From contig VHCO01000010.1 in assembly GCA_016871715.1 (NCBI GenBank), forward strand, positions 194 through 64,193: 64,000 nucleotides of DNA. The letters are read 5' to 3'. The position numbers and the translations under genes were made by a program. Positions 1-64,000 of the stretch are shown here, one piece after another. The stretch is from Verrucomicrobiota bacterium (lineage in GTDB: Bacteria > Verrucomicrobiota > Verrucomicrobiia > Limisphaerales > J093). Each line of letters starts with the position of its first letter. The first letter of the stretch is position 1. Below the pieces are notes generated by a model. That model ran no database searches. It worked only from the letters and a program-made list of their open reading frames with translations, and had not been told where the DNA came from.

Positions 1-123
1 CTGGCGCATCGGGAGCGGTTTGGGGGCAAGCGGCGGAGTGGGGCGCGGCCGATTCGAGGGGCAGGCGCGACGCTGGCGGGGTTGAACGCCTTGCGCGACT
101 TGCGGGTGGCGGCCGTCTCGTGA
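1..123 (+). mobile_element. 3' end of a CDS, probably a Y1/HUH (IS200-like or REP-associated) transposase
   Basis: Frame 1 reads LAHRERFGGKRRSGARPIRG...LNALRDLRVAAVS* with TGA at 121-123. This resembles the RERFGxKRxSGAR...LRDLR tail I recall from verrucomicrobial Y1 transposases. The catalytic part is outside the window. Confidence 0.45.
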
Positions 124-351
124 ACTGAGGGCCCGCTCCTCGGAGGGTCACGGATGCGGTTGGCGTCGGGGGGGGTGGGGCGCACGCTTGCGGCTGTGGG
201 TGTGGGTGGGGAATGGGGAAGGGGTCAGGGCTGATTCACCTGGAGTGGAAGGGCCGGGCAGCCGCAGGGATGAGACGAAGAACGACAGGACCTTTTTCGC
301 CCACGCGCCGACGCTCGTCGGATGATTCTCGATGATCGGGACGGTGAGGCG

Positions 352-1336
352 ATGGATTTGCGTCGCGTAACGGTTCGGCTACTGCGCGAGGAGGAGCGCT
401 CGGAGTTTGATTAGCGACTCGAAGAACAGCACTACCTGGCCAGCAGCGTTTTGGTCGGCGAGTCGCTGCGGTATGTGGCCGAGCTCGACGGTCAGTGGGT
501 TGCCTTGCTGGCCTTCAGCGCGCCCGCGCTGCATCTCAAAGGACGTGAACGATGGATCGGGTGGAGTGCGCGGCAACGGGCCCGACGCCTGGGATTGGTC
601 GTCAATAACAGCCGGTTTCTCGTGCTGCCGGACCGCCAGCGCTATCCCAACCTCGGCTCGCGCGTGCTCGGCCTGTGCTTGCGGCGGCTGAGCGTGGACT
701 GGGAGGCCGGCTGGGGCCATCCGGTGCTCGTGGTCGAGAGTTTCGTGGATGAAGCCGAGGTGACGGGTCCCTGTTCCTTCCGGGCCCCGGCCCTGGAAAG
801 TCTGCTCGATCGCTTGAGCGCATTGCCCGATCCACGGCGGGGGCATGGGCTGCGTCACCGGCAACGGTTTGTCGTGGCCTGCGCCGTGATTTCGACGTTG
901 ATGGGTGCCTGCGGCTACCGGGCCTTTGAGAACACGACCAAGAAGTTCACACAGCGGCAACTGCGCGCGTTGGGAGCTCAGCCAGACGAGGAGGACGGGC
1001 GCTACGATCCGCCGAGCGACTCGACCTTCCAGCGCGTGCTCAACCGGCTGGACGCAAGCCGGGTCGCGTCGATCGTCGGCACCTGGCTGGCCGAGCAGGA
1101 GGTCGGCGCGCCGGGCCGGCTGGCCCAGCAGGGTTTTCCCCCCTCAGGGCCAATGGGAGAAGGGCCACGGGCGCCTTGATCACCGGCGCATCGCGCGGGT
1201 GGCCGTCACACCAGAGGATATCGGTCTGTGCGGCTGCTGGCAGGTGATTGCGGTCGACCGCAAAGAACTGGAACAAGTGGCTTGGCAGGTCCTACCTACC
1301 CAGGGCAAGCTCGCGTCCAGTATTTCATTACTTTAA
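352..1336 (+). pseudogene. Decayed DUF4338 (DruA-like) plus ISAs1-family transposase fusion
   Basis: ATG 352 is in frame with ORF 451-1179 but interrupted by TAG at 412-414. DUF4338-like motifs: HYL, GESLRY, NNSRFLVLP, PNLGSRVL, HPVLVVESFVD. ISAs1 N-terminal motifs: LPDPRRGHGLRH, PSDSTFQRVL. The ISAs1 motif EKGHGRLDHR is in the +1 frame after TTTTCCCCCCT. The DGK-containing catalytic core and the C-terminus are missing. Confidence 0.8.
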
Positions 1337-1436
1337 CCCCGACCCACCACCCAAGCGCTAGAGCTTCGTCCCGAGGCGCGTTCGCGGGGAGTTTCCAGAG
1401 CCACTCCTGACAGGGGGTTCCTCAGGAGGCTGGGGG

Positions 1437-3167
1437 TTGGGACAAGCGATCTGCAGCCACGTGCGATTGGACCGCAACGAGTTCCAGATCGAGAGCTTGG
1501 AACCGCGTATCCTGCTCTCGGGCGATTCAGTGTTGCCTATCGATCGCCCCCCGTCGGGCGTGGCCGATGGCGCCCGCGGCCCCGTGGTGGAAGTCGCCTC
1601 ACCCTCGACGGCGGACCTTGGGTATGGGTGGGACATGGATTTGGAGGCTGAGGTTGGGGCGGGCGTGCCGGACCTGTTACAGGGCAGCGAACCGCTGGCG
1701 GTGGTGGCCGGACCGAAGGTAGCGCTCTCGGCGGCAGGTGCTGGAACCGCGGGCAACACACTCGAGACGGCACGCGACTTGTCGTTGAGCGAGCAACCGC
1801 CCGGCGGTGGCTACTTCGTAGCGACGGCTGAAGGGGTGGTTGACCCGGCCACCTACGGCACGAACTGGAGCGACCCCGACTACTGGAAATTCCAAGCGTT
1901 GCCCGGCGACCTAATCTCGATCAGCGTTGACACCCCCGACAGCGGTCTGGATCCATTTGTCGAGTTGCGAAACGCCTCGGACGCGGCTTTGGCTGGGGAC
2001 GATCATCGCGGGCCGGGAAACGACGCGCTCATGGCGGCCTATCGGATTGAAGCGACGGGAACCTACTACGTCGCCGTGGGCAAGAACTGGTGGAGCACGA
2101 CCCCAGGCAGCTACCGACTGCGGGTCGACCTGACCCGCGGCGTCCCCCTCGAGGACGACGGCGACTACGCCAACGATACCCCGGCGAGGGCGAACCCGTT
2201 GGAGTTGGCCAGCGCGGGCAACCACCGCACCGCGACCATCGCGGGCAATATCATGGCCTCCGAAGGGGCAAACCGGGACGAAGACATGTTTGGATGGGGG
2301 ACCATCAATGCCGGCGTGGTGGTCGACCTTAAGCTCCGGCTCCCCGCGTTAAGCGATCTGGAGCCGATTCTCAAGTTGGTCGACTTCGACGGCCAAGCGC
2401 TGGTGGATGAGGACGGCAATGTCGAGAATGGCCACTTCCGGACGGTCGTCCCGGCGCACGGTCGCTATTACGCCTCGGTGGCGGCGGTCAGCGGGGAAGG
2501 CACCTTGGGGATCTACCTTTTGGATGTCGATCTGTTGGACAGCGTGCCGCCCGAAGTGGCGCGAGTTTCCGGACTGCCGCCTCCCGGTGAAACGTCCGGT
2601 CAACCGCTGAGCTCGTTCACGGTCGAGTTCACGGAGGACCTGGCTGCCGGGACCGTGAACCCGGTGAACCCGCTGGTGATTCGCCGGGGCGATCATGCGT
2701 ATTTCCTGACGCCTGAGGCGATGCCGTGGGCGGAGGCGGAAGTGTATGCAACCAGCCTAGGCGGCCACCTGGCCAGCCTGGGAGACGCTGCGGAACAGGA
2801 GCTTGTAGCCGAATGGTTTGCGGCCGCTAACCCGTGGATCGGTCTGACCGACCGAACCACCGAGGGCACCTGGCTCTGGACGGATGGCGGAACGGCCGAT
2901 TACACCTTCTGGGATCAAGGGGAACCGAACGACAGCGACGGGCGAGCCGACTTCGCTTTCATGTGGCACGGCGGCCCGTGGCAAGACTCGCGCGGTGGCG
3001 AGGTACGGCGGGGCGTGGTCGAGTTGGTGGGCGCTGCGGATACCGACGGGGACGGCATCCCGAACGTCATCGATGTCGACCCGCAGGATGCGCTCAACGG
3101 TTGGGATCTAAGGGAGGCGGGGTCGACCAGGCCTTCTTCACGGCCGATGACACCGTTTACTCGGTAG
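1437..3167 (+). CDS. Giant protein fragment 1: LEPRxLL motif, two PPC-like domains, Ig-like domain with inserted C-type lectin
   Basis: FQIESLEPRILLSGD (~1482-1526). DPDYWKF and GTYYVAV PPC-like motifs. C-type lectin motifs: WAEAEVYATSLGGHLAS, WIGLTD, GEPND. DTDGDGIPN Ca-binding motif. The start could be GTG 1461. Confidence 0.8.
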   Translation: MGQAICSHVRLDRNEFQIESLEPRILLSGDSVLPIDRPPSGVADGARGPVVEVASPSTADLGYGWDMDLEAEVGAGVPDLLQGSEPLAVVAGPKVALSAAGAGTAGNTLETARDLSLSEQPPGGGYFVATAEGVVDPATYGTNWSDPDYWKFQALPGDLISISVDTPDSGLDPFVELRNASDAALAGDDHRGPGNDALMAAYRIEATGTYYVAVGKNWWSTTPGSYRLRVDLTRGVPLEDDGDYANDTPARANPLELASAGNHRTATIAGNIMASEGANRDEDMFGWGTINAGVVVDLKLRLPALSDLEPILKLVDFDGQALVDEDGNVENGHFRTVVPAHGRYYASVAAVSGEGTLGIYLLDVDLLDSVPPEVARVSGLPPPGETSGQPLSSFTVEFTEDLAAGTVNPVNPLVIRRGDHAYFLTPEAMPWAEAEVYATSLGGHLASLGDAAEQELVAEWFAAANPWIGLTDRTTEGTWLWTDGGTADYTFWDQGEPNDSDGRADFAFMWHGGPWQDSRGGEVRRGVVELVGAADTDGDGIPNVIDVDPQDALNGWDLREAGSTRPSSRPMTPFTR

Positions 3168-5113
3168 CCCTAGCCAGCCCCTACGAGCGGGGCACAGAAG
3201 CTCGACTCTACTTGCGGGACGGCCCGCTGGGCACCGGGCGCTACCGGCTGACGATCAACAGCCGACTCGCCGACAACGTAGGCAACCGTTTGGATGGCAA
3301 CGGCGATGGGACCGGGGGCGATCCGTACCGGTTGGAGTTCAACGTGGCCCTGCCGACCGACCGCCAATTCGAGGGCCGGTCGAACAACGGTTTCGCTGCG
3401 GCAACGGCGCTCGAGTTGACCGAGAGCCCGGCCGGGAGCGGGCTTTGGCTGGGCCGCGGCCTCGGGATGATCGACCCGGGATACCCGCAGGACGAATGGA
3501 CGGACCCGGATTACTGGCGGTTCGAGGCCAAGGCCGGGGACCTCGTGACGGCGAGCGTGGCGACGCCCGACGGGAATCTGAACACCCGGATGCGGCTCTA
3601 CGACGCGCGCGGGACCCAATTAGTCGAGAATGACGATTCCGGAGCCGACTACGACGCGTTGATCAGCCATTTCCCGATCCCGGCCGATGGCACCTATTTC
3701 ATCGTTGCGCAGAAGAACTACTGGGTGGACGAGCGCGGGCCGTACTCGATGTGGTTGGCCCTGGCCCGGGGCATCCAGATGGAGACCGACTGGGAGTACG
3801 GCAACGACAGTGTGTCCGCGGCCAACGCGGTCGTGCTCGAGACCACACCCGCCGGCCGGATCGCCACCATCGCCGGCGCGGCGATCGCGCCGCAGGGGGA
3901 ACGCGCCGATGCAGACTTCTACGGCTGGGGCACACTCAACGCCGGCAACACCGTCGAGTTGACCATCGCCCTGCCGGTTTCCAGCCGGTTACAGCCGCGT
4001 CTGTTCCTGGTGGATGCACAGGGGCGCGAGCTTGCGGATGAAGACGGCGACCCGACGGACGGGCATTTTCTGGCAACGCTGACGGCCGACGGCCAGTACT
4101 ACGCGCGGGTCGAGTCGTATTGGGTGTTCGACGGCCACCTCTATTTCGTAACCCCGACCGGCAAGAAATGGTTGGCGGGCGAGGCGGACGCCCAGAACAG
4201 CGGGGGACACCTGGTCACCATTAACGACGCGGCAGAACAGGAGTGGCTTTGGCCGACCTTCAGGCAGTTCGGCAATCTGTGGATCGGCTTGAACGACCTC
4301 GAGACTGAGGGGACCTACGCCTGGGCCGATGGCACGCCACTGGACTACACGCACTGGCGTGAGAACGAACCCGACCAGCAACCCGGCCATAACGTCGCCT
4401 ACATCGAGGCCGCCACGGGCTTGTGGCTCGACGGTTTCCAAGATCGGGAACCGCGGGCGCTGCTCGAGTGGCCCGCCCAGAATCCGACCGGCTCAGGCCC
4501 GGGCTACTGGGGCCAGTACCTCCTCGACGTGCTCGTCTCGGATCGCGTGCCGCCGCTCCTCTCGTCCGTCACCGGCGTCCCAACCCCAGGTGGAACCGCG
4601 GATCTCCCGCTCGATTCGATCGTCCTGAGGTTCAGCGAAGATCTCGACCCAGCCACCGTCAACGCGACTCACCCACTCGTGCGCGCGCGGGAGGGGCGGT
4701 ACTATTGGCTCACAGACGCGGCCCTGAGCTGGGAACAGGCCGAGGCGTACGCCACCTCGGTAGGCGGTCACCTCGTTACGATCAACGACGCAGCCGAGCA
4801 GTCCTTCCTCGAGTACTGGTTTGCCGCCGCCCAACCGTGGATCGGACTCACCGACCAGACCACCCCCGGCGAATACCACTGGGCCGATGGCGACCCGGCC
4901 AATTACCGGCACTGGGCCGCCGGAGAACCCAACGACGGTGGGGCGGACTTTGCGTACCTGCACCACAACGGCTTCTGGCTCGACCACCGCGCCCACGAAC
5001 GGCATCGCGGCTTGATCGAGTTAGCAGGCGCGCCTGACGGCGACGGCGACGGCGTGCCCGACGCGATCGACCGGATGCCAGGCGACCCCGTCAACGCTTA
5101 CGACCTCCGGTAG
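3120..5113 (+). CDS. Giant protein fragment 2: ~666-aa repeat unit with PPC-like and Ig-like domains and two C-type lectins
   Basis: Frame of ORF 2834-5113 becomes protein-like at VDQAFFTADD. Contains LDGNGDGTGGD, two GGHLVTIND...WIGL lectin domains. Ends at TAG where sister repeats have GAG (YDLR-E). Confidence 0.8.
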
Positions 5114-8100
5114 GCCGGCCCAGACGACATGTTCGGCACACCGGACGATGCGGTTTACTCGGTGCGGCTCCGCCAAGAGTACACGGGGGGCACCCAGGTG
5201 CTCCTCGACTTGAACGATGGCCCATTGGCGACGGGGCATTACCGGCTCAGCGTCGGCGCATCCGTCGCGGACCCGGTGGGCAATCCACTCGATGGCGACG
5301 GCGACGGAACGGGCGGCGATTTCTATCGGCACGAGTTCTTTGTGGTCCTGCCGACGGACCTCGTGTTCGAGGGACGATCCAACAACGGGTTCGCAGCGGC
5401 GACGGCGCTCGAACCGGTGGAAGACCCGGCGGGTGCAGGGTATTGGGTGGCGCGGGGTCAGGGCTCGGTCGATCCGGCCTGGGGGAGCACGGAATGGAGC
5501 GATCCGGACTACTGGCGGTTCGAGGTCGAGGCCGGTGACCTGGTGACGTTGGCGGCGGACACACCCCGGAGCGATTTGGACGTTCTGCTCCGCCTCTACG
5601 ACGAGGCGGGGAGGGAACAGACCGCTAGCAATGACGAGGGCCCACACGCCGATTCACTGATCAGCCGGTGGGTCGCTCCCACCTCGGCCACGTACTACTT
5701 GGCGGTGTTGAAGCAATACTGGTCGACCTTGCCGGGTGCGTACCTGGTTCGTATCGATATCGCGCGCGGCATCCAACAGGAACTGGACCACAACTACCGG
5801 AACGACGCCATCGCCCAGGCCGACACCCTCACCTTGGACATCGAGGCGGGCGCTCGCCAGGCGGTCGTCAGCGGCACCGTCATGGACCTCGAGGGCGCCC
5901 AGAAGGACGAGGACTTCTTCGGTTGGGGCACCGTCAACGCGGGCAATACGGTCGAACTGGACCTTCTCCTGCCCGCGTCGAGCCGGATGGTTCCCTGGGT
6001 GCGGTTGGTCGACGACCAGGGCCAGCCCCTGCCCGACGAGGACGGCGAGCCGCTCGATGGCCACGCCTTGGTCACGCTGAGTCAGAGCGGCAACCATTAC
6101 GCCCAAGTCGAGTCCTTCTGGTCCTACGAAGGCCACTACTACACCCTCACGCCAACCGCCCGGCGCTGGGTGGACGCCGAGGCCTACGCTCAATCCCTGG
6201 GCGGCCATCTGATCGCCATCGACAACCAGGCCGAACAACAGTGGGCCCGGGCGACCTTCGGACAAATCGGCAACTTCTGGATCGGCCTCAATAACCAGGC
6301 GGGGACTGGCACTTGGGTCTGGGCGGACGGTAAGATCCCGACCTACACGAACTGGCAGGCCGGCGAGCCGAACCAGGGCTCCCACACCGTCAGTTACCTC
6401 GATGTGAGCAACGGGTACTGGTACGACGGCAACCCGGACTGGAATGTCCTCGGCATCGTCGAAGTGGATGGCCCGGCGCGGGCACCCGGCGGCCCGGGGT
6501 TTTGGGCCCAGTACCTCCTGCGCGTCCGGGTGACCGACACCGTTCCCCCGAAGGTGATCGATGTGGAGGGATGGCCCGCCTCGGGTGCGACCAGCGCTGA
6601 GCCGGTCGGTTCGTTGACGATCGCGTTCAGCGAAGCCCTGGACCCCGCCACGGCCAACGCCACCAATCCCCTGGTCGTCGGCTTCGGCGGCCATCACTAT
6701 CTTCTCACCCCGACGGCGCTGAGTTGGGCCGATGCCGAGGCGTATGCCACAGGCTTGGGCGGCCATCTGGCCACCATCGATGGCGAAGTCGAAGACCGTT
6801 TCCTGACCGAGTGGTTTGCCGCCGCCGAGCCCTGGATTGGCCTCAATGACGCCGGCGAGGAGGGCGTGTGGGTCTGGGCCAGCGGCACGCCCCCCGCCTA
6901 CCTTGGGTGGCAACCGGGCGAGCCCAACGACGGCGATGGCCGCGCGGATTATGCGTACCTCGCTGACCTCGGCGGCTGGCGCGACGGTCGTTCTACTGCC
7001 ACCCGCCGCGGCCTGGTCGAGTTGGCCGGCGTTCCCGATGCCGACCCCGACGGCGTTCCCGATCCGCTCGATGTCGTTCCCTCCGACCCGATCGATTACT
7101 ACGACCTGCGCGAGCGCGGGCCGGATGGGCGCTTCGACACGGCCGACGACACTGTGTACGCCCTCGAATTGTCCGAGCCCTACACGACCGGCAATGTCGT
7201 TCGCCTCGGCTTAGCCGACGGGCCGCTGGGCGACGGTTCCTACCGGCTCACGCTCTCCGCGCGCCTGACCGATGCCATCGGCACCGCCCTGGACGGCAAT
7301 GGCGACGGTACCGCCGGCGATCCTTACGAGCATCTCTTCACCGTCAACCTCCCGGCCGGACTCGAGTTCGAAGGCCGCACCAATGGCAGCCTGGCCGCCG
7401 CCACACCGCTGCCCATGACCGAAGACCCGGTGGGCAGCGGGTTCTGGGTCGGACGCGGCATCGGCACCGTGGATCCAGCGCGCGCCCGTGGCGAGTGGCT
7501 CGATCCGGACTGGTGGACGTTCACGGCGCAGGCTGGGGACTGGCTGGCGGTGGCCATGGATACGCCTGCCAGTGACGTCGATCCCTTGATCCGCATCTAC
7601 CGGTCGGACGGCACGGAACTCGTCGGCGACAACAACGCCGGCCCCGACAACGACGCCTTCGTCAGTCGTTACCTAATTCCCGCAGACGGCGCCTACTACA
7701 TCGCCGCCCTCAAGTACCATTACAGCGAAGTGCCCGGAAGCTACCTGTTGCGCGCCAGCCTTGCCCGCGACCTCGAACTGGAAGCCGACGCCGATTATGG
7801 CAACGGTCGGCCGGCGGACGCCAACGACGTGACCTTGCAGGCGGAACAGGGGACCCGTCGAGGGGTTGTGGCCGGAACGCTCATGGCCCCAGGTCGAGAT
7901 GTCGTCGACCGGGACTTCTTCGGCTGGGGCACCCTCAACGCCGGCAACGTCGTCGAACTGAGCGTCACCCTGCCCGCCTCGAGTCGGGCCGTGTTGCGCG
8001 TCTTCCTGGTGGCGGCCCTCGAGGGGGCCGGACCGTTCGGTCAATACCTGCTCGACTTGACGATCGCCCCCTCGGGCCAGCTCGACTTTGCCGACCTGAG

Positions 8101-9345
8101 CGGCGTTGCCATTCAACTGCCAGCCAGCGCCGAGAGCGGCGGGCTCCTGCCGGTCCAATGGACCGCCGGCAACTTCGGCACGGCAACGACCCCCGCCAGC
8201 GAGTGGCTCGACCGCCTGGTCCTCTCCCCGAACGAGATCTACGGCGATGCCGACGATCTTTACCTGACTTCGACACGGCACGCCGGCCCCCTAGGTCCGC
8301 AGCAGGAGTACACCGGCCAGGCCGAAGTCAGAGTGCCCGCCGGCGCAGCGGGGACCTACTGGTTGTTCGTGGAATTGGACGAGACCGACGCCGTCTTCGA
8401 GTTCGTTCTCGAGGGCAACAACGTCTTCCGCAGCTCGGCCACAGTCACGATCTCACTGTCGGATTATGCCGACCTCGAAGCCAAGCAACTCCTTGCTCCT
8501 GCCCTCGCGATTGCGGGCGCCGAGGCCAGCTTCTCCTGGACCATCGCCAATGCCGGTCCCGGCACGACCGCGGACGGCGCCGGCGGCGTGGTCAGCCAGT
8601 GGAGCGATCGCTTGGTCCTTTCCCGCAATGCCGCCTACGGCGACGGCGACGATCGCCTGCTGGCGGAAGTGCGGCACGACGGCGCTTTGGGACCGGCGGG
8701 GACCTACTCGGGTTCCTGGACCGGACGTCTGCCTGCCGGGCTGAGTGGCGCCTATTACACCTTCCTCTTCACCGACGTCCGCAACGCCGTCTATGAATAC
8801 ACCGACCAAGCGGCCAACCTCGTGCGCACGGCCGAACCCCTCCGCATCGCCTCCGGGCCGTACGCTGACTTGGTGGTAGGAACACCCCTAGCCTCCGCAA
8901 CCGCACGGGTCGGTCAGGACCTGGCGGTGCAGTGGACGGTGACCAACGCCACCAACGCCTTCGGCCCCACTCCCGTCCCGCGCTGGTACGATCGCTTGAT
9001 CCTCAGTCGCGATGCGGTGTTGGGCGGCGCCGACGACCTCAATCTCGGCGATTTCTACCACGACGGCACGCTCGCGGTGGGGCAGAGCTACACGGGAACC
9101 GCGACGGTGTCGATCCCCTCGGGCTGGGGTGGATCGGCGCACCTCTTCGTCCTCACCGACGCGCGGGGGCAGGTCTACGAGTTCGAGTTCGACGGCAACA
9201 ACGCGACACCCGCCGGCCAGGCCCTGGCCCTCACCGTGGTCGGCCCCGATCTGGTGATCGACGGACCGCCAGCCGCCCCGGCGACGGCCCAGTTCGGCAG
9301 CACAGTGGCGCTCTCCTGGACCGTGCGCAACACCGGCTCGGAGAC
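5114..9345 (+). CDS. Giant protein fragment 3: repeat units 3 and 4, then CARDB-like domains
   Basis: Same frame as fragment 2 after the amber codon. Two more lectin domains, then ADL...WTxxNxG...WxDRLVLS CARDB-type repeats. Confidence 0.8.
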
Positions 9346-12300
9346 AGCGGCACCTTCCAAGTCGTCTTCCGCGTGGACAATCAGGTCGTGGGCACGCAGA
9401 CCGTCAGCAGCCCGCTCGCGCCCGGGCAGTCCGTCGTCGTGAACCAGCCGTGGACAGTCCGCGCAGGCAGCCAAGTGCTTCGCGTCACCGCGGACGCGGC
9501 GAGCGCCATCCTCGAGGCCAACGAAGCGAACAACGAGCGGACCACCCCAGCCCCGCAGGTGGCCGACGAGAGCGCCCCGCAGATCCTGCGCGTCAGCCCG
9601 GAAGCCGGCAGCAAAGTGCGCGGTCGCGTTGCGGTCGAGATCTTCGCGGTCGATGCCAGCGGCGTGGCCAACTACCAACTCGATTACTCCGCCAACGGCC
9701 AGGATTGGACCTCTCTAGGCAGCGCCGCCAACGGCCGGTTCACCTGGGATACCGCCCCGCTCAGCGACGGTTCCTACTCCCTGCGCGCCACCGCCACTGA
9801 TCCCCTCGGCAACCGGTCTACGTTCGAGTTCCAATACCAGGTTGACAACCAGGCCCCGCCCGCCGTCCAGTTGACCGCCACGCCAGGCGAGTTCCGCGTC
9901 GACCTCCGTTGGAGTGCGTCCGACGCACTTGATTTCGCCTACTACCGGCTGTACCGCAGCACGGCGCCCAACTCCGGGTTCCAGCCGATCAACGGCAAGA
10001 TGACACAGGAGACCTTCGCCGACCGCCAAGTTACGGCCGGCACCACCTACTTCTATCGCCTGACCGTCTTCGATCATGTGGGGAACGAAAGCGTACCCTC
10101 GAATGTGGTCTCCGCCGCGGCCCTGCTGGACAGCACGCCACCCGTCATTCGGACCTTGACCCCTGCAGAAGGAACCGCCGCCGCCACCGCCCTTCAGCTT
10201 CGCCTGGACGCCAGCGACAATGTCGCCGTCACGAGGTATCGGTTCGAGTTCTCGATCGATGGCACCGCCTGGAGCCTCATCGCCGAGGGCGCGAACGCGT
10301 CGGTTTCCTGGGCGGTCGATCAAGTGCCGCATGGCGCCTACCGCGTCTGCGCCACCGCCACCGACGCCCAGGGCAACGCGACTTCGCGGACACAACTCTA
10401 TCAGGTCGACCACCTCGGCCCGAACGCCCCAGCCAACCTGCGACTCGAGGCGGCGGAATTGGCGTTGATCGTCGCCTGGGACACGGTGGGCGCCCCGGAC
10501 TTCCACTCCTACGAACTCCAACGTTCGCAGGCCGGCGGCCCGTTCGAAGTCGTTCTCCCGTCCACCTCATCGAGCCTCTTCGTCGACCGCGGTGTGACCG
10601 CGGGCCTCACCTATACCTACCGCGTGGTCGCCGTCGATCAGAATGGCAACCGCAGTGACCCGTCCAACCAGGCCACCCAAACCCCCTTGCCCGATACCAC
10701 CCCGCCGCTGGTCCGCCGAGTCGTTCCCGGCGACGGCGCCGCCTTGCGCGGACAAGTGACCCTGCAAGCCGAGGCCACCGACAACATCGCCGTGGCCCAG
10801 TTCACTTTCGCCTTTGCCGCCGCTGGCACGCAAACCTGGACCACCGTTGGCACCGATACCGCGCCCCGGGCACTGGGCAACGGCATCTGGCAGGGCGCAG
10901 TTTCCTGGAACACCGATCCCTTAGCTGAGGGCAATTACGATGTGCGAGTGACCGCCCGCGACGCCGGCAACCTGACCGCCGAACGGGTTTATACCGTCTC
11001 GATCGACCGCACACCGCCGGCGGCGCCCGAGGCGCCCTCGATCGAGAACCCGCGCACGGGCGGCACCCTCAAGCTGAGCTGGACAGCTTCATCCGATCCA
11101 ACCGCCACCGGCTATCGCCTGTACCGGTCCGAAACCCAGGGCGGCAACGGTCAACCGGTCGGCGGCGTCCTCAGCGCCCTCGAGTTCTGGGATACGGAAC
11201 TCGAGAACGCACGCACCTATTACTACACGCTCACCGCGGTCGACGCGGCCGGAAACCAATCGAGCCGCTCGCCGGAACGCCCGGGCACGCCCACCGCAGA
11301 GGCCGATCTGGCCGTGTCAACCCTTCGCTTCGATCCGGCCAACCCGACCCGGGGCCGCTCGACCACGATCGTGGCCACGCTCGACAGCACGGGACCCGCA
11401 GCGGCGGACGCCGAGGTGGCGTTCTATCTCGGAACGCCACGGGTGCTGCTCGGGCGCACGACGGTCCGAGTGCCCGCCAACGGCGCCACCCAAGCCCGGC
11501 TGGCTTGGACGCCAGACCTGAGCGGAGCCGCGACGCTCACCGCGGTCCTGGCCCAAACGAATGTCTTGGACACAAACTCGGCCAACGACGAGCGCGCGGT
11601 CGAGATCGCCGTGAACCTCCCGCCAGTCGCCAAGGCGGGCGATAACCGCAGCGGCAACTGGAACCAACCGATCGCCTTCGACGGCAAAGATTCGACGGAC
11701 CCGGACGGCCTGATTCAAGCCTACCATTGGGATTTTGGCAACGGACAGACCTCGATCAACAAGACCACCAGTCACGCGTACCAGACGCCCGGCATTTTCA
11801 CTGTGGTCTTGACCGTGACCGACAATCGCGGCGCCCAGTCCCGCGACACCCTCCAGGTGATCGTCAACGATACCCGCGCCGACCTTGTGATCAGCCGGCT
11901 CGCCTGGAATCCACTCGAACCGCAGGAACGCGACCAGGTCACCATCACCGCGACACTCACCAACCTCGGCAACGGTTCCACCCGCCTCGGCTTCTTCACC
12001 ACCTTCTACATCGATGGCGCCTACCAGGGCTACCAACGCGTCGACCAACTCCTGGGCATCGGGCAATCGCTCGAGGTGCCCTTCGCCTGGAAAGCCACCA
12101 AAGGACTGCACACCGTCAAGGTGGTCGCCGACGACCTCCAGAACAACGTCGTCGAACGCAGCGAAACCAACAACAGCGCCACCACCGCCCTCACCCTCCA
12201 ACAGGTCTTCTTCCCGGACCTAATCGTCACCGACTTGACCGCCAACCTCCCCGCCGAGACCGTCAGCAGCGAGGTGCCGCTCACCGCCCAAGCGACCCTC

Positions 12301-14430
12301 CGCAACGACGGGGATGCCGACGCGTTCGACTTCTGGGTAAGCCTCTATCGCGAGGCGACTTTCGTAACCCGGCTGCACGTGAACGAACTGATTGCCGGCG
12401 CGCAGACCGACTTGACCTTCGCGTTCCCGCCCGTGGTCGGCCAGCACACCCTGCGGGTCGTGGCCGACGATCCCGTGAGCGCCGTGCTCGAGGCCGATGA
12501 GACCAACAACGCTCGAGAGTTGGCGCTGCCCGCCTTGACCTTGGCGTATCCGGATCTGGTCATCGAGGACATCCGGTTGCTGCCCAGGGACACGGTGTTA
12601 TCGGATGGCACCTCGCTCGACATCACCGCCACCGTGGCCAACCGAGGCAGCGTGCCCCTCGATCGGCCGTTCGTATTGAACTACTACGTCGACGGCCAAT
12701 TCGTCGGCAGCCGGCAAGTGAGTTCCTTGGCGGCTGGCGCCTCGAGCGCACTCGCCTTTCAGGCGCGCGCCTACCCGGGCACCCACACCATCCGCGTGGT
12801 CGCAGACGAGGACAACCGGGTGACCGAAGCGGAGGAAGGCAACAACGAACTGGCCACCGAAACCGCGGCGCTGACGATCCTCTATCCCGACCTGATCGTC
12901 TCGGAGGTCGAGCTGCTGACCCCGAACGTTTTCTATGGCCAGAAAAGCGGTTTCCGCTGCAAGGTCTCGAACCAGACGGTGGTGTCGACCCTCGACACGT
13001 TCTACTTCGCCCTGTACCTCGACGGCCAACGGATCGCGTTGCAGCAACTCCCCAAGTTGACCGGGTTCTCCTCCCAGACCTTCGTCGTGGAGTGGCAGGT
13101 CAACGCTGACCCCGCCGTGCCGCACACCATCAAGGCCGTCGTCGATAGCCGCCAGAACATCCCCGAGCAAGACGAGACCAACAACGAATATGTTTTCGCC
13201 CAAAGCACCTTCCAGGTCCAAGACAACTTCGTCATCGACCTCGAGGTCTCCGGCGGCGAACTCGGCACCAACGAGCAGGTCATCTTCGTCAACCGCAGCA
13301 CGGCCCAGTTCCAGGCCGCCGTCACGATGGGCAGCCGCCCGGGCCGGCTTGGCCCAGCGGACGGCGTCTGGGTGCAGTTGACTGTGACCCAACCCGAGAG
13401 CGGCGAGACCGTCTTCGACGACCGCCTGACGTACCTTCCCAGCAGCGGCCGGTTTGCCGTGTCGCTCCCGCTCCTGTCCTACCGCGGCCAGTACAGCGTC
13501 CGCGCCGCAGCGACCGACGGCGTCAAGGAAAGCGCCGCCTTCCTCTCGCTGCTGGTGATCGAAGAGCTCAACTTCACGGTGCAAACAGACCAGTCGGTTT
13601 ATGCTCGGGGCCAACCCGTGGCCATCACCGGCCAGGCCACCAAGCTCGACGGCGAGCCCATGGCGGACCAGAAGGTGGCACTCATGATCTCGAAAGGCGC
13701 CCCGGGCGCCCAAGGCATCGTCTCCAGTAGCACCGTCTTCGATCCCTCGACGCGCGTCTTCGAAACGCAGACCGGGGCGTCCGGCGAGTTTGCCTACACG
13801 TTCAATCCCGCCTGGGGCGACGCCGGCGAGTTCACGGTCGATGCGTTCATCGCCGCCAACCTTGTCGGCACCAGCGCCCAGACCTCCTTCGCCATCGTCG
13901 CCGTCAACCTCGACCCAAGCCGGGTCCACGCCACCACCTCGACCAACAGCACCTTCACCAAGGTCTTTACCCTCGAGAACCTCTCGGATGTGCCCCTGAC
14001 GGGCACGGTGATCACGCTGGTGGACGAAGACCCCGCGGACAACGTCACCGGCTCGCTGACCCACTCGATCCCGGGCCGGCTGCAGGCCGGCGTCCGGCTC
14101 CCAATCCGGCTCGAAGTTCGGATCCCCGAAAACGCCCCGCCAAGCGCCGCCTTCCGCATCGAAGCGGTCACCGCCGAGGGCGCAACGGCCAGCAGCCGGA
14201 TCCGGTTCACGCTCGTCCCGGCCACACCGGTGCCGGTCTTGGCGCCCCAGCGACTCGAGGTGGGGGGCCAACCCGGCGGCCAACTCGCCCAGCAGGTCAC
14301 CCTGACCAACCGCGGCCTGGGCACGATGACCGGTATCCAGGTGCTGCCACCCGCCATCTTGCCCTGGGTCAAAGTCGGTGCGTTGTCGGACACCAGGCTA
14401 GCGCCGGGCGCCAGCGTGACCCTGATCTGA
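9340..14430 (+). CDS. Giant protein fragment 4: CARDB, Ig-like and fibronectin type III repeats, PKD domain
   Basis: FN3 motifs TYFYRLTVFDHVGNES, TYTYRVVAVDQNGNRS, TYYYTLTAVDAAGNQS. PKD motif FDGKDSTDPDG..YHWDFGNG. CARDB motif VADD...ExxETNN repeated. Confidence 0.8.
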   Translation, partial: GDSGTFQVVFRVDNQVVGTQTVSSPLAPGQSVVVNQPWTVRAGSQVLRVTADAASAILEANEANNERTTPAPQVADESAPQILRVSPEAGSKVRGRVAVEIFAVDASGVANYQLDYSANGQDWTSLGSAANGRFTWDTAPLSDGSYSLRATATDPLGNRSTFEFQYQVDNQAPPAVQLTATPGEFRVDLRWSASDALDFAYYRLYRSTAPNSGFQPINGKMTQETFADRQVTAGTTYFYRLTVFDHVGNESVPSNVVSAAALLDSTPPVIRTLTPAEGTAAATALQLRLDASDNVAVTRYRFEFSIDGTAWSLIAEGANASVSWAVDQVPHGAYRVCATATDAQGNATSRTQLYQVDHLGPNAPANLRLEAAELALIVAWDTVGAPDFHSYELQRSQAGGPFEVVLPSTSSSLFVDRGVTAGLTYTYRVVAVDQNGNRSDPSNQATQTPLPDTTPPLVRRVVPGDGAALRGQVTLQAEATDNIAVAQFTFAFAAAGTQTWTTVGTDTAPRALGNGIWQGAVSWNTDPLAEGNYDVRVTARDAGNLTAERVYTVSIDRTPPAAPEAPSIENPRTGGTLKLSWTASSDPTATGYRLYRSETQGGNGQPVGGVLSALEFWDTELENARTYYYTLTAVDAAGNQSSRSPERPGTPTAEADLAVSTLRFDPANPTRGRSTTIVATLDSTGPAAADAEVAFYLGTPRVLLGRTTVRVPANGATQARLAWTPDLSGAATLTAVLAQTNVLDTNSANDERAVEIAVNLPPVAKAGDNRSGNWNQPIAFDGKDSTDPDGLIQAYHWDFGNGQTSINKTTSHAYQTPGIFTVVLTVTDNRGAQSRDTLQVIVNDTRADLVISRLAWNPLEPQERDQVTITATLTNLGNGSTRLGFFTTFYIDGAYQGYQRVDQLLGIGQSLEVPFAWKATKGLHTVKVVADDLQNNVVERSETNNSATTALTLQQVFFPDLIVTDLTANLPAETVSSEVPLTAQATLRNDGDADAFDFWVSLYREATFVTRLHVNELIAGAQTDLTFAFPPVVGQHTLRVVADDPVSAVLEADETNNARELALPALTLAYPDLVIEDIRLLPRDTVLSDGTSLDITATVANRGSVPLDRPFVLNYYVDGQFVGSRQVSSLAAGASSALAFQARAYPGTHTIRVVADEDNRVTEAEEGNNELATETAALTILYPDLIVSEVELLTPNVFYGQKSGFRCKVSNQTVVSTLDTFYFALYLDGQRIALQQLPKLTGFSSQTFVVEWQVNADPAVPHTIKAVVDSRQNIPEQDETNNEYVFAQSTFQVQDNFVIDLEVSGGELGTNEQVIFVNRSTAQFQAAVTMGSRPGRLGPADGVWVQLTVTQPESGETVFDDRLTYLPSSGRFAVSLPLLSYRGQYSVRAAATDGVKESAAFLSLLVIEELNFTVQTDQSVYARGQPVAITGQATKLDGEPMADQKVALMISKGAPGAQGIVSSSTVFDPSTRVFETQTGASGEFAYTFNPAWGDAGEFTVDAFIAANLVGTSAQTSFAIVAVNLDPSRVHATTSTNSTFTKVFTLENLSDVPLTGTVITLVDEDPADNVTGSLTHSIPGRLQAGVRLPIRLEVRIPENAPPSAAFRIEAVTAEGATASSRIRFTLVPATPVPVLAPQRLEVGGQPGGQLAQQVTLTNRGLGTMTGIQVLPPAILPWVKVGALSDTRLAPGASVTLI

Positions 14431-17235
14431 TCGTCGAACCGGGCCAGAACGCCCAACCCGGGATCTACGTTGACAAGTTGGTGGTCACCGACGGTCAAAA
14501 CCGCGCCGAGATGGTGCTCAGCGTCGAGATCAACTCGGCCAACCTCGGCTCCGTTTACTTCGTCCTCACTAACGACGCCGGCCAAGCGGTCGCCAACGCC
14601 GAGGTCGTCATGGTCAGCCAGCAAACCTTCACCGTTCAGTACGGCGACGGTCGCAGCTCGACCTACCAGAATATCTTCCGCGCCCGCAGCGACGCACGCG
14701 GCATCGCCACCCTGGCCGACGCGCCGATCGGCCTCTACGACTACCAGATCAGCGCCGCCGGCCACGAGTCCGCCCGCGGCACCGTGAGCGTTATGCCTCA
14801 GAGCAAAGCCCAGCCGGTTCAGGTCGAATTGGTGGCCGTGCCCCTGCAGATCAAGTGGACGGTCGAGCCGATCGTGATCGAGGACACTTACGACATCACG
14901 CTGAAGTTGACCTTCGCCGCGGACGTGCCCAAGCCCAAGTTTGCCTTCCTGCCGCCTTGGGTCGCCCTCCCGCACGACATCCAGGCCGGGTTCACCGACC
15001 AGGTGATCGTGCTCAATCCCAGCCTCATCGAGCTTCACAACGTCACGGTCAAGGTCGTCGGCGCCCAGGGCATCACCGTCTCCTCCGGCGGCCAACTCGG
15101 CACCCTCGCCCCCAATCCTCGACGGTCTTTGCCTATTACGTCGAGCCTGGCGATTACGCCTACCTGCACTCCTCCTCGACGTACTTCCTGATCGAGGGCA
15201 CCTATGTCGAGTTCGATCCTGAGACCTTCGAGCCGCTCCCCGAAGAAACGCGCCTGACCCCCCGGTTGGCCCTCACCAACCCGAGCCGGCATGTCGTCCG
15301 GGTCCGGATGGGCGAGCAGGAAGAGCAGGAGTTCAAGTTGCCCGATGAGGACGGCGGCGGCGAAATGGACATGTTGCGCGACCTACCGCGCTTCGACTTG
15401 GGTGACGCAGCCGAGACCGTCACCGAAATCGTCCGCCTCGAAATCCAACAGAAGGCCACGCTCGAACGCGAGGGCTTCGACGCGCGCCTCGAACTGACCA
15501 ACGGCACCGGCACCGGCTTGGTTAGCCTCTCGGTCTCGCCGCGCGTACGCGACCAAGCGGGCCAGGACGTCACCGACCGGTTCTATGTCGTCCCGCCGGA
15601 GTTGGACGGCATCGCAGCCATCGACGGCTCCGCCGGGTTGGCGCACGGGGCCACGATGCGCGGCCGGTGGATCCTGATCCCGGGCGAAGGCCTGGGCGGC
15701 ACGGATTTGGACGGGAAGCCCTACTACGTGAAGGCGGTGCTGACCTACTACCAGAACGGCCGGCTCAAAGAAGTGGTGACCAACGAGGTCGAGATCACGG
15801 TCCATCCGCAACCCAAGCTCTATCTGCACTACTACATCCCGCGGGAGGTCGAGGGCGACGTTCCCTTCAAACTGGGGCTGCTGGTCGAGAACGACGGCGA
15901 CGGCATCGCCACCAATCTGAAAATCGATTCCGGCCAGCCCCAGATCGTCGATAACCAAGCCGGCCTGCTCATCGACTTCCGCATCGTCGGCAGCAGCTTC
16001 GGCAGTGTCACCGGCGACATCGCCCGGCTCGTCCTGGGCGATGTTCAACCGCACAGTTTCGTTAGCGGTTACTGGATCATGCAGTCCACCCTCGACGGCA
16101 AGTTCGTCGAGTTCACCGCCGAGATGACGCACCGCGCCTACAAAGGTGTGCAGATCAATCCCCTCATCCTGGGCGTCAGCACCGAGATCATCGAACACGA
16201 CCGCCTCTTCGCCGACGCCCAGGATCCGGACAACCACTTCAGCCTGATCGACCGGGACAAGGATGGCTTCCCCGATTACCTGATCAACCTCACTTCCGGG
16301 CTGCGCCTGCCCATCCTCATCCCACAAAACGTGCAAGTCACTCGCTCGCCCACTCCGGAGGATCGCACCCTCGAGTTGGTCGTGCCCGAGACTCACGGCT
16401 ATGTCTGCATCGTCATGCCCGACCCGATGCCTGAGGCCAACATCCGCTCGATCTCGAAGGCCGGCCCGCCCGGCGGCGAGGACACCTACCTGAGCGGGAA
16501 CAACTTCTGGCGCGCTCACGGCAACCTCTATTTCGTGGACGAACTCGGCTTCATCGACGAGCAAGGACGCGAACAGCCCGAAAGCGCCACCTACACCCTC
16601 GATTTCCGCTCCGCCCTGGTCGTCGAAGAAGTCAACGTGACACCCAATGAGTTCGACATCCTTTGGACCGACAATGCCTCGGCCGCAGGCGGCCTCGAGT
16701 TGATCCTCCACGAACCCGAGCCCGACTCGGCCGTCGGCCGCTACGAATTCGTCGAACCGGTCTTCTACCTCGGCCTGCCGCCCACCGTCGGCTACAAGGC
16801 CGCCGTCCGCGCCGTGATCACCAACAACGGCGTCACCCCCGAAAGCGGCCTGGTTACCTTCACCGTCGTACAGCCCGACCAGTCCGAGGTTGTCCTCGGC
16901 CAAGTCGACATCGATGACCTCCGCGCCTGGCGCCACGTCTATCCGCTCGTCGAATGGACGCCACAAATGGCCGGCCGCCACCAACTCCGCGCCTCTCTGG
17001 GCACCGACTCGCCCGAGGCCATGCTCGATCTCGAGGTCGTCGTCAACGATCCCCCCTTCGCCGATGCCGGCGCCGACTTCGCCGGGGATGTTCTGACCGA
17101 ACTCACCTTCGATGGCACACGCTCGATCGATTCGGACGGCTACCTCCTGAACTACTTCTGGGATTTCGGCGATGACATCTGGGGCGGCGGCATGACGCCC
17201 AACCACGTCTACCAACACTCCGGCACCCGCAAGGT
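14424..17235 (+). CDS. Giant protein fragments 5-6: carboxypeptidase-regulatory-like Ig domain, beta-rich module, truncated PKD
   Basis: ORFs 14478-15191 and 14855-17680 join at a C-run near 15112. The PKD (FDGTRSIDSDG..YFWDFGD..HVYQHSGT) stops abruptly at ~17230. Confidence 0.7.
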
Positions 17236-20200
17236 CCAACCCGCTCCTCATCACCGCAGCCATCCGCAACGAGAGCCGCGTGCCTCTCGATCTCCCCTTC
17301 GCCGTGGGCTTCTACGTCGGGGGCGAACTCGTGGGGACCGAGACCATCGCTGCTCTGGACGCGCACGCGGACCGCTGGATCACCCTGGCCGCGCCTGTCA
17401 CCAACGGCCAGGTGGACATCCGGGTCGTCGCCGACATGCAGAATGCCGTCCCGGAGAGCTCCGAAAACAACAACCAACGCACCCTGGCCGGGCTCACCGT
17501 CGACGTCCGGCTGCCGGATCTTGCGGTCCAGACCATCCAGTGGAACGGACCAGCGCTCCGTTATGGGGAGGCCGGCCAGTTCAAGGTGCGCTTTACCAAT
17601 CTGGGGCTCGGGGAGAGCCAGGGCGCGTTCACGCTCCACCTCGAGGTCAACGGCGAGCTCGTCGCCGCGTACCGGCATGAGGAGATCCTGAAGTCCCGGG
17701 CCAGCGGATACTGGTTCGTCGATTGGACACCCGACGTCACCGGCGACGGCGTGGCCGAGGTCGCCGTCACCCTGGACACGCTCGACGAAGTTGCCGAACT
17801 CGTCGAGGACAACAACCGCTGGAGCGTTTCGGTTCAGCTTGATCCCGGTATCGTCATAGACCTGGGCAGCCACACGACCCTCATTGACGTCTACGACGCC
17901 ATTCGCGAGAGCCAACAGGTGGCGTTGGCCAGCAGCGAGGCCATCACCGAATCCTACCTCACCGAAGACTCGATCACCTTCACGGCGCGGGTAGCTGATT
18001 CCCAAGCTCCCGACACGCCGCTCGGACAGCCCGAGGGCGTGACCGTGCAGCTTCGCCTCCTCGATTCCGAGGGCACGGAACTGGTGGCCACGCCCATGGC
18101 CTATGTCGCCTCACTCGCCGCCTTCCGCTACGAGTTCAACGTGGCCGACGCCGGGCTCCCCGAGGGCACCTACACTGCCGAGTTCGAGGTTGCCGTGCCA
18201 GGCCAGCGCCCGTTGACCCGCTACCTGCCGTTCGAGTTGGTCGCCGACTTCGCGGTCTCCGCCGCCACCGACAAGACCACCTATGCAACCGGCGAGAACG
18301 TCCGCATCAGCGGGATCGTCGAGCGCGCCGACGGTTTGCCCGTGGCCGATGCTGTCCTCAACATCCTCCTCATTCACAACGGCCAACAACGCCTCTTCCA
18401 AGCCGCCACCGACGCCCAGGGGCGGTACCAGTTCTTGTTCGATCCGCATGCGGGCGAGGGCGGCGAGTACAGCCTCGCCGTGTCCACCATTCGCCGCGGG
18501 CTCGAACGCGCCGGCTTCGCCTGGTTCGACATCCAGGGTCTGCATGTCCAATCCGACGCCCATATGCCCGTCCCAGTTCGGCAGAGCGGCGCCAACGTCG
18601 TCACCCTCACCCTCACCAACCTCGGCACCGTCACGCTCGACGACCTGACCTTCAACCTCTCCGACGAGGAGCCCAACGACGCCGTGATCGCCGTCCTCAA
18701 GGCCGAGGATGCCGCCACCACCCTGGCGCCCGAGGAGGCCACCGAGGTTAAAGTGGAACTCTACGCCCTCGATCCGTCCGTCCCAGGCACCGAGCAGCAG
18801 TTCTTCTTCACCGTGGGCAACGCCCTTGGCTTCAACACCACCTTCGTGGTCGAGACCGTGGTCGTCCGTGCCGAACCGTTGCTCGCGGTCGATCCGGAGA
18901 GCGTCCACTTGGGCGCGCGACCCGGCGGGGTCGCCGTAACCCAAACCATCGCCATCTCCAACGCCGGCCACGCGCCGCTGACTGACCTGGTCGTGCTGCC
19001 TCCGTCGCTCCCGTGGCTGACCGTGTCGGCCCTGGGCACCGACCGACTGGCGCGCGGCGCGTCCACGACCGTGGTCCTCACTGCCAAACCCGGCCCCGCC
19101 GTCGCCCTGAACAGCTATCGCGATGAGTTGGGCGTGGTCAGCAACGGTGGCACCGCCATCATCCCCATCGCCATCGAAGTGACCGAGGAAATCGTCGGCC
19201 ACCTACGCGTCATCGTCAGAAACGACTTCGACCTGCCTGTGGCGAACGCCGACGTCTACGTCAGCCTCGCCTCGAGTCCCTTCGAGCAACTGGCCGACCC
19301 GGCCATCGTCGAGCGCAGCCTCCGTCTGCGGGGGCGGACCGGAGCCGACGGCACCGTGACCTTCGCCGACGTGCTGGCTGGCGATTATGACGGCGAGGCC
19401 TCCGCCGACTTCCACCAGTCCGCCGAGGGCAGTGTGTATGTCCAACCCGGCTCGGCCGTCACCGACTTGGTCCTCACCCTCGAGCTCGACAGTTTCCGCT
19501 TCTCATGGAACTGCACAACTTCCACCGAGCAGCAGACGCTGGGGCGGGCCCAGGTCGACCTGGTCATGAGCGCCAACGTGGACGGCGCGCCGACGCTCAT
19601 TCCGAACAAGCCGGCCGGGGAGTACTTCCTCCGGCAGGGCGATCCCGCCGGGACAGACTACGCGATCTTGTTCATCGGCGGTTCCAGCGCGTCCACGCTC
19701 GCCGAGCGGCAAAGCCATAACCTGGACATGTTCTACCTCGTCGCCCGCAAACTCTACATCGCCCTGGTCTCCTATGCCGGGCTCGACCCGAGAAACATCT
19801 ACGTCCTGTGCGCCGACGGCGACGATCCATCGCCCGATCGCGAGTCAGGCAAGAACTCGGACAAGTTCAGTGTCAATTGGTACGCCGCCACCAGCGCAGA
19901 ATTCGAGCGCGTCATCAACCTCGTGAAGGGCAAGATGGAGGCTGAAGTCGCCCAGGGCAAACTGCCACACTTGTTTGTCTACACCGAGGATCACGGCGCG
20001 GGCCTCGAAAACAACGCCAGCCGCCACGACGAAGAGGTCTTGATCGGCTGGGGCCCGGGCGAGATCATCACCAACGACACACTCGCGGGCTGGCTCAACG
20101 GCCTCACCGCCGGCTACCGCACCTATCTTTTCGCCCAGTGCTTCAGCGGCGGCATGCTCGAGGAGTTGACGGTGACCGATCGCATGTTCGGCATGGCCGC

Positions 20201-23200
20201 TGCGACCCATCAGGAAGTCTCCTGGGGTTCCGCCAATTCCGGCTTCCCCGTCGCCTTTATCAACGGCCTGAGAGCCGGACAGACCTCCACCTACGGGTCG
20301 TTCCAATATGCGTTCGCCCACGACGACACCGCCAAGGCGGGCGGACCCAACGCCGCTTGGGTAAACGCCCAATTCTCTCATCCCTGGGCCGTCGGCCATG
20401 ATTTCCCCATCTTCGCCGGCAGCGGGATGCTCTCGGACTCGCCTATTGCGCCTCGGGATCGGGACATGTTCAGCTTGAACAACCCCAGCCTCGATAAGAT
20501 CACAGGCGTCAAAGTCGAGGCCGTCGGCATCCTTGGCGACGCCATCCGCTTCGGCAATGGCAAGACCGTCCTCGAGATCGGCGAAGTCCCGGCCCAGGGA
20601 TCGGCCCTGTTCAGCTTCGTCATTCAGAAGGAACGCTTCGCCGACGTCGCCGAGGAGCGCATCTATGACGGCGGCTACCTGCGCGCCACCGGGAACGTCG
20701 GCGAGCGCCTGATCGAAACCATCATCCCCATCCGCATCCGCATCGGCCCGGAAGGCGGCCGCTTCGAAGGGCAACCTTACCGCATCACGCCCTTCGTCGG
20801 TCCCTGGCCTACCGGGGCCTTGCAGTACGGCGAGTCGTTTGTGGCCCAATGGTTCGACCGCCATCCGGACTTGGCACCCAGCGGCCTGAGCCAGGTCGGT
20901 CTCTCGCAGGAAATCTCGGTCGAGGACGAGCTGTTCACCGTGGAAGCCACCTTCCAGAACATCCTCCCCGACATTGCCTTCGAGGCTGTCCGAGCCGAGG
21001 TCCTCATCGCCACCGCACCCGTCAACGAGGCCGGCAAGCTGCCGGCCGGCGCCCGCCTGGTCACAGCGGAGTTTCAGGGCGAATCGGTCGCCAGCATGCC
21101 CACCACCCTGCTCCCGGAGCAGAGCGGCACGCTGAAAATGCGACTCAAACCCGGGCCCGGCGTGGGCGGTTCGAGCGACGCCGGCCAGACCTACTACGTC
21201 CACCTGCGCGTCCGCTACCAGATCAACGGCATCGAAGCCGTGTTCACCACCGCAGGCCGCCCGATTGTCGTTCGTCCCGCACCAGAGCTGTCGCTCCGCT
21301 ACGGCGTGCCGGCGCTCGGGCTTCCGCTCAACGCAGGCGACACCTTCCGGGTAAATGTGACCGTGACCAACAGCGGCGCCGGCACCGCCCGCAACCTCAA
21401 GATCAATGTCCCCGACATCGACCTCACCACTGCCCTGCGCGGGCCCTCGGGTGTGCACCTGGTCCATTCCTCGCCGCGCGGCGATAGCGTCACCGAATTG
21501 GCCTTCGGCGACGTCGCCCCCAGCCAGACCGCGGAGGGCTGGTGGGAGTTCAGCGTGCTGAGCCCCTTGCGCGTGAGCGCCTTCACCACCTCGTTCACGG
21601 CCCAGGACGGCGCGCGCGCCGATGTGACCCTGGGCAGCCCGCTCAAGGAGACCCTGGTGGGCAAGCACACACGGCAAGACCTGGTTCAAGCGCTCACCGA
21701 CCTAGAGCACGCAATTTATGCGAAGATCGACGCCGATGTCGATCGGGCGGCGGCAATCGTGGGTGAGACCGCCGGGACGGTCAACGAACTCGAAGCCCTC
21801 TCCAAGGCGCTCCAGGCCAACTACGTCTTCAACTTCGCCGTCCGCAGCCTGCGCCTTCTCGGCACCGCCATCTCTTTCGGGCGTGCCTCGACCCAGTATG
21901 CCGCCAACGAGATCGGCCGGTTCGGCTACGCCATCAAGCAGATTGGCATGGTGACGGCCAGCGGCAGCTTCCTCAGCAGCCTCTTCTCGCTCTTCAAGAG
22001 CACCAAGCCCGACATCGGCCAAATCTGGAGCGGCGCTTTCGCCGAGGCCCTCAAGAACCCGGCCACCGCCGCGACAACCTTCCGCACGTTCCTCGAGACC
22101 AAGTTCCCCGTCTACCTCATCCGCGATTACGCCGTCTGGAATGACCTCTCCGCCGTGGTCACCCAAGATCCCGAAGCGTTGCTGGCCCAACTGGACGTCA
22201 TCATCAAGAAAGCTGAGAACGAGTTCTACCGCGTCGAGGGCACCCAGGCGCTTAAGGACGCCATCAAGAAAGACCTCGCCACCTCCCTCGGTTTCCTGTC
22301 GAGCGCTCTCCCCGCGTACTATCCCATCGACGCCCTCTACGAAGAGTACGTCCGCTTGACCGAAGCCCTGCAGAAGGCCACCGGCGGCCTTGGCGTGCCC
22401 GAAGTCAACCGGCAAACCGGCGAACCCGTGCGCCAGCCCACCGCCTGGTATTCGGTAGGTGAGAAAGGGGCTATAGTCGTGGGTGAGTGGCTGCCGGTAT
22501 ATCTCACCAGTTGGGAATTCGGCACCAGTTTCGAGCCCGCGTACCTCCTGGGCAAACTGCTCGAGCACCAGCACTACCAGTTGAGCCTGCACTGGGAGTT
22601 GATCGCCATGAAATGGCAGCAAAGCATGCTCTCCAGCGCCGCCACCGCCGCCGGCCTACTCCCCTTCAGCGGCGTCGGCATCGCCGGCTTCCTCGGCCGC
22701 ACCTCCGCCATGGTCGCCAATTGGGCCATCGATGCCGCCCTCCAAACCGTCCAAGAAGCCGAGGTGTGGGGCTTCGAGTGGATCGCCAAACGGTTCGCCG
22801 ATCTGCTCCACAACCAGGAGTTCGAGAATTCCGGCGTCTGGCGCATGAGCAGCGACATCAAGTTCCACCTCCAGTACCTCGATGAACGCGCCCCCGTCGA
22901 CCCCGCCGTGCCGCTCTTCGTCGAGAGCGTCTCGATCCCGGACATCGAATTGGCCCCCGACGCCCTCAGTGGCACCGGCACCGCCCATGTCGTCGTCCGT
23001 AACGACGCTTCCGGTCCGATTCAAGTCGTTCCCGTGCTCCAAATCGTCGGAGGCGGCGAGGACGCCGGCCGTTTCGAAGGCGAGGCTGCCCTCATTCCCG
23101 CCGGCGCCGCTGCGACGCTGACGGCCACGTACGCCGGGGTGAAATCCTCCCTGGTCGACCTCCACGGCTACGACGTCCGGGTCGAACTCCTGGCCATCGA

Positions 23201-25280
23201 TCCGGCCACCATGAGCCACGTCATCGCCGGACCCTACCCCGGCCGCTTCTATATCGGCACGGCCGACGAACTCGCCCTCTTCCACCAGCAACGCCTAAGC
23301 TACCCCCTCGCCGGCACGCTGAACCAAGGCGAAACCCGGGAAGCTACAGTGACCCTCGCGCCGGGCGCGCAGCGCCTTCGGGTCTGGCTCACCCAGGCAC
23401 TCGACAGCAACTTCGACCTTCATCTCTACGACGCCGCCGGAAACCACGTCGGTTGGGATCCCGTCGCCGGCGCGGATGCCGTGAACATTGCCGGCGCCGA
23501 ATACGGCGGGTCCGCGGGCGCGGCCGAGTGGATCTGGCTGGACGCGCTGCCCGGTGAGACCTATCGCGTCGTGGTCAACGCCACCGAGGTGCCGCTGGAT
23601 GCGGAGTACGCCGTCAGCCTCCTGGAAGTGCCCGGCTACCCTGCCCTGCTCGATTCGATCAGCCCAGCCATCGACCGCACCACCAACGCCCGCTCCTTCA
23701 GCGCCCTGATCAGCATCGTCGAGTACGGCCAGCAACGCGGCGTCGAGAGCGTCGCGGTTTCGGCCTCCGACCTCACCGACGGCTTGGGACACACTCTCCC
23801 CGCCGCCAACGTGGCGTTTGATCTCGCCAGCCCGCTCATTCCAGCCGGCGGCAGCGCGGATTTCAACGCGCTCTTCACCCTGCCCGTCAGCCTCCCGGAC
23901 GGGCGCTACACCGGAACGCTCACGATCGAGGGAATCGACGCCGTCAGCGGTGCCCCGGTCAGCGAGACGGTGCCCATCGTGATCGCCTTGGACACCTCGC
24001 CGCCGCCGGCGCCGGTGCTCGACCCGGTTGCGAGCCCCATCCTGGAGGGGCCGGCCACCCTCACCGGCACGGCCGATCCAGAGAGCGTCGTCGAGATCCT
24101 GCTCGACGGCGAACACGTCGAGTACGTCGTGCCCGAGCCGGACGGCAGCTTCATCCATCGGTTGGTCTATGTCCCCGCCGGCGACCATCTCTTGTCGGCT
24201 CGCGCTCACGATGCCGCCCACAATGCCAGCGAAGCCTCCCCGGCGGTCGCGGTGGTCTCGATGGTCGATTTGACCCCGCCAACCACTCAGCTCGCCGTCG
24301 AAGGCCAACAAGGCGAGAACGGTTGGCACGTGACGCCGGTGCTGCTCGACTTCACCGCGCAACACGAACCGGACGGCTCGGGCGCCGGCCAGACCTACTA
24401 CTCGTTCGACGGCGGCCTCAACTGGCTCGTGGATACGGGACGGAACGATCTCGCCGCCGAGGGCCAACACCAACTGTGGTTCTACTCCGATGACCAGGCC
24501 GGCAACCGCGAGGCGCCGCAGTTCACCCAAATCAAGCTCGATACTCGGGCGCCCCAAAGTGCCGTCGGCGCCTTGCCCGACCAACAGGCCTCCCCCGAGT
24601 TCGCCGTGGTTTGGGGACCGCTCGGCAGCCCCGACCTCTCCGGCATCGTCAGCTATGATCTCTACGTGTCCGACAACGACGCGCCCTTCCAACTCTGGCT
24701 CGACGACACCGCCAACACGGCCGCCGCCTTCGTCGGCCAAGCCGGTCACACCTACCAATTCTATAGCCGCGCACGCGACGCCGCCGGCAATGTCGAGGCC
24801 GCACCGGTCCAACCCGATGCCGTAACGACCGTGGCCGGCGGTGTCCCATTCACCCTCGATGCGATCGTCATCAACGACGGCACCCCCCAACGCTCTCGCG
24901 TCACCCGCATCACCCTCGAGTTCAGCGCCCCACCCGCCCTCGCCCCCGGCGCCCTGTTGCTCACCGACCAGGACGAGCAACCCGTCCCGATCACCTGGAG
25001 CGATCTCGCCGGCAACGGCCGCCAATGGGTCGTGACCTTCCCAACCGCCCCCTCGGGGTCGCTCACCGACGGCCAGTACCAGCTCTCCGTCTTCCCTACC
25101 CATATCACGGGGCCCGGTCAGCAGATCCTCGCCGGCGGCATCCAACGCCTTGGATTCCACTGCCGCTTCGGCGACGCCGACGGCGATGGCGACGTCGATT
25201 TCGCCGATCTATTCGCTTTCCGCCCCGTGCTGGAAGCCAACCTCGAGGCGCCCAAAGCCGACTCGCTCACCTCGCCTTGA
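17235..25280 (+). CDS. Giant protein fragment 7: CARDB, duplicated beta module with C13-like peptidase insert, helical domain, Ig-like domains, dockerin-like motif
   Basis: 2666-aa ORF. YAILFIGG (19659), LFVYTEDHG (His 19992), LFAQCFSGG (Cys 20139). INDGTPQRSRVT (24870). FGDADGDGDVDFADL (~25167-25211). Confidence 0.8.
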   Translation, partial: SNPLLITAAIRNESRVPLDLPFAVGFYVGGELVGTETIAALDAHADRWITLAAPVTNGQVDIRVVADMQNAVPESSENNNQRTLAGLTVDVRLPDLAVQTIQWNGPALRYGEAGQFKVRFTNLGLGESQGAFTLHLEVNGELVAAYRHEEILKSRASGYWFVDWTPDVTGDGVAEVAVTLDTLDEVAELVEDNNRWSVSVQLDPGIVIDLGSHTTLIDVYDAIRESQQVALASSEAITESYLTEDSITFTARVADSQAPDTPLGQPEGVTVQLRLLDSEGTELVATPMAYVASLAAFRYEFNVADAGLPEGTYTAEFEVAVPGQRPLTRYLPFELVADFAVSAATDKTTYATGENVRISGIVERADGLPVADAVLNILLIHNGQQRLFQAATDAQGRYQFLFDPHAGEGGEYSLAVSTIRRGLERAGFAWFDIQGLHVQSDAHMPVPVRQSGANVVTLTLTNLGTVTLDDLTFNLSDEEPNDAVIAVLKAEDAATTLAPEEATEVKVELYALDPSVPGTEQQFFFTVGNALGFNTTFVVETVVVRAEPLLAVDPESVHLGARPGGVAVTQTIAISNAGHAPLTDLVVLPPSLPWLTVSALGTDRLARGASTTVVLTAKPGPAVALNSYRDELGVVSNGGTAIIPIAIEVTEEIVGHLRVIVRNDFDLPVANADVYVSLASSPFEQLADPAIVERSLRLRGRTGADGTVTFADVLAGDYDGEASADFHQSAEGSVYVQPGSAVTDLVLTLELDSFRFSWNCTTSTEQQTLGRAQVDLVMSANVDGAPTLIPNKPAGEYFLRQGDPAGTDYAILFIGGSSASTLAERQSHNLDMFYLVARKLYIALVSYAGLDPRNIYVLCADGDDPSPDRESGKNSDKFSVNWYAATSAEFERVINLVKGKMEAEVAQGKLPHLFVYTEDHGAGLENNASRHDEEVLIGWGPGEIITNDTLAGWLNGLTAGYRTYLFAQCFSGGMLEELTVTDRMFGMAAATHQEVSWGSANSGFPVAFINGLRAGQTSTYGSFQYAFAHDDTAKAGGPNAAWVNAQFSHPWAVGHDFPIFAGSGMLSDSPIAPRDRDMFSLNNPSLDKITGVKVEAVGILGDAIRFGNGKTVLEIGEVPAQGSALFSFVIQKERFADVAEERIYDGGYLRATGNVGERLIETIIPIRIRIGPEGGRFEGQPYRITPFVGPWPTGALQYGESFVAQWFDRHPDLAPSGLSQVGLSQEISVEDELFTVEATFQNILPDIAFEAVRAEVLIATAPVNEAGKLPAGARLVTAEFQGESVASMPTTLLPEQSGTLKMRLKPGPGVGGSSDAGQTYYVHLRVRYQINGIEAVFTTAGRPIVVRPAPELSLRYGVPALGLPLNAGDTFRVNVTVTNSGAGTARNLKINVPDIDLTTALRGPSGVHLVHSSPRGDSVTELAFGDVAPSQTAEGWWEFSVLSPLRVSAFTTSFTAQDGARADVTLGSPLKETLVGKHTRQDLVQALTDLEHAIYAKIDADVDRAAAIVGETAGTVNELEALSKALQANYVFNFAVRSLRLLGTAISFGRASTQYAANEIGRFGYAIKQIGMVTASGSFLSSLFSLFKSTKPDIGQIWSGAFAEALKNPATAATTFRTFLETKFPVYLIRDYAVWNDLSAVVTQDPEALLAQLDVIIKKAENEFYRVEGTQALKDAIKKDLATSLGFLSSALPAYYPIDALYEEYVRLTEALQKATGGLGVPEVNRQTGEPVRQPTAWYSVGEKGAIVVGEWLPVYLTSWEFGTSFEPAYLLGKLLEHQHYQLSLHWELIAMKWQQSMLSSAATAAGLLPFSGVGIAGFLGRTSAMVANWAIDAALQTVQEAEVWGFEWIAKRFADLLHNQEFENSGVWRMSSDIKFHLQYLDERAPVDPAVPLFVESVSIPDIELAPDALSGTGTAHVVVRNDASGPIQVVPVLQIVGGGEDAGRFEGEAALIPAGAAATLTATYAGVKSSLVDLHGYDVRVELLAIDPATMSHVIAGPYPGRFYIGTADELALFHQQRLSYPLAGTLNQGETREATVTLAPGAQRLRVWLTQALDSNFDLHLYDAAGNHVGWDPVAGADAVNIAGAEYGGSAGAAEWIWLDALPGETYRVVVNATEVPLDAEYAVSLLEVPGYPALLDSISPAIDRTTNARSFSALISIVEYGQQRGVESVAVSASDLTDGLGHTLPAANVAFDLASPLIPAGGSADFNALFTLPVSLPDGRYTGTLTIEGIDAVSGAPVSETVPIVIALDTSPPPAPVLDPVASPILEGPATLTGTADPESVVEILLDGEHVEYVVPEPDGSFIHRLVYVPAGDHLLSARAHDAAHNASEASPAVAVVSMVDLTPPTTQLAVEGQQGENGWHVTPVLLDFTAQHEPDGSGAGQTYYSFDGGLNWLVDTGRNDLAAEGQHQLWFYSDDQAGNREAPQFTQIKLDTRAPQSAVGALPDQQASPEFAVVWGPLGSPDLSGIVSYDLYVSDNDAPFQLWLDDTANTAAAFVGQAGHTYQFYSRARDAAGNVEAAPVQPDAVTTVAGGVPFTLDAIVINDGTPQRSRVTRITLEFSAPPALAPGALLLTDQDEQPVPITWSDLAGNGRQWVVTFPTAPSGSLTDGQYQLSVFPTHITGPGQQILAGGIQRLGFHCRFGDADGDGDVDFADLFAFRPVLEANLEAPKADSLTSP

Positions 25281-25392
25281 CTGCTCCGCTGGTCGGGGCA
25301 AAGGCCCTCTCCGACACGTCCCTGCTGCAGGAGGCCGACAGCCCGGCCCCGGCCGGAGCCGCGCCTCCGCCGGCCCCGCAACCCGCCGTCCT

Positions 25393-26235
25393 ATGACCAC
25401 CATGCCGCTCCCATCTCCTGGTTCAGGTCGCGCCTCGATCCGACGCCGACTCGGATGCATGCTCTGGACTTCCGTCGCCCTGCTATGCGCCAGCGCGCTT
25501 CCCGACCCTGCCCGCGCGGGCCAACTCCTCTTCGACCAGGGCGAGTACGAGGCGCCTGTCGGCCAGCCCTTCCAGGTCCGCATCGAGTTGGACATGAACG
25601 ACAGCCTTCCGGGTCCGCACCTCCTTCAGCCGCTCTTCAGCATGGGCGTCCGCGTGGTCTTCCCCGCTGGCGCCGCCCAGGTCCAAGGCCTGTCCGACCT
25701 TGCTGTCACCCCAGCGCTCGACAGCAATGGCCTGGGCGGACCTGCGCTCAAGGAATCTGGGCCCGACTACGCCGCCGCCGCCGGCGCACTCAAAGCTGGC
25801 TTTCCTGTCACGCTCGACCCGCTCGTCCTCACGTTAACCCTGCTCAACCTCTCCGCCACGCCCTACGAACTGCGCCTCGCCTTCTTCCGGCCTCCGCCCT
25901 GGGCGAACTTCCACGATGTCGCGGGCACAACCCTGGATGGCCAGATTACCACGCTGGGAACCGCCACGGTCACCACCCCGGGTAGCACGGTCATCCGCCT
26001 GACCGGAATCCAGCCCGCCAGTCAAGCCGCTACCGTCGAGATCACCTTCATCGGCCCCGATCGCCCGGCCACCGCCTTCGCCCTCGAGGCGACCTCCGCG
26101 ATCGAGGGTCAGCCCTGGACCACGATCCTAGACGCCACGATTCTCAAGACCGGCGCCAGAACCTATCGTGCAACCGCCCCTCTGACCCTGACCCCCACGC
26201 CACAGCAGTTCTTCCGCATTGTGGGTACACCCTGA
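25393..26235 (+). CDS. Secreted protein with cohesin-like beta-sandwich and C-terminal putative sorting domain
   Basis: ATG 25393. Signal peptide RRRLGCMLWTSVALLCASALPDPARA. Alternating beta pattern VGQPFQVRIELD...LFSMGVRVVFP. Tail ALEATSAIEGQPWT...QQFFRIV. The cohesin call is pattern-level only. Confidence 0.6.
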   Translation: MTTMPLPSPGSGRASIRRRLGCMLWTSVALLCASALPDPARAGQLLFDQGEYEAPVGQPFQVRIELDMNDSLPGPHLLQPLFSMGVRVVFPAGAAQVQGLSDLAVTPALDSNGLGGPALKESGPDYAAAAGALKAGFPVTLDPLVLTLTLLNLSATPYELRLAFFRPPPWANFHDVAGTTLDGQITTLGTATVTTPGSTVIRLTGIQPASQAATVEITFIGPDRPATAFALEATSAIEGQPWTTILDATILKTGARTYRATAPLTLTPTPQQFFRIVGTP

Positions 26236-26319
26236 CGCTGGCCCCTTGGCCCCTTAGGCCACCCTTTGCCTTTCCCTTTTGCGTTTTGCGACCACTTGGC
26301 TGCAGGACGCGTGAGTCCT

Positions 26320-26343
26320 CTCACGCTCACGCTCACGCTCACA
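26320..26343 (+). repeat. Hexamer microsatellite (CTCACG)x3 + CTCACA
   Basis: Read directly in the intergenic region. Confidence 0.7.
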
Positions 26344-26909
26344 CATACGTCCTCATGGGCTCCCAGGGAGTCGCAGCACTGTCCCCTGCCCCCCCCGCGA
26401 GCGCCATTTTGTCCCAGGAGGAGAAGCGAGAAACGTACTTGTCAAGTATTACTATCGTGGCAGGTAGTAAATATCCCAAAGTGGTGGTCGCCCACCAGAT
26501 GCCAATCCGGCGGCTCGACGCAGGCCCGCAAGCCTGTGGGTGAATAGAAGGTCGTCCCGCTCCCGATGGTGCGCATGCTCTGGCGCCGGCGCGTGGTCGA
26601 GTTGCCTGGCGGGCCGGCTTCGGAACCCACTGATCTGGAATGGAATGGAGCACCAAAAAGGTTGACAACCGGCACATCGCAAGAAACCCTAACGCCAATG
26701 ATCGCACCGAATCGAGGATCATTATGTCATCTTTCGGTCACAGCAGTTGGGCAGGCTGGCCGGTGGATCCCCTCGAAGAGGCAGTGTACCGGATCCACAA
26801 AACCCACCGGTCGGCGCCTCGCGGCTGACTTCCCTCGGGCGCGGTTGCTTTCTGAATCCCGCCCCCGCTTCTGATCCCCCCTCTGCATGATCTCCGACCG
26901 CCAACTTCC

Positions 26910-29900
26910 ATGAAACGAATCCATTCAGCATCCCTCGCTGCCTTGTCGCTGATCGCCGCCCTTGGTGCCTTGCTCCCACCCGCTGCGGACGCCCGCACCG
27001 CCGCGGATTCCCTCCACTTCCGCAACCTCAGCAGCGAGGCACCCGGCGATCCGGCCCTTCAGGACCGATACCCAATGCTCGCCATTGTGGGAAACAGCAT
27101 CCACCTCGCGTGGCTGGCGGTCTCGGATGACCTGCAGACCCAGCGCCTGCTTTACCGCCGCTCGACCGATGGCGGGCTAACCTTTGAGCCGGTCCGGATC
27201 CTCCTTGATGGCAGTGGGACCGACCTGCATTCCGGACTCTTCAGTCAACACTCCGAGACCGGCCAGGCTCCAGCCTTTCTCGCTGCCGCAGACGGCGGCG
27301 TCCACGTCGTGCTGCTGCGAAGTGGCGGTGGCCTGGCCCCGCAGATCGTCTACCTTCGTTCCACCGATGGTGGCACCACCTTTCAGACCCCGAAAATCCT
27401 CGGCACAGTGGAAACCCATCCGCCCAACCCAAGTCCGGGCAAAGGCCACACCGCGGACCTCGGCCCGCCCTTGGTCGCCGCTGCCGGCGACCGGGTTGCG
27501 ATTGCCTTTCGCTACACTCGGGCGAGCGCCGTGTATACCGAGGTGTTTGGCTGGCAATATGGTTACTACCCTGGGCTTTCCATCTCCCACTCCGCCAACG
27601 GCGGGGCGAGTTTCGAGACCTCGGGCGTCAGCGGCGACCCGCCTACCGCGGTGGCGGCGACTCCCACCCAGTTGACCATTCAGGGCGACGAGGTGCTGTT
27701 GGCGGCGCGAGACAACGAAGCATTCGGCATCGGAGGTCTGAAATCCGCAGTGCACGCCGGGATATCCACCGATGGGGGTGCCAACTTCAGCTTCCGGCGG
27801 CTTCGTGAGCGCTTGGAGACGGCCTTTGGCGACGCGGTGCGAATGGTGAAAACCGGGCCAACCGTACTGGTCTTCTTCAGTTCCGAAGACAGCAGCGAAC
27901 CGGCCTTGGGAACTCTGTTCTGCTGTCGGTCGACGGACGGCGGCACCACCTATTCGCCCCCGCTCCGCCTGACGGACTCCCCGGCACAACTCGCCAATTC
28001 TTCCGGCTTCGCCGCCGCCGCCAACGGCGATGAGATTTTCGTCGGTGCCGTGGATGTATCGGACAGTATGGCCGGCCGCATGTTGGTGCAGCGTTCGACC
28101 GATGCGGGTGCTTCGTTTTCGCCCTGGTCGGTTCTCGCAGATGCCACCAATCCGCGAAGCACGCTGTTGACGCCGGTATCCTGGCCGCGGCTGACAGTGG
28201 TTCCCGGGAACCCGGGCGCAGCCCGTGTCGGACTGCTCTGGGGCGGGAGCTTTCTAGCTCGCAGCAAGGATTCGGCTGCAAGCTATGTGTCCCCGGTGAT
28301 CGTGCGACCGCCGATCGAAGTGATGCGATCAGAGCCGGACATCGCTCCGCAATGGCTTGCTGGACCCGACGGCACGCTGCATCTGGCAACTGCCTCGCGC
28401 TCAAGCGTGCTCCCCGACGAATACGACATCTACTACCGCCGGTTCAGCACGGTGGCCGATCCGGTCGTTCCGGGGCAGGCCTTGGCCATGGATCACGCTG
28501 CCCCACCGCCGGGCGACACGCTCAATCCGCGACATCGCGACTCGCTACAAATTCCGGCAGTACCGGCGCTGGATTTGGGAAGCGCCTTTACCATCGAGTT
28601 CTGGGCCCGTTTCCGCGGCAAGCTTGCCAGCCAACTGCCATTCTCTAGCCAGGCGCTGGGGATTCAGGCCGGCATCGGGCAAACGCCCTCGCTGGAAAAC
28701 CGTTTCCGGCTCACCATGGGCACTACGGACGGCATTTTTGAGGTCACGGGCAGCACCCTCGATCCGCAGCCGGACACTTGGTACCATTTCGCGTTGCGCT
28801 ATGATGCCTCGCTGGCCGCCAACCAACTTGCCCTGCTGATCAACGGCCAAGTCGAGGCACAAGGGAATGCCAGCGGTGCCTGGATTCGCGAGCAAGGCCC
28901 GTTTTACTTCGGCAACACGGTTTTTGATTTCAGTGGTGAGCTCGATGAGATCCGTTTCTGGGACACCGCCCTCTCGGATGCCACCATCCGCAGCCGCTAC
29001 CGGTCGCCGCTGATGGGAACCGAAGCAGGTTTGGTGGCATGGTTTCCGCTCGACGGTCATACCCGCGACGCCACCGGTACCGTTCCCGACGGCCTGCTCT
29101 CCTGCCGGGAGTCCTTTGTCACCGGAGTCTCCTTGGTCGCCGGCGTCCCGGTTCCGGCAGGGCTCGTCAGTTGGTGGCGGGCCGAAGGCAATTTCCTCGA
29201 CCATCAGGGTTCCAACAACGCCACCGGCGTGGGTGGGGTGGGCTTCGCGACCGGCATGGTCAACCAAGCGTTCGACCTCAACGGCACGACCGCCTTGGCT
29301 CAAGTCGTCACGCCGACAGGCCTGCCGCTTGGCGCCGCCCCGCGCACACTCATGCTCTGGTGCAAAACCCCGCGTGTTCTGGTGACTTCAACCGAGTCCG
29401 CGCTGATCCAATATGGCTCGGAAGCCAACAGCCGCATGTTCGGCCTCATCACCTCCGCCAACGCGCCGGGCAAACTCTACTTTTTCGGCTACAATCATGA
29501 CGTCGCCGGCGACACCACGCTCAGCCCGGACAACTGGCACCACATCGCCGTGACCTACGACGGCACCACGGTGCGGCTCTTTGTCGACGGCAATCCCGAC
29601 GGTCAAGCCGTCCGCTCACTCGATACGGCGCTCAACGGCAACGGTCTAACCATCGGCAGCCGCCCCGGCAGTTCCAAATGGCTCGGTCAACTCGACGAAG
29701 TCATGGTCTTCAACCGCGCCCTGGACCCTGCAGAAATCGCCGCCATCCATGCCGCCGGCGAAGCGGGCCTCACCACCGGAGTCATGCCCGTCGCCCCTGG
29801 GCTGACCGTCGTCCGCGATGGCGGGGCGGTGCGGATTGCCTGGCTCTCGGAAAACGGGTTGCGGTACCGGATCCAGACGTCCACCACCCTTGCCGCGGGT

Positions 29901-30008
29901 AGTTGGGCCGACGAAGGACTCCTCCTCGGCACCGGTGGCCCGCTGAGCGCAAACCTGCCCATCGGCCCTGAGCCGCGAATGTTCATCCGCCTGCTCGTGA
30001 GCGAGTGA
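26910..30008 (+). CDS. Secreted BNR/Asp-box (sialidase-like) beta-propeller with two LamG/ConA-like domains and C-terminal putative sorting domain
   Basis: Signal peptide. Asp-boxes RSTDGGLTF, RSTDGGTTF, HSANGGASF, ISTDGGANF, RSTDGGTTY, RSTDAGASF. LamG motifs WYHFALRYD..GELDEIRFW and WHHIAVTYDG..GQLDEVMVF. Confidence 0.85.
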   Translation: MKRIHSASLAALSLIAALGALLPPAADARTAADSLHFRNLSSEAPGDPALQDRYPMLAIVGNSIHLAWLAVSDDLQTQRLLYRRSTDGGLTFEPVRILLDGSGTDLHSGLFSQHSETGQAPAFLAAADGGVHVVLLRSGGGLAPQIVYLRSTDGGTTFQTPKILGTVETHPPNPSPGKGHTADLGPPLVAAAGDRVAIAFRYTRASAVYTEVFGWQYGYYPGLSISHSANGGASFETSGVSGDPPTAVAATPTQLTIQGDEVLLAARDNEAFGIGGLKSAVHAGISTDGGANFSFRRLRERLETAFGDAVRMVKTGPTVLVFFSSEDSSEPALGTLFCCRSTDGGTTYSPPLRLTDSPAQLANSSGFAAAANGDEIFVGAVDVSDSMAGRMLVQRSTDAGASFSPWSVLADATNPRSTLLTPVSWPRLTVVPGNPGAARVGLLWGGSFLARSKDSAASYVSPVIVRPPIEVMRSEPDIAPQWLAGPDGTLHLATASRSSVLPDEYDIYYRRFSTVADPVVPGQALAMDHAAPPPGDTLNPRHRDSLQIPAVPALDLGSAFTIEFWARFRGKLASQLPFSSQALGIQAGIGQTPSLENRFRLTMGTTDGIFEVTGSTLDPQPDTWYHFALRYDASLAANQLALLINGQVEAQGNASGAWIREQGPFYFGNTVFDFSGELDEIRFWDTALSDATIRSRYRSPLMGTEAGLVAWFPLDGHTRDATGTVPDGLLSCRESFVTGVSLVAGVPVPAGLVSWWRAEGNFLDHQGSNNATGVGGVGFATGMVNQAFDLNGTTALAQVVTPTGLPLGAAPRTLMLWCKTPRVLVTSTESALIQYGSEANSRMFGLITSANAPGKLYFFGYNHDVAGDTTLSPDNWHHIAVTYDGTTVRLFVDGNPDGQAVRSLDTALNGNGLTIGSRPGSSKWLGQLDEVMVFNRALDPAEIAAIHAAGEAGLTTGVMPVAPGLTVVRDGGAVRIAWLSENGLRYRIQTSTTLAAGSWADEGLLLGTGGPLSANLPIGPEPRMFIRLLVSE

Positions 30009-30381
30009 ACGGGCAACCACCCCAATCGGAATCGGCACCCACGTGTGGAACTTCGAGCGCGCCACGCGGTTGCTGGATTTGGCCGAGCGCGCGCAGATGA
30101 AGCTCTTGCGTGTCTGGGGCGAAGGGGAGTTGCCGCCGGACTGGTGTTACGACGAGTGCGACCGACGCGCGTTGCTGATCTAGCAGGGCGGCTAGTGCGC
30201 TGCGTGCCGCCGTCACCGTCACCCCCCGTACGCGGTCCGCGTGGGCTTGCGGAGCGCTGCCCGGGACCGCACCTCCCGTACGGTGCCGTTTTCCCCGCGT
30301 GGTTTTCCGCGTTGCCAAGGGCGGAGGGTTGGTTCAGAAAAGGCCGGGTAGGCAACGTGCGGCGTTGAGTCGTTGGCTGCG

Positions 30382-30750
30382 ATGCGTAGAACCGTACCCC
30401 AACCGCCCGTGGATCCGCTCCTGCGAGATGCGGAACGGCACGACTTTTGGCTGGGCTTGGGCGTGGCGCTCGTGGCGATCATCCTGCTGCTGTCCGGTGC
30501 CCGGCACGTGACGGGAATCGAGACCGAGCCCGGTCAATCGGCCCGAGAAACGCAGTTGGTGCGGGCTTTTGCCCGGGGCGGACTCGAGTTCCAGGAAGCA
30601 GTCATATCGTTAGACCCGGCTCTGTTCGAGGACCCAAGCCAAGCGGCCGCCGCACTGGATCGTGCCGCTCGCATCGTCGAGTTGCCCCTCCGGGACCGCT
30701 ACCGGGTGAATCTGGGAGCCAAAGATCCCTGCCCGACGTGAATCAAGTAA
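30382..30750 (+). CDS. Single-pass membrane protein, candidate selenoprotein with C-terminal CxxU (C-P-T-U-I-K)
   Basis: TM helix FWLGLGVALVAIILLLSG. Ends TGC CCG ACG TGA ATC AAG TAA (TGA 30739-30741, TAA 30748-30750). Hairpin immediately downstream. The CDS itself is well supported; Sec recoding is inferred. Confidence 0.7.
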
Positions 30751-30780
30751 GCGACAGCCACACGGCGTGGCTGACCCTTG
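30742..30780 (+). promoter_or_regulatory. Putative bacterial SECIS element
   Basis: Perfect 7-bp stem CAGCCAC (30755-30761) / GTGGCTG (30767-30773) with G-containing loop ACGGC starting 20 nt after the UGA. Possible lower pairing CAAG (30744-30747) / CTTG (30777-30780). Confidence 0.6.
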
Positions 30781-30946
30781 CGAAGGCGGTGAACCCAAGG
30801 ATCGACCGCAGCATGCGGGCCGGGGTTGGGCGCGCCGGTTTGCGGCCTTCTGCACGGCAACTTAAGCTTTGCAGTGTGCACAGTGGTTTCCGGCGCGCAG
30901 CGGATTCCGCGCCCAACCGCCTATTGGTCGTCTATCTGGGTTGCGC

Positions 30947-31855
30947 ATGAGTAAAGGGTCAGGTGTCAGCAGGAGCGAGTGCGGCGAGCGGTCGAGTACG
31001 GAGCTAGGCCGCAAGTTGCAGCGGATTCGGCCGTGGGTGCAAACGGCCTTTCTGGGGGTCTGGCTGGCGCCATTGAGTCGTTGGGTGGGCGGCATCCCGA
31101 GCTGTGTGTTTCACTGTTACTCGTGTCCGCTGGCCTCGTTTGCGTGTCCGGTGGGTGTGGCCGCCAACTATGCAGCGCTGTTCCCGGCGCTGTTCGAGAT
31201 CCCATACTTGTTGCTAGGGGTCTTGGTGTTGGCCGGGATCGCGGTAGGTTCGTTGGCCTGCGGTTGGGCCTGTCCGTTTGGCTTTTTGCAGGATCTCTTG
31301 GGCAAGGTCACTGCCTGGAAGATCGCGTTGCCGGGTTGGGCCGGGCATCTGCGGTACGTCGTGCTGGTAGGCTTGGTGTTGCTTCTGCCGATGGTCCTGG
31401 GCGCCCGCGGCATTCCCTACGAGCGGCAGGTCATCTCGATTTGTCGGCTGTGCCCCGCAGGCGCGCTCGAAGCGGGCTTACCCTACTCGATCCAGAGCCT
31501 GGTGGCGGGTGAGGGTTGGCTCATGAGCTGGTTCAAGACGGCCATTCTCGTGGCGTTCCTCGTTGGGGCGATGGTGGTTTATCGGCCGTGGTGCCGGCTG
31601 TTCTGCCCGCTGGGCGGTTGGTTGGCGATCTTCAATCGGTGGAGTCTCTTCCACTTGCGGTTCGAGGCGCGAGCCTGCGTCGAGTGCAACCTGTGTCGCA
31701 GCCGCTGTCCGGTGGGTGTCCACGTGGATCAGGCGGTCAATGTGCCCGGGTGCATCCGCTGCCTCGAATGCACCACCTGCGGCGCCATCCGACCCGCGCT
31801 GGCGTTACCTCGAGGCCCGGCGCTCGAACGCGTGCCCGAGGACAGGCGGCCGTAA
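30947..31855 (+). CDS. Membrane 4Fe-4S binding protein (NapH/MauN/RdxA-like ferredoxin)
   Basis: CYSCPLASFACPVG, CGWACPFG, CRLCPAG, WCRLFCPLG, CVECNLCRSRCP, CIRCLECTTC. Several TM helices. Confidence 0.9.
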   Translation: MSKGSGVSRSECGERSSTELGRKLQRIRPWVQTAFLGVWLAPLSRWVGGIPSCVFHCYSCPLASFACPVGVAANYAALFPALFEIPYLLLGVLVLAGIAVGSLACGWACPFGFLQDLLGKVTAWKIALPGWAGHLRYVVLVGLVLLLPMVLGARGIPYERQVISICRLCPAGALEAGLPYSIQSLVAGEGWLMSWFKTAILVAFLVGAMVVYRPWCRLFCPLGGWLAIFNRWSLFHLRFEARACVECNLCRSRCPVGVHVDQAVNVPGCIRCLECTTCGAIRPALALPRGPALERVPEDRRP

Positions 31856-31899
31856 GAGCTGAAGGGCAAGGGGCGAAAGTCAGGCGCAGAATCCATCCG

Positions 31900-33495
31900 T
31901 CAGCGGCCCGACTGACCAGGAGGCCGCGGACTGGGTGGTGGCGACATACGGTCGAGGGCTGGGAAGGGGAAATCGGACGAGGGCGTTCGCTGCTCGCGCA
32001 GGATACGCTCGAGCCGAGCCACGAGCTCCGGATGCTGCGCGGCGACATCTGTGGTCTCGGCGCGGTCGGTCTTAAGGTGGTAAAGTTCAAGGCCGAGGTC
32101 GGGCGAGGCGTTGTTGCCGCGCGCCGTGAGGTTGCGACGGATGCCCTTCCAATCCCCCCAATGGACGCTCTGCTGGCCGCCGTAGCCGGGAAACTCGCGG
32201 TAGAGAAACGGACGCGCCGGCTGGGTCTGGCCCAACAGCGTGGGCGCCAAGCTGAACCCGTCCAGGTCTTTAGGCGCCGTCTCCGGTGCGCCCGCCAGGT
32301 CTAGGAGCGTGGGCAGCCAGTCCTCGAAGCCGCTCAAGAAGTCGGTGGCTGAGCCGGGTGGGATGTGCCCCTTCCAACGGACCAGAGTCGGCACGCGGAT
32401 GCCCCCCTCGTAAAGCGTGCCCTTGCCGTCGCGCAACCCACCGGCCGAGTCGAAGAAGGCGCAATCGGTGCCGGCCAAGCCCTGGTGCGTGCCGTTGAGC
32501 GGGCCATTGTCGCTCGAGAAGACAACGACGGTGCGCTCGTCCAAACCCAACTCCCCGATCAAAGTCATCAACCGGCCGATCTCGCGGTCCATGCGGGTGA
32601 TCATAGCGGCGTAGGCAGCCTTCGGGTGGAAGTGCGGGAGGTAACCTTTGCCGCCGACGTAGGGTGGGTCGTCCCAGCGACCGACGTACTCCTCGATCGA
32701 ATCGTTGGGCACCTGCAGCGCCACATGCGGGACGGTCGTGGGCCAGTAGAGGAAGAACGGCCGGGCCCGATGGGCGCGCACGAAGGCCAACGCCCGATCG
32801 GCAATGAGGTCGGCGGAGTATTGGTTGCCTTGAAACCGGCGGTAGGTCGCTGCCCGGTTCGCATCTTCGGTCGGCTCGAGCTTGTCGTGCGCGGAGAAGG
32901 GCGGGTTGTCGAGGGCGACGGTTTTCCCGTTGTCCCAGAGGTAAGTCGGATAGAAATTGTGCGCCACAGCCTGGCAGTTGTAGCCGAACCAGCGATCGAA
33001 GCCCTGCCGGAGCGGTTCTCCCGTCGAGCCTGGCCCACCCAGTCCCCACTTGCCGAAGCCGCCCGTCGCATAGCCTAAGGACCGCAGCAACTCCGGCAGG
33101 GTGACGGTCTCGTCCGGGATGGGATGCTGGCCCTCGACCTCGGGTTGGCCCAAGCGGGACAGGGCGCGATCGCCCATCTGGCGGTTGTTGCGAATGAAGG
33201 CGTGGCCCGGATGTTTGCCGGTCATGAGGACACAGCGCGACGGGGCGCAGACGGCATTGCCGGCATAGTGACGTGTCAACTTCATGCCTTCAGCCGCCAA
33301 GCGATCCAGGTGGGGTGTGCGGATCTTCTGCTGGCCGAAACAGCCGAGGTCGCCATAGCCCAGGTCATCAGCCAAAATGAAGACGATGTTCGGCCGGGCG
33401 GAGGCAGGTGACGCCGGCGCTGCGGTGAGGGTGCGGGGGGTTGGGGCGCCACAGGCCAGGGCGCAGAGTGCCCCCATCGCGATCAGGGATTTCAT
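31900..33495 (-). CDS. Arylsulfatase (formylglycine-dependent sulfatase)
   Basis: PNIVFILADDLGYGD, CAPSRCVLMTG, GKWGLG, SSDNG, LYEGGIRVP. N-terminal signal peptide. Confidence 0.95.
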   Translation of the reverse strand: MKSLIAMGALCALACGAPTPRTLTAAPASPASARPNIVFILADDLGYGDLGCFGQQKIRTPHLDRLAAEGMKLTRHYAGNAVCAPSRCVLMTGKHPGHAFIRNNRQMGDRALSRLGQPEVEGQHPIPDETVTLPELLRSLGYATGGFGKWGLGGPGSTGEPLRQGFDRWFGYNCQAVAHNFYPTYLWDNGKTVALDNPPFSAHDKLEPTEDANRAATYRRFQGNQYSADLIADRALAFVRAHRARPFFLYWPTTVPHVALQVPNDSIEEYVGRWDDPPYVGGKGYLPHFHPKAAYAAMITRMDREIGRLMTLIGELGLDERTVVVFSSDNGPLNGTHQGLAGTDCAFFDSAGGLRDGKGTLYEGGIRVPTLVRWKGHIPPGSATDFLSGFEDWLPTLLDLAGAPETAPKDLDGFSLAPTLLGQTQPARPFLYREFPGYGGQQSVHWGDWKGIRRNLTARGNNASPDLGLELYHLKTDRAETTDVAAQHPELVARLERILREQRTPSSDFPFPALDRMSPPPSPRPPGQSGR

Positions 33496-33644
33496 GCGGC
33501 AGGATTATGTGGCCGGTCCTGCCAAAGCCAAGTCCAGAGAACCCGAATCCTTAGCGAGGCGGAGCGGGGATGGGACGGACACGCGCCTAGGCACTCCGGC
33601 ATCTCCAAGCCACGCCCAGGGGATCGGCCCGAGCCGCGCCGACC

Positions 33645-35090
33645 TCATATCCGCTCGAAGTAGCGCTGTTTCTCCCAGTCCGTGACCGCGTCGGCGAAGG
33701 CCTGCAGTTCGAGTCGCGCGTGGTGGACATAGAACTCGACCACCGCCTCGCCGAACGCGGCCCGAGCGAGTTCGCTGCGCTCGAACAAGTCCGTGGCGTC
33801 CCGGAGGCTGGCGGGCAACCGGGGAAGCTGGAGATCGACGTAGGCATTGCCGCGGTATTCCTCGCCGCAATCGAGTTGCTCGCGCACGCCCGCCATGCCC
33901 GCGGCGAGCATCGCCGCCAACGCCAGATAGGGATTCGCGTCGGCGCCCGGCATGCGGTTCTCGAGCCGGAAACTGTCGCCCTCGCCCACGACGCGGAACC
34001 CGACGGTGCGATTGTCCGTGGCCCAGGCCATGCGCGTGGGCGCCCAACTGCCGGGCTGGTACCGTTTGTAGCTGTTGATCGTCGGGGCGTAGCAATAGGC
34101 CAGCTCAGGCGAGTATTTCATCAAACCACCCAAGAACGAGCGGAACAATCGAGAACCGACGGCGCACGGCAGATGGCGGCTGGCAGCTTGGGCTGAGTCC
34201 CCACGTTCCACTTTCCTCGTTCCCCGCGTCGAGCTCCGTGCTGCGCGTGCGGTCTGCCGGGCGCCGCGCTCCTCGACAAAGCGGTTTTGGCCGCCTTGCC
34301 AGAGGCTGAGATGGATATGGCAGGAATTGCCGGCTTCACTCGGGGCGTATTTGGCCATGAAACTGACCGCCTTGCCGTGTTGCTCGGCGATCTCCTTGAC
34401 GCCTTGCTTGAAGAGGGTGTGGCGATCGGCCATCTCGAGAGGCGCAGCGCACGTGAAATTGATCTCGTGCTGACCGCGGCTCCACTCGCCCTTGCTGCTC
34501 TCGACCGGCACGCCGGCGGCGGTCATGCCGTTGCGGAGGGCGCGCATGAGGGGTTCGTCGCGCGTGGGTTGGAGGAGGTGATAATCGATGCGGTAATCGC
34601 TGGCAGGGACGAGGTCGCGGTAGCCGCTGGCAAAGGCGTTGTGGTAGGTCTGGTTGAACAGGTAGAACTCGAGTTCGGTGGCGCAACGGCAGGCCCAACC
34701 CGCTTGGTCGAGCCGCTCGAGTTGCCCGCGCAAGACGGAACGGGGCGCCTCGGCGACGAGGGCGCCATCGGGGCGGACATAATCGCAGATGACCAACGCC
34801 GATCCCGGCTGCCAAGGCAGCGCGCGCAGCGTGCTCAGGTCGGGGCGGAAGGCGAAATCGCCAAAGCCCGCCTCCCAATTGGCTACGCGGAAGCCATTGA
34901 GAGGGTCCATCTCGAGGTTGACGGTCAGGAGGTAATTGCAGCCGTGCGTGCCGTGGGCGGCCACGGACTCGATGAAGTGCTCGGCGCGAAAGCGTTTGCC
35001 GACCAAGCGCCCAAACGGGTCGGGGAACGCCACGAGGACGGTGTCGATGGCGCCGGCGCGAACTTGGGTTTTGAGTTGGGTGAGGGTCAT
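33645..35090 (-). CDS. Glutamine synthetase family protein (gamma-glutamylamine ligase, PuuA/GlnA4-like)
   Basis: GRLVGKR, ATELEFYLF, ESSKGEWSRGQHEIN, GNSCHIHLSL, NSYKRY, DNRTVGFR, ENRMPGADANPYL. Confidence 0.9.
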   Translation of the reverse strand: MTLTQLKTQVRAGAIDTVLVAFPDPFGRLVGKRFRAEHFIESVAAHGTHGCNYLLTVNLEMDPLNGFRVANWEAGFGDFAFRPDLSTLRALPWQPGSALVICDYVRPDGALVAEAPRSVLRGQLERLDQAGWACRCATELEFYLFNQTYHNAFASGYRDLVPASDYRIDYHLLQPTRDEPLMRALRNGMTAAGVPVESSKGEWSRGQHEINFTCAAPLEMADRHTLFKQGVKEIAEQHGKAVSFMAKYAPSEAGNSCHIHLSLWQGGQNRFVEERGARQTARAARSSTRGTRKVERGDSAQAASRHLPCAVGSRLFRSFLGGLMKYSPELAYCYAPTINSYKRYQPGSWAPTRMAWATDNRTVGFRVVGEGDSFRLENRMPGADANPYLALAAMLAAGMAGVREQLDCGEEYRGNAYVDLQLPRLPASLRDATDLFERSELARAAFGEAVVEFYVHHARLELQAFADAVTDWEKQRYFERI

Positions 35091-35100
35091 GGGTCGGGAA

Positions 35101-35343
35101 TCAGCGCAAGTGCGACAGCCGCGCGCGTTGCTCGAGCAGCTTGGCACGCCGGAAGTCGCGGTACGGCTCCAAGAGCAGTTCCTCCAATTGGCGCCGGGTC
35201 ATGCCGGGCAGCTCCGATCGAGCGAGGACGAGGTCCAGCTTCTCCCAATACCGCCGCAGGTGAGCGGCTTTGTCGCGGTCCGCGCCTGTGTCCAGGTCGA
35301 ACTTTGCCTGCAGGAGTGCCTCGAGCTCAGGATTTCGGGACAT
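35101..35343 (-). CDS. Hypothetical protein (80 aa)
   Basis: Protein-like composition. Overlaps the upstream gene by 17 nt and ends 10 nt before the GS-family start. Confidence 0.65.
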   Translation of the reverse strand: MSRNPELEALLQAKFDLDTGADRDKAAHLRRYWEKLDLVLARSELPGMTRRQLEELLLEPYRDFRRAKLLEQRARLSHLR

Positions 35344-35743
35344 GGCAGACCGCCTCGATCAGGTTAGCCTTCTGCTGAGGACTGAGCGGGCTGTGCCACA
35401 CGCGCTCGTCGGTGCGGAGCATCTCGACGGTCGCCTCGACATCCGCGAGGGTGAAGTGGTGGTAGGCGGGCGGCAACCCGCCTTGAGCAGTCGCTTGAGC
35501 GGCGACCCGCTCGCCTTCGGCGATGAGACTGGCGATCCAGGTCTTGTGTTGCCGCAGGTCGGCGGCGCTCGGGTCACGCAGGATCATGCGTTCGTCCACG
35601 GTGTCTTGAAAAAGCCGCACGGCCTTGAACCACGCCACGATTTCCTCGAGCAGGCCATAGCGCCGGGCCAGCAAGTCGCGGGTGTTCTGGTCGATGACCA
35701 GACCGACTGCCTCCCAGCGTGGACATTCCAGCACGTCTGTCAT
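35327..35743 (-). CDS. Hypothetical helical protein (138 aa)
   Basis: ATG 35743 lies 6 nt after a sigma70-like promoter. Protein-like composition; no recognisable motif. Confidence 0.65.
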   Translation of the reverse strand: MTDVLECPRWEAVGLVIDQNTRDLLARRYGLLEEIVAWFKAVRLFQDTVDERMILRDPSAADLRQHKTWIASLIAEGERVAAQATAQGGLPPAYHHFTLADVEATVEMLRTDERVWHSPLSPQQKANLIEAVCHVPKS

Positions 35744-35749
35744 GGGCGC

Positions 35750-35778
35750 ACTATGTTGTCTTTCCGACCCGCAGTCAA
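35750..35778 (-). promoter_or_regulatory. Sigma70-like promoter, leaderless geometry
   Basis: TTGACT-17nt-CATAGT-6nt-ATG on the minus strand. Confidence 0.55.
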
Positions 35779-35810
35779 CGCGGCCCAACCCTCGGCCCGC
35801 GGCGAGCCGT

Positions 35811-37241
35811 TCACTCCGCGACGTACACATTCTTTAACTCGGTGTACCCCTCGAGCGCGTTCATGCCCAGGTCGCGCCCGATGCCGCTCTGCTTAAACCC
35901 GCCGAACGGGGCCTCGACGTGGACGCTGGAGTGCGAGTTGACGCTCAGGACGCCGCTCTCGACCTGGCGCGCCACCCGCAACGCCCGCCGCAGGTCGTTG
36001 GTCCAAAGCGAGCCGCTGAGGCCGTAGGGGGTGGCGTTGACCTCGCGGATCATGGCCGTCTCATCGTCGAACGGCCTGACGGCCACCACCGGACCGAAGA
36101 TCTCCTCGCGCCAGCACCGGTCCGCCTGGCCCACCTCGAGCAGCACCGCGGGCTCGAGGTAATACCCCTTGCCCACAGGGCGGTTTCCGCCACAAGCGAA
36201 TCGACTGCCACGCTGCCGCGCATCCGTCAAGTATTCCTCGACCGTGGCACGTTGCCCGGCCGAGACCAGGGGACCGAGCTGGGTCTCGGGCTTAGCGGGG
36301 TCGCCCACGGCCAGTTTCCGTGTTGCCGCCACGAACTTCTCGACGAACGGCTCGTAGACCTTGCGCTCGACGAAGACGCGGCTGCGCGCGCAACAATCTT
36401 GGCCTGTATTGGCGAACACGCTCATCGGCGACGTCTCCGCCGCGCGCTCCCAGTCGGCATCCGCAAAGACGATGTTGGGCGATTTACCCCCGAGTTCGAG
36501 CGAGATGCGTTTGAGGTCGCGCGACGCCAGTTCCATGATGTGGCGGCCAATCTCGGTCGAGCCCGTGAACGAGACTTTGCGGATGAGCGGGTGCGTCACC
36601 AAGGCATCGCCGATCGCCGAACCGGCGCCCGGCAGCACCTGGAGCACGCCCGGCGGCAAACCGGCTTCGCAGGCCAGTTGACCGAGCTTGAGGGCGGTGA
36701 GCGGGGAGAGTGAGGCCGGCTTAAGGATCACAGCGTTGCCCGCGGCCAGAGCCGGCGCCACCTTCCAGCAGCCGATCGGGAAAGGGAAGTTCCACGGCAC
36801 AATGGCCGCCACGACGCCCAGGGGCGCATGCAGCGTGTAATCGAAGCCGCCGCGCCAGACCGGGATCGTCTGGCCACAGAATTTAGTGATGGCGCCTGCG
36901 TAGAACTCGAATACGCGCGCGCCTAGGCCGATCTCGTCGCGGGCGTCGCCGATCGGCTTGCCGATGTTTTGGCACTCGATTTGGGCGAGGTCCTCGAGGT
37001 GCTCGCGCAGGAGCCGGGCGATGGCATACATGACCTCAGTCCGTTTGCCCGGTGTCCAATCGCGCCAGTTGGATTCCCAGGCGCGATGGGCGGAGTCGAC
37101 GGCCGCGTCCACGTCGGCTAGATCGGCGGCGGCCACTTCGGCCAAGGGCGTCTCGGTGGCCGGGTTGACCAACGGCGTGCGCCGCCCGGAAGCCGAGTCT
37201 CGGTAGGAACCGTCCACGAACAACTGGTCAGGCAACTTCAT
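35811..37241 (-). CDS. NAD(P)-dependent aldehyde dehydrogenase
   Basis: IVPWNFP, FTGSTEIG, LELGGKSP, GQDCCA, EEIFGPV, PFGGFKQSGIGR. Confidence 0.95.
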   Translation of the reverse strand: MKLPDQLFVDGSYRDSASGRRTPLVNPATETPLAEVAAADLADVDAAVDSAHRAWESNWRDWTPGKRTEVMYAIARLLREHLEDLAQIECQNIGKPIGDARDEIGLGARVFEFYAGAITKFCGQTIPVWRGGFDYTLHAPLGVVAAIVPWNFPFPIGCWKVAPALAAGNAVILKPASLSPLTALKLGQLACEAGLPPGVLQVLPGAGSAIGDALVTHPLIRKVSFTGSTEIGRHIMELASRDLKRISLELGGKSPNIVFADADWERAAETSPMSVFANTGQDCCARSRVFVERKVYEPFVEKFVAATRKLAVGDPAKPETQLGPLVSAGQRATVEEYLTDARQRGSRFACGGNRPVGKGYYLEPAVLLEVGQADRCWREEIFGPVVAVRPFDDETAMIREVNATPYGLSGSLWTNDLRRALRVARQVESGVLSVNSHSSVHVEAPFGGFKQSGIGRDLGMNALEGYTELKNVYVAE

Positions 37242-37248
37242 GGCGCGC

Positions 37249-37277
37249 AGCCTATCGGCCCGACTGGCGCGGTTCAA
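37249..37277 (-). promoter_or_regulatory. Sigma70-like promoter, leaderless geometry
   Basis: TTGAAC-17nt-TAGGCT-7nt-ATG on the minus strand. Confidence 0.55.
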
Positions 37278-37696
37278 TCTCTATGCCGCAGGCCAGCCGT
37301 CCCGTAGCGCAGCTCGGTCACTCGAAGTTCACTACCCACGTCGCCTTTCGCCAGGTCCTCGGGCCACCCCGCAGCGAGCCTCGGCCGGCCTACGCCTCCT
37401 ACGCCACTCCTCTCGGAAGTTCGGGCATGCGCTGTAATCACAGCGCCTTACGGGCAAACGCCCTCGATGATCTCGACCTCTCCCTAGGTGGGCACCCTTG
37501 ATTCTCCGCCCCCCCGCCTCCCGTTGAAAGGGGTGCGTGGCTCGGGTCCGCCCAGGGTTGCATGTTCGAACACTCCCGAATCCTCAGCGAGGGGCTCAGC
37601 ACATGCCATTCCGGGTGGGATGGGTCAAAAGCCTGGCGGGGCGCGGGGCGCCAGCCCCGCTGGGCGAAGGTGGCCGTCCGCGATCCTGCCTTGTTA

Positions 37697-37806
37697 CTGA
37701 TGAGTCACTGAGCTGGACTACAACACGGCGGTAGGGCGCGCACTCCGCTGCGCGCCGCGGCTTCCTGTATCCACAATGGTTTACGGCGCGCAGAGGACTG
37801 CGCGCC
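37697..37806 (+). repeat. GTAG-type REP doublet (family A) with flank; inverted copy of 43647-43756
   Basis: GGTAGGGCGCGCACTCCGCTGCGCGCCG (37730-37757), 26-nt spacer, then CGGCGCGCAGAGGACTGCGCGCC. The 110 bp aligns with few mismatches to the reverse complement of 43647-43756. Confidence 0.85.
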
Positions 37807-38176
37807 TGCAAGCTGTCGTCTAGCCCGACCTCTGATCAGTGAGGATTCGAGAGACCTGGAGAGCTCTGAGCGGGTAGAATCTCGTTGAAACCTGGTTCTG
37901 AACCCCTAGCATTACCACCTCCATGTCTCGCCCCAGCCGAACCGGGGAGTGGGATCTAAACTGCCAAACATGCAGAGCTACCAGCTTGCCTTGCATACCG
38001 CCGACGGCCTCGCTGCGGACACGCCGCTAGCCGCGAAGCGATTGGCAACAGGACCGTACCCGCTGGCTGGCACTCCCCGTGAACCGGCCGTACCGCCGGG
38101 CCGGCCGCTCGGGCACGGTGAGCTGCCTCGCTCGGCGCGCCCAGCGGTCGCGCGACCGGTCAGTTGACTTGCACCG

Positions 38177-39010
38177 ATGTCTTCCCGGTTGCGACAAGTC
38201 CGCCACCTCGCCCTGGATATGGACGGTACGATCTACCGGGGCGGGACCCTGTTCGATAGCACCGTCCCATTCCTGGCGCGACTGTCGGAACTGGGCATCG
38301 GGTACACGTTCCTGACCAACAACCCCTCGAAGAGCCGGACGGACTATCTCGAGCACTTGCGCCAATTGGGTGTCCCAGCCACCTCCGCGCAGCTTTACAC
38401 CTCGACCCAAGCCACCATCGAGTTCATCCGGCAAACGCATCCGCGCGTGCAGAGGCTCTTTGCGCTGGGCACCCCCAGCATGAACGCAGAATTCACCGCC
38501 GCCGGTTTCGACTTGCTGCCCGACAGCCCGGAGGCAGAACCCGATGCCGTGCTCGTGGGCTTTGACCTCACCCTGACCTATGCGCGGCTGTGCCGGGCAG
38601 CCTGGTGGATCAGCCTGGGCAAACCCTGGTTCGCTACCAATCCCGATCGCGTCTGCCCGACGGACCTCCCGACGGTGCTGGTCGACTGCGGTTCCATCTG
38701 CGCCGCGCTCGAAGCGGCCACGGGACGCACCCCAACGGCCGTGTTGGGCAAGCCGGATCCGGCCATGCTCCGTGGCATCCTGCACGAACACGGCCTCCGA
38801 CCGGACCAGTTGGCGATGGTCGGCGACCGGCTTTACACCGACGTCGAGATGGCGCGTCGTGCCGGCGTGTTGGGCGTGTTGGTGTTGACGGGTGAAACCA
38901 AGGCGGAGGACGTGGCGCAGGCGGCCCAGGCGCCGGACCTGGTGGTTCCCTCGTTGCACGAACTGGGCCTCTTACTTCAAACCCATCGCTCTCCTTCTAC
39001 CTCGGTATGA
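38177..39010 (+). CDS. HAD-IIA family hydrolase (NagD-like phosphatase)
   Basis: LDMDGTIY, LTNNPS, ATNPD, LGKP, MVGDRLYTD, LVLTG. Confidence 0.92.
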   Translation: MSSRLRQVRHLALDMDGTIYRGGTLFDSTVPFLARLSELGIGYTFLTNNPSKSRTDYLEHLRQLGVPATSAQLYTSTQATIEFIRQTHPRVQRLFALGTPSMNAEFTAAGFDLLPDSPEAEPDAVLVGFDLTLTYARLCRAAWWISLGKPWFATNPDRVCPTDLPTVLVDCGSICAALEAATGRTPTAVLGKPDPAMLRGILHEHGLRPDQLAMVGDRLYTDVEMARRAGVLGVLVLTGETKAEDVAQAAQAPDLVVPSLHELGLLLQTHRSPSTSV

Positions 39011-41157
39011 CGGCTTACCTTTACTCCTATCTTGTCGGCGGCGTGGTGTTCGCCGTCGGCCTCGGCTACGCCGCGAAACAAGGCTACATCGGGTTTTCCG
39101 GGCGCAAGCTGCGGAATCTGCTGCTGAGCCTGGGGGTGCTGCTGTTCTTCGCCCTGCTGCAAGGGTTGCTGCAGTTCGTCCCGATGACAGCCGCGCCGGC
39201 CCAGGCATACACCGGCGGCGCCGAGGAGGTGCTCGATGAGGGGAGCCGCATCCGCGGCACGGCGCTCGATTACCTGATCGTGGTCGCCTATTTCGGGCTG
39301 ATTCTGTTCAACGGCATTTACTTCGGGCGGCGGCAGAAGACCACGCGGGACTTTTTCTTTGGCGGGCAACGGTTCGCCTGGTGGCTGATTGCCATCAGCC
39401 TGATCGCAACGACGATCGGCTCGTACAGTTTCGTGAAGTACAGCGAGATGGGCTACCAGTACGGCCTGGGCGCCACCCAAGCGTATTGGAACGATTGGCT
39501 CTGGTTCCCCCTGCTGGTCTTTGGTTGGCTGCCGCTGTTGTATTTCTCGCGCATCGTGTCGGTGCCCGAGTACTTCGGTCGGCGCTACGGCCCGCAAGTT
39601 CGGCTCTACGCCACGGTCTATTTGCTGATCTATCTGGTCGGTTACGTGGGGGTGAACCTCTACACCATGGGCGTGGTGGTCCACATCCTGGTGGGCTGGC
39701 CCATTCCCCTCGCCGCGCTCGTCGTGGCCATGGTCTCGGCCACCTACGTCACCATCGGCGGCCAGAGCAGCGTCATCATGAACGACCTGATCAACGGTCT
39801 GTTTCTGCTCCTGGTCGGCGCGCTCATCTTCATTCTGGGCGCTTCCTACCTGGGTGGCTTCGACCTGCTGTGGCTCAACCTCCCCACGGAAGCGCGCCTG
39901 GCTTTTCCCAACTTCAACGAAGACCCGAGCTTCCCGGCCATCGGAGTCTTCTGGCAGGACGCCTTTGCCAACTCCGCCATGTTCTACTTCCTCAACCAAG
40001 GGATCATCATGCGCTTCATGGCCGCGAAATCCCTGGATGAGAGCCGCAAGGCCGCCACGGTGATGATGGTGGCTTTGATGTTCGTTGGCGCGCTGGTGGT
40101 GGCCTCCGGCGGTCTGGTCGCCCGGGCCTTCACAAACGCCGGCGTACTGCCCGAAGTGCCCGCTCGCGAGGCCTTCTTCATCGCCGCCGAACTGCTCAGT
40201 CACCCCGGCATCTTCGGCCTCATCCTCGCCGCCATGACCGCCGCGCTCATGTCCACCGTGGACACCCTCATTACGGCCGTGTCGGCCGTGACGGTGAACG
40301 ACCTCTACCGGCCCTACTTCCGCCCGCAGGCCACCGACCCCCAACTGCTGCGCGCCGCCCGCATCGCGGCGTTGAGCGTGAGCGCGATTGGAGTGCTGAT
40401 GGTCCCGGTGTTCATGCAGTTCGACTCGATCTATCGCGCGCACGCCGCGTTCACCGCCGCCGTGACGCCGCCGATGGTCGTCGCGCTGTTGCTGGCGGTG
40501 TTCTGGCGGCGGTTCACCCGGACGGCGGCGCTGTGGACCCTGGCGGGTGGCTTGGTGCTCATGACGGCCTCGATGCTCTTTCCAGCGATGATCAAGCCCT
40601 TCGCCCACGGTGTGGCGGGCGGGGACATCGCCTGGGACTTCTTGGGCGGCATGCGCGAGCAGACCTTCATGCGCGCCTGCTTCGGCGTCGTGTGCTGCGC
40701 GGCTATTGCCATCCTCGTCACCCTGCTCACCCGGCCCGAACCGGCGGAGAAGCAGCGCGGCCTTGTCTGGGGCACCATCCCCGATGCCTTGCACCGCTAC
40801 AAAGGATCGCCCGGACGCGAGGGCGAAGTCACTCGGGCCCTCGCCCGGCCGCAGCGATTGGAAAGGCGCCTGCCGCATTTCGGCGCCGCCGAACTGGAAG
40901 GTGTGCGCATCTCCGACACCGTGGCGCGCGCGCTCGACGCCCAGACTGGGGACTTGCTCTACGTCACCGACCCGCGCTGGTGGACCGGGGGCCTGCACTC
41001 GGCGCACGTCATCGTGGCGGAGATCGCCGCGCAACCCGGTCAGGCGACGGTGGCCCTGGACGAAGGCGCCTTCCGCAACGTCGTGGGCAACCGGTTGGAC
41101 CGCCCGGTCCGTATCGAGAAACTCTACGCCTCGGCGCCGGATCGAGGAAGCGCTTGA
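39007..41157 (+). CDS. Sodium:solute symporter family protein
   Basis: DFFFGG, SVPEYFGRRYG, AALMSTVDT, many TM helices. ATGA overlap with the HAD gene. Confidence 0.9.
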   Translation: MTAYLYSYLVGGVVFAVGLGYAAKQGYIGFSGRKLRNLLLSLGVLLFFALLQGLLQFVPMTAAPAQAYTGGAEEVLDEGSRIRGTALDYLIVVAYFGLILFNGIYFGRRQKTTRDFFFGGQRFAWWLIAISLIATTIGSYSFVKYSEMGYQYGLGATQAYWNDWLWFPLLVFGWLPLLYFSRIVSVPEYFGRRYGPQVRLYATVYLLIYLVGYVGVNLYTMGVVVHILVGWPIPLAALVVAMVSATYVTIGGQSSVIMNDLINGLFLLLVGALIFILGASYLGGFDLLWLNLPTEARLAFPNFNEDPSFPAIGVFWQDAFANSAMFYFLNQGIIMRFMAAKSLDESRKAATVMMVALMFVGALVVASGGLVARAFTNAGVLPEVPAREAFFIAAELLSHPGIFGLILAAMTAALMSTVDTLITAVSAVTVNDLYRPYFRPQATDPQLLRAARIAALSVSAIGVLMVPVFMQFDSIYRAHAAFTAAVTPPMVVALLLAVFWRRFTRTAALWTLAGGLVLMTASMLFPAMIKPFAHGVAGGDIAWDFLGGMREQTFMRACFGVVCCAAIAILVTLLTRPEPAEKQRGLVWGTIPDALHRYKGSPGREGEVTRALARPQRLERRLPHFGAAELEGVRISDTVARALDAQTGDLLYVTDPRWWTGGLHSAHVIVAEIAAQPGQATVALDEGAFRNVVGNRLDRPVRIEKLYASAPDRGSA

Positions 41158-42298
41158 ACCGCCGCGATTCGTAGACCTCGATCTTGTCTCCTGGTTTGCG
41201 AACGATGACGGCGGCGGCGCCCGGTACCTGCTCGACCAGGCGCAGGCCAGCTTGCGGGCCCAGCACGCTGACACTCGTGGCGAGTGCATCGGCGGTCGTG
41301 CCGTCTCGGGCGATGACGGTCACCAGACTGTGATCGGTCAGGCCAAGGCCCGTGCGCGGATCGACGATGTGCGAATACCGAACGCCATCGATCTCGACGT
41401 GCTGATAGAGGTCGCCGGACGTGGCGAGCGCAGCCTGGTCCAGGAGGACGTACCGAGCAGGCGGCGCGCCCGGGACATCGAGCGGGGCGATCTCGACCCG
41501 CCAACCGGCCTTGCCCGGCGGCGCCTCGCCGGCGGTCATGTCGCCGGCTGCCGTGACCAGTGCTCGGCGAAGGCCGAGCTCACGCAAGACCTCGAGGGCT
41601 TCGTCGGCAGCGAACCCCTTGCCAATGCCCCCGAGATCGAGCCGCATGCTCGGGACCGCAAGCGTCGCCGTGCGCGCTTTCGGATCGAGCACGAGGTGCT
41701 GGTAGCCCACGGCTTGGCGCGCCGCGGCCAATTGCGCCGGGGGCGGTAAGGCCCGCTGTCGCCGGGCGCGTCGCCACTGGTTGACGCACGGTCCCACCGT
41801 CACGTCGAAGGCGCCGCCGCTGCGGGCGGCAAACTGCTGCGCGCGCTCGAGCACGCGCCAGAGGTCGTCGCTGAGCCGCACAGCCTGACCGCTGCCCGAA
41901 GTGCGTGAGAGCCGGGTCAGTTCACTGTCGTCGCTGTAATCGCTCAGGCGCTCGTTGAGCTCGCCGATGCGGGCAAAGGCAGCCTCGGCCGCCCGGGTGG
42001 CCGTCGCCTCGTCCGGCGCGTAGAGCACGATGCGGAAGGGCACACCCATTTGCGGCTGGTTGAAGGCGTAGCGGTGCAACTCGACGGCCGGTGGGGAGAC
42101 ACAGCCGATAAGCATTGCGGCGAGAGAGATGGCGGCGAACGCCAGTTCGCCGCTGCTACGACGGAGGTGGGGCGCCGCCCCAAGAATCGACCGCGGGAAG
42201 GGCCGGCGCAACCCACGGGGCCTCGACCGAGGTCCTCGGGCTGAGGAATGGGTGAGAGCGGCGAACCCCAGTTCGCCGCTACGGCGGGCCGTGGCCAT
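41009..42298 (-). CDS. apbE: FAD:protein FMN transferase (ApbE family), probable lipoprotein
   Basis: QMGVPF, SGGAFDVTVGP, LDLGGIGKGFAAD, ATSGD, YSHIVDPRTG, ADALATS. Lipobox-like LIGC. Start uncertain; the 3' tail overlaps the convergent symporter by ~150 nt. Confidence 0.88.
   Translation of the reverse strand: MATARRSGELGFAALTHSSARGPRSRPRGLRRPFPRSILGAAPHLRRSSGELAFAAISLAAMLIGCVSPPAVELHRYAFNQPQMGVPFRIVLYAPDEATATRAAEAAFARIGELNERLSDYSDDSELTRLSRTSGSGQAVRLSDDLWRVLERAQQFAARSGGAFDVTVGPCVNQWRRARRQRALPPPAQLAAARQAVGYQHLVLDPKARTATLAVPSMRLDLGGIGKGFAADEALEVLRELGLRRALVTAAGDMTAGEAPPGKAGWRVEIAPLDVPGAPPARYVLLDQAALATSGDLYQHVEIDGVRYSHIVDPRTGLGLTDHSLVTVIARDGTTADALATSVSVLGPQAGLRLVEQVPGAAAVIVRKPGDKIEVYESRRFKRFLDPAPRRRVSRYGPGGPTGCPRRCGRRLRPGPPSPDRVARRSPPR
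42132..42282 (-). repeat. Two direct copies of a second GTAG-type palindrome (family B)
   Basis: Minus strand GTAGCGGCGAACTGGGGTTCGCCGCT (42257-42282) and GTAGCAGCGGCGAACTGGCGTTCGCCGC (42132-42159). Confidence 0.7.
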
Positions 42299-42329
42299 GG
42301 CCGAAGCTGGGATGGCGGGGCGCGGCTGC

Positions 42330-43499
42330 TTACTTAAGCTCGAGCTCGTCTTTGCTCGGCAACGGCGGGAACTTCGCGTGCGGCTCGGTCTGGTACCAAA
42401 AAGCGACCGAGGCGATGTCATCGCGCAAGGGCAGGTACCGGCCATCCTTCATCCAACCGAGCGCTTGGATGGTGACCTTGAGGTCTTGCTCGAAGCGGAT
42501 GGGGTCGACGATGTGCCAGCGGTAGAGGCCGAACCGGGTTTGGGCTTCGTAGAGGCCGTCCGGCCGGATCACCTGCGGCATGCCGGTATAGGGCGTCGAA
42601 AACTCGGTGTACCGTTTGCCGTCCGGACCGAGGGTCTCGAAGTTGTACGAACCGCAGAAGTAGTCTTCCGTGCCGGTCCCGCAGATGGTCGGGAACTCGT
42701 GGTCGCCGTCCATGTAGAACTTGATTTCGCCCTCGCCCCACCAGCCGCCGCTATGGACCTCCCAAGCCATATACGTGCCCACGTAATGCCCGCGGCCACG
42801 CACCCCGTCCAGAATGGTATAAAGGCCCTTGGTCTTGAGCGGGTCCTCGCGCCGGAACTGGGCGTGGAAATAGGCGGCATCGGCGGGCACCGTTGTGAGG
42901 GTGTAGTCGATCTGGTAGTAGATGGTGATTTGTTGGTCGTCGAGATTCTCGACGGTGATCTTAGCCTTCTTCCGGAACGGCATCTGCCAGTACGAATTGA
43001 ACGCGCTCCCCGGATTCACGCACACGGCCAGCGAGTTGATCTGGCAATACCGCGCCCAACCGCAAGCGAAGAAATCCCCCAACGGACACTCGACCGACGG
43101 TTCGGTTTCGTCGTCCCAGTAGAAGCGCAGGATCATCCAACGGGTGCGATCCAGCGGCGCCGGCGTCAGCCAGATATGCTGGATCGAGCCCGGGCCGTCG
43201 ATCTCCGCCATCGTAAACGTCGTCTTGGGCGGGATGCGCACATAGGGCGAGACTTTCCAGCCCTGGCCCAAATCTCGTGCCGCGTTTTTGGCTGGGCCGT
43301 CAGTCGACATAGCGGCCTTGCCTTTCTCGCCGGTGAAATTCTCGGGCGAAATCGAGCGCGACTTGGCATCCGAGAGTCGATAGAGGTTGCCCAGACCCAC
43401 GTTGAGGCCGTTGAAAGACCGTTCGGCGGCCCCGGCGCTGGTCATGCCGTGCCACGCGAGGGTGAGTGCGGTGAAGAAGAGAACCCAGTTCCGTTTCAT
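42330..43499 (-). CDS. DUF2961 / glycoside hydrolase family 172 protein, secreted
   Basis: SRSISPENFTGEKG, GPGSIQHIWLT, PLGDFF, YWQMPF, WWGEGEIKFY, GTGTEDYF. Signal peptide. Confidence 0.92.
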   Translation of the reverse strand: MKRNWVLFFTALTLAWHGMTSAGAAERSFNGLNVGLGNLYRLSDAKSRSISPENFTGEKGKAAMSTDGPAKNAARDLGQGWKVSPYVRIPPKTTFTMAEIDGPGSIQHIWLTPAPLDRTRWMILRFYWDDETEPSVECPLGDFFACGWARYCQINSLAVCVNPGSAFNSYWQMPFRKKAKITVENLDDQQITIYYQIDYTLTTVPADAAYFHAQFRREDPLKTKGLYTILDGVRGRGHYVGTYMAWEVHSGGWWGEGEIKFYMDGDHEFPTICGTGTEDYFCGSYNFETLGPDGKRYTEFSTPYTGMPQVIRPDGLYEAQTRFGLYRWHIVDPIRFEQDLKVTIQALGWMKDGRYLPLRDDIASVAFWYQTEPHAKFPPLPSKDELELK

Positions 43500-43575
43500 A
43501 GCATTGTGTCGATACGGTTCGCGGGTATGCTAGCGGGCAGGACCGAACATGCAACCCTCCTTCAAACCCTCCTCT

Positions 43576-43828
43576 AAGCCCTCACCCAGGCTCAGCACGA
43601 AGTGAGCCGTTCTGGGGACTGGCGGGTGACCGCCCCAAGGTGGTAGGGCGCGCAGTCCTCTGCGCGCCGTAAACCACTGTGGACACAGGAAGCCGCGGCG
43701 CGCAGAGGACTGCGCGCCCTACCGCCGAGCTGTAGTCCATCTCGGTGACTCATCAGCAAGCCCTCACCCAGGCTCAGCACGAAGTGAACCGTTCTGGGGA
43801 CTGGCCGATGACCGCCCCAAGGTGGTAG
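43576..43828. repeat. 71-bp direct repeat pair bracketing a perfect REP doublet (family A)
   Basis: Near-identical 43576-43646 and 43758-43828 (period 182). Perfect 28-bp inverted arms 43642-43669 and 43696-43723 with a 26-nt spacer. Confidence 0.9.
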
Positions 43829-43860
43829 CTTGCCCGGGTGCTTCGAAGAAGTTCGAGGGT

Positions 43861-44775
43861 ATGAAAGCCGAGCGGCTCTTCGCGCGTTGGCAGCGGCGCC
43901 GCCAACGGTTGCTGCAGGCAACCGACCTGCTCATCCGCCAGTGCCAGGCAGACGGGACCCCGGACCATGTGCACAACCTTCGCGTCACTCTGCGTCGACT
44001 GCGCCTCTTGACTCGCCTCGGCCGCCCGCTGCTCGATCGGCGCGCGACCGCTGCGTTTCGCATTTGGGCGCGGCGCGTTTCCAAAGCCACCAGCCCCGTC
44101 CGAGACCTCGACGTCGCGTGCGAGTGGTTCGCCGTGCGACCGGCGGCCGCCCGCCTGCTCGATCGAGGTTTGGCCCGCCGAGCTTCGTTGTGGCAGCGCG
44201 CCCGCAACCGCGTTCGTTCCCTGCCGGCCCGGACCCGGGCCGCACTCGAGCGGGTCGAACACGGGCGCCGGCGCTCGGCACGCCTGGCCCGACGGTTGAG
44301 CCGACTCGAGTCGCGACTGAGTGGGCACACGCAGCGGTTCCGGCCCAGGTTCTTTCGATTGGCGGAAGAGGAGCAGCATGAGTTCCGGCGCCGGCTTCGC
44401 CAGTGGCGCTATCTGCGGGAGTTGGCTCTGCCTCGCCAGGAACACGAAACCGACCGTCTCCTGCGGCGCTTGGTGCGGGCACAGGAAGCCACCGGCGAAG
44501 CTCAAAACCTCCGGCTGGCGGAGGCGGTCTTACTCAAGTGGCACCGAACGGGGCCGAGCGGCGGCAGCAGGGCGCGTGGTCCGCTACGCGCCGAGGCCTC
44601 CCTACTCGACAGCGGTCGGCGGCGCGCAGAGGACCGCGCGCCCTACCTGCGGACGGCCAGCGTGGGTGAGATTTCAACCGTGTTACGGCGCGAGTTAAGC
44701 CACCAACAGGCCACCCAACAGACACGGATCCAGCGGGCATTGGACCGCCTACAACCCCATTCGCGTGGTGACTGA
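43861..44775 (+). CDS. CHAD domain (polyphosphate-binding) protein
   Basis: VHNLRVTLRRLR, VRDLDV, HEFRRRLRQWRYLRE, QEATGEAQN; very Arg-rich. Confidence 0.8.
   Translation: MKAERLFARWQRRRQRLLQATDLLIRQCQADGTPDHVHNLRVTLRRLRLLTRLGRPLLDRRATAAFRIWARRVSKATSPVRDLDVACEWFAVRPAAARLLDRGLARRASLWQRARNRVRSLPARTRAALERVEHGRRRSARLARRLSRLESRLSGHTQRFRPRFFRLAEEEQHEFRRRLRQWRYLRELALPRQEHETDRLLRRLVRAQEATGEAQNLRLAEAVLLKWHRTGPSGGSRARGPLRAEASLLDSGRRRAEDRAPYLRTASVGEISTVLRRELSHQQATQQTRIQRALDRLQPHSRGD
44566..44647. repeat. REP doublet (family A) inside the CHAD coding sequence
   Basis: Degenerate left arm 44566-44593, 26-nt spacer, right arm CGGCGCGCAGAGGACCGCGCGCCCTACC 44620-44647. Confidence 0.8.
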
Positions 44776-44977
44776 TTCCGTCTCAGCCGAGGCGGAGAGG
44801 GGCGCCGGTCCTGTCCCTGCTTGTTGCTCAAGAGCTGCGTTGCGTCGTCGGCCGGACCCGGCCTCGTCCACCCTGCGAGCAGCGCGACTCTACTTGCCAC
44901 GCTCGATCGCCCCAAGGGAAACATCGGCAGAGGCCCACGGCGACTTAAGTCAGGACTTCGGACAGACTGACGGTGGG

Positions 44978-45042
44978 CGAACATCGACCGTCGAACTTCG
45001 AACACTGAACTTCGAACTTTGAACGTTGAACGAATGAACGAA
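44978..45042 (+). repeat. Degenerate heptamer tandem repeat (YGAACNN, about 9 units)
   Basis: cgaacat cgaccgt cgaactt cgaacac tgaactt cgaactt tgaacgt tgaacga atgaacga. Confidence 0.8.
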
Positions 45043-45130
45043 GGGACGACGGGCTACGGGCCATCGTGGGCGGTGCGAGGGAGCGAAGGCGGGCGAGGCC
45101 GGCCGGGACACCGTGCGGGTCGAACCGGGC

Positions 45131-45406
45131 TCAGCCGCCGGCGATCGCCGGGATGATGCTCAGCTCGTCGCCGTCCCGCAACGGCGTCGCTAACCGCTCG
45201 AGGAACCGGATGTCCTCCTCGTTCGCGTAGACATTGACGAACCGCCGCAGCGCACCTGACTCCTCGAACAATCGCTCCTGCAACCCCGGGTAACGAACCC
45301 GTAGCTCGGCCAGCGCACTCCCCACGGTCCCCGGCGCCACGTCCACGCGCTCGACCTGATCGGTCAACGCGCGCAAGGCAGCCGGGATACGGATCTTCAC
45401 GGGCAT
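45131..45406 (-). CDS. MoaD/ThiS family ubiquitin-like sulfur carrier
   Basis: MPVKIRIPAAL...RRFVNVYANEEDIRF...IIPAIAGG with C-terminal GG. Confidence 0.92.
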   Translation of the reverse strand: MPVKIRIPAALRALTDQVERVDVAPGTVGSALAELRVRYPGLQERLFEESGALRRFVNVYANEEDIRFLERLATPLRDGDELSIIPAIAGG

Positions 45407-45443
45407 GGTCAAGACAACCAGGAGCGGCGGTACCCGGCATCCA

Positions 45444-45830
45444 TTAGGCCGCGCCAATCAGGGCCTGATACCCAGCGGCATCCAACAGACCGCCGAGTTG
45501 GCCAGGGTCGGCCAATTTCAGTTTGTAGAACCAGCCCGCCCCGTAGGGATCGCTGTTCACCAACGCCGGTTGGTCCACCACGCTCGCGTTGACCGCCGTC
45601 ACCACCCCGCCCACGGGGGCGTAAACGTCGCTGGCGGTCTTGACCGACTCGACCACCGCGCACGCTTCCCCGGCAGCCACCGCACGGCCGACCGCCGGAA
45701 GTTCCACAAACACCACATCCGTCAACTCGTGCTGGGCATGGTCGCTGATACCGACGGTGGCGAGGTCGCCCTCGACCCGCACCCACTCGTGGGATTTGGC
45801 GTACCTGAGATCGGCCGGAACGTTGCTCAT
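45444..45830 (-). CDS. gcvH: Glycine cleavage system H protein
   Basis: [21 protein letters not shown] (lipoyl-Lys), NSDPYGAGW. Confidence 0.97.
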
Positions 45831-45902
45831 CGAGCTCAAGGGAGTCAGGAATCGCCGGCGAGGTCAATCCGCTTTTCGCCCTTAGCGCCCTGATGGGCAG
45901 GC

Positions 45903-47045
45903 TCAGCCTGGCCGGCGGTAGAGCGGCTTGCGCTGGACCACCACCGGCGCGCGGCGGCCGCGGATCTCGAGCTCGAGCGCCGTGCCGGGCGCCGCATACT
46001 CGAGCGGGACATAACCCAAGCCGATCCCCACTCCCAAGCTGGGACTCTGCGTGCCGCTGACGACCTGCCCGAGTCGGACCGAATTCGGTCCGGGGCTGAA
46101 AATCGAGTACTGGGGCCGGGGCGGCGGCGCCTTCTCCGTGAGCTTGAAAGCCACACACTTCTTGGGCACCCCCTGCTCCCGCTGCCGGACCAACGCCGCG
46201 CGCCCTACGAACGGTCCCTTATCCAACGCCACAAACGCCCCCAAACCAGCCTCCAACGGCGTGGTCTGCTCGTCGAGTTCATGGCCGTAGAGGGGGTAAC
46301 ACACCTCGGTTCGCAACGTGTCCCGCGCACCTAAACCCACCGGCCGCAACCCGTAGTCAGCCCCGGCCGCCAGCAACCGTTCCCAGACCCGCTCGACCTC
46401 GCGAACCGGCACGACCAACTCGAAGCCGTCCTCGCCCGTGTACCCCGTCCGCGCCAGGTACAGCGGGACACCCCCAAGCACAAAGGCGGCGAGTTGGTTC
46501 TTCCGCAGTTCAGTGGCGCGCGGAGCGATCGTCCCCGCGATCGAGCCGCCCGTAATCGCCTGGTCCATGAACTCCGCCACGCGCGGCCCCTGGACCGCTA
46601 GGGCGCCGTACTCAGCCGAGGCGTTCTTGAGGTGGAACCCGTCGCGGGTAGGGGCGGTCTCGACCTGGGTCTGGAGCCAGTCCCAATCCGCCGCGATTCT
46701 CCCCGCGTTCACGATCAAGAGGTATTCGTCCTCGCTCAGCCGATACGCATAGAGGTCGTCCACCACGCCGCCACTGGGCAAACACACCAAGGTGTACTGG
46801 CCCTGCCCGACCGTCAGCTTCCCCAGGTCGTTGGTGAGGACGTAGTTCAGGTACGCCGCCGCACCCGGCCCCACCACCAACAGCTCGCCCATGTGCGAGA
46901 TATCGAAGAGCCCAGCCGCCTGCCGTACCGCAAGGTGTTCCTCGACAATGCTGGTGTATTGGACCGGCATTTCCCAGCCGCCGAACTCGATGAGCCGTGC
47001 GCCTAGCCGCTGGTGCGCAGCGTAGAGCGGGGTGCGTTTAAGCAT
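45903..47045 (-). CDS. gcvT: Glycine cleavage system aminomethyltransferase T
   Basis: KRTPLY, FGGWEMPVQY, FDISHMGE, RTGYTGEDGFE, GLGARDTLRTE. Confidence 0.97.
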   Translation of the reverse strand: MLKRTPLYAAHQRLGARLIEFGGWEMPVQYTSIVEEHLAVRQAAGLFDISHMGELLVVGPGAAAYLNYVLTNDLGKLTVGQGQYTLVCLPSGGVVDDLYAYRLSEDEYLLIVNAGRIAADWDWLQTQVETAPTRDGFHLKNASAEYGALAVQGPRVAEFMDQAITGGSIAGTIAPRATELRKNQLAAFVLGGVPLYLARTGYTGEDGFELVVPVREVERVWERLLAAGADYGLRPVGLGARDTLRTEVCYPLYGHELDEQTTPLEAGLGAFVALDKGPFVGRAALVRQREQGVPKKCVAFKLTEKAPPPRPQYSIFSPGPNSVRLGQVVSGTQSPSLGVGIGLGYVPLEYAAPGTALELEIRGRRAPVVVQRKPLYRRPG

Positions 47046-47126
47046 AGGGTCCGGAGACGCTACCAACTCAGGCCCCAGCGTCAACGAGTTTGCAGCCAGC
47101 TAGCGTGCGGCCCTGGACCACAACCC

Positions 47127-47155
47127 TTGCCGCCTAGGCCCCAGACCACTACCTT
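47127..47155 (+). promoter_or_regulatory. Sigma70-like promoter, leaderless geometry
   Basis: TTGCCG-17nt-TACCTT-6nt-ATG(47162). Confidence 0.55.
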
Positions 47156-47161
47156 GCGCCC

Positions 47162-47983
47162 ATGAACTTGGAAGATCACCTGGGCGATGTCCTCCATAAA
47201 GGACGCCTCCACGCCGGTGTGGCGCCCGAAACCGTCGCCGCCGCCGCCGGCCTGAGCAGCGCGGAACTTGCCGCCGTCGAGGCCTCGGGCAACCCGCCGC
47301 GGCCGATGGATTACCGTGCCTTGGGCGCGTTGCTGGGCCTAGCTCCCAATAAACTGCAGGGCCTGGCGGCCGGTTGGCAACCGGCCCCGGTCGATTTAGG
47401 TCGGTGGCGCGAGTTGCGCCTGCTCACCTCCGTGGGCGGCGGCATGGGCGTCAACTGCTACTTGCTCTGGGACGAAGTCACCCGCGAGGCCGCCTTGTTC
47501 GACACCGGCTTCGACGCCGCGCCGATCCTCGAGTTGATTGCGGCCGAGCACCTGGACCTGCGTTACCTGTTCATCACCCACGGCCACCACGATCACATCG
47601 CCGCCCTCCCCGAGCTCAAACAGCGCCATCCCAAAGCCCGCCTCCGCTCGAACTCCCGTTCGGCCCCACCCGACCAGCGGAACCGGCCCAACGACTGTAT
47701 CTCCCTGGGCAGCCTGCGCATCACGAACCGCGACACCCCAGGCCATGCCGAGGACGGCGTCACCTACATCGTGGGCACCTGGCCCGACGACGCGCCCCAT
47801 GTCGCCATCGTGGGCGATGCCCTCTTTGCGGGCTCGATGGGCCGGGCTGTGGGCGCAGCCGCCTTGGCCCGCCAGAAAATCCGCGACCAGATCTTGTCCC
47901 TGCCCGCTCCCACGCTCCTGTGCCCCGGACATGGCCCGCTGACCACGGTGGCCGAGGAGCAAGCCAACAACCCCTTCTGCTGA
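47162..47983 (+). CDS. MBL-fold metallo-hydrolase (glyoxalase II-like) with N-terminal HTH-like region
   Basis: THGHHDH, TPGHA, GDALFAGS, PGHGP. Confidence 0.9.
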   Translation: MNLEDHLGDVLHKGRLHAGVAPETVAAAAGLSSAELAAVEASGNPPRPMDYRALGALLGLAPNKLQGLAAGWQPAPVDLGRWRELRLLTSVGGGMGVNCYLLWDEVTREAALFDTGFDAAPILELIAAEHLDLRYLFITHGHHDHIAALPELKQRHPKARLRSNSRSAPPDQRNRPNDCISLGSLRITNRDTPGHAEDGVTYIVGTWPDDAPHVAIVGDALFAGSMGRAVGAAALARQKIRDQILSLPAPTLLCPGHGPLTTVAEEQANNPFC

Positions 47984-48012
47984 GCCGACCGCCCCGGGGC
48001 GCGGCCATCGGC

Positions 48013-51000
48013 TCACTGGAGGTCGCGATGGTAGGCCTGAAGGGACTTGACGCCCGCCTTGCCGGCCTGGGCCGCGGCAATGCCCACCGCGGCTGCCCGA
48101 GCCGCGGCGCTGGTGGTCACATAGGGGACCTTGTACTTGATCGCCGCCTGGCGGATGTAGGCGTCATCGACGGCGCTAGCCTTGCCAATGGGCGTATTGA
48201 TGATGAGCTGGATCTCGCGACTCTTGATCTCATCCGCAATGTTCGGCCGCTGGAACTCGTGCAGTTTGTAGCTGCGTTCGCACGCCAGGCCGTGGCTGGC
48301 CAAAAAGGCCTGTGTCCCGTTCGTCGCCTTGATACGGAAGCCTAGCTCCTGAAACTTGCGCACCACGGGCAAAATGGTGGGCTTCTCCCGATCCGTCACC
48401 GAAATGAACACCGTCCCCTTCAACGGGAGCGGTCCGCCCGCCGCTTCCTGGGCCTTGAAATAGGCCAAGCCGAACCCGGCCGCCAACCCCAATACCTCGC
48501 CCGTCGACCGCATCTCCGGCCCGAGCACCGGGTCCACTTCCGGAAACATGTTGAACGGCAGCACCACCTCCTTGACGCCCACGTGGGGAATCGGCCGGCG
48601 CGCCAAACCCAACTCCTTGAGCTGGGCGCCGAGCATGAGCTGCGTGGCAATCCGCGCCATGGGCACGTTGCAGACCTTGGACACCAACGGCACCGTGCGC
48701 GAGGCGCGCGGATTGGCCTCGAGCACGTAGACCTTGTCCTGGCAAACGGCGTACTGGACGTTCATCACGCCGCACACGTTCAACTCGCGCCCAATCCGCA
48801 AGGTGTACTCCTCGATCGTCCGAATGTGCCGCTCCGGTAACGTCACCGGCGGAATCGCGCAGGCCGAGTCGCCAGAGTGAATGCCCGCCAACTCGATGTG
48901 CTCCATCACCGCCGGCACAAACGCCTCGCGCCCGTCCGCCAACGCATCCGCCTCCGCCTCGATCGCGTTATCCAGAAACCGATCGATCAAGATCGGGCGC
49001 TCGGGCGAAACATCTACCGCACGGGCCACGTATTCGCGCAACATGTCCTCGTCGTGCACCACTTCCATCGCCCGACCGCCCAGCACAAACGAAGGCCGAA
49101 CCATGAGCGGGTAACCGATGCGCTGGGCAATCCCGCGCGCCTCGTCGAAACTGCTGGCCATGCCGGACTCGGGCATCGGCAAGCCCATCGCTTCCATCCG
49201 CTGCCGGAACCGGTCGCGGTCCTCCGCCAAATCGATCGTGTCAGGCAACGTCCCCAGGATCCGCAAGCCTGCGGCGGCCAATTCGCTGGCCAAGTTCAGC
49301 GGCGTCTGGCCCCCAAACTGCACCACCACCCCGATCGGCTGTTCCTTGCCATAAATGCCCAGCACGTCCTCGACCGTGAGCGGCTCGAAATAGAGCTTGT
49401 CGGAAGTGTCGTAGTCCGTCGAGACCGTCTCCGGGTTGCAGTTCACCATGATGGTCTCGTACCCGGCCTCTCGCAGCGCAAAGGCCGCATGCACGCAACA
49501 GTAATCGAACTCGATCCCCTGCCCGATCCGGTTCGGGCCGCCACCCAGCACCACCACCTTCTTGCGCTCGCTCACCGCGACTCGGTCCGGCCCGTTATAG
49601 GTCGAGTAGTAATACGCCGCCTGCTCGACCCCGCTCACCGGCACCGCGTCCCAAGCCTGCACCACCCCCAGCCGCGTGCGCTGCGCCCGCAGCTCCGCCT
49701 CCGGCCGACCCAAGAGCTTGGCCAGGTAACGATCGGCAAACCCGTCCCGCTTGGCCTGGATGAGCAACGCGTCCGGCAACGCGCGGCCCTTGTGCTCGAG
49801 GAGCTGCTCTTCGAGCTCGACCAACTCCTTCATCTGCTGAATGAACCACGGCTTGATGTGCGTGCGAGCGTAGAGTTCGTCCACTGTCGCCCCTTTGCGC
49901 AACGCCTCATACATGAGCCATTGCCGCTCGCTGCTCGGCTCCTTGAGCATGACCATCAGCTCCGGCAACGACCGCTGGTTGAAGTCCTTGGCAAAGCCCA
50001 GCCCGTGCCGGCCGTTCTCGAGCGAGCGAATCGCCTTCTGAAAGGCCTCCTTGTACGTCTTGCCGATACTCATCACTTCGCCCACCGCCCGCATCTGCGT
50101 CCCCAACTTGTCCTCCGCTCCCTTGAACTTCTCGAAGGCCCAACGCGAGAACTTCACCACCACGTAATCGCCCGAGGGCGTGTACCTCTCGAGCGTGCCG
50201 TCGCGCCAATACGGGATCTCGTCCAACGTCAGCCCCCCCGCTAGCTTCGCCGAAATCAGCGCAATGGGAAATCCGGTCGCCTTCGAGGCCAACGCCGAGG
50301 ATCGGGACGTCCGCGGGTTGATCTCGATCACCACCACCCGCCCGGTCTTGGGATCGTGGGCGAACTGAATATTGGTGCCGCCAATGACCCCGATGGCCTC
50401 GACGATCCGATACGAGTACTCCTGTAACCGCGCCTGCAGGCCGGCCTCGATCGTCAGCATCGGCGCCACACAGTAGGAATCGCCCGTGTGCACTCCCATC
50501 GCGTCCACGTTCTCGATGAAGCAAACCGTGATCATCTGGTTCTTGGCGTCCCGCACCACCTCCAATTCGAGCTCTTCCCAGCCCAACACCGACTCCTCGA
50601 CCAGGATCTGCCCCACCATGCTCGCCGCTAACCCGCGGCTGGCCACCACCCGCAGCTCTTCCACGTTGTAAACGTGGCCCCCACCCGTCCCCCCCAAGGT
50701 GTACGCCGGCCGAATCACCACGGGATACCCCAAGCCCGCCGCCACCTTCTCCGCCTCCTCGACACTGAACGCCGGCGCACTGCGGGGCATCTGGATCCCC
50801 AACCGCTGCATCGTTTCCTTGAAGATAATCCGGTCCTCCCCTTTCTCGATGGCGTCGGCCTCCACCCCGATAATGCGCACCCCGTATTGGGCCAGCACCC
50901 CAGCCTTGGCAAGCAGCGACGACAGGTTCAAACCCGTCTGACCGCCGAGGTTCGGCAGCAAGGCATCCGGCCGCTCCCGCTCGATGATCTCTGTCACCGC

Positions 51001-51216
51001 CGCCAACGTCAGCGGCTCGATGTACGTGACATCCGCCATGCCGGGATCGGTCATGATCGTAGCCGGGTTCGAGTTCACCAGCACGATCTGGTACCCTAGG
51101 CTGCGCAGCGCTTTACAGGCCTGGGTGCCGGAGTAGTCGAATTCACACGCCTGACCGATCACAATCGGACCAGAACCGATAATCAGTACCTTCTTAATGT
51201 CGTTACGTTTGGGCAT
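48013..51216 (-). CDS. carB: Carbamoyl-phosphate synthase large subunit
   Basis: MPKRNDIKKVLIIGSGPIVIGQACEFDYSG, GPNRIGQGIEFDYCCVH, duplicated ATP-grasp, C-terminal MGS domain; 1067 aa. Confidence 0.98.
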   Translation of the reverse strand: MPKRNDIKKVLIIGSGPIVIGQACEFDYSGTQACKALRSLGYQIVLVNSNPATIMTDPGMADVTYIEPLTLAAVTEIIERERPDALLPNLGGQTGLNLSSLLAKAGVLAQYGVRIIGVEADAIEKGEDRIIFKETMQRLGIQMPRSAPAFSVEEAEKVAAGLGYPVVIRPAYTLGGTGGGHVYNVEELRVVASRGLAASMVGQILVEESVLGWEELELEVVRDAKNQMITVCFIENVDAMGVHTGDSYCVAPMLTIEAGLQARLQEYSYRIVEAIGVIGGTNIQFAHDPKTGRVVVIEINPRTSRSSALASKATGFPIALISAKLAGGLTLDEIPYWRDGTLERYTPSGDYVVVKFSRWAFEKFKGAEDKLGTQMRAVGEVMSIGKTYKEAFQKAIRSLENGRHGLGFAKDFNQRSLPELMVMLKEPSSERQWLMYEALRKGATVDELYARTHIKPWFIQQMKELVELEEQLLEHKGRALPDALLIQAKRDGFADRYLAKLLGRPEAELRAQRTRLGVVQAWDAVPVSGVEQAAYYYSTYNGPDRVAVSERKKVVVLGGGPNRIGQGIEFDYCCVHAAFALREAGYETIMVNCNPETVSTDYDTSDKLYFEPLTVEDVLGIYGKEQPIGVVVQFGGQTPLNLASELAAAGLRILGTLPDTIDLAEDRDRFRQRMEAMGLPMPESGMASSFDEARGIAQRIGYPLMVRPSFVLGGRAMEVVHDEDMLREYVARAVDVSPERPILIDRFLDNAIEAEADALADGREAFVPAVMEHIELAGIHSGDSACAIPPVTLPERHIRTIEEYTLRIGRELNVCGVMNVQYAVCQDKVYVLEANPRASRTVPLVSKVCNVPMARIATQLMLGAQLKELGLARRPIPHVGVKEVVLPFNMFPEVDPVLGPEMRSTGEVLGLAAGFGLAYFKAQEAAGGPLPLKGTVFISVTDREKPTILPVVRKFQELGFRIKATNGTQAFLASHGLACERSYKLHEFQRPNIADEIKSREIQLIINTPIGKASAVDDAYIRQAAIKYKVPYVTTSAAARAAAVGIAAAQAGKAGVKSLQAYHRDLQ

Positions 51217-51919
51217 AAGCGAGAGCGAGCGAGAGGTTACGGTTGGCGCGGACTGTCAATAACCCTAAATGTCAGCATGGGATTTGCGCAGTGTTGTAAT
51301 GACCGCCCTCGCCGGGGGCAACAAAAACCTCAGAAAATCTGCGCCCAGTTAGCTCCGCCTGGTCCCCTGTTCCTGTTCCCGCGGCAGCCGCTTCGCCACA
51401 ACCGCTTGGTATGGACTGCGGTTACGAGCGAAAGAGAGCTCTCCTGCGTCCGTTGGTGCCCCACGGGTCATCAAGACCCCGAAGTTCACCCGCGCCAACG
51501 AATCGACGGTCCAAGCCTTCGCTGAGTTCTCTAAGTTCTATTCGCCGTCATTTTAGTACTTGACATACTTAGGTGCAATCTGTTCGGACACAAGAACAAT
51601 CGCCCCAAACGCTGCGCACGGGCGCGCGAACTGCCGAATCGCGGCGCCGGCACGTCGCCGGTCGCGCCGGCTGAGTTGTAGCCAGTCGTCAGGAAACTTC
51701 GGCTGAAGACCAACCCGCGCCTGGCCGGCTGCAAAACCGGCGCTAGGACGTAATGAAGCCCGCTCCGCAGACTGTTGCTGCCTGATGGTTGGAAGACCGG
51801 AGGTCCACTGATGCACCCATGTCATTATAATTGACCAGTGTTGATGTCGTTGACAGGCGTAGGGCGTAGGGGCCGTGCCTAGACGGGACGGCCGAGCCCG
51901 AGGGGCCTCGGTGAGCCGC

Positions 51920-53086
51920 CTACTGTCTGAGCACCTGTTCCAGCCCGCGGCGGCAACGCTCGTTCTCCTGCGGCGTGCCGATCGTGATTCGGATCCATTC
52001 CGGCAACTGGTATCCGTTCATCGGGCGCACGATCACACCCAAACGTTGCAGTTCGAGGAAGATCCGCTGCCCCTCCCGCACGCGCACAAGGATGAAGTTG
52101 GCCGCCGAAGGCACAAACTCGAGCCCCAGTTCGCGGCAGGCGGCCTCGAAGAATCGTAGCCCGGCGGTGTTGTTGGCCCGGGTGCGGTCGAGGTGTTCGA
52201 CGTCGTCAAGGGCGGCGAGCGCAGCGACCTGGGCTAAGGCGTTGATATTGAATGGCTGGCGGATCTTCTCGAGCGCGGCAATCAACGGCGGGCACCCGAT
52301 GCCATACCCTAGCCGCAAACCGGCTAAGCCGTAGATCTTCGAGAAGGTCCGCGTCAAGAGCAGGTTGGGCCGTTGGCCGGATCGAATCAGCGGCAAGAGG
52401 TCCTGGGGACGCTCGAGGAACTCGATGTAAGCCTCGTCCAGGACCAAGAGCACGTGGGGGGGCACCCGATCGATGAGTTCGAGCACGGCATCGGAGGGAG
52501 CGAGCGTGCCGGTGGGGTTGTTAGGGTTGGCCACAAAGACCACGCGGGTCCGGGACGAGATGGCCCGGTCCATGACCTCGAGGTCGTGTCCGTAGCCCTT
52601 GGCCGGCACCACGACGAGTTGGCCACCGCACAAGTGGGTGACAATGGGGTAAACGGCAAAGCAATACTGGGAGACCACCACCTCGGTGCCCGGGGCGATC
52701 AGGGCGTGACCGACGTATTCGAGCACTTCATTCGAGCCGTTGCCGAGGATCAGGTTGGTCGGGGCCACCCCGAGTTTGGCGGCGAGATGCTGCTTCAGGT
52801 AGTAGGCGTTGCCGTCCGGGTAAAGGTGCAGTTGGGCCAGAGCCGCGCGCATCGCAACGAGGGCTTTCGGCGCCGGGCCAAGCGGGTTCTCGTTGGACGC
52901 CAGTTTGATAATGTCGGCGGCCGGCAAGCCCGACTCGCGCGCCACTTCTTCGATGGGGCGACCGGGTTGGTACACCGGCAAATGGGTCAAAGCCGGGTTG
53001 AGGTTCAAACCGCCGGTGGGCGGCGGGGCAATTGGCCCCGAGGAGCTAACGTCTGCAGGCGATGGCGGGGCAATGGAGTCCTTCAT
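51920..53086 (-). CDS. hisC: Histidinol-phosphate aminotransferase
   Basis: KLASNENPLG, GNGSNE, NPNNPTGT, DEAYIEF, RTFSKIYGLAGLRLGY. Confidence 0.95.
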   Translation of the reverse strand: MKDSIAPPSPADVSSSGPIAPPPTGGLNLNPALTHLPVYQPGRPIEEVARESGLPAADIIKLASNENPLGPAPKALVAMRAALAQLHLYPDGNAYYLKQHLAAKLGVAPTNLILGNGSNEVLEYVGHALIAPGTEVVVSQYCFAVYPIVTHLCGGQLVVVPAKGYGHDLEVMDRAISSRTRVVFVANPNNPTGTLAPSDAVLELIDRVPPHVLLVLDEAYIEFLERPQDLLPLIRSGQRPNLLLTRTFSKIYGLAGLRLGYGIGCPPLIAALEKIRQPFNINALAQVAALAALDDVEHLDRTRANNTAGLRFFEAACRELGLEFVPSAANFILVRVREGQRIFLELQRLGVIVRPMNGYQLPEWIRITIGTPQENERCRRGLEQVLRQ

Positions 53087-53498
53087 AACACGCGCCAGCA
53101 GGATGGCCCACCCGGATCACGAACACCAGCGCAGGTTTTCCGAGGCTCGTCGGGAGCAGGAGCAGGGCGACTCTGAGATCCCGAGCGGCTGATTGCAGGC
53201 GAAGCACTTATCACTTATCAAATATGCCAGGGTTTTAATACTTGACAGTGACAGTGACTGTCCGATCTGGACGCGAGTGCCGCAGAGTGCCGTTGGAGCC
53301 GTCGCCTGGTCGTAGCAGCCGTGCTGCCTGTCGGGCCGTGTATCTTGGGTTTAATGAGACAGGATTGTTGAACTTGACACCTGGTCATGAGCCGAGATGT
53401 GCCCTGAGGGCGCCCTGAGGGATCCCGCGGCACGGTTGAGGCTCGACAGGGGCGCGGCGGGGTCTATGCTGCGAGGGCCATGAGCGAGCGGGTGAAGC

Positions 53499-53753
53499 AT
53501 GCTGGCTAAGGTCCTTAGTTCGGCTCTGATTTTGGTGGTGGCGCTCTGGTGTCTGCTCTTTTCGGAGCGGCTCCAGCGTCGCATCACGATGTTTCACGAG
53601 GACCTCAAGCGTTCGCCGCACGCTTCGCGTTTGTTCCTCCAGGTCAGTTCCCTGAACTTCGAGCTGTTCTTGCGGGGGTTGGGCATGGTGCTGCTGGTGG
53701 TCTTCATCGCCCTGGCGGGCTGGCTCGCCTTCGAGATCGAGAACTACAAATAG
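53499..53753 (+). CDS. Small two-TM hypothetical membrane protein
   Basis: Two clear hydrophobic helices; coding-like codon usage. Confidence 0.65.
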   Translation: MLAKVLSSALILVVALWCLLFSERLQRRITMFHEDLKRSPHASRLFLQVSSLNFELFLRGLGMVLLVVFIALAGWLAFEIENYK

Positions 53754-53763
53754 CCGCGGCCGG

Positions 53764-56700
53764 TCAGAAGTTGGGCGGCTTGAACTCGATCAGGTCGCCA
53801 TCCTCGAGCCAGAACTTCTTGGCTGGATCGGTTTCCTTTTTGAGTTCGTCCAACCGCAGCGGATAGGTGACGCCCTTGCGGGTGAACTCGATCCGGCCGG
53901 CGGCTGCGCTGGACGCCGGGCCGCCGGTCAGGGCGATGGCATCGAGAACGTCCAAGGCCCGCGTGCCATCCAACTGAACCAGGCCAGGCTGGTTGACGCC
54001 CAGGACCCGCACCCGGCCCAGGGCTGGTTTCTCTGGCACCTCGATGAGATCGCCCTCGACCAGCCACAAGTCCGGGTCGGAGTTGAGCTGAGTAAAGTCA
54101 AAGGCCAAGAGCCCCGACTCGCGCGTGATGGGGTCCAAGCGCCGGACCTGGACGCGCGCCAGATCCGACGAAGCCAGCAGCAGGCCGGGCCGATTCAGGG
54201 CGGCGTAGAGTGTCAGAGGCGCGCCTTGAGACATCCTGGTCACTTTGCCGGCCTCGACTTTGATGGCGAGGCCGAGGGTGATCTCGTTGGTCTGACCCTT
54301 GATCACGATGCGGACAGTCCGATCGAGGCGCTGCTTGAGCGCGAGCAAGGCGGGGTGGGGCATTTGCCAGTCAGCGCTCAAGGCGTGGTCCGCCTCAGGG
54401 ATCTCGACCACGTCGCCCCATTCGAGCCACAGGTCGGTAGCGTCACGGGTGGGCACCGCGCTCCCTTGTGCCTCTGGCGCCTCAGCCGGATTCACCCAGA
54501 TCGCGCGGCCCTGGCCTTCGCCTTCGCCGGGCGCGGCGCCCGGGTTCAGGACGGGGTCGAGGTTCACCCGGATGGTTATGCGGCTGCGGTCGTCCGGTTG
54601 CAAGCGGTGGATCGCGATCCGCCCGAAGTCCGGAAACGGCAGGCCACTGGCCTGCGATAAGAAGGACGGCGCCGCGATGGCCACCGTTCCCCGGGTCTGG
54701 ACCGAGACGGCGGCGGGTGTAGGAACCCCAATGCCCCGAGGCGCTATCTGCATCTGCTGAAGTTGCTGGGCGAAGCTCGAAGTCGCTGTGGCCGGCAGAC
54801 TGACCGGTTGGGGAGCGCTCAGCAGGCCGTAATGCACGGCGAGGAGTTCAAGGAGCGTGAACCGATTCACATCGTCCGCACCGCTACCCCGCTTGAAGAC
54901 GGACTCGGAATAGCCGATCGCGGTGCGGCTGACCATGATGCGATCCCGCCGGGGCGGATCGATCAGGGCGCCGTGGGCGAGCAGTAACTTGGCGAGGTCG
55001 GGGTAGAGCCAACGTTCCGTGCCCGAGGCCTGAGGTCCAAGCCTGCCCCCACCCTGCTTGAGGTAATCGAGCGGTGTCCGATCCGTTTGGTCGCGCAGGT
55101 TGGGGTCGGCGCCCCGTTCGAGCAGCAGCGCCAGGACCTCCTGGCCGCCCGCGTCGGCCCCGCTGAGGGCCGCGTGCAAAACCGTTATGCCGTCCGGACG
55201 TCGGGCGTTGGGATCCGCCCGGTGGTCCAGGAGCGCTTTGACGATCCCTGGCGCGAGCGGCCGCGCGCGCGCTGCAAGATGCAGTGCGTTGGCGCCGTCA
55301 GCCGCCCGCGCATTCGGGTCCGCCCCGTGCTCGAGGAGATACTCGACGACGGGCTGGTCGTTGTTGCTGACGGCCTGCAAGAGGGGCGTCAGGCCGTTAG
55401 GTTTGGCGGCGTTGACATCGGCGCCGTGGGCAACCAAGGCCTCGATCATCATGCGGTCACGGCGCTGCAGCGCCCAGTCCAGTGGCCGACTGCCATCGGG
55501 GTTTAGCTGGCGACGTTCACCAGACGCCAGCGTGATCGTCAGCAAGCGTTGGCGCGCCGTGACGTCCGTTACGTCCAGACGAGCACCAGCCTCGAGCAGG
55601 CGCGTCGCCAGTCGGCCCTCACCGTCAAGGACGGCCTGCTGCAGAGAGGTCAACCCATCTTGGTCCTTGACCTCGAGGTTGGGTTTATGGGCCAGCAACG
55701 CCGTGAGCACAGGCTCGGACTTGCCCTCGACGGCGAGGTGGAGAGGCGAGTGGCCGTCGCTCTTGGCCACGCAATTCACGTCCGCTCCCGCCTCGAGCAA
55801 CGTCTCGACTAACGCTGCGTTGCCGAAGCCGGCGGCCTGGTGCAAGGGGGTGTAACCGCCGTCGGTAGCGGCGTTGACCTGTGCCGCTCGCTCGAGCAGG
55901 AGCGCGACGGTTGCTTTCTGCTGGGCGGTGGTGGCGGTGTAGAGTGGGGTGATGCCACTCGAGTCGCGCGCGTCGATGTTCGCGCCGTGCTCGAGCAACC
56001 GTTCGATCATCGCGTGGTAGCCTTTGGTGGCGGCGTAGTGGAGCGGCGTCTTGCCGTGCTTCAGCTTGGGATCGACCTCAGCCTTGTTGGCCAAGAGGAC
56101 CTCGGCGACGGCCAGGTAGCCGTAGGCCGCGGCGTAGCAGAGCGGCGTGCCGCTCGCCCCGGCCGGGTCGCGGTTCGAGCGGCCGTCGTCCGCGGCGTTG
56201 GGATCGGCGCCGTGGGCTAGGAGCAGCTCGACCATGGTCTTGTGGCCCTGGCGCGCGGCCTCGTGCAGCGGGGTAAGGGCGCCCTGCCCACGGGCGGTGA
56301 CCTGGGCCTGGTTAGCGAGGAGAAAGCGCGCCACGGTAACCTGGCCGAGTCGGGCGGCTCGGTGCAGCGGCGTTTGGAGGTCCTGGTCTTTGGCGTTGAT
56401 GAGGTCGGGGCTGTCGCGGATGAGGGCCTGGATGCGGCGGACTTCGTTCTCTTCTTCGTTGGTGGCCGGGGTTGGCTCGGAAACGGTGGCGAAGTCGGTG
56501 CTACTCGGCGACAGTCTGCCGCGCTCGATGGCGGCTAGCTCACGTTGGAGGGCGAATTGCTCGCGGCGAACCGGCAACTCGTCCAACGCCGACGCATTGC
56601 CCACGGCGATCCGCCGCTTGAAGTCGGCCAGATCGTCGTCGAGCAGCTTGAGTTGCTCTTGAACCAGGGCCTTCTGTTTCGCCAAGTCGGCGTTGTCGGG

Positions 56701-57501
56701 CAATTTGCGCTGGAGGCTTAGCAACTCGCGCTGTTGCCGGTGCAGTTCGTCCGTGCTCGCTCGGCCGTTCTCGTGCCGCTTCCGGGTCGCGGCGAGCTGT
56801 TGCTCGAGCAGTTTGATTTCCTCTTTGAAGGACTGGACTTCTGCGGGGTCGGCTGGGGCGGTGACCTCGGGGCCCATGCCCGGGAGCGGGATTTCGAGCA
56901 ACTTCGGGCCGACCTGGGTTTCGAGGGCGGCCATCTGTCGCTGGAGCGCGAGCGCCTCACGCTGGAGGGCCAGGACGTCGTCACTCGGCGCGCGGCCGGA
57001 TTGGACGAATTGCCGTTTTGTGGCGATCTGCTGCTCGACCAGAGCCAGTTCCTGCTCGATCAGGTCTTTCTGCCGTTGGACCGCCGGCGCGAGCGGGCCG
57101 GAACGCGGCTCGGTCGCTGTGGGCCCTTCTGCCGACAGGAGAGCCAGATTGGTTCGGCTCAGGCCGGCCAGGAGCGTCTGGTCGCCAAACTCGGCCACGA
57201 TCCGCCGGTAGTGGGCAACGGCCTCGGTGGCCTTGCCTTGTTTGCGGTAACATTCGCCCAACCGGAAGAGGGCGGTGGCAGCCGCTTGCCGCTGGGCTTG
57301 GTACTGGTCGATCACCCGTTGGTAGGACTCGATGGCGGCGGGGAGGTTGCGATTGATTTCTTCCTCGAGCAGGCCTTGCTGGAGCGCGCTGGTCAGGGCA
57401 TCGGCGGCCAGGCCGACCCAGCAAGCTCCAAGGAGGGAACCGATGAAAGGGGCACTTCGGCTGTGCCTCGTCCTGCAGATGGCCGGTGGTATTTTCAACA
57501 T
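53764..57501 (-). CDS. Exported TPR + helical repeats + ankyrin-repeat protein with C-terminal SLBB-like domains
   Basis: Signal-like N-terminus (start uncertain). TPR ALFRLGECYRKQGK. More than ten TPLHxA..GADxN ankyrin repeats. RVRVLGVNQPG..LEDGDLIE SLBB-like end. Confidence 0.85.
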   Translation of the reverse strand: MLKIPPAICRTRHSRSAPFIGSLLGACWVGLAADALTSALQQGLLEEEINRNLPAAIESYQRVIDQYQAQRQAAATALFRLGECYRKQGKATEAVAHYRRIVAEFGDQTLLAGLSRTNLALLSAEGPTATEPRSGPLAPAVQRQKDLIEQELALVEQQIATKRQFVQSGRAPSDDVLALQREALALQRQMAALETQVGPKLLEIPLPGMGPEVTAPADPAEVQSFKEEIKLLEQQLAATRKRHENGRASTDELHRQQRELLSLQRKLPDNADLAKQKALVQEQLKLLDDDLADFKRRIAVGNASALDELPVRREQFALQRELAAIERGRLSPSSTDFATVSEPTPATNEEENEVRRIQALIRDSPDLINAKDQDLQTPLHRAARLGQVTVARFLLANQAQVTARGQGALTPLHEAARQGHKTMVELLLAHGADPNAADDGRSNRDPAGASGTPLCYAAAYGYLAVAEVLLANKAEVDPKLKHGKTPLHYAATKGYHAMIERLLEHGANIDARDSSGITPLYTATTAQQKATVALLLERAAQVNAATDGGYTPLHQAAGFGNAALVETLLEAGADVNCVAKSDGHSPLHLAVEGKSEPVLTALLAHKPNLEVKDQDGLTSLQQAVLDGEGRLATRLLEAGARLDVTDVTARQRLLTITLASGERRQLNPDGSRPLDWALQRRDRMMIEALVAHGADVNAAKPNGLTPLLQAVSNNDQPVVEYLLEHGADPNARAADGANALHLAARARPLAPGIVKALLDHRADPNARRPDGITVLHAALSGADAGGQEVLALLLERGADPNLRDQTDRTPLDYLKQGGGRLGPQASGTERWLYPDLAKLLLAHGALIDPPRRDRIMVSRTAIGYSESVFKRGSGADDVNRFTLLELLAVHYGLLSAPQPVSLPATATSSFAQQLQQMQIAPRGIGVPTPAAVSVQTRGTVAIAAPSFLSQASGLPFPDFGRIAIHRLQPDDRSRITIRVNLDPVLNPGAAPGEGEGQGRAIWVNPAEAPEAQGSAVPTRDATDLWLEWGDVVEIPEADHALSADWQMPHPALLALKQRLDRTVRIVIKGQTNEITLGLAIKVEAGKVTRMSQGAPLTLYAALNRPGLLLASSDLARVQVRRLDPITRESGLLAFDFTQLNSDPDLWLVEGDLIEVPEKPALGRVRVLGVNQPGLVQLDGTRALDVLDAIALTGGPASSAAAGRIEFTRKGVTYPLRLDELKKETDPAKKFWLEDGDLIEFKPPNF

Positions 57502-57802
57502 GCGGCATCCGAGAAGACCGAGGTTTCGTCTCAGTCCCCTATGTTTTCGCCAGTGAAAGAAAACGCCGATGGTTTCTGGGGCACTACGGTAGTTCATGGG
57601 GCGGTCCAGTTGAAGTCCTGACGAAGGCGCCGGGAGCAAGAATCATGGCCGCAGCTTGGCCGGTGCCGGCGTGGCGATTGTCATGGTTCTGCAAAAGAAA
57701 GGGGCGCACACGGCTCGGGGGGGCAGCGCCGCCCCCCGGCGAGAAGCATGAATCGAGCGGCAAGGAGAGGCCGCCGGATCGGCGCTGTTGGGTTGCTCGG
57801 TT

Positions 57803-58495
57803 TCACGGCTGCGACAGCTCCAACCGGTACCCGACGCCGTGCACGGTCTTGAGCCAGCGCGGCTGCTCGGGGCGGGGCTCGAGCTTGGCGCGCAGGGTTG
57901 CGATGTGAGTGTCCACCGTGCGCGTGGTGGGGAAGGCGGCGTAGCCCCACACCAAATCCAGAAATCGCTCGCGCGTGACCGGCTCGCCTTCGGCCTCCGC
58001 CAAGAGCCGCAACATGGCATATTCCTTGGCCGTGAGGTGCAGCTCCTTTCGACCGCGCCAGGTGCGCTGTTGGACCAGATCGACACGAACATCGCCCAAT
58101 TCGAGTTCGCGCACGGCCTTTTGGCCGCGGGCACGGCGCCGGAGCAGAGCTCGGACCCGGGCCAACAGTTCGTCGGTGCTGAAAGGTTTAACCAGATAAT
58201 CGTCCGCCCCGGCATCCAACCCGGTGACACGGTCCTCGACCTGACCCTTGGCGGTCAACATGAGGATGGGCTCGGTCTGGCCGAGCCGACGCAACTCGGC
58301 GCACACCTCAAAGCCGTCGAGCCGGGGCATCATGATGTCCAGGAGGATGAGATTGGGCTGTTCCTTGAGGGCGCGTTCGAGCCCGCAGACGCCGTCTTGG
58401 GCGGTCAACACGCGATAGCCCTCGGCCGCGAGGACGTCAGCAAGCGCGGTGCGCATCGCCCGTTCGTCCTCCACAATCAAGACCCGCTCATTCAT
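57803..58495 (-). CDS. OmpR/PhoB-family response regulator
   Basis: VLIVEDE, LLDIMMP, GADDYLVKPF, TRTVDTHIATLRAKLE, VHGVGYR. Confidence 0.95.
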   Translation of the reverse strand: MNERVLIVEDERAMRTALADVLAAEGYRVLTAQDGVCGLERALKEQPNLILLDIMMPRLDGFEVCAELRRLGQTEPILMLTAKGQVEDRVTGLDAGADDYLVKPFSTDELLARVRALLRRRARGQKAVRELELGDVRVDLVQQRTWRGRKELHLTAKEYAMLRLLAEAEGEPVTRERFLDLVWGYAAFPTTRTVDTHIATLRAKLEPRPEQPRWLKTVHGVGYRLELSQP

Positions 58496-60817
58496 GGGAT
58501 CGGACTGGCAGTTCAAGCCTGAAACAGCTCCCCTGCCCCGCTTCGCCCTCGACCCACACGCGTCCGCCGTGGGCAGCGACGATATGACGGACAATGCTTA
58601 GGCCAATCCCAACGCCTTGGGTCTCGCGGCGCAACTCCGAACCGCGCCGGTAAAACGGCTCGAAGATCCGAGCGCGATCGGCCACGGGAATACCGGGCCC
58701 GCGGTCCACAACGGATATGGTGAGGACCACGGGCAAGCCACTCGGGCCACCGCCTGGCGCCGGCTTCCCTTCTGTCCCTGAGGTCCCTTGCTGCCACTGC
58801 GGCCCTGATGGCGCAGCCGCGCCCGAGGCGGAGGGGGCAAGGGCGTCTGGCTGGGACCCTTGCAGCGATACCGTGACCGTTTGACCGGCGGGCGAGTGTT
58901 TGATGGCGTTATCGATGAGGTTGATGAGGGCTTGCTGGAGGGTCTTGCCGTCAAGGTCCGGCTGCAAGGTTGGGCCCGCCGGCAGCGGCGCATGCTCTCC
59001 GGCAGCGCCCAGGCCGGCCAACTGCAAGTCGAGCGTCACCTGGCGCGCGGCCGCGTAGGGTTCCATCAAGGAAACGGTCTGGCGCAGGAGCGCAGGCAGA
59101 TCGGTCGGCTCGAACTCGTACTCTTTTCGTCCCTGGTCGATGCGCGAGAAGTCCAGGGCGTTCTCGCGATCAGGGCGGCCAACCGGCGGCACTCCTGGAC
59201 GATGAGCCTGAAGTAGTCCTGCCGGCGTGCCTCGTCGGGGACCTTGCCTCGGTCGAGGCTCTCCGCCAGGAGTCGTACCGAAGCGATGGGAGCGCGCAGC
59301 TCATGGGACACGCTCGAGACGAAGTTGCTCTTGAGCTCGTTGAGGCGCAACTGCCGGTGGAACGCGCGGTAGGCGGCGGCCAACCCCACCAGCGCCACCC
59401 CCGCGGCAATGGCAATGAGCCCGCCGAACCACCGGGTGCGCGTGCGTTGGTTGGCGTACAGAGCGGCCGGATCGGCCAGATGCAGCGCCACCTCGAGTCC
59501 CGGTGGCAGGTCCAAGGCGGCGGCTTCGCGGGTCCATGCATTGACCGCCAGTAGCGGCGTTCCCGGCGGCGCTCCAATCAACGCGCGACCGGCTAACCGA
59601 ATGGCGACGGCCAAGTACGCGGGCATCCCCCGAAACTGCGACAGCGTGTCGGCGACGACTCGGCGCACTTCCAGTTCGCGTTTTCCTGCGAACCAGGGAC
59701 CGGTCATGGGGACGCGGTAGACGAGCCAAGCCTCGTCCAACTCGACCCAGACCGGCGGAGGAAGGTACGAGCCGGGCAACAGCTTGATCACCGCGTTGGC
59801 GCCGAGCTGATCCAGACTTGTCGAGGATCCGCGCGGCGTGGTCGGAGGCGCCGGGAGTTGCACGCGGGTTTCGGGTTGGCGCAGCCGTGGTCCCAATCTG
59901 GCGAAGAGGCGGCGTGCCAACTCGTGGCTCTGCCACAGGCTCAGCCAATACGCCGGCCCAGCCTGCGCCGCTGCCCGCGCCACGCCGCCCGTGATGGAAG
60001 TGCCGGCAAGGCGCGGCTCGAGCGGGTCGGCAGAGGCTGTCGAGTTCGGCTCGAGGGGCGCTGGCTCGAGCTGCCGGATCAGCGCCGGGGAGAGCGGCGT
60101 GGGCCGAAAGACCTGGTTCGAGCAAAACGCTCGGATCCAGGTCGCTCGCTGCATCGGATCCGCGGGGGTCGCCAACCGAAGCTGCAGGGCTTGCCAGGCG
60201 CCCAGTTGGGCGAACGGAAGGCCGCTGTCGCTGAGCACTTCGTCCCCGCCCCGGGCGAGCGCGTCAAAGAACTCGAACGCGGCCGCAGGTTGATGCTGGC
60301 GCGCGAGGGACAGGCCGATGCTGTAACGCGCTGCCGCGGCAAAGTGGCAGGGCAGCTCCGCGGCGAGGAACTGGCGGTAAAGGTCGGCGATGGCCGTGGG
60401 ATCTCCGGCGGTGAACTCGGCTACCCTCGCAGCGTTCCACAACTGCGCTTGTTCCTCGGTTAGCTCGCACGGGTCAAACGGCCGTGGCGTCGGCAGGGCC
60501 TCGCAGGCCGGCGGAAAGACCAGTTGACCTGCTGGGTCCAATTGGAAGTTCGGGTGATCGAACACCGGTGGCCAGAACGGATGCGCCCCGGGCACCGAGG
60601 CGGCCTGTGGAACGGTGCACACTGCTCGCAGGATGCGCTCAGCCAAATCGTCGGCCAGCGCTTGGGCGCGTTCGCGGGCCTCGTGTTCGGCCAGCACACG
60701 GTCTTGGCGCAGGGCGAGGACCCCCAACCAAGCCAAAGCCACCACGGGCAACAGCAAGAGCAAGCCTTGACCGATGAAGGTCGGCCTCCGACGCGAGAGT
60801 GACGCGGTAGGGCTCAT
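58488..60817 (-). CDS. Membrane sensor histidine kinase, frameshifted near 59165
   Basis: Two TM helices and H-box VSHELRAP in ORF 59066-60817. N, G1, F and G2 boxes (NLIDNAIKH, DRGPGI, IFEPF, GVGIGLS) in ORF 58488-59192. Removing 2 nt restores LIENALDFSR. Confidence 0.88.
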
Positions 60818-61032
60818 GCGCTAATGGCGCGGCGTTGTTGCTAACAGACTCTGGGGCGTAGACCGAGCGGATTTGTTATGGAAATGCAAATTGGGACTGG
60901 ATGCGGATGAGGGGCGGGTCGAGCAGATCCCTCGGTCGGCGGACGGTGCCACGAGGTCGGTGCGGACGGGCTCGGACCGGCTATTGACCCCTACCTGCTT
61001 TGTCCCGATAGTCCGGCCCGATTGTTGGCGCG

Positions 61033-62439
61033 ATGAACTTCGCCGAGTTGCGATTTTGGGGTTATCTGCTGCTGGGGCTGACGGTGATCGTCACGCTGCG
61101 GGCAGCGTGCCGGGCTCGGCTCGGGCCGGCCTTGCCCCAGTTTGACCGCGTGGCGTTGATTGGGCTGGGGATGTTGCTGTTGGCCTGCGTCAGTTGGCTG
61201 ACGTACGCGATCTGGCTCGGGGTGGCGCTGGGCTCTTATTATGGGCTCAAGTGGATTCTGGCCCATGACGCCCGCGCGCCGCGGAAGTATCTGTTCGTGC
61301 TCATCCCGCTGCTCCTGAGTCCGTTGCTCTATTACAAGTACTCCGATTTCGCGCTCAACGGCGTGCTCGGCTGCCAGTTCGATACCTTGCGCGGGCTGAT
61401 CATCCCGGTGGGCCTGTCGTTTTACACGTTCCAGAAGATCGCCTTCGTGCTCGACACGCTGGCGTACAAGGAACCGCTGCCCCGCCTGGTCGACTACTTG
61501 AACTTCGTCGGGTTCTTTCCGCAGATCGTGGCCGGGCCGATCGAGCGCAAGCACGATCTGCTGCCGCAGATGGAGCGGTTCACGTTCCGCTGGGACAAAG
61601 ACTGGATCGACAAAGGGACCTCGTGGGTGGTGGTGGGGCTATTCTTCAAGATGGTGCTGGCGGACAACCTCGCGCAGCGCATGCCGCCTTTCATGCAGTC
61701 CACCGCCAACCCCTACATGATTTGGCTGGCGAATGTGCTGTTCGGCCTGCGCATCTACTACGACTTCGCCGGGTACAGCCTGGTGGCCTACGGCGTGGCG
61801 CGTTGGTTCGGGGTGAAGCTCACGCTGAATTTCGTCAGCCCCTACTGCGCCACGAGCATCCAGGAGTTCTGGCGGCGCTGGCACGTGACCCTCAGCCATT
61901 GGTTCCGCGACTATGTGTATATCCCGCTGGGGGGCGGTCGGGTGGGATGGTGGGGCGCAAACCTGGCGGTGGTGTTTGTGGTTTCCGGGGTGTGGCACGG
62001 GGCGGGCTGGAACTTCGTGTTGTGGGGAGCGGTGCACGGGCTTTGCCTGATCGCGGTGCGTTGGGCAGGCAAGTGGAGCCCACCCGCCGCAGTCGGTTGG
62101 CTGGGTACGATGTTCGCGGCCTTTCTGGCTTGGTTGTGCTTTTACGAAACGCGCTGGCCCGTGCTCCTGCTCAAACTGCAAACCACGCTCACACCCACGG
62201 CGTACTCGATCGAGGCGCTGCAGTTGACGCTGGGCGCCTTGACCGGCGGCGAACTGATCGTCCTGGCGCTGCTGCTCGGGCTGACCGCCACCACCCTGGC
62301 CCTCGAGGCGTGGTCGGTGCGCCGAGCGGGGGAACCGTATGCGGCGTTGCGCCGGCCGTGGGCGATCGCCGGCATGACCGTTCTCTTGGTGCTCCTAGCA
62401 CCGGGCAAGACCAATGCCTTCATCTACTTCGCGTTCTAA
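61033..62439 (+). CDS. MBOAT family O-acyltransferase (AlgI/DltB-like)
   Basis: PVGLSFYTFQ, FFPQIVAGPIER, IYYDFAGYS, EFWRRWHVTLS, SGVWHGA, FIYFAF. Confidence 0.95.
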   Translation: MNFAELRFWGYLLLGLTVIVTLRAACRARLGPALPQFDRVALIGLGMLLLACVSWLTYAIWLGVALGSYYGLKWILAHDARAPRKYLFVLIPLLLSPLLYYKYSDFALNGVLGCQFDTLRGLIIPVGLSFYTFQKIAFVLDTLAYKEPLPRLVDYLNFVGFFPQIVAGPIERKHDLLPQMERFTFRWDKDWIDKGTSWVVVGLFFKMVLADNLAQRMPPFMQSTANPYMIWLANVLFGLRIYYDFAGYSLVAYGVARWFGVKLTLNFVSPYCATSIQEFWRRWHVTLSHWFRDYVYIPLGGGRVGWWGANLAVVFVVSGVWHGAGWNFVLWGAVHGLCLIAVRWAGKWSPPAAVGWLGTMFAAFLAWLCFYETRWPVLLLKLQTTLTPTAYSIEALQLTLGALTGGELIVLALLLGLTATTLALEAWSVRRAGEPYAALRRPWAIAGMTVLLVLLAPGKTNAFIYFAF

Positions 62440-63421
62440 GTCCAGATGGCCACACCGCGCGCTGGCGCTCCTGGCGTTGGCGGCGGTGTCGCTGGTCGCA
62501 GCCGCCTTCTACACGTTGCGGCTGAACCCCGAAGTGCGGTTTTATTGCTACGCCACGGGTGTGAAGCGGGCCTGGATCGCCTGTCTGGACGAGCAGTTCA
62601 CCAACAAGTTCATCCTGTGCGGCGGATCGAGCGCGGCGTTTGCGGTGGACGGCGAGTACTTGTTGGAGCGGCACCGGCTGCCCTTGGTCAATTTCGGTTT
62701 GCACGCGGGCATGGAGCCGCCGTTTCTGTTGGCCATCGCGGCGAAGGCGGCGCGGTCGAACGACACGCTGGTGCTGGCGCTCGAGCCGGGACTGTTGACT
62801 GCACCTTTCGGGTCGACCGACCTCGCGGCGCAGATGGGGATGGCGTTGGGCGAACCGGAGTTGATCCACGCCTCGAACCTGACGGGGGAACGCATCCATT
62901 GGGTGGAGAATCTGGTGAGCCTGCGGCCGGGGGCGTACCACGCGTTCACGTTGTTGGGCAAGCTGGCGCTGCGCCGGCCGCTGTACCGCTACGCGCCGGC
63001 GGATGTGCATCCCAGCGGCTGGCAACAGACCCGCGAACGCCGGGCGATCGTCGAACCGGCGCCCGTGGTGGGGCATCTGTCGCCCGACGGGCGCCAGTTG
63101 CTCGAGGCGGCTCGAGCTTGGGCGCAAGCGCATGGCGTGCGCTTGGTCTATTCGCTGCCTTGGTGTTACATCAGCCCCGAGCAGGCGCCGCGGCTCCGGG
63201 CCGCCAACGCCCAATTCCTGCGTGAAGTGGCAGCGACCGTGCCGGTGCTCAAAGAACCCGCCTTGGGCGCGTACAGCCAGCGCGAGCACTTCGCCGATAC
63301 CGAATGGCACCTGACACGGGCCGGAGCGGTCGCGCGCTCCGAGGCGCTCAGCGCACCCTTGCTGCAGGGGGCGACCTGGACCGACGCAGACCTCGCGACT
63401 GTGGCGGCGCGACCTTACTGA
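62414..63421 (+). CDS. MBOAT partner periplasmic protein (DltD/AlgJ-like SGNH-type acyl-transfer component)
   Basis: N-terminal TM, GGSS, NFGLHAG, FADTEWHL (DxxxH). Overlaps the MBOAT stop. Confidence 0.7.
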   Translation: MPSSTSRSKSRWPHRALALLALAAVSLVAAAFYTLRLNPEVRFYCYATGVKRAWIACLDEQFTNKFILCGGSSAAFAVDGEYLLERHRLPLVNFGLHAGMEPPFLLAIAAKAARSNDTLVLALEPGLLTAPFGSTDLAAQMGMALGEPELIHASNLTGERIHWVENLVSLRPGAYHAFTLLGKLALRRPLYRYAPADVHPSGWQQTRERRAIVEPAPVVGHLSPDGRQLLEAARAWAQAHGVRLVYSLPWCYISPEQAPRLRAANAQFLREVAATVPVLKEPALGAYSQREHFADTEWHLTRAGAVARSEALSAPLLQGATWTDADLATVAARPY

Positions 63422-63472
63422 CGAGTTACTGGGATGGCCTACCAGCGAATTGTCGCCTATCCCAAACTCTCA

Positions 63473-64000
63473 TCAGTGAGAGGCTCGCCGGCCATCGGTG
63501 GGCGCGTCCGCCCCCGGCGCCTCAACCTGCGAGGCTTGGCCCCCCTTGGCCTCGCGCAGCAGGTACCACAGAAAGAGGCTGTTGTAGATCAGGTAGCGCG
63601 TCAGCAACCGGCGCGGCTCGCTGGCGACGCGGAACGCCCAGCCCAGCCCAGCCCGCTGCATCCAGGCGGGGGCATCGGGCTTGGTGCCCGCGTTGACATC
63701 GAAGGCGTACCCGACACTCAACAACACGCCCTTCGCCAGACAAGACTTGTTCCGCCGGACCCATGCATCCTGCTTGGGAGTCCCCAGGCCAATCCAGATA
63801 AAGTCCGGCGCCAACGCACACAACTCGGCCAGCACCGCCTGCTGCTCGTCACCCGCCAGCCGGCCTGCGGCGTCGCAGGCACCGTGGAAGCCGCCGGCGA
63901 ATCGCGCCAGTGGATTCAAGGCCAAGAGATTCTGCCGCAAGCGCGCGCCGCATTCGGCCGAGCCACCCAACAAATAATGGCTGAACTCCGGCGTCGTGCG
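63473..64000 (-). CDS. WecB/TagA/CpsF family glycosyltransferase (5' end outside window)
   Basis: PDFIWIGLGTPKQD, VGYAFD, APAWMQRAGLGWAFR..EPRRL..RY. Confidence 0.92.
   Translation of the reverse strand, partial: RTTPEFSHYLLGGSAECGARLRQNLLALNPLARFAGGFHGACDAAGRLAGDEQQAVLAELCALAPDFIWIGLGTPKQDAWVRRNKSCLAKGVLLSVGYAFDVNAGTKPDAPAWMQRAGLGWAFRVASEPRRLLTRYLIYNSLFLWYLLREAKGGQASQVEAPGADAPTDGRRASH

Follow-up and report, generated by a model that had tools for sequence, protein, structure and literature searches.

A probable C-P-T-U membrane selenoprotein encoded beside a NapH-like polytopic ferredoxin in Verrucomicrobiota

An open reading frame on the forward strand of the window (the whole 64,000-nucleotide stretch of DNA analysed here), at 30382..30750, is in our judgement a genuine and so far unannotated selenoprotein gene whose product is inferred to work with a neighbouring ferredoxin as a redox relay; taken as a whole, this account is likely and is held with good confidence. 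That the UGA at 30739-30741 is decoded as Sec is very likely, without direct evidence of selenium incorporation or expression. The evidence strongly supports both the conservation of the two genes as a unit and the embedding of the pair in a Sec-machinery locus in relatives.

Results

A small gene with an in-frame UGA

The small gene has an ATG at 30382 (a TTG at 30373 is an alternative start) and 119 codons ahead of a TGA, after which the frame continues with Ile, Lys and UAA. The first-pass annotation had described an ending D-P-C-P-T-TGA-I-K-TAA with a single Cys three codons before the TGA. This is what the window contains: TGC CCG ACG TGA ATC AAG TAA at 30730-30750, in frame with the ATG and read as ...D-P-C-P-T-UGA-I-K-UAA, Cys117 being the sole Cys of the protein. 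The C-P-T-U motif (TGC CCG ACG TGA, 30730..30741) is invariant in two homologue alignments, and the two-codon tail with the proposed true stop TAA occupies 30742..30750. Identical letters across the TGA were found on contigs from four lake-water runs, one of which may be the source of the sequence, and the others may belong to one campaign. Names in the homologue records place the source lineage of the window and its homologues in the Verrucomicrobiota, Limisphaerales-type.

The protein is laid out as a single-pass membrane anchor, an Ala/Pro-rich linker and a C-terminal C-P-T-U-I-K. Its transmembrane helix is predicted at about residues 23-40 (30448..30501) from the hydrophobic maximum and from packing in the complex model below; the maximum starts at median residue 21 across 51 homologues. 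No NCBIfam or Pfam model matches the small protein, and an ESM Atlas search with it was uninformative (best match 0.75).

A NapH-like ferredoxin forms a conserved pair with the small gene

The gene that follows (30947..31855, forward strand) encodes a NapH-like polytopic ferredoxin with four transmembrane helices and 18 invariant Cys. Besides a 2x[4Fe-4S] domain it has a pair of CX3CP motifs, and loops 1 and 3 hold further Cys motifs, with six additional invariant Cys. Against Pfam Fer4_5 it scores 32.2 bits (cut-off 22) and satisfies the family criteria including the Cys motifs; against the NapH/MauN model TIGR02163 it scores 46.2 bits, below the cut-off of 213.05. A PDB sequence search gave no match below E 0.08, and no nap, nos or cco genes lie near the pair. 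Source annotations name the protein 'ferredoxin-type protein NapH' or 'polyferredoxin'. The Fer4_5 score and the motif CVFHCYSCP...ACP bear out the earlier description of a polytopic ferredoxin with an extra N-terminal CYSCP..CP motif; this loop-1 motif, C-x3-C-x2-C-P-x5-C-P at 31103..31150 (forward strand), holds the invariant C53, C57, C60 and C67.

The ferredoxin gene follows the small gene in 25/26 loci, no other neighbour is common to more than 8, and the relatives with a close ferredoxin orthologue are the same 8 that carry the small gene. When the two proteins were modelled as a complex, with the small protein in the version truncated at CPT, the median ipSAE was 0.67 against 0.00 for the best control; contacts agree between runs to at least 77%, with a pLDDT of 68 or more for the partner. 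Of solved complexes 58/80 reach the mark for such models, and of mismatched pairs 2/110; these counts hold only roughly, since we supplied the alignments ourselves and a riding ligand was present. In the model the N-terminus of the small protein contacts the ferredoxin Fe-S domain (232-288), its helix contacts TM2 (86-99), and its post-helix segment contacts loops 1 and 3, with loop-1 interface residues 48-84. The C-terminal tail is not part of the confident interface. Modelled by itself with AlphaFold2, the ferredoxin gave a low-quality structure (mean pLDDT 58). In the ferredoxin the mean K+R count falls from 5.2 at the N-terminus to 0.0 in loop 1, and is 2.8 for loop 2 and 3.9 beyond TM4, a charge bias that agrees with the modelled topology. 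The loop-1 motif is thus placed by prediction on the outer side, touching the small protein. As far as modelling can carry the point, a physical complex with this topology is reasonably probable.

The two-gene pairing proposed in the first pass stands on conserved adjacency, on exact co-occurrence in relatives and on a complex model above its controls. The precedent offered for it, Clostridial CD1871A-like proteins ending in CxxC-I, could not be traced: no literature support and no Cys-form homologue was found.

It would be unusual for an Fe-S centre to be inserted into a loop that faces outward, and what the six outer Cys do chemically is only conjectural.

Sec machinery and linkage to sel genes

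The first-pass annotation had noted no sel genes in the window and proposed a search of the genome. The window indeed has none (nor any tRNA gene); the sel genes sit on other contigs of the same genome, where the Sec machinery is complete. We found two matches each for selA (528 and 454 bits) and selB (316 and 293 bits), a selD (375 bits) that contains one in-frame TGA and is itself Sec-containing, and two tRNA-Sec with anticodon TCA. Among 60 relatives the small gene occurs in 8, all of which have selB (8/8), and in 0/34 of those without a selB match. It is missing from 18 of the 26 selB-positive relatives and is thus not needed for the Sec trait.

In 18/25 loci a tRNA-Sec gene lies directly upstream of the small gene on the same strand, 18-371 nt from its start codon; 5 loci have selD just downstream of the pair, and 3 have selB. 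The linkage to tRNA-Sec, selD and selB shown by relatives is absent from the window's own genome. That these genes flank the pair in most relatives, the strongest element of its context, had escaped the earlier reading of the window. Automatic gene calling treats the upstream tRNA-Sec gene as coding and so gives the small protein false N-terminal extensions.

More divergent forms were sought in a 400-genome sample of the phylum. A profile of the small protein matched 0/400, and the ferredoxin, the more sensitive probe, recovered ten distant homologues (35-44% identity). The upstream gene ends in C-P-[TS]-TGA at 9/10 of these loci, and several loci have hairpins bearing GGU loops. A signal peptide is present in two of the upstream partners, in keeping with a motif on the outer side. 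All ten genomes have a selB match (9 over the family cut-off, G394 just under), and selB adjoins the pair in 6/10. Profiles of the type-1 and type-2 small proteins align over the last 15 residues only (probability 33%), and by such comparison there is no support for homology outside the tail. A homologue search with the alignment of the distant small-protein group gave only 12 matches.

The linkage bears on what the pair does. Instead of serving general redox chemistry, it might supply selenium: selenium in oxidised or elemental form would be captured by an outward Cys-Sec tail and then reduced by the ferredoxin to selenide for SelD. Such a role would explain the place of the pair inside a selC/selD/selB locus, and the upstream tRNA-Sec genes, the selD and selB that adjoin type-1 loci and the selB beside the distant forms all speak for it. 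Against the same role stand the 18 of 26 selB-positive relatives that lack the pair and the separation of the pair from every sel gene in the window's genome; client selenoprotein genes, moreover, can also neighbour sel genes. We regard selenium supply as unlikely, without setting it aside. A further proposal, which we rate as improbable, takes selC, the C-P-T-U protein and the polyferredoxin (with selD and selB) as a dedicated selenium-acquisition module whose outward-facing Cys-Sec arm captures environmental selenium, which the trans-membrane Fe-S subunit would then reduce to selenide for SelD. Co-transcription of tRNA-Sec with the mRNA of its own client, if it occurs, would bring in a built-in coupling of supply and demand. 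Across several divergent lineages the pair is closely linked to tRNA-Sec, selD and selB, so that a part in selenium metabolism can be put directly to the test.

Conservation of the UGA and of the two-codon tail

The ending was checked at the DNA level in 8/8 matching relatives and in 25/25 complete genome-contig loci; a 26th ran off its contig. Eight of the genome-contig loci duplicate the relatives, which leaves 26 distinct loci including the window, and metagenome contig L058 provides a 27th type-1 locus. The pattern C-P-T, TGA, [IVML], [KRH], stop was read in 27/27. TGA is the first stop in all 27, against a background share of about 54% (2226/4095 stops of open reading frames of at least 400 codons in the window's genome), so that the TGA ending is more than chance. 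Variants of the first tail codon are GTG, ATA, ATC, ATG, GTA and CTG, and those of the second AAG, AAA, AGA, AGG, CGC, CAC and CAT; the third codon after the TGA is a stop in 27/27 (TAA 12, TGA 12, TAG 3). There is strong support, from sequence alone, for the inference that the two-codon tail behaves like translated sequence, an aliphatic and then a basic residue being specified by unrelated codons. The in-frame UGA is present too in L061 and in 9 distant partner genes. Homologues ending in TAA or TAG at this position, with no conserved hairpin, had been named beforehand as grounds for refutation; neither stop occurs there at any locus with DNA, and TGA, tail and hairpin are conserved at every one. 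The other such ground, a genome without Sec machinery, does not apply either.

The usual support for a selenoprotein, alignment of the UGA with Cys, is lacking, no Cys-form homologue having been found. Cys in place of Sec is absent from 120/120 listed matches, all of which end C-x-T; 86/101 representatives end in the same way and the remaining ones are fragments, again without a Cys form. What fails here is the usual test; Sec itself is not called into question by it.

A covarying hairpin beyond the stop

A SECIS-type hairpin lies at 30755..30773 on the forward strand, wholly beyond the proposed true stop. The 7-bp stem CAGCCAC/GTGGCTG with an ACGGC loop 20 nt past the UGA, noticed in the first pass, is there (arms 30755-30761 and 30767-30773, loop 30762-30766), is conserved and covaries. 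The hairpin itself begins 13 nt after the UGA and has an MFE of -11.0 kcal/mol. Across 27/27 loci the UGA-to-loop spacing is 19-23 nt, the stems are 6-8 bp and the MFE ranges from -8.6 to -16.1 kcal/mol. In the covariation analysis 88% of cells are paired, 6/8 tested pairs have a compensatory change, and 0/500 shuffles match the observed score. The lower pairing CAAG/CTTG suggested with the stem does form in the window's own MFE fold; as a conserved element it was rejected, the next pair outward being unpaired in 20/26 sequences. A second hairpin-linked UGA candidate, on contig C66, was also discarded since its upstream frame looks non-coding.

The accessible part of a recent review gives bSECIS criteria of a loop of 3-9 nt, a stem of 4-16 bp, a UGA-to-loop distance of 16-37 nt and an MFE of at most -7.5 (PMC13188914), and the hairpins of 27/27 loci satisfy all four. 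The same source, so far as available, also lists a G within the first two loop positions. The loop has an invariant GG. Its Gs stand at positions 3-4 if the loop is read as 5 nt, and at positions 2-3 if it is read as a Y-G-G triloop, for which a canonical closing pair is possible in 11/27. The G-position rule is thus fitted only loosely, under the triloop reading. An Rfam E-value scan of 30600-30950 found no SECIS family and just two chance-level matches. No terminator-like site is present in 30000-32000.

These data also bear on whether the UGA could be an ordinary stop, with a protein that ends at CPT and a hairpin that acts as an intergenic processing, stability or attenuation element. Every database annotation of the small protein does stop at CPT, the hairpin does sit in the intergenic region, and its loop departs from the strict G-position rule. 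An ordinary stop does not account for TGA at 27/27 loci over the background share, for a second in-frame stop exactly two codons on in all of them with both codons conserved at the amino-acid level, for the confinement of the gene to selB-positive genomes or for its linkage to tRNA-Sec, selD and selB. Furthermore, type-3 relatives run on for 42 codons past CPS-TGA, and no T-run follows the hairpin. We consider this explanation very improbable. Read-through of the UGA as something other than Sec, e.g. Trp or Cys by near-cognate decoding or local reassignment, is scarcely credible: UGA-to-Trp reassignment is reported for some Verrucomicrobiota in the accessible part of PMC13462651, but UGA is the true closing stop in 12/27 of these same genes, the position forms a C-x-x-U redox motif, and the Sec machinery is complete as well as genetically linked.

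Discussion

On the preferred reading, Sec decoding with a redox relay, the hairpin at 30755-30773 would recruit SelB with Sec-tRNA(Sec) once the ribosome meets the UGA at 30739-30741; Sec would be inserted, followed by Ile and Lys, and termination would occur at the UAA. The product would be a single-pass membrane protein with a cytoplasmic N-terminus, whose flexible Ala/Pro-rich linker would hold the C-P-T-U-I-K tail on the outer face. It would act in complex with the NapH-like polytopic ferredoxin encoded beside it. Besides its two CX3CP motifs, that partner has two [4Fe-4S] motifs, placed by prediction in the cytoplasm, and six invariant Cys in loops that would face outward. Electrons taken up at the Fe-S domain in the cytoplasm would pass through the membrane subunit to a Cys-Sec selenylsulfide of the tail and reduce it; the tail may be a swinging arm towards an unidentified extracytoplasmic acceptor. 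The direction of electron flow and the trans-membrane relay function are both inferred, and we offer them tentatively, short of even confidence.

The C-P-T-U membrane protein appears to be a selenoprotein family absent from the current catalogue. Literature searches on selenoproteins, polyferredoxin/NapH, UXX-star and the selC/selD neighbourhood turned up no description of the family, which does not exclude an earlier one; NCBIfam release 20 contains no model of it, and no C-P-T-U membrane protein is among the Table 1 families in the accessible portion of the 2026 review (PMC13188914). The absence of Cys-form homologues defeats searches for Cys/Sec pairs; together with a SECIS placed after the stop and a loose fit to the loop rule, it is probably why the family was overlooked. 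At least 504 database clusters would therefore be mis-annotated as ending at CPT. With this pair, the idea of an extracytoplasmic Sec redox centre that draws on a membrane Fe-S protein can be studied in two defined proteins.

Several known systems resemble parts of this arrangement. UXX-star 1 and 2 (NF041114, NF041211), KCU-star (NF033934) and SaoC likewise have Sec within the last three residues, a position that truncates annotations at the UGA and obliges the SECIS hairpin to follow the true stop. SaoC, as described in the available parts of its sources, has a UGA-UAG ending and then a 7-bp stem with a GGU loop (10.1101/2022.07.06.499078; PMC13188914). The C-P-T-U family differs from all of these in its membrane anchor, its C-P-T-U motif, its lack of Cys forms, its obligate ferredoxin neighbour and its linkage to tRNA-Sec, and shows no sequence relationship to them; the two UXX-star models gave no match at E up to 10 to 6 family members, and nothing but the U-x-x-stop layout is shared with them. 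The partner shares Fer4_5, four transmembrane helices, two CX3CP motifs and a C-terminal 2x[4Fe-4S] domain with the NapH/MauN/NosR/CcoG ferredoxins, and is set apart from them by a score below the NapH/MauN cut-off, by its six extra invariant Cys and by the absence of nap, nos or cco genes nearby. In architecture the small protein is similar to SELENOK and SELENOS, which have a single-pass anchor on the N-terminal side, then a disordered stretch rich in Pro and Gly, and carry Sec as the second or third residue from the C-terminal end; these are eukaryotic, use another SECIS type, would not be expected to share sequence similarity with it and have tails that face the cytosol. In thioredoxin reductase the Cys-Sec pair of GCUG lies on a flexible stretch at the terminus and is taken to pass electrons from a buried centre on to the substrate. 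GrdA too has a CxxU with redox activity, according to the accessible part of PMC13188914. Both resemble the present protein in having a C-terminal Cys-Sec redox tail, without homology to it; here a separate membrane Fe-S subunit would be the electron source, and prediction puts the tail outside the cytoplasm. No homology was found to DsbD/CcdA, and DsbD has Cys pairs only, a thioredoxin donor, no Fe-S domain and no Sec. The logic that we propose is nevertheless the same, since DsbD/CcdA take reducing power out of the cytoplasm and deliver it to a thiol-type redox centre beyond the membrane.

The in-frame UGA of the small gene and its conserved tail

The small gene lies at 30382-30750 on the forward strand (start ATG 30382, alternative TTG 30373) of contig C10, in an 8.58-Mb assembly of 554 contigs (94.5% complete, 2.9% contamination). 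Its ORF closes with ...GAK-D-P-C-P-T, TGA (30739-30741), ATC, AAG and TAA (30748-30750), and the sole Cys of the protein stands three codons before the TGA. The first-pass annotation had inferred a hidden selenoprotein from this ending, the single Cys, a 7-bp hairpin and a ferredoxin neighbour, and re-reading the window sequence confirmed all four features. The flanking genes, a 1032-aa BNR/sialidase-like and LamG-domain protein upstream (26910-30008, +) and a sulfatase downstream (31900-33495, −), are of a kind typical for polysaccharide degradation, and their place beside the pair is not conserved at other loci. The spacer before the ferredoxin gene carries a GC-rich stretch of about 31 bases with an inverted repeat (30885-30921). 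Each of four lake-water runs contains many short contigs that align to it with 3 differences and have a far higher summed depth; a dispersed repeat is possible.

The small gene is present in 8 of 60 relatives searched in six frames, each match containing exactly one TGA, and scanning a single genome for each species gave 26 loci, 25 of them complete. Eight scan loci duplicate those of the relatives (identical printed sequences); adding the window brings the distinct loci to 26, and L058, a metagenome contig, supplies the 27th. The first-pass annotation had left it to homologues to decide whether the TGA is kept. All 27 loci end in C-P-T, TGA, one aliphatic codon (GTG 12, ATA 6, ATC 4, ATG 3, GTA 1, CTG 1), one basic codon (AAG 11, AAA 10, AGA 2, AGG 1, CGC 1, CAC 1, CAT 1) and a stop (TAA 12, TGA 12, TAG 3). 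The first stop is thus TGA in 27/27, compared with about 54% (2226/4095) of long-ORF stops in the window genome. Since the TGA is invariant while the tail keeps its residue class despite unrelated codons and closes with any of the three stops, this pattern is the signature of UGA translation. Contigs from the four lake-water runs have identical letters across the TGA, although the assembly may itself derive from one of these runs, and the others may come from a single campaign.

The family comprises 504 clusters at E <= 0.001 in a 5.8-billion-protein set, and the CPT ending is present in 120/120 small-protein clusters among the matches listed. Homologue names assign the lineage to Verrucomicrobiota, Limisphaerales-type, and not to Clostridia. 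In a profile search, 101 of 1.84 billion representatives matched: 86 end in C-x-T (81 of them CPT), and the remaining 15 consist of fragments or frame-shifted sequences together with one ending in V-S-T. No Cys form (a C-x-x-C continuation) was found among the 120 clusters listed or the 101 representatives. Nearly all selenoprotein families have Cys-containing homologues, according to a recent review (PMC13188914). One customary line of evidence for Sec is therefore missing here, and for the same reason searches built on Cys/Sec pairs would have missed this family.

A covarying hairpin follows the stop codon

The hairpin (30755-30773, +) is a perfect 7-bp stem, CAGCCAC (30755-30761) and GTGGCTG (30767-30773), around the loop ACGGC (30762-30766). 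It starts thirteen bases after the TGA, with 20 nt from the UGA to the loop start and an MFE of −11.0 kcal/mol. No terminator was detected in a scan of 30000-32000, and no T-run follows the hairpin. In a 26-sequence alignment (A2) the 7-bp stem was paired in 88% of cells, and both sides had changed in 6/8 tested stem pairs; pair 34-42, for example, occurs as A-U 19 times, G-C 6 times and G-U once. The observed covariation was reached by 0 of 500 shuffles, and slid registers gave only 23-49% pairing. The outermost tested pair was unpaired in 20/26 and was rejected as part of the stem. The lower stem (CAAG/CTTG) suggested in the first-pass annotation did not survive the alignment, being unconserved. 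Across the 27 loci the UGA-to-loop spacing is 19-23 nt and the MFE −8.6 to −16.1 kcal/mol.

The bSECIS model, as given in the review (PMC13188914), has a loop of 3-9 nt, a stem of 4-16 bp, a spacing of 16-37 nt and an MFE of at most −7.5, and asks for a G in the first two loop positions. The family hairpins meet the geometry, spacing and energy, and the G rule only loosely: an invariant GG occupies positions 3-4 of the five-base loop in A2, or positions 2-3 on a reading in which the two outer loop bases pair with each other, as is canonically possible in 11/27. The review states that bSECIS elements do not all conform to the model and that in bacteria SECIS elements are normally located within the coding sequence. 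The entire window hairpin is located 3' of the true stop. A precedent among C-terminal Sec proteins is SaoC, whose UGA-UAG ending precedes a 7-bp stem capped by a GGU loop (10.1101/2022.07.06.499078). Rfam holds no model matching the hairpin.

Sec machinery in the window genome and its relatives

The window genome has selA (matches of 528 and 454 bits), selB (316 and 293 bits), selD (375 bits, with an in-frame TGA at its ...SCAG-U-ASK site) and two tRNA-Sec with anticodon TCA, confirmed by ARAGORN; absence of this machinery would have refuted the first-pass reading. A third above-cut-off Rfam match to tRNA-Sec is actually a tRNA-Ser. The two copies each of selA, selB and tRNA-Sec in this genome (G000) lie on contigs C1, C34, C223, C3 and C165 (loci L001-L004, L015 and L016), with one selA-selB pair adjacent on C1. 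This doubling is either true duplication or the 2.9% contamination; a relative, G004, also has two selB matches.

Among the 60 relatives, selB was found in 8/8 with the small gene, and the small gene in 0/34 without a selB match. These counts are given without a statistical test because the relatives are not independent. The Sec machinery, the conserved TGA and tail, and the covarying hairpin together support the selenoprotein interpretation, and we consider it very probable that the small ORF encodes a real selenoprotein. Decoding of Sec by SelB at the post-stop hairpin is strongly supported.

The ferredoxin partner and a model of the complex

The ferredoxin gene (30947-31855, +) matches Pfam Fer4_5 (32.2 bits, cut-off 22) and falls far short on the NapH/MauN model (46.2 bits, cut-off 213). 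An all-against-all ORF comparison placed it directly downstream of the small gene, on the same strand, in 25/26 loci, so the pairing proposed from the window alone holds; no other real neighbour is common to more than 8 of the 26. Two further ORF clusters (24-25 loci) overlap the pair in other frames or antisense and were taken as spurious. The relatives with a close ferredoxin orthologue are exactly the 8 that have the small gene, and a 49%-identical copy is present in G038, a genome of another family. The gene upstream of that copy encodes a small, divergent membrane protein; it ends A-A-C-P-T, TGA, GGG, AGC, TAA, and its 8-bp hairpin has a UGU loop.

In 21 orthologues the ferredoxin has a mean identity of 66% and 18 invariant Cys, arranged as C-x3-C-x2-C-P-x5-C-P in loop 1, C-x2-C-P in loop 3, two NapH-type CX3CP motifs and two 4-Cys ferredoxin motifs. 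Mean K+R counts (N-terminus 5.2, loop 1 0.0, loop 2 2.8, after TM4 3.9; loop 3 2.5 against 3.1 D+E) agree with a predicted N-in, four-TM topology with loops 1 and 3 outward, which is also the topology of NapH. Charge counts likewise agree with a putative N-in orientation for the small protein (2.4 versus 1.2).

The complex was modelled from the window proteins plus database matches (A7, 40 rows; A8, 51 rows) with three 4Fe-4S ligands, and the small-protein sequence stopped at CPT. The complex reached a median score of 0.67, versus 0.00 for the best of three controls; runs agreed in at least 77% of contacts, and partner pLDDT was at least 68. The score mark is reached by 58/80 solved complexes and 2/110 mismatched pairs, counts that are only rough here because our own alignments and ligand were used. 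In the model, small-protein residues 7-24 contact the ferredoxin Fe-S domain (232-288), helix 25-40 contacts TM2 (86-99), and residues 42-70 contact loop 1 (48-84) and residues 155-160; the confident interface excludes the C-terminal tail. The model supports, but does not show, binding. Given gene order, co-occurrence and the model, the two proteins probably form a complex.

Distant relatives across the phylum

A ferredoxin search of an even sample of 400 phylum genomes gave 10 further homologues (35-44% identity), and at 9 of these the upstream gene ends in C-P-[TS]-TGA. Seven of the nine distant partners are short and membrane-anchored, with one residue or none between Sec and the stop. The other two (type 3) have signal peptides, an internal ...C-P-S-U-G-G-S-G-G-Y motif followed by 42 further residues, and a GGU-loop hairpin within the ORF. 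Their signal peptides independently suggest an extracytoplasmic role for the C-P-x-U motif. The tenth locus (L064, G125:C7) has no C-P-[TS]-TGA gene within 700 nt upstream, and its genome has selB. A selB match was present in 10/10 genomes (9 over the family cut-off, one just under at 236.8 bits); selB is directly beside the distant pair in 6/10, with tRNA-Sec too at one locus.

The distant partner types have no Pfam or NCBIfam match, and profile comparison of type 1 (window-like) with type 2 aligned only the last 15 residues. The constants are thus the ferredoxin, the C-P-[TS]-U motif and a location near Sec machinery. This widens the scope to a phylum-wide module of C-P-[TS]-U selenoprotein and polyferredoxin embedded in Sec-machinery loci.

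Linkage to sel genes and the possible role of the pair

ARAGORN placed a tRNA-Sec on the same strand, 18-371 nt (median about 44 nt) upstream of the small-gene start, in 18/25 complete loci. Where the pair is split, in G009, tRNA-Sec is directly upstream of the ferredoxin gene (L060, G009:C3:215400-218400); the small gene of that genome is on another contig (L027/L041), beside a carboxypeptidase-regulatory-repeat protein. A convergent selD lies just past the ferredoxin gene in 5 loci (TIGR00476, 323-328 bits in the two tested), and selB is near the pair in 3. The selD beside the pair has a C-terminal fusion to an AhpD/CMD-like domain (L055:1444-3363 (−), L052:4416-6149 (−)), which weakly matches AhpD-domain selenoprotein models. 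Where tRNA-Sec lies upstream, gene callers translate it, so that the small protein or upstream ORFs acquire a spurious N-terminal extension (…LLVFKTSVGLNKV.GGFDSHPPPP…; e.g. L033:2865-2962; proteins P0124, P0134, P0151, P0155 and P0161).

This repeated linkage to selC, selD and selB suggests the main functional rival, in which the pair would supply selenium to SelD. However, the pair is absent from 18 of the 26 selB-positive relatives and is unlinked from sel genes in the window genome: the window holds no tRNA, and both tRNA-Sec genes of the genome adjoin unrelated genes.

The role that we propose, an electron relay, is inferred from anatomy and remains tentative. Electrons would move from the cytoplasmic Fe-S domain across the membrane subunit into its outward-facing loops rich in Cys, and from these to a Cys-Sec selenylsulfide on the flexible tail of the small protein, which would serve an unidentified extracytoplasmic acceptor. 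The six outward-facing ferredoxin Cys could form a cluster, a metal site or disulfides.

Relation to known selenoproteins

No Pfam or NCBIfam model matches any small-protein member tested. We found no description of the family in the selenoprotein literature, although supplements were not covered and a prior description is not fully excluded; Table 1 of the 2026 review, itself only partly available, lists no such family (PMC13188914). Judged by sequence comparison, the family matches no existing family model but shares the known C-terminal-Sec layout. Its closest known kind are the C-terminal selenoproteins UXX-star, KCU-star and SaoC, with which it has in common not the sequence but the layout.
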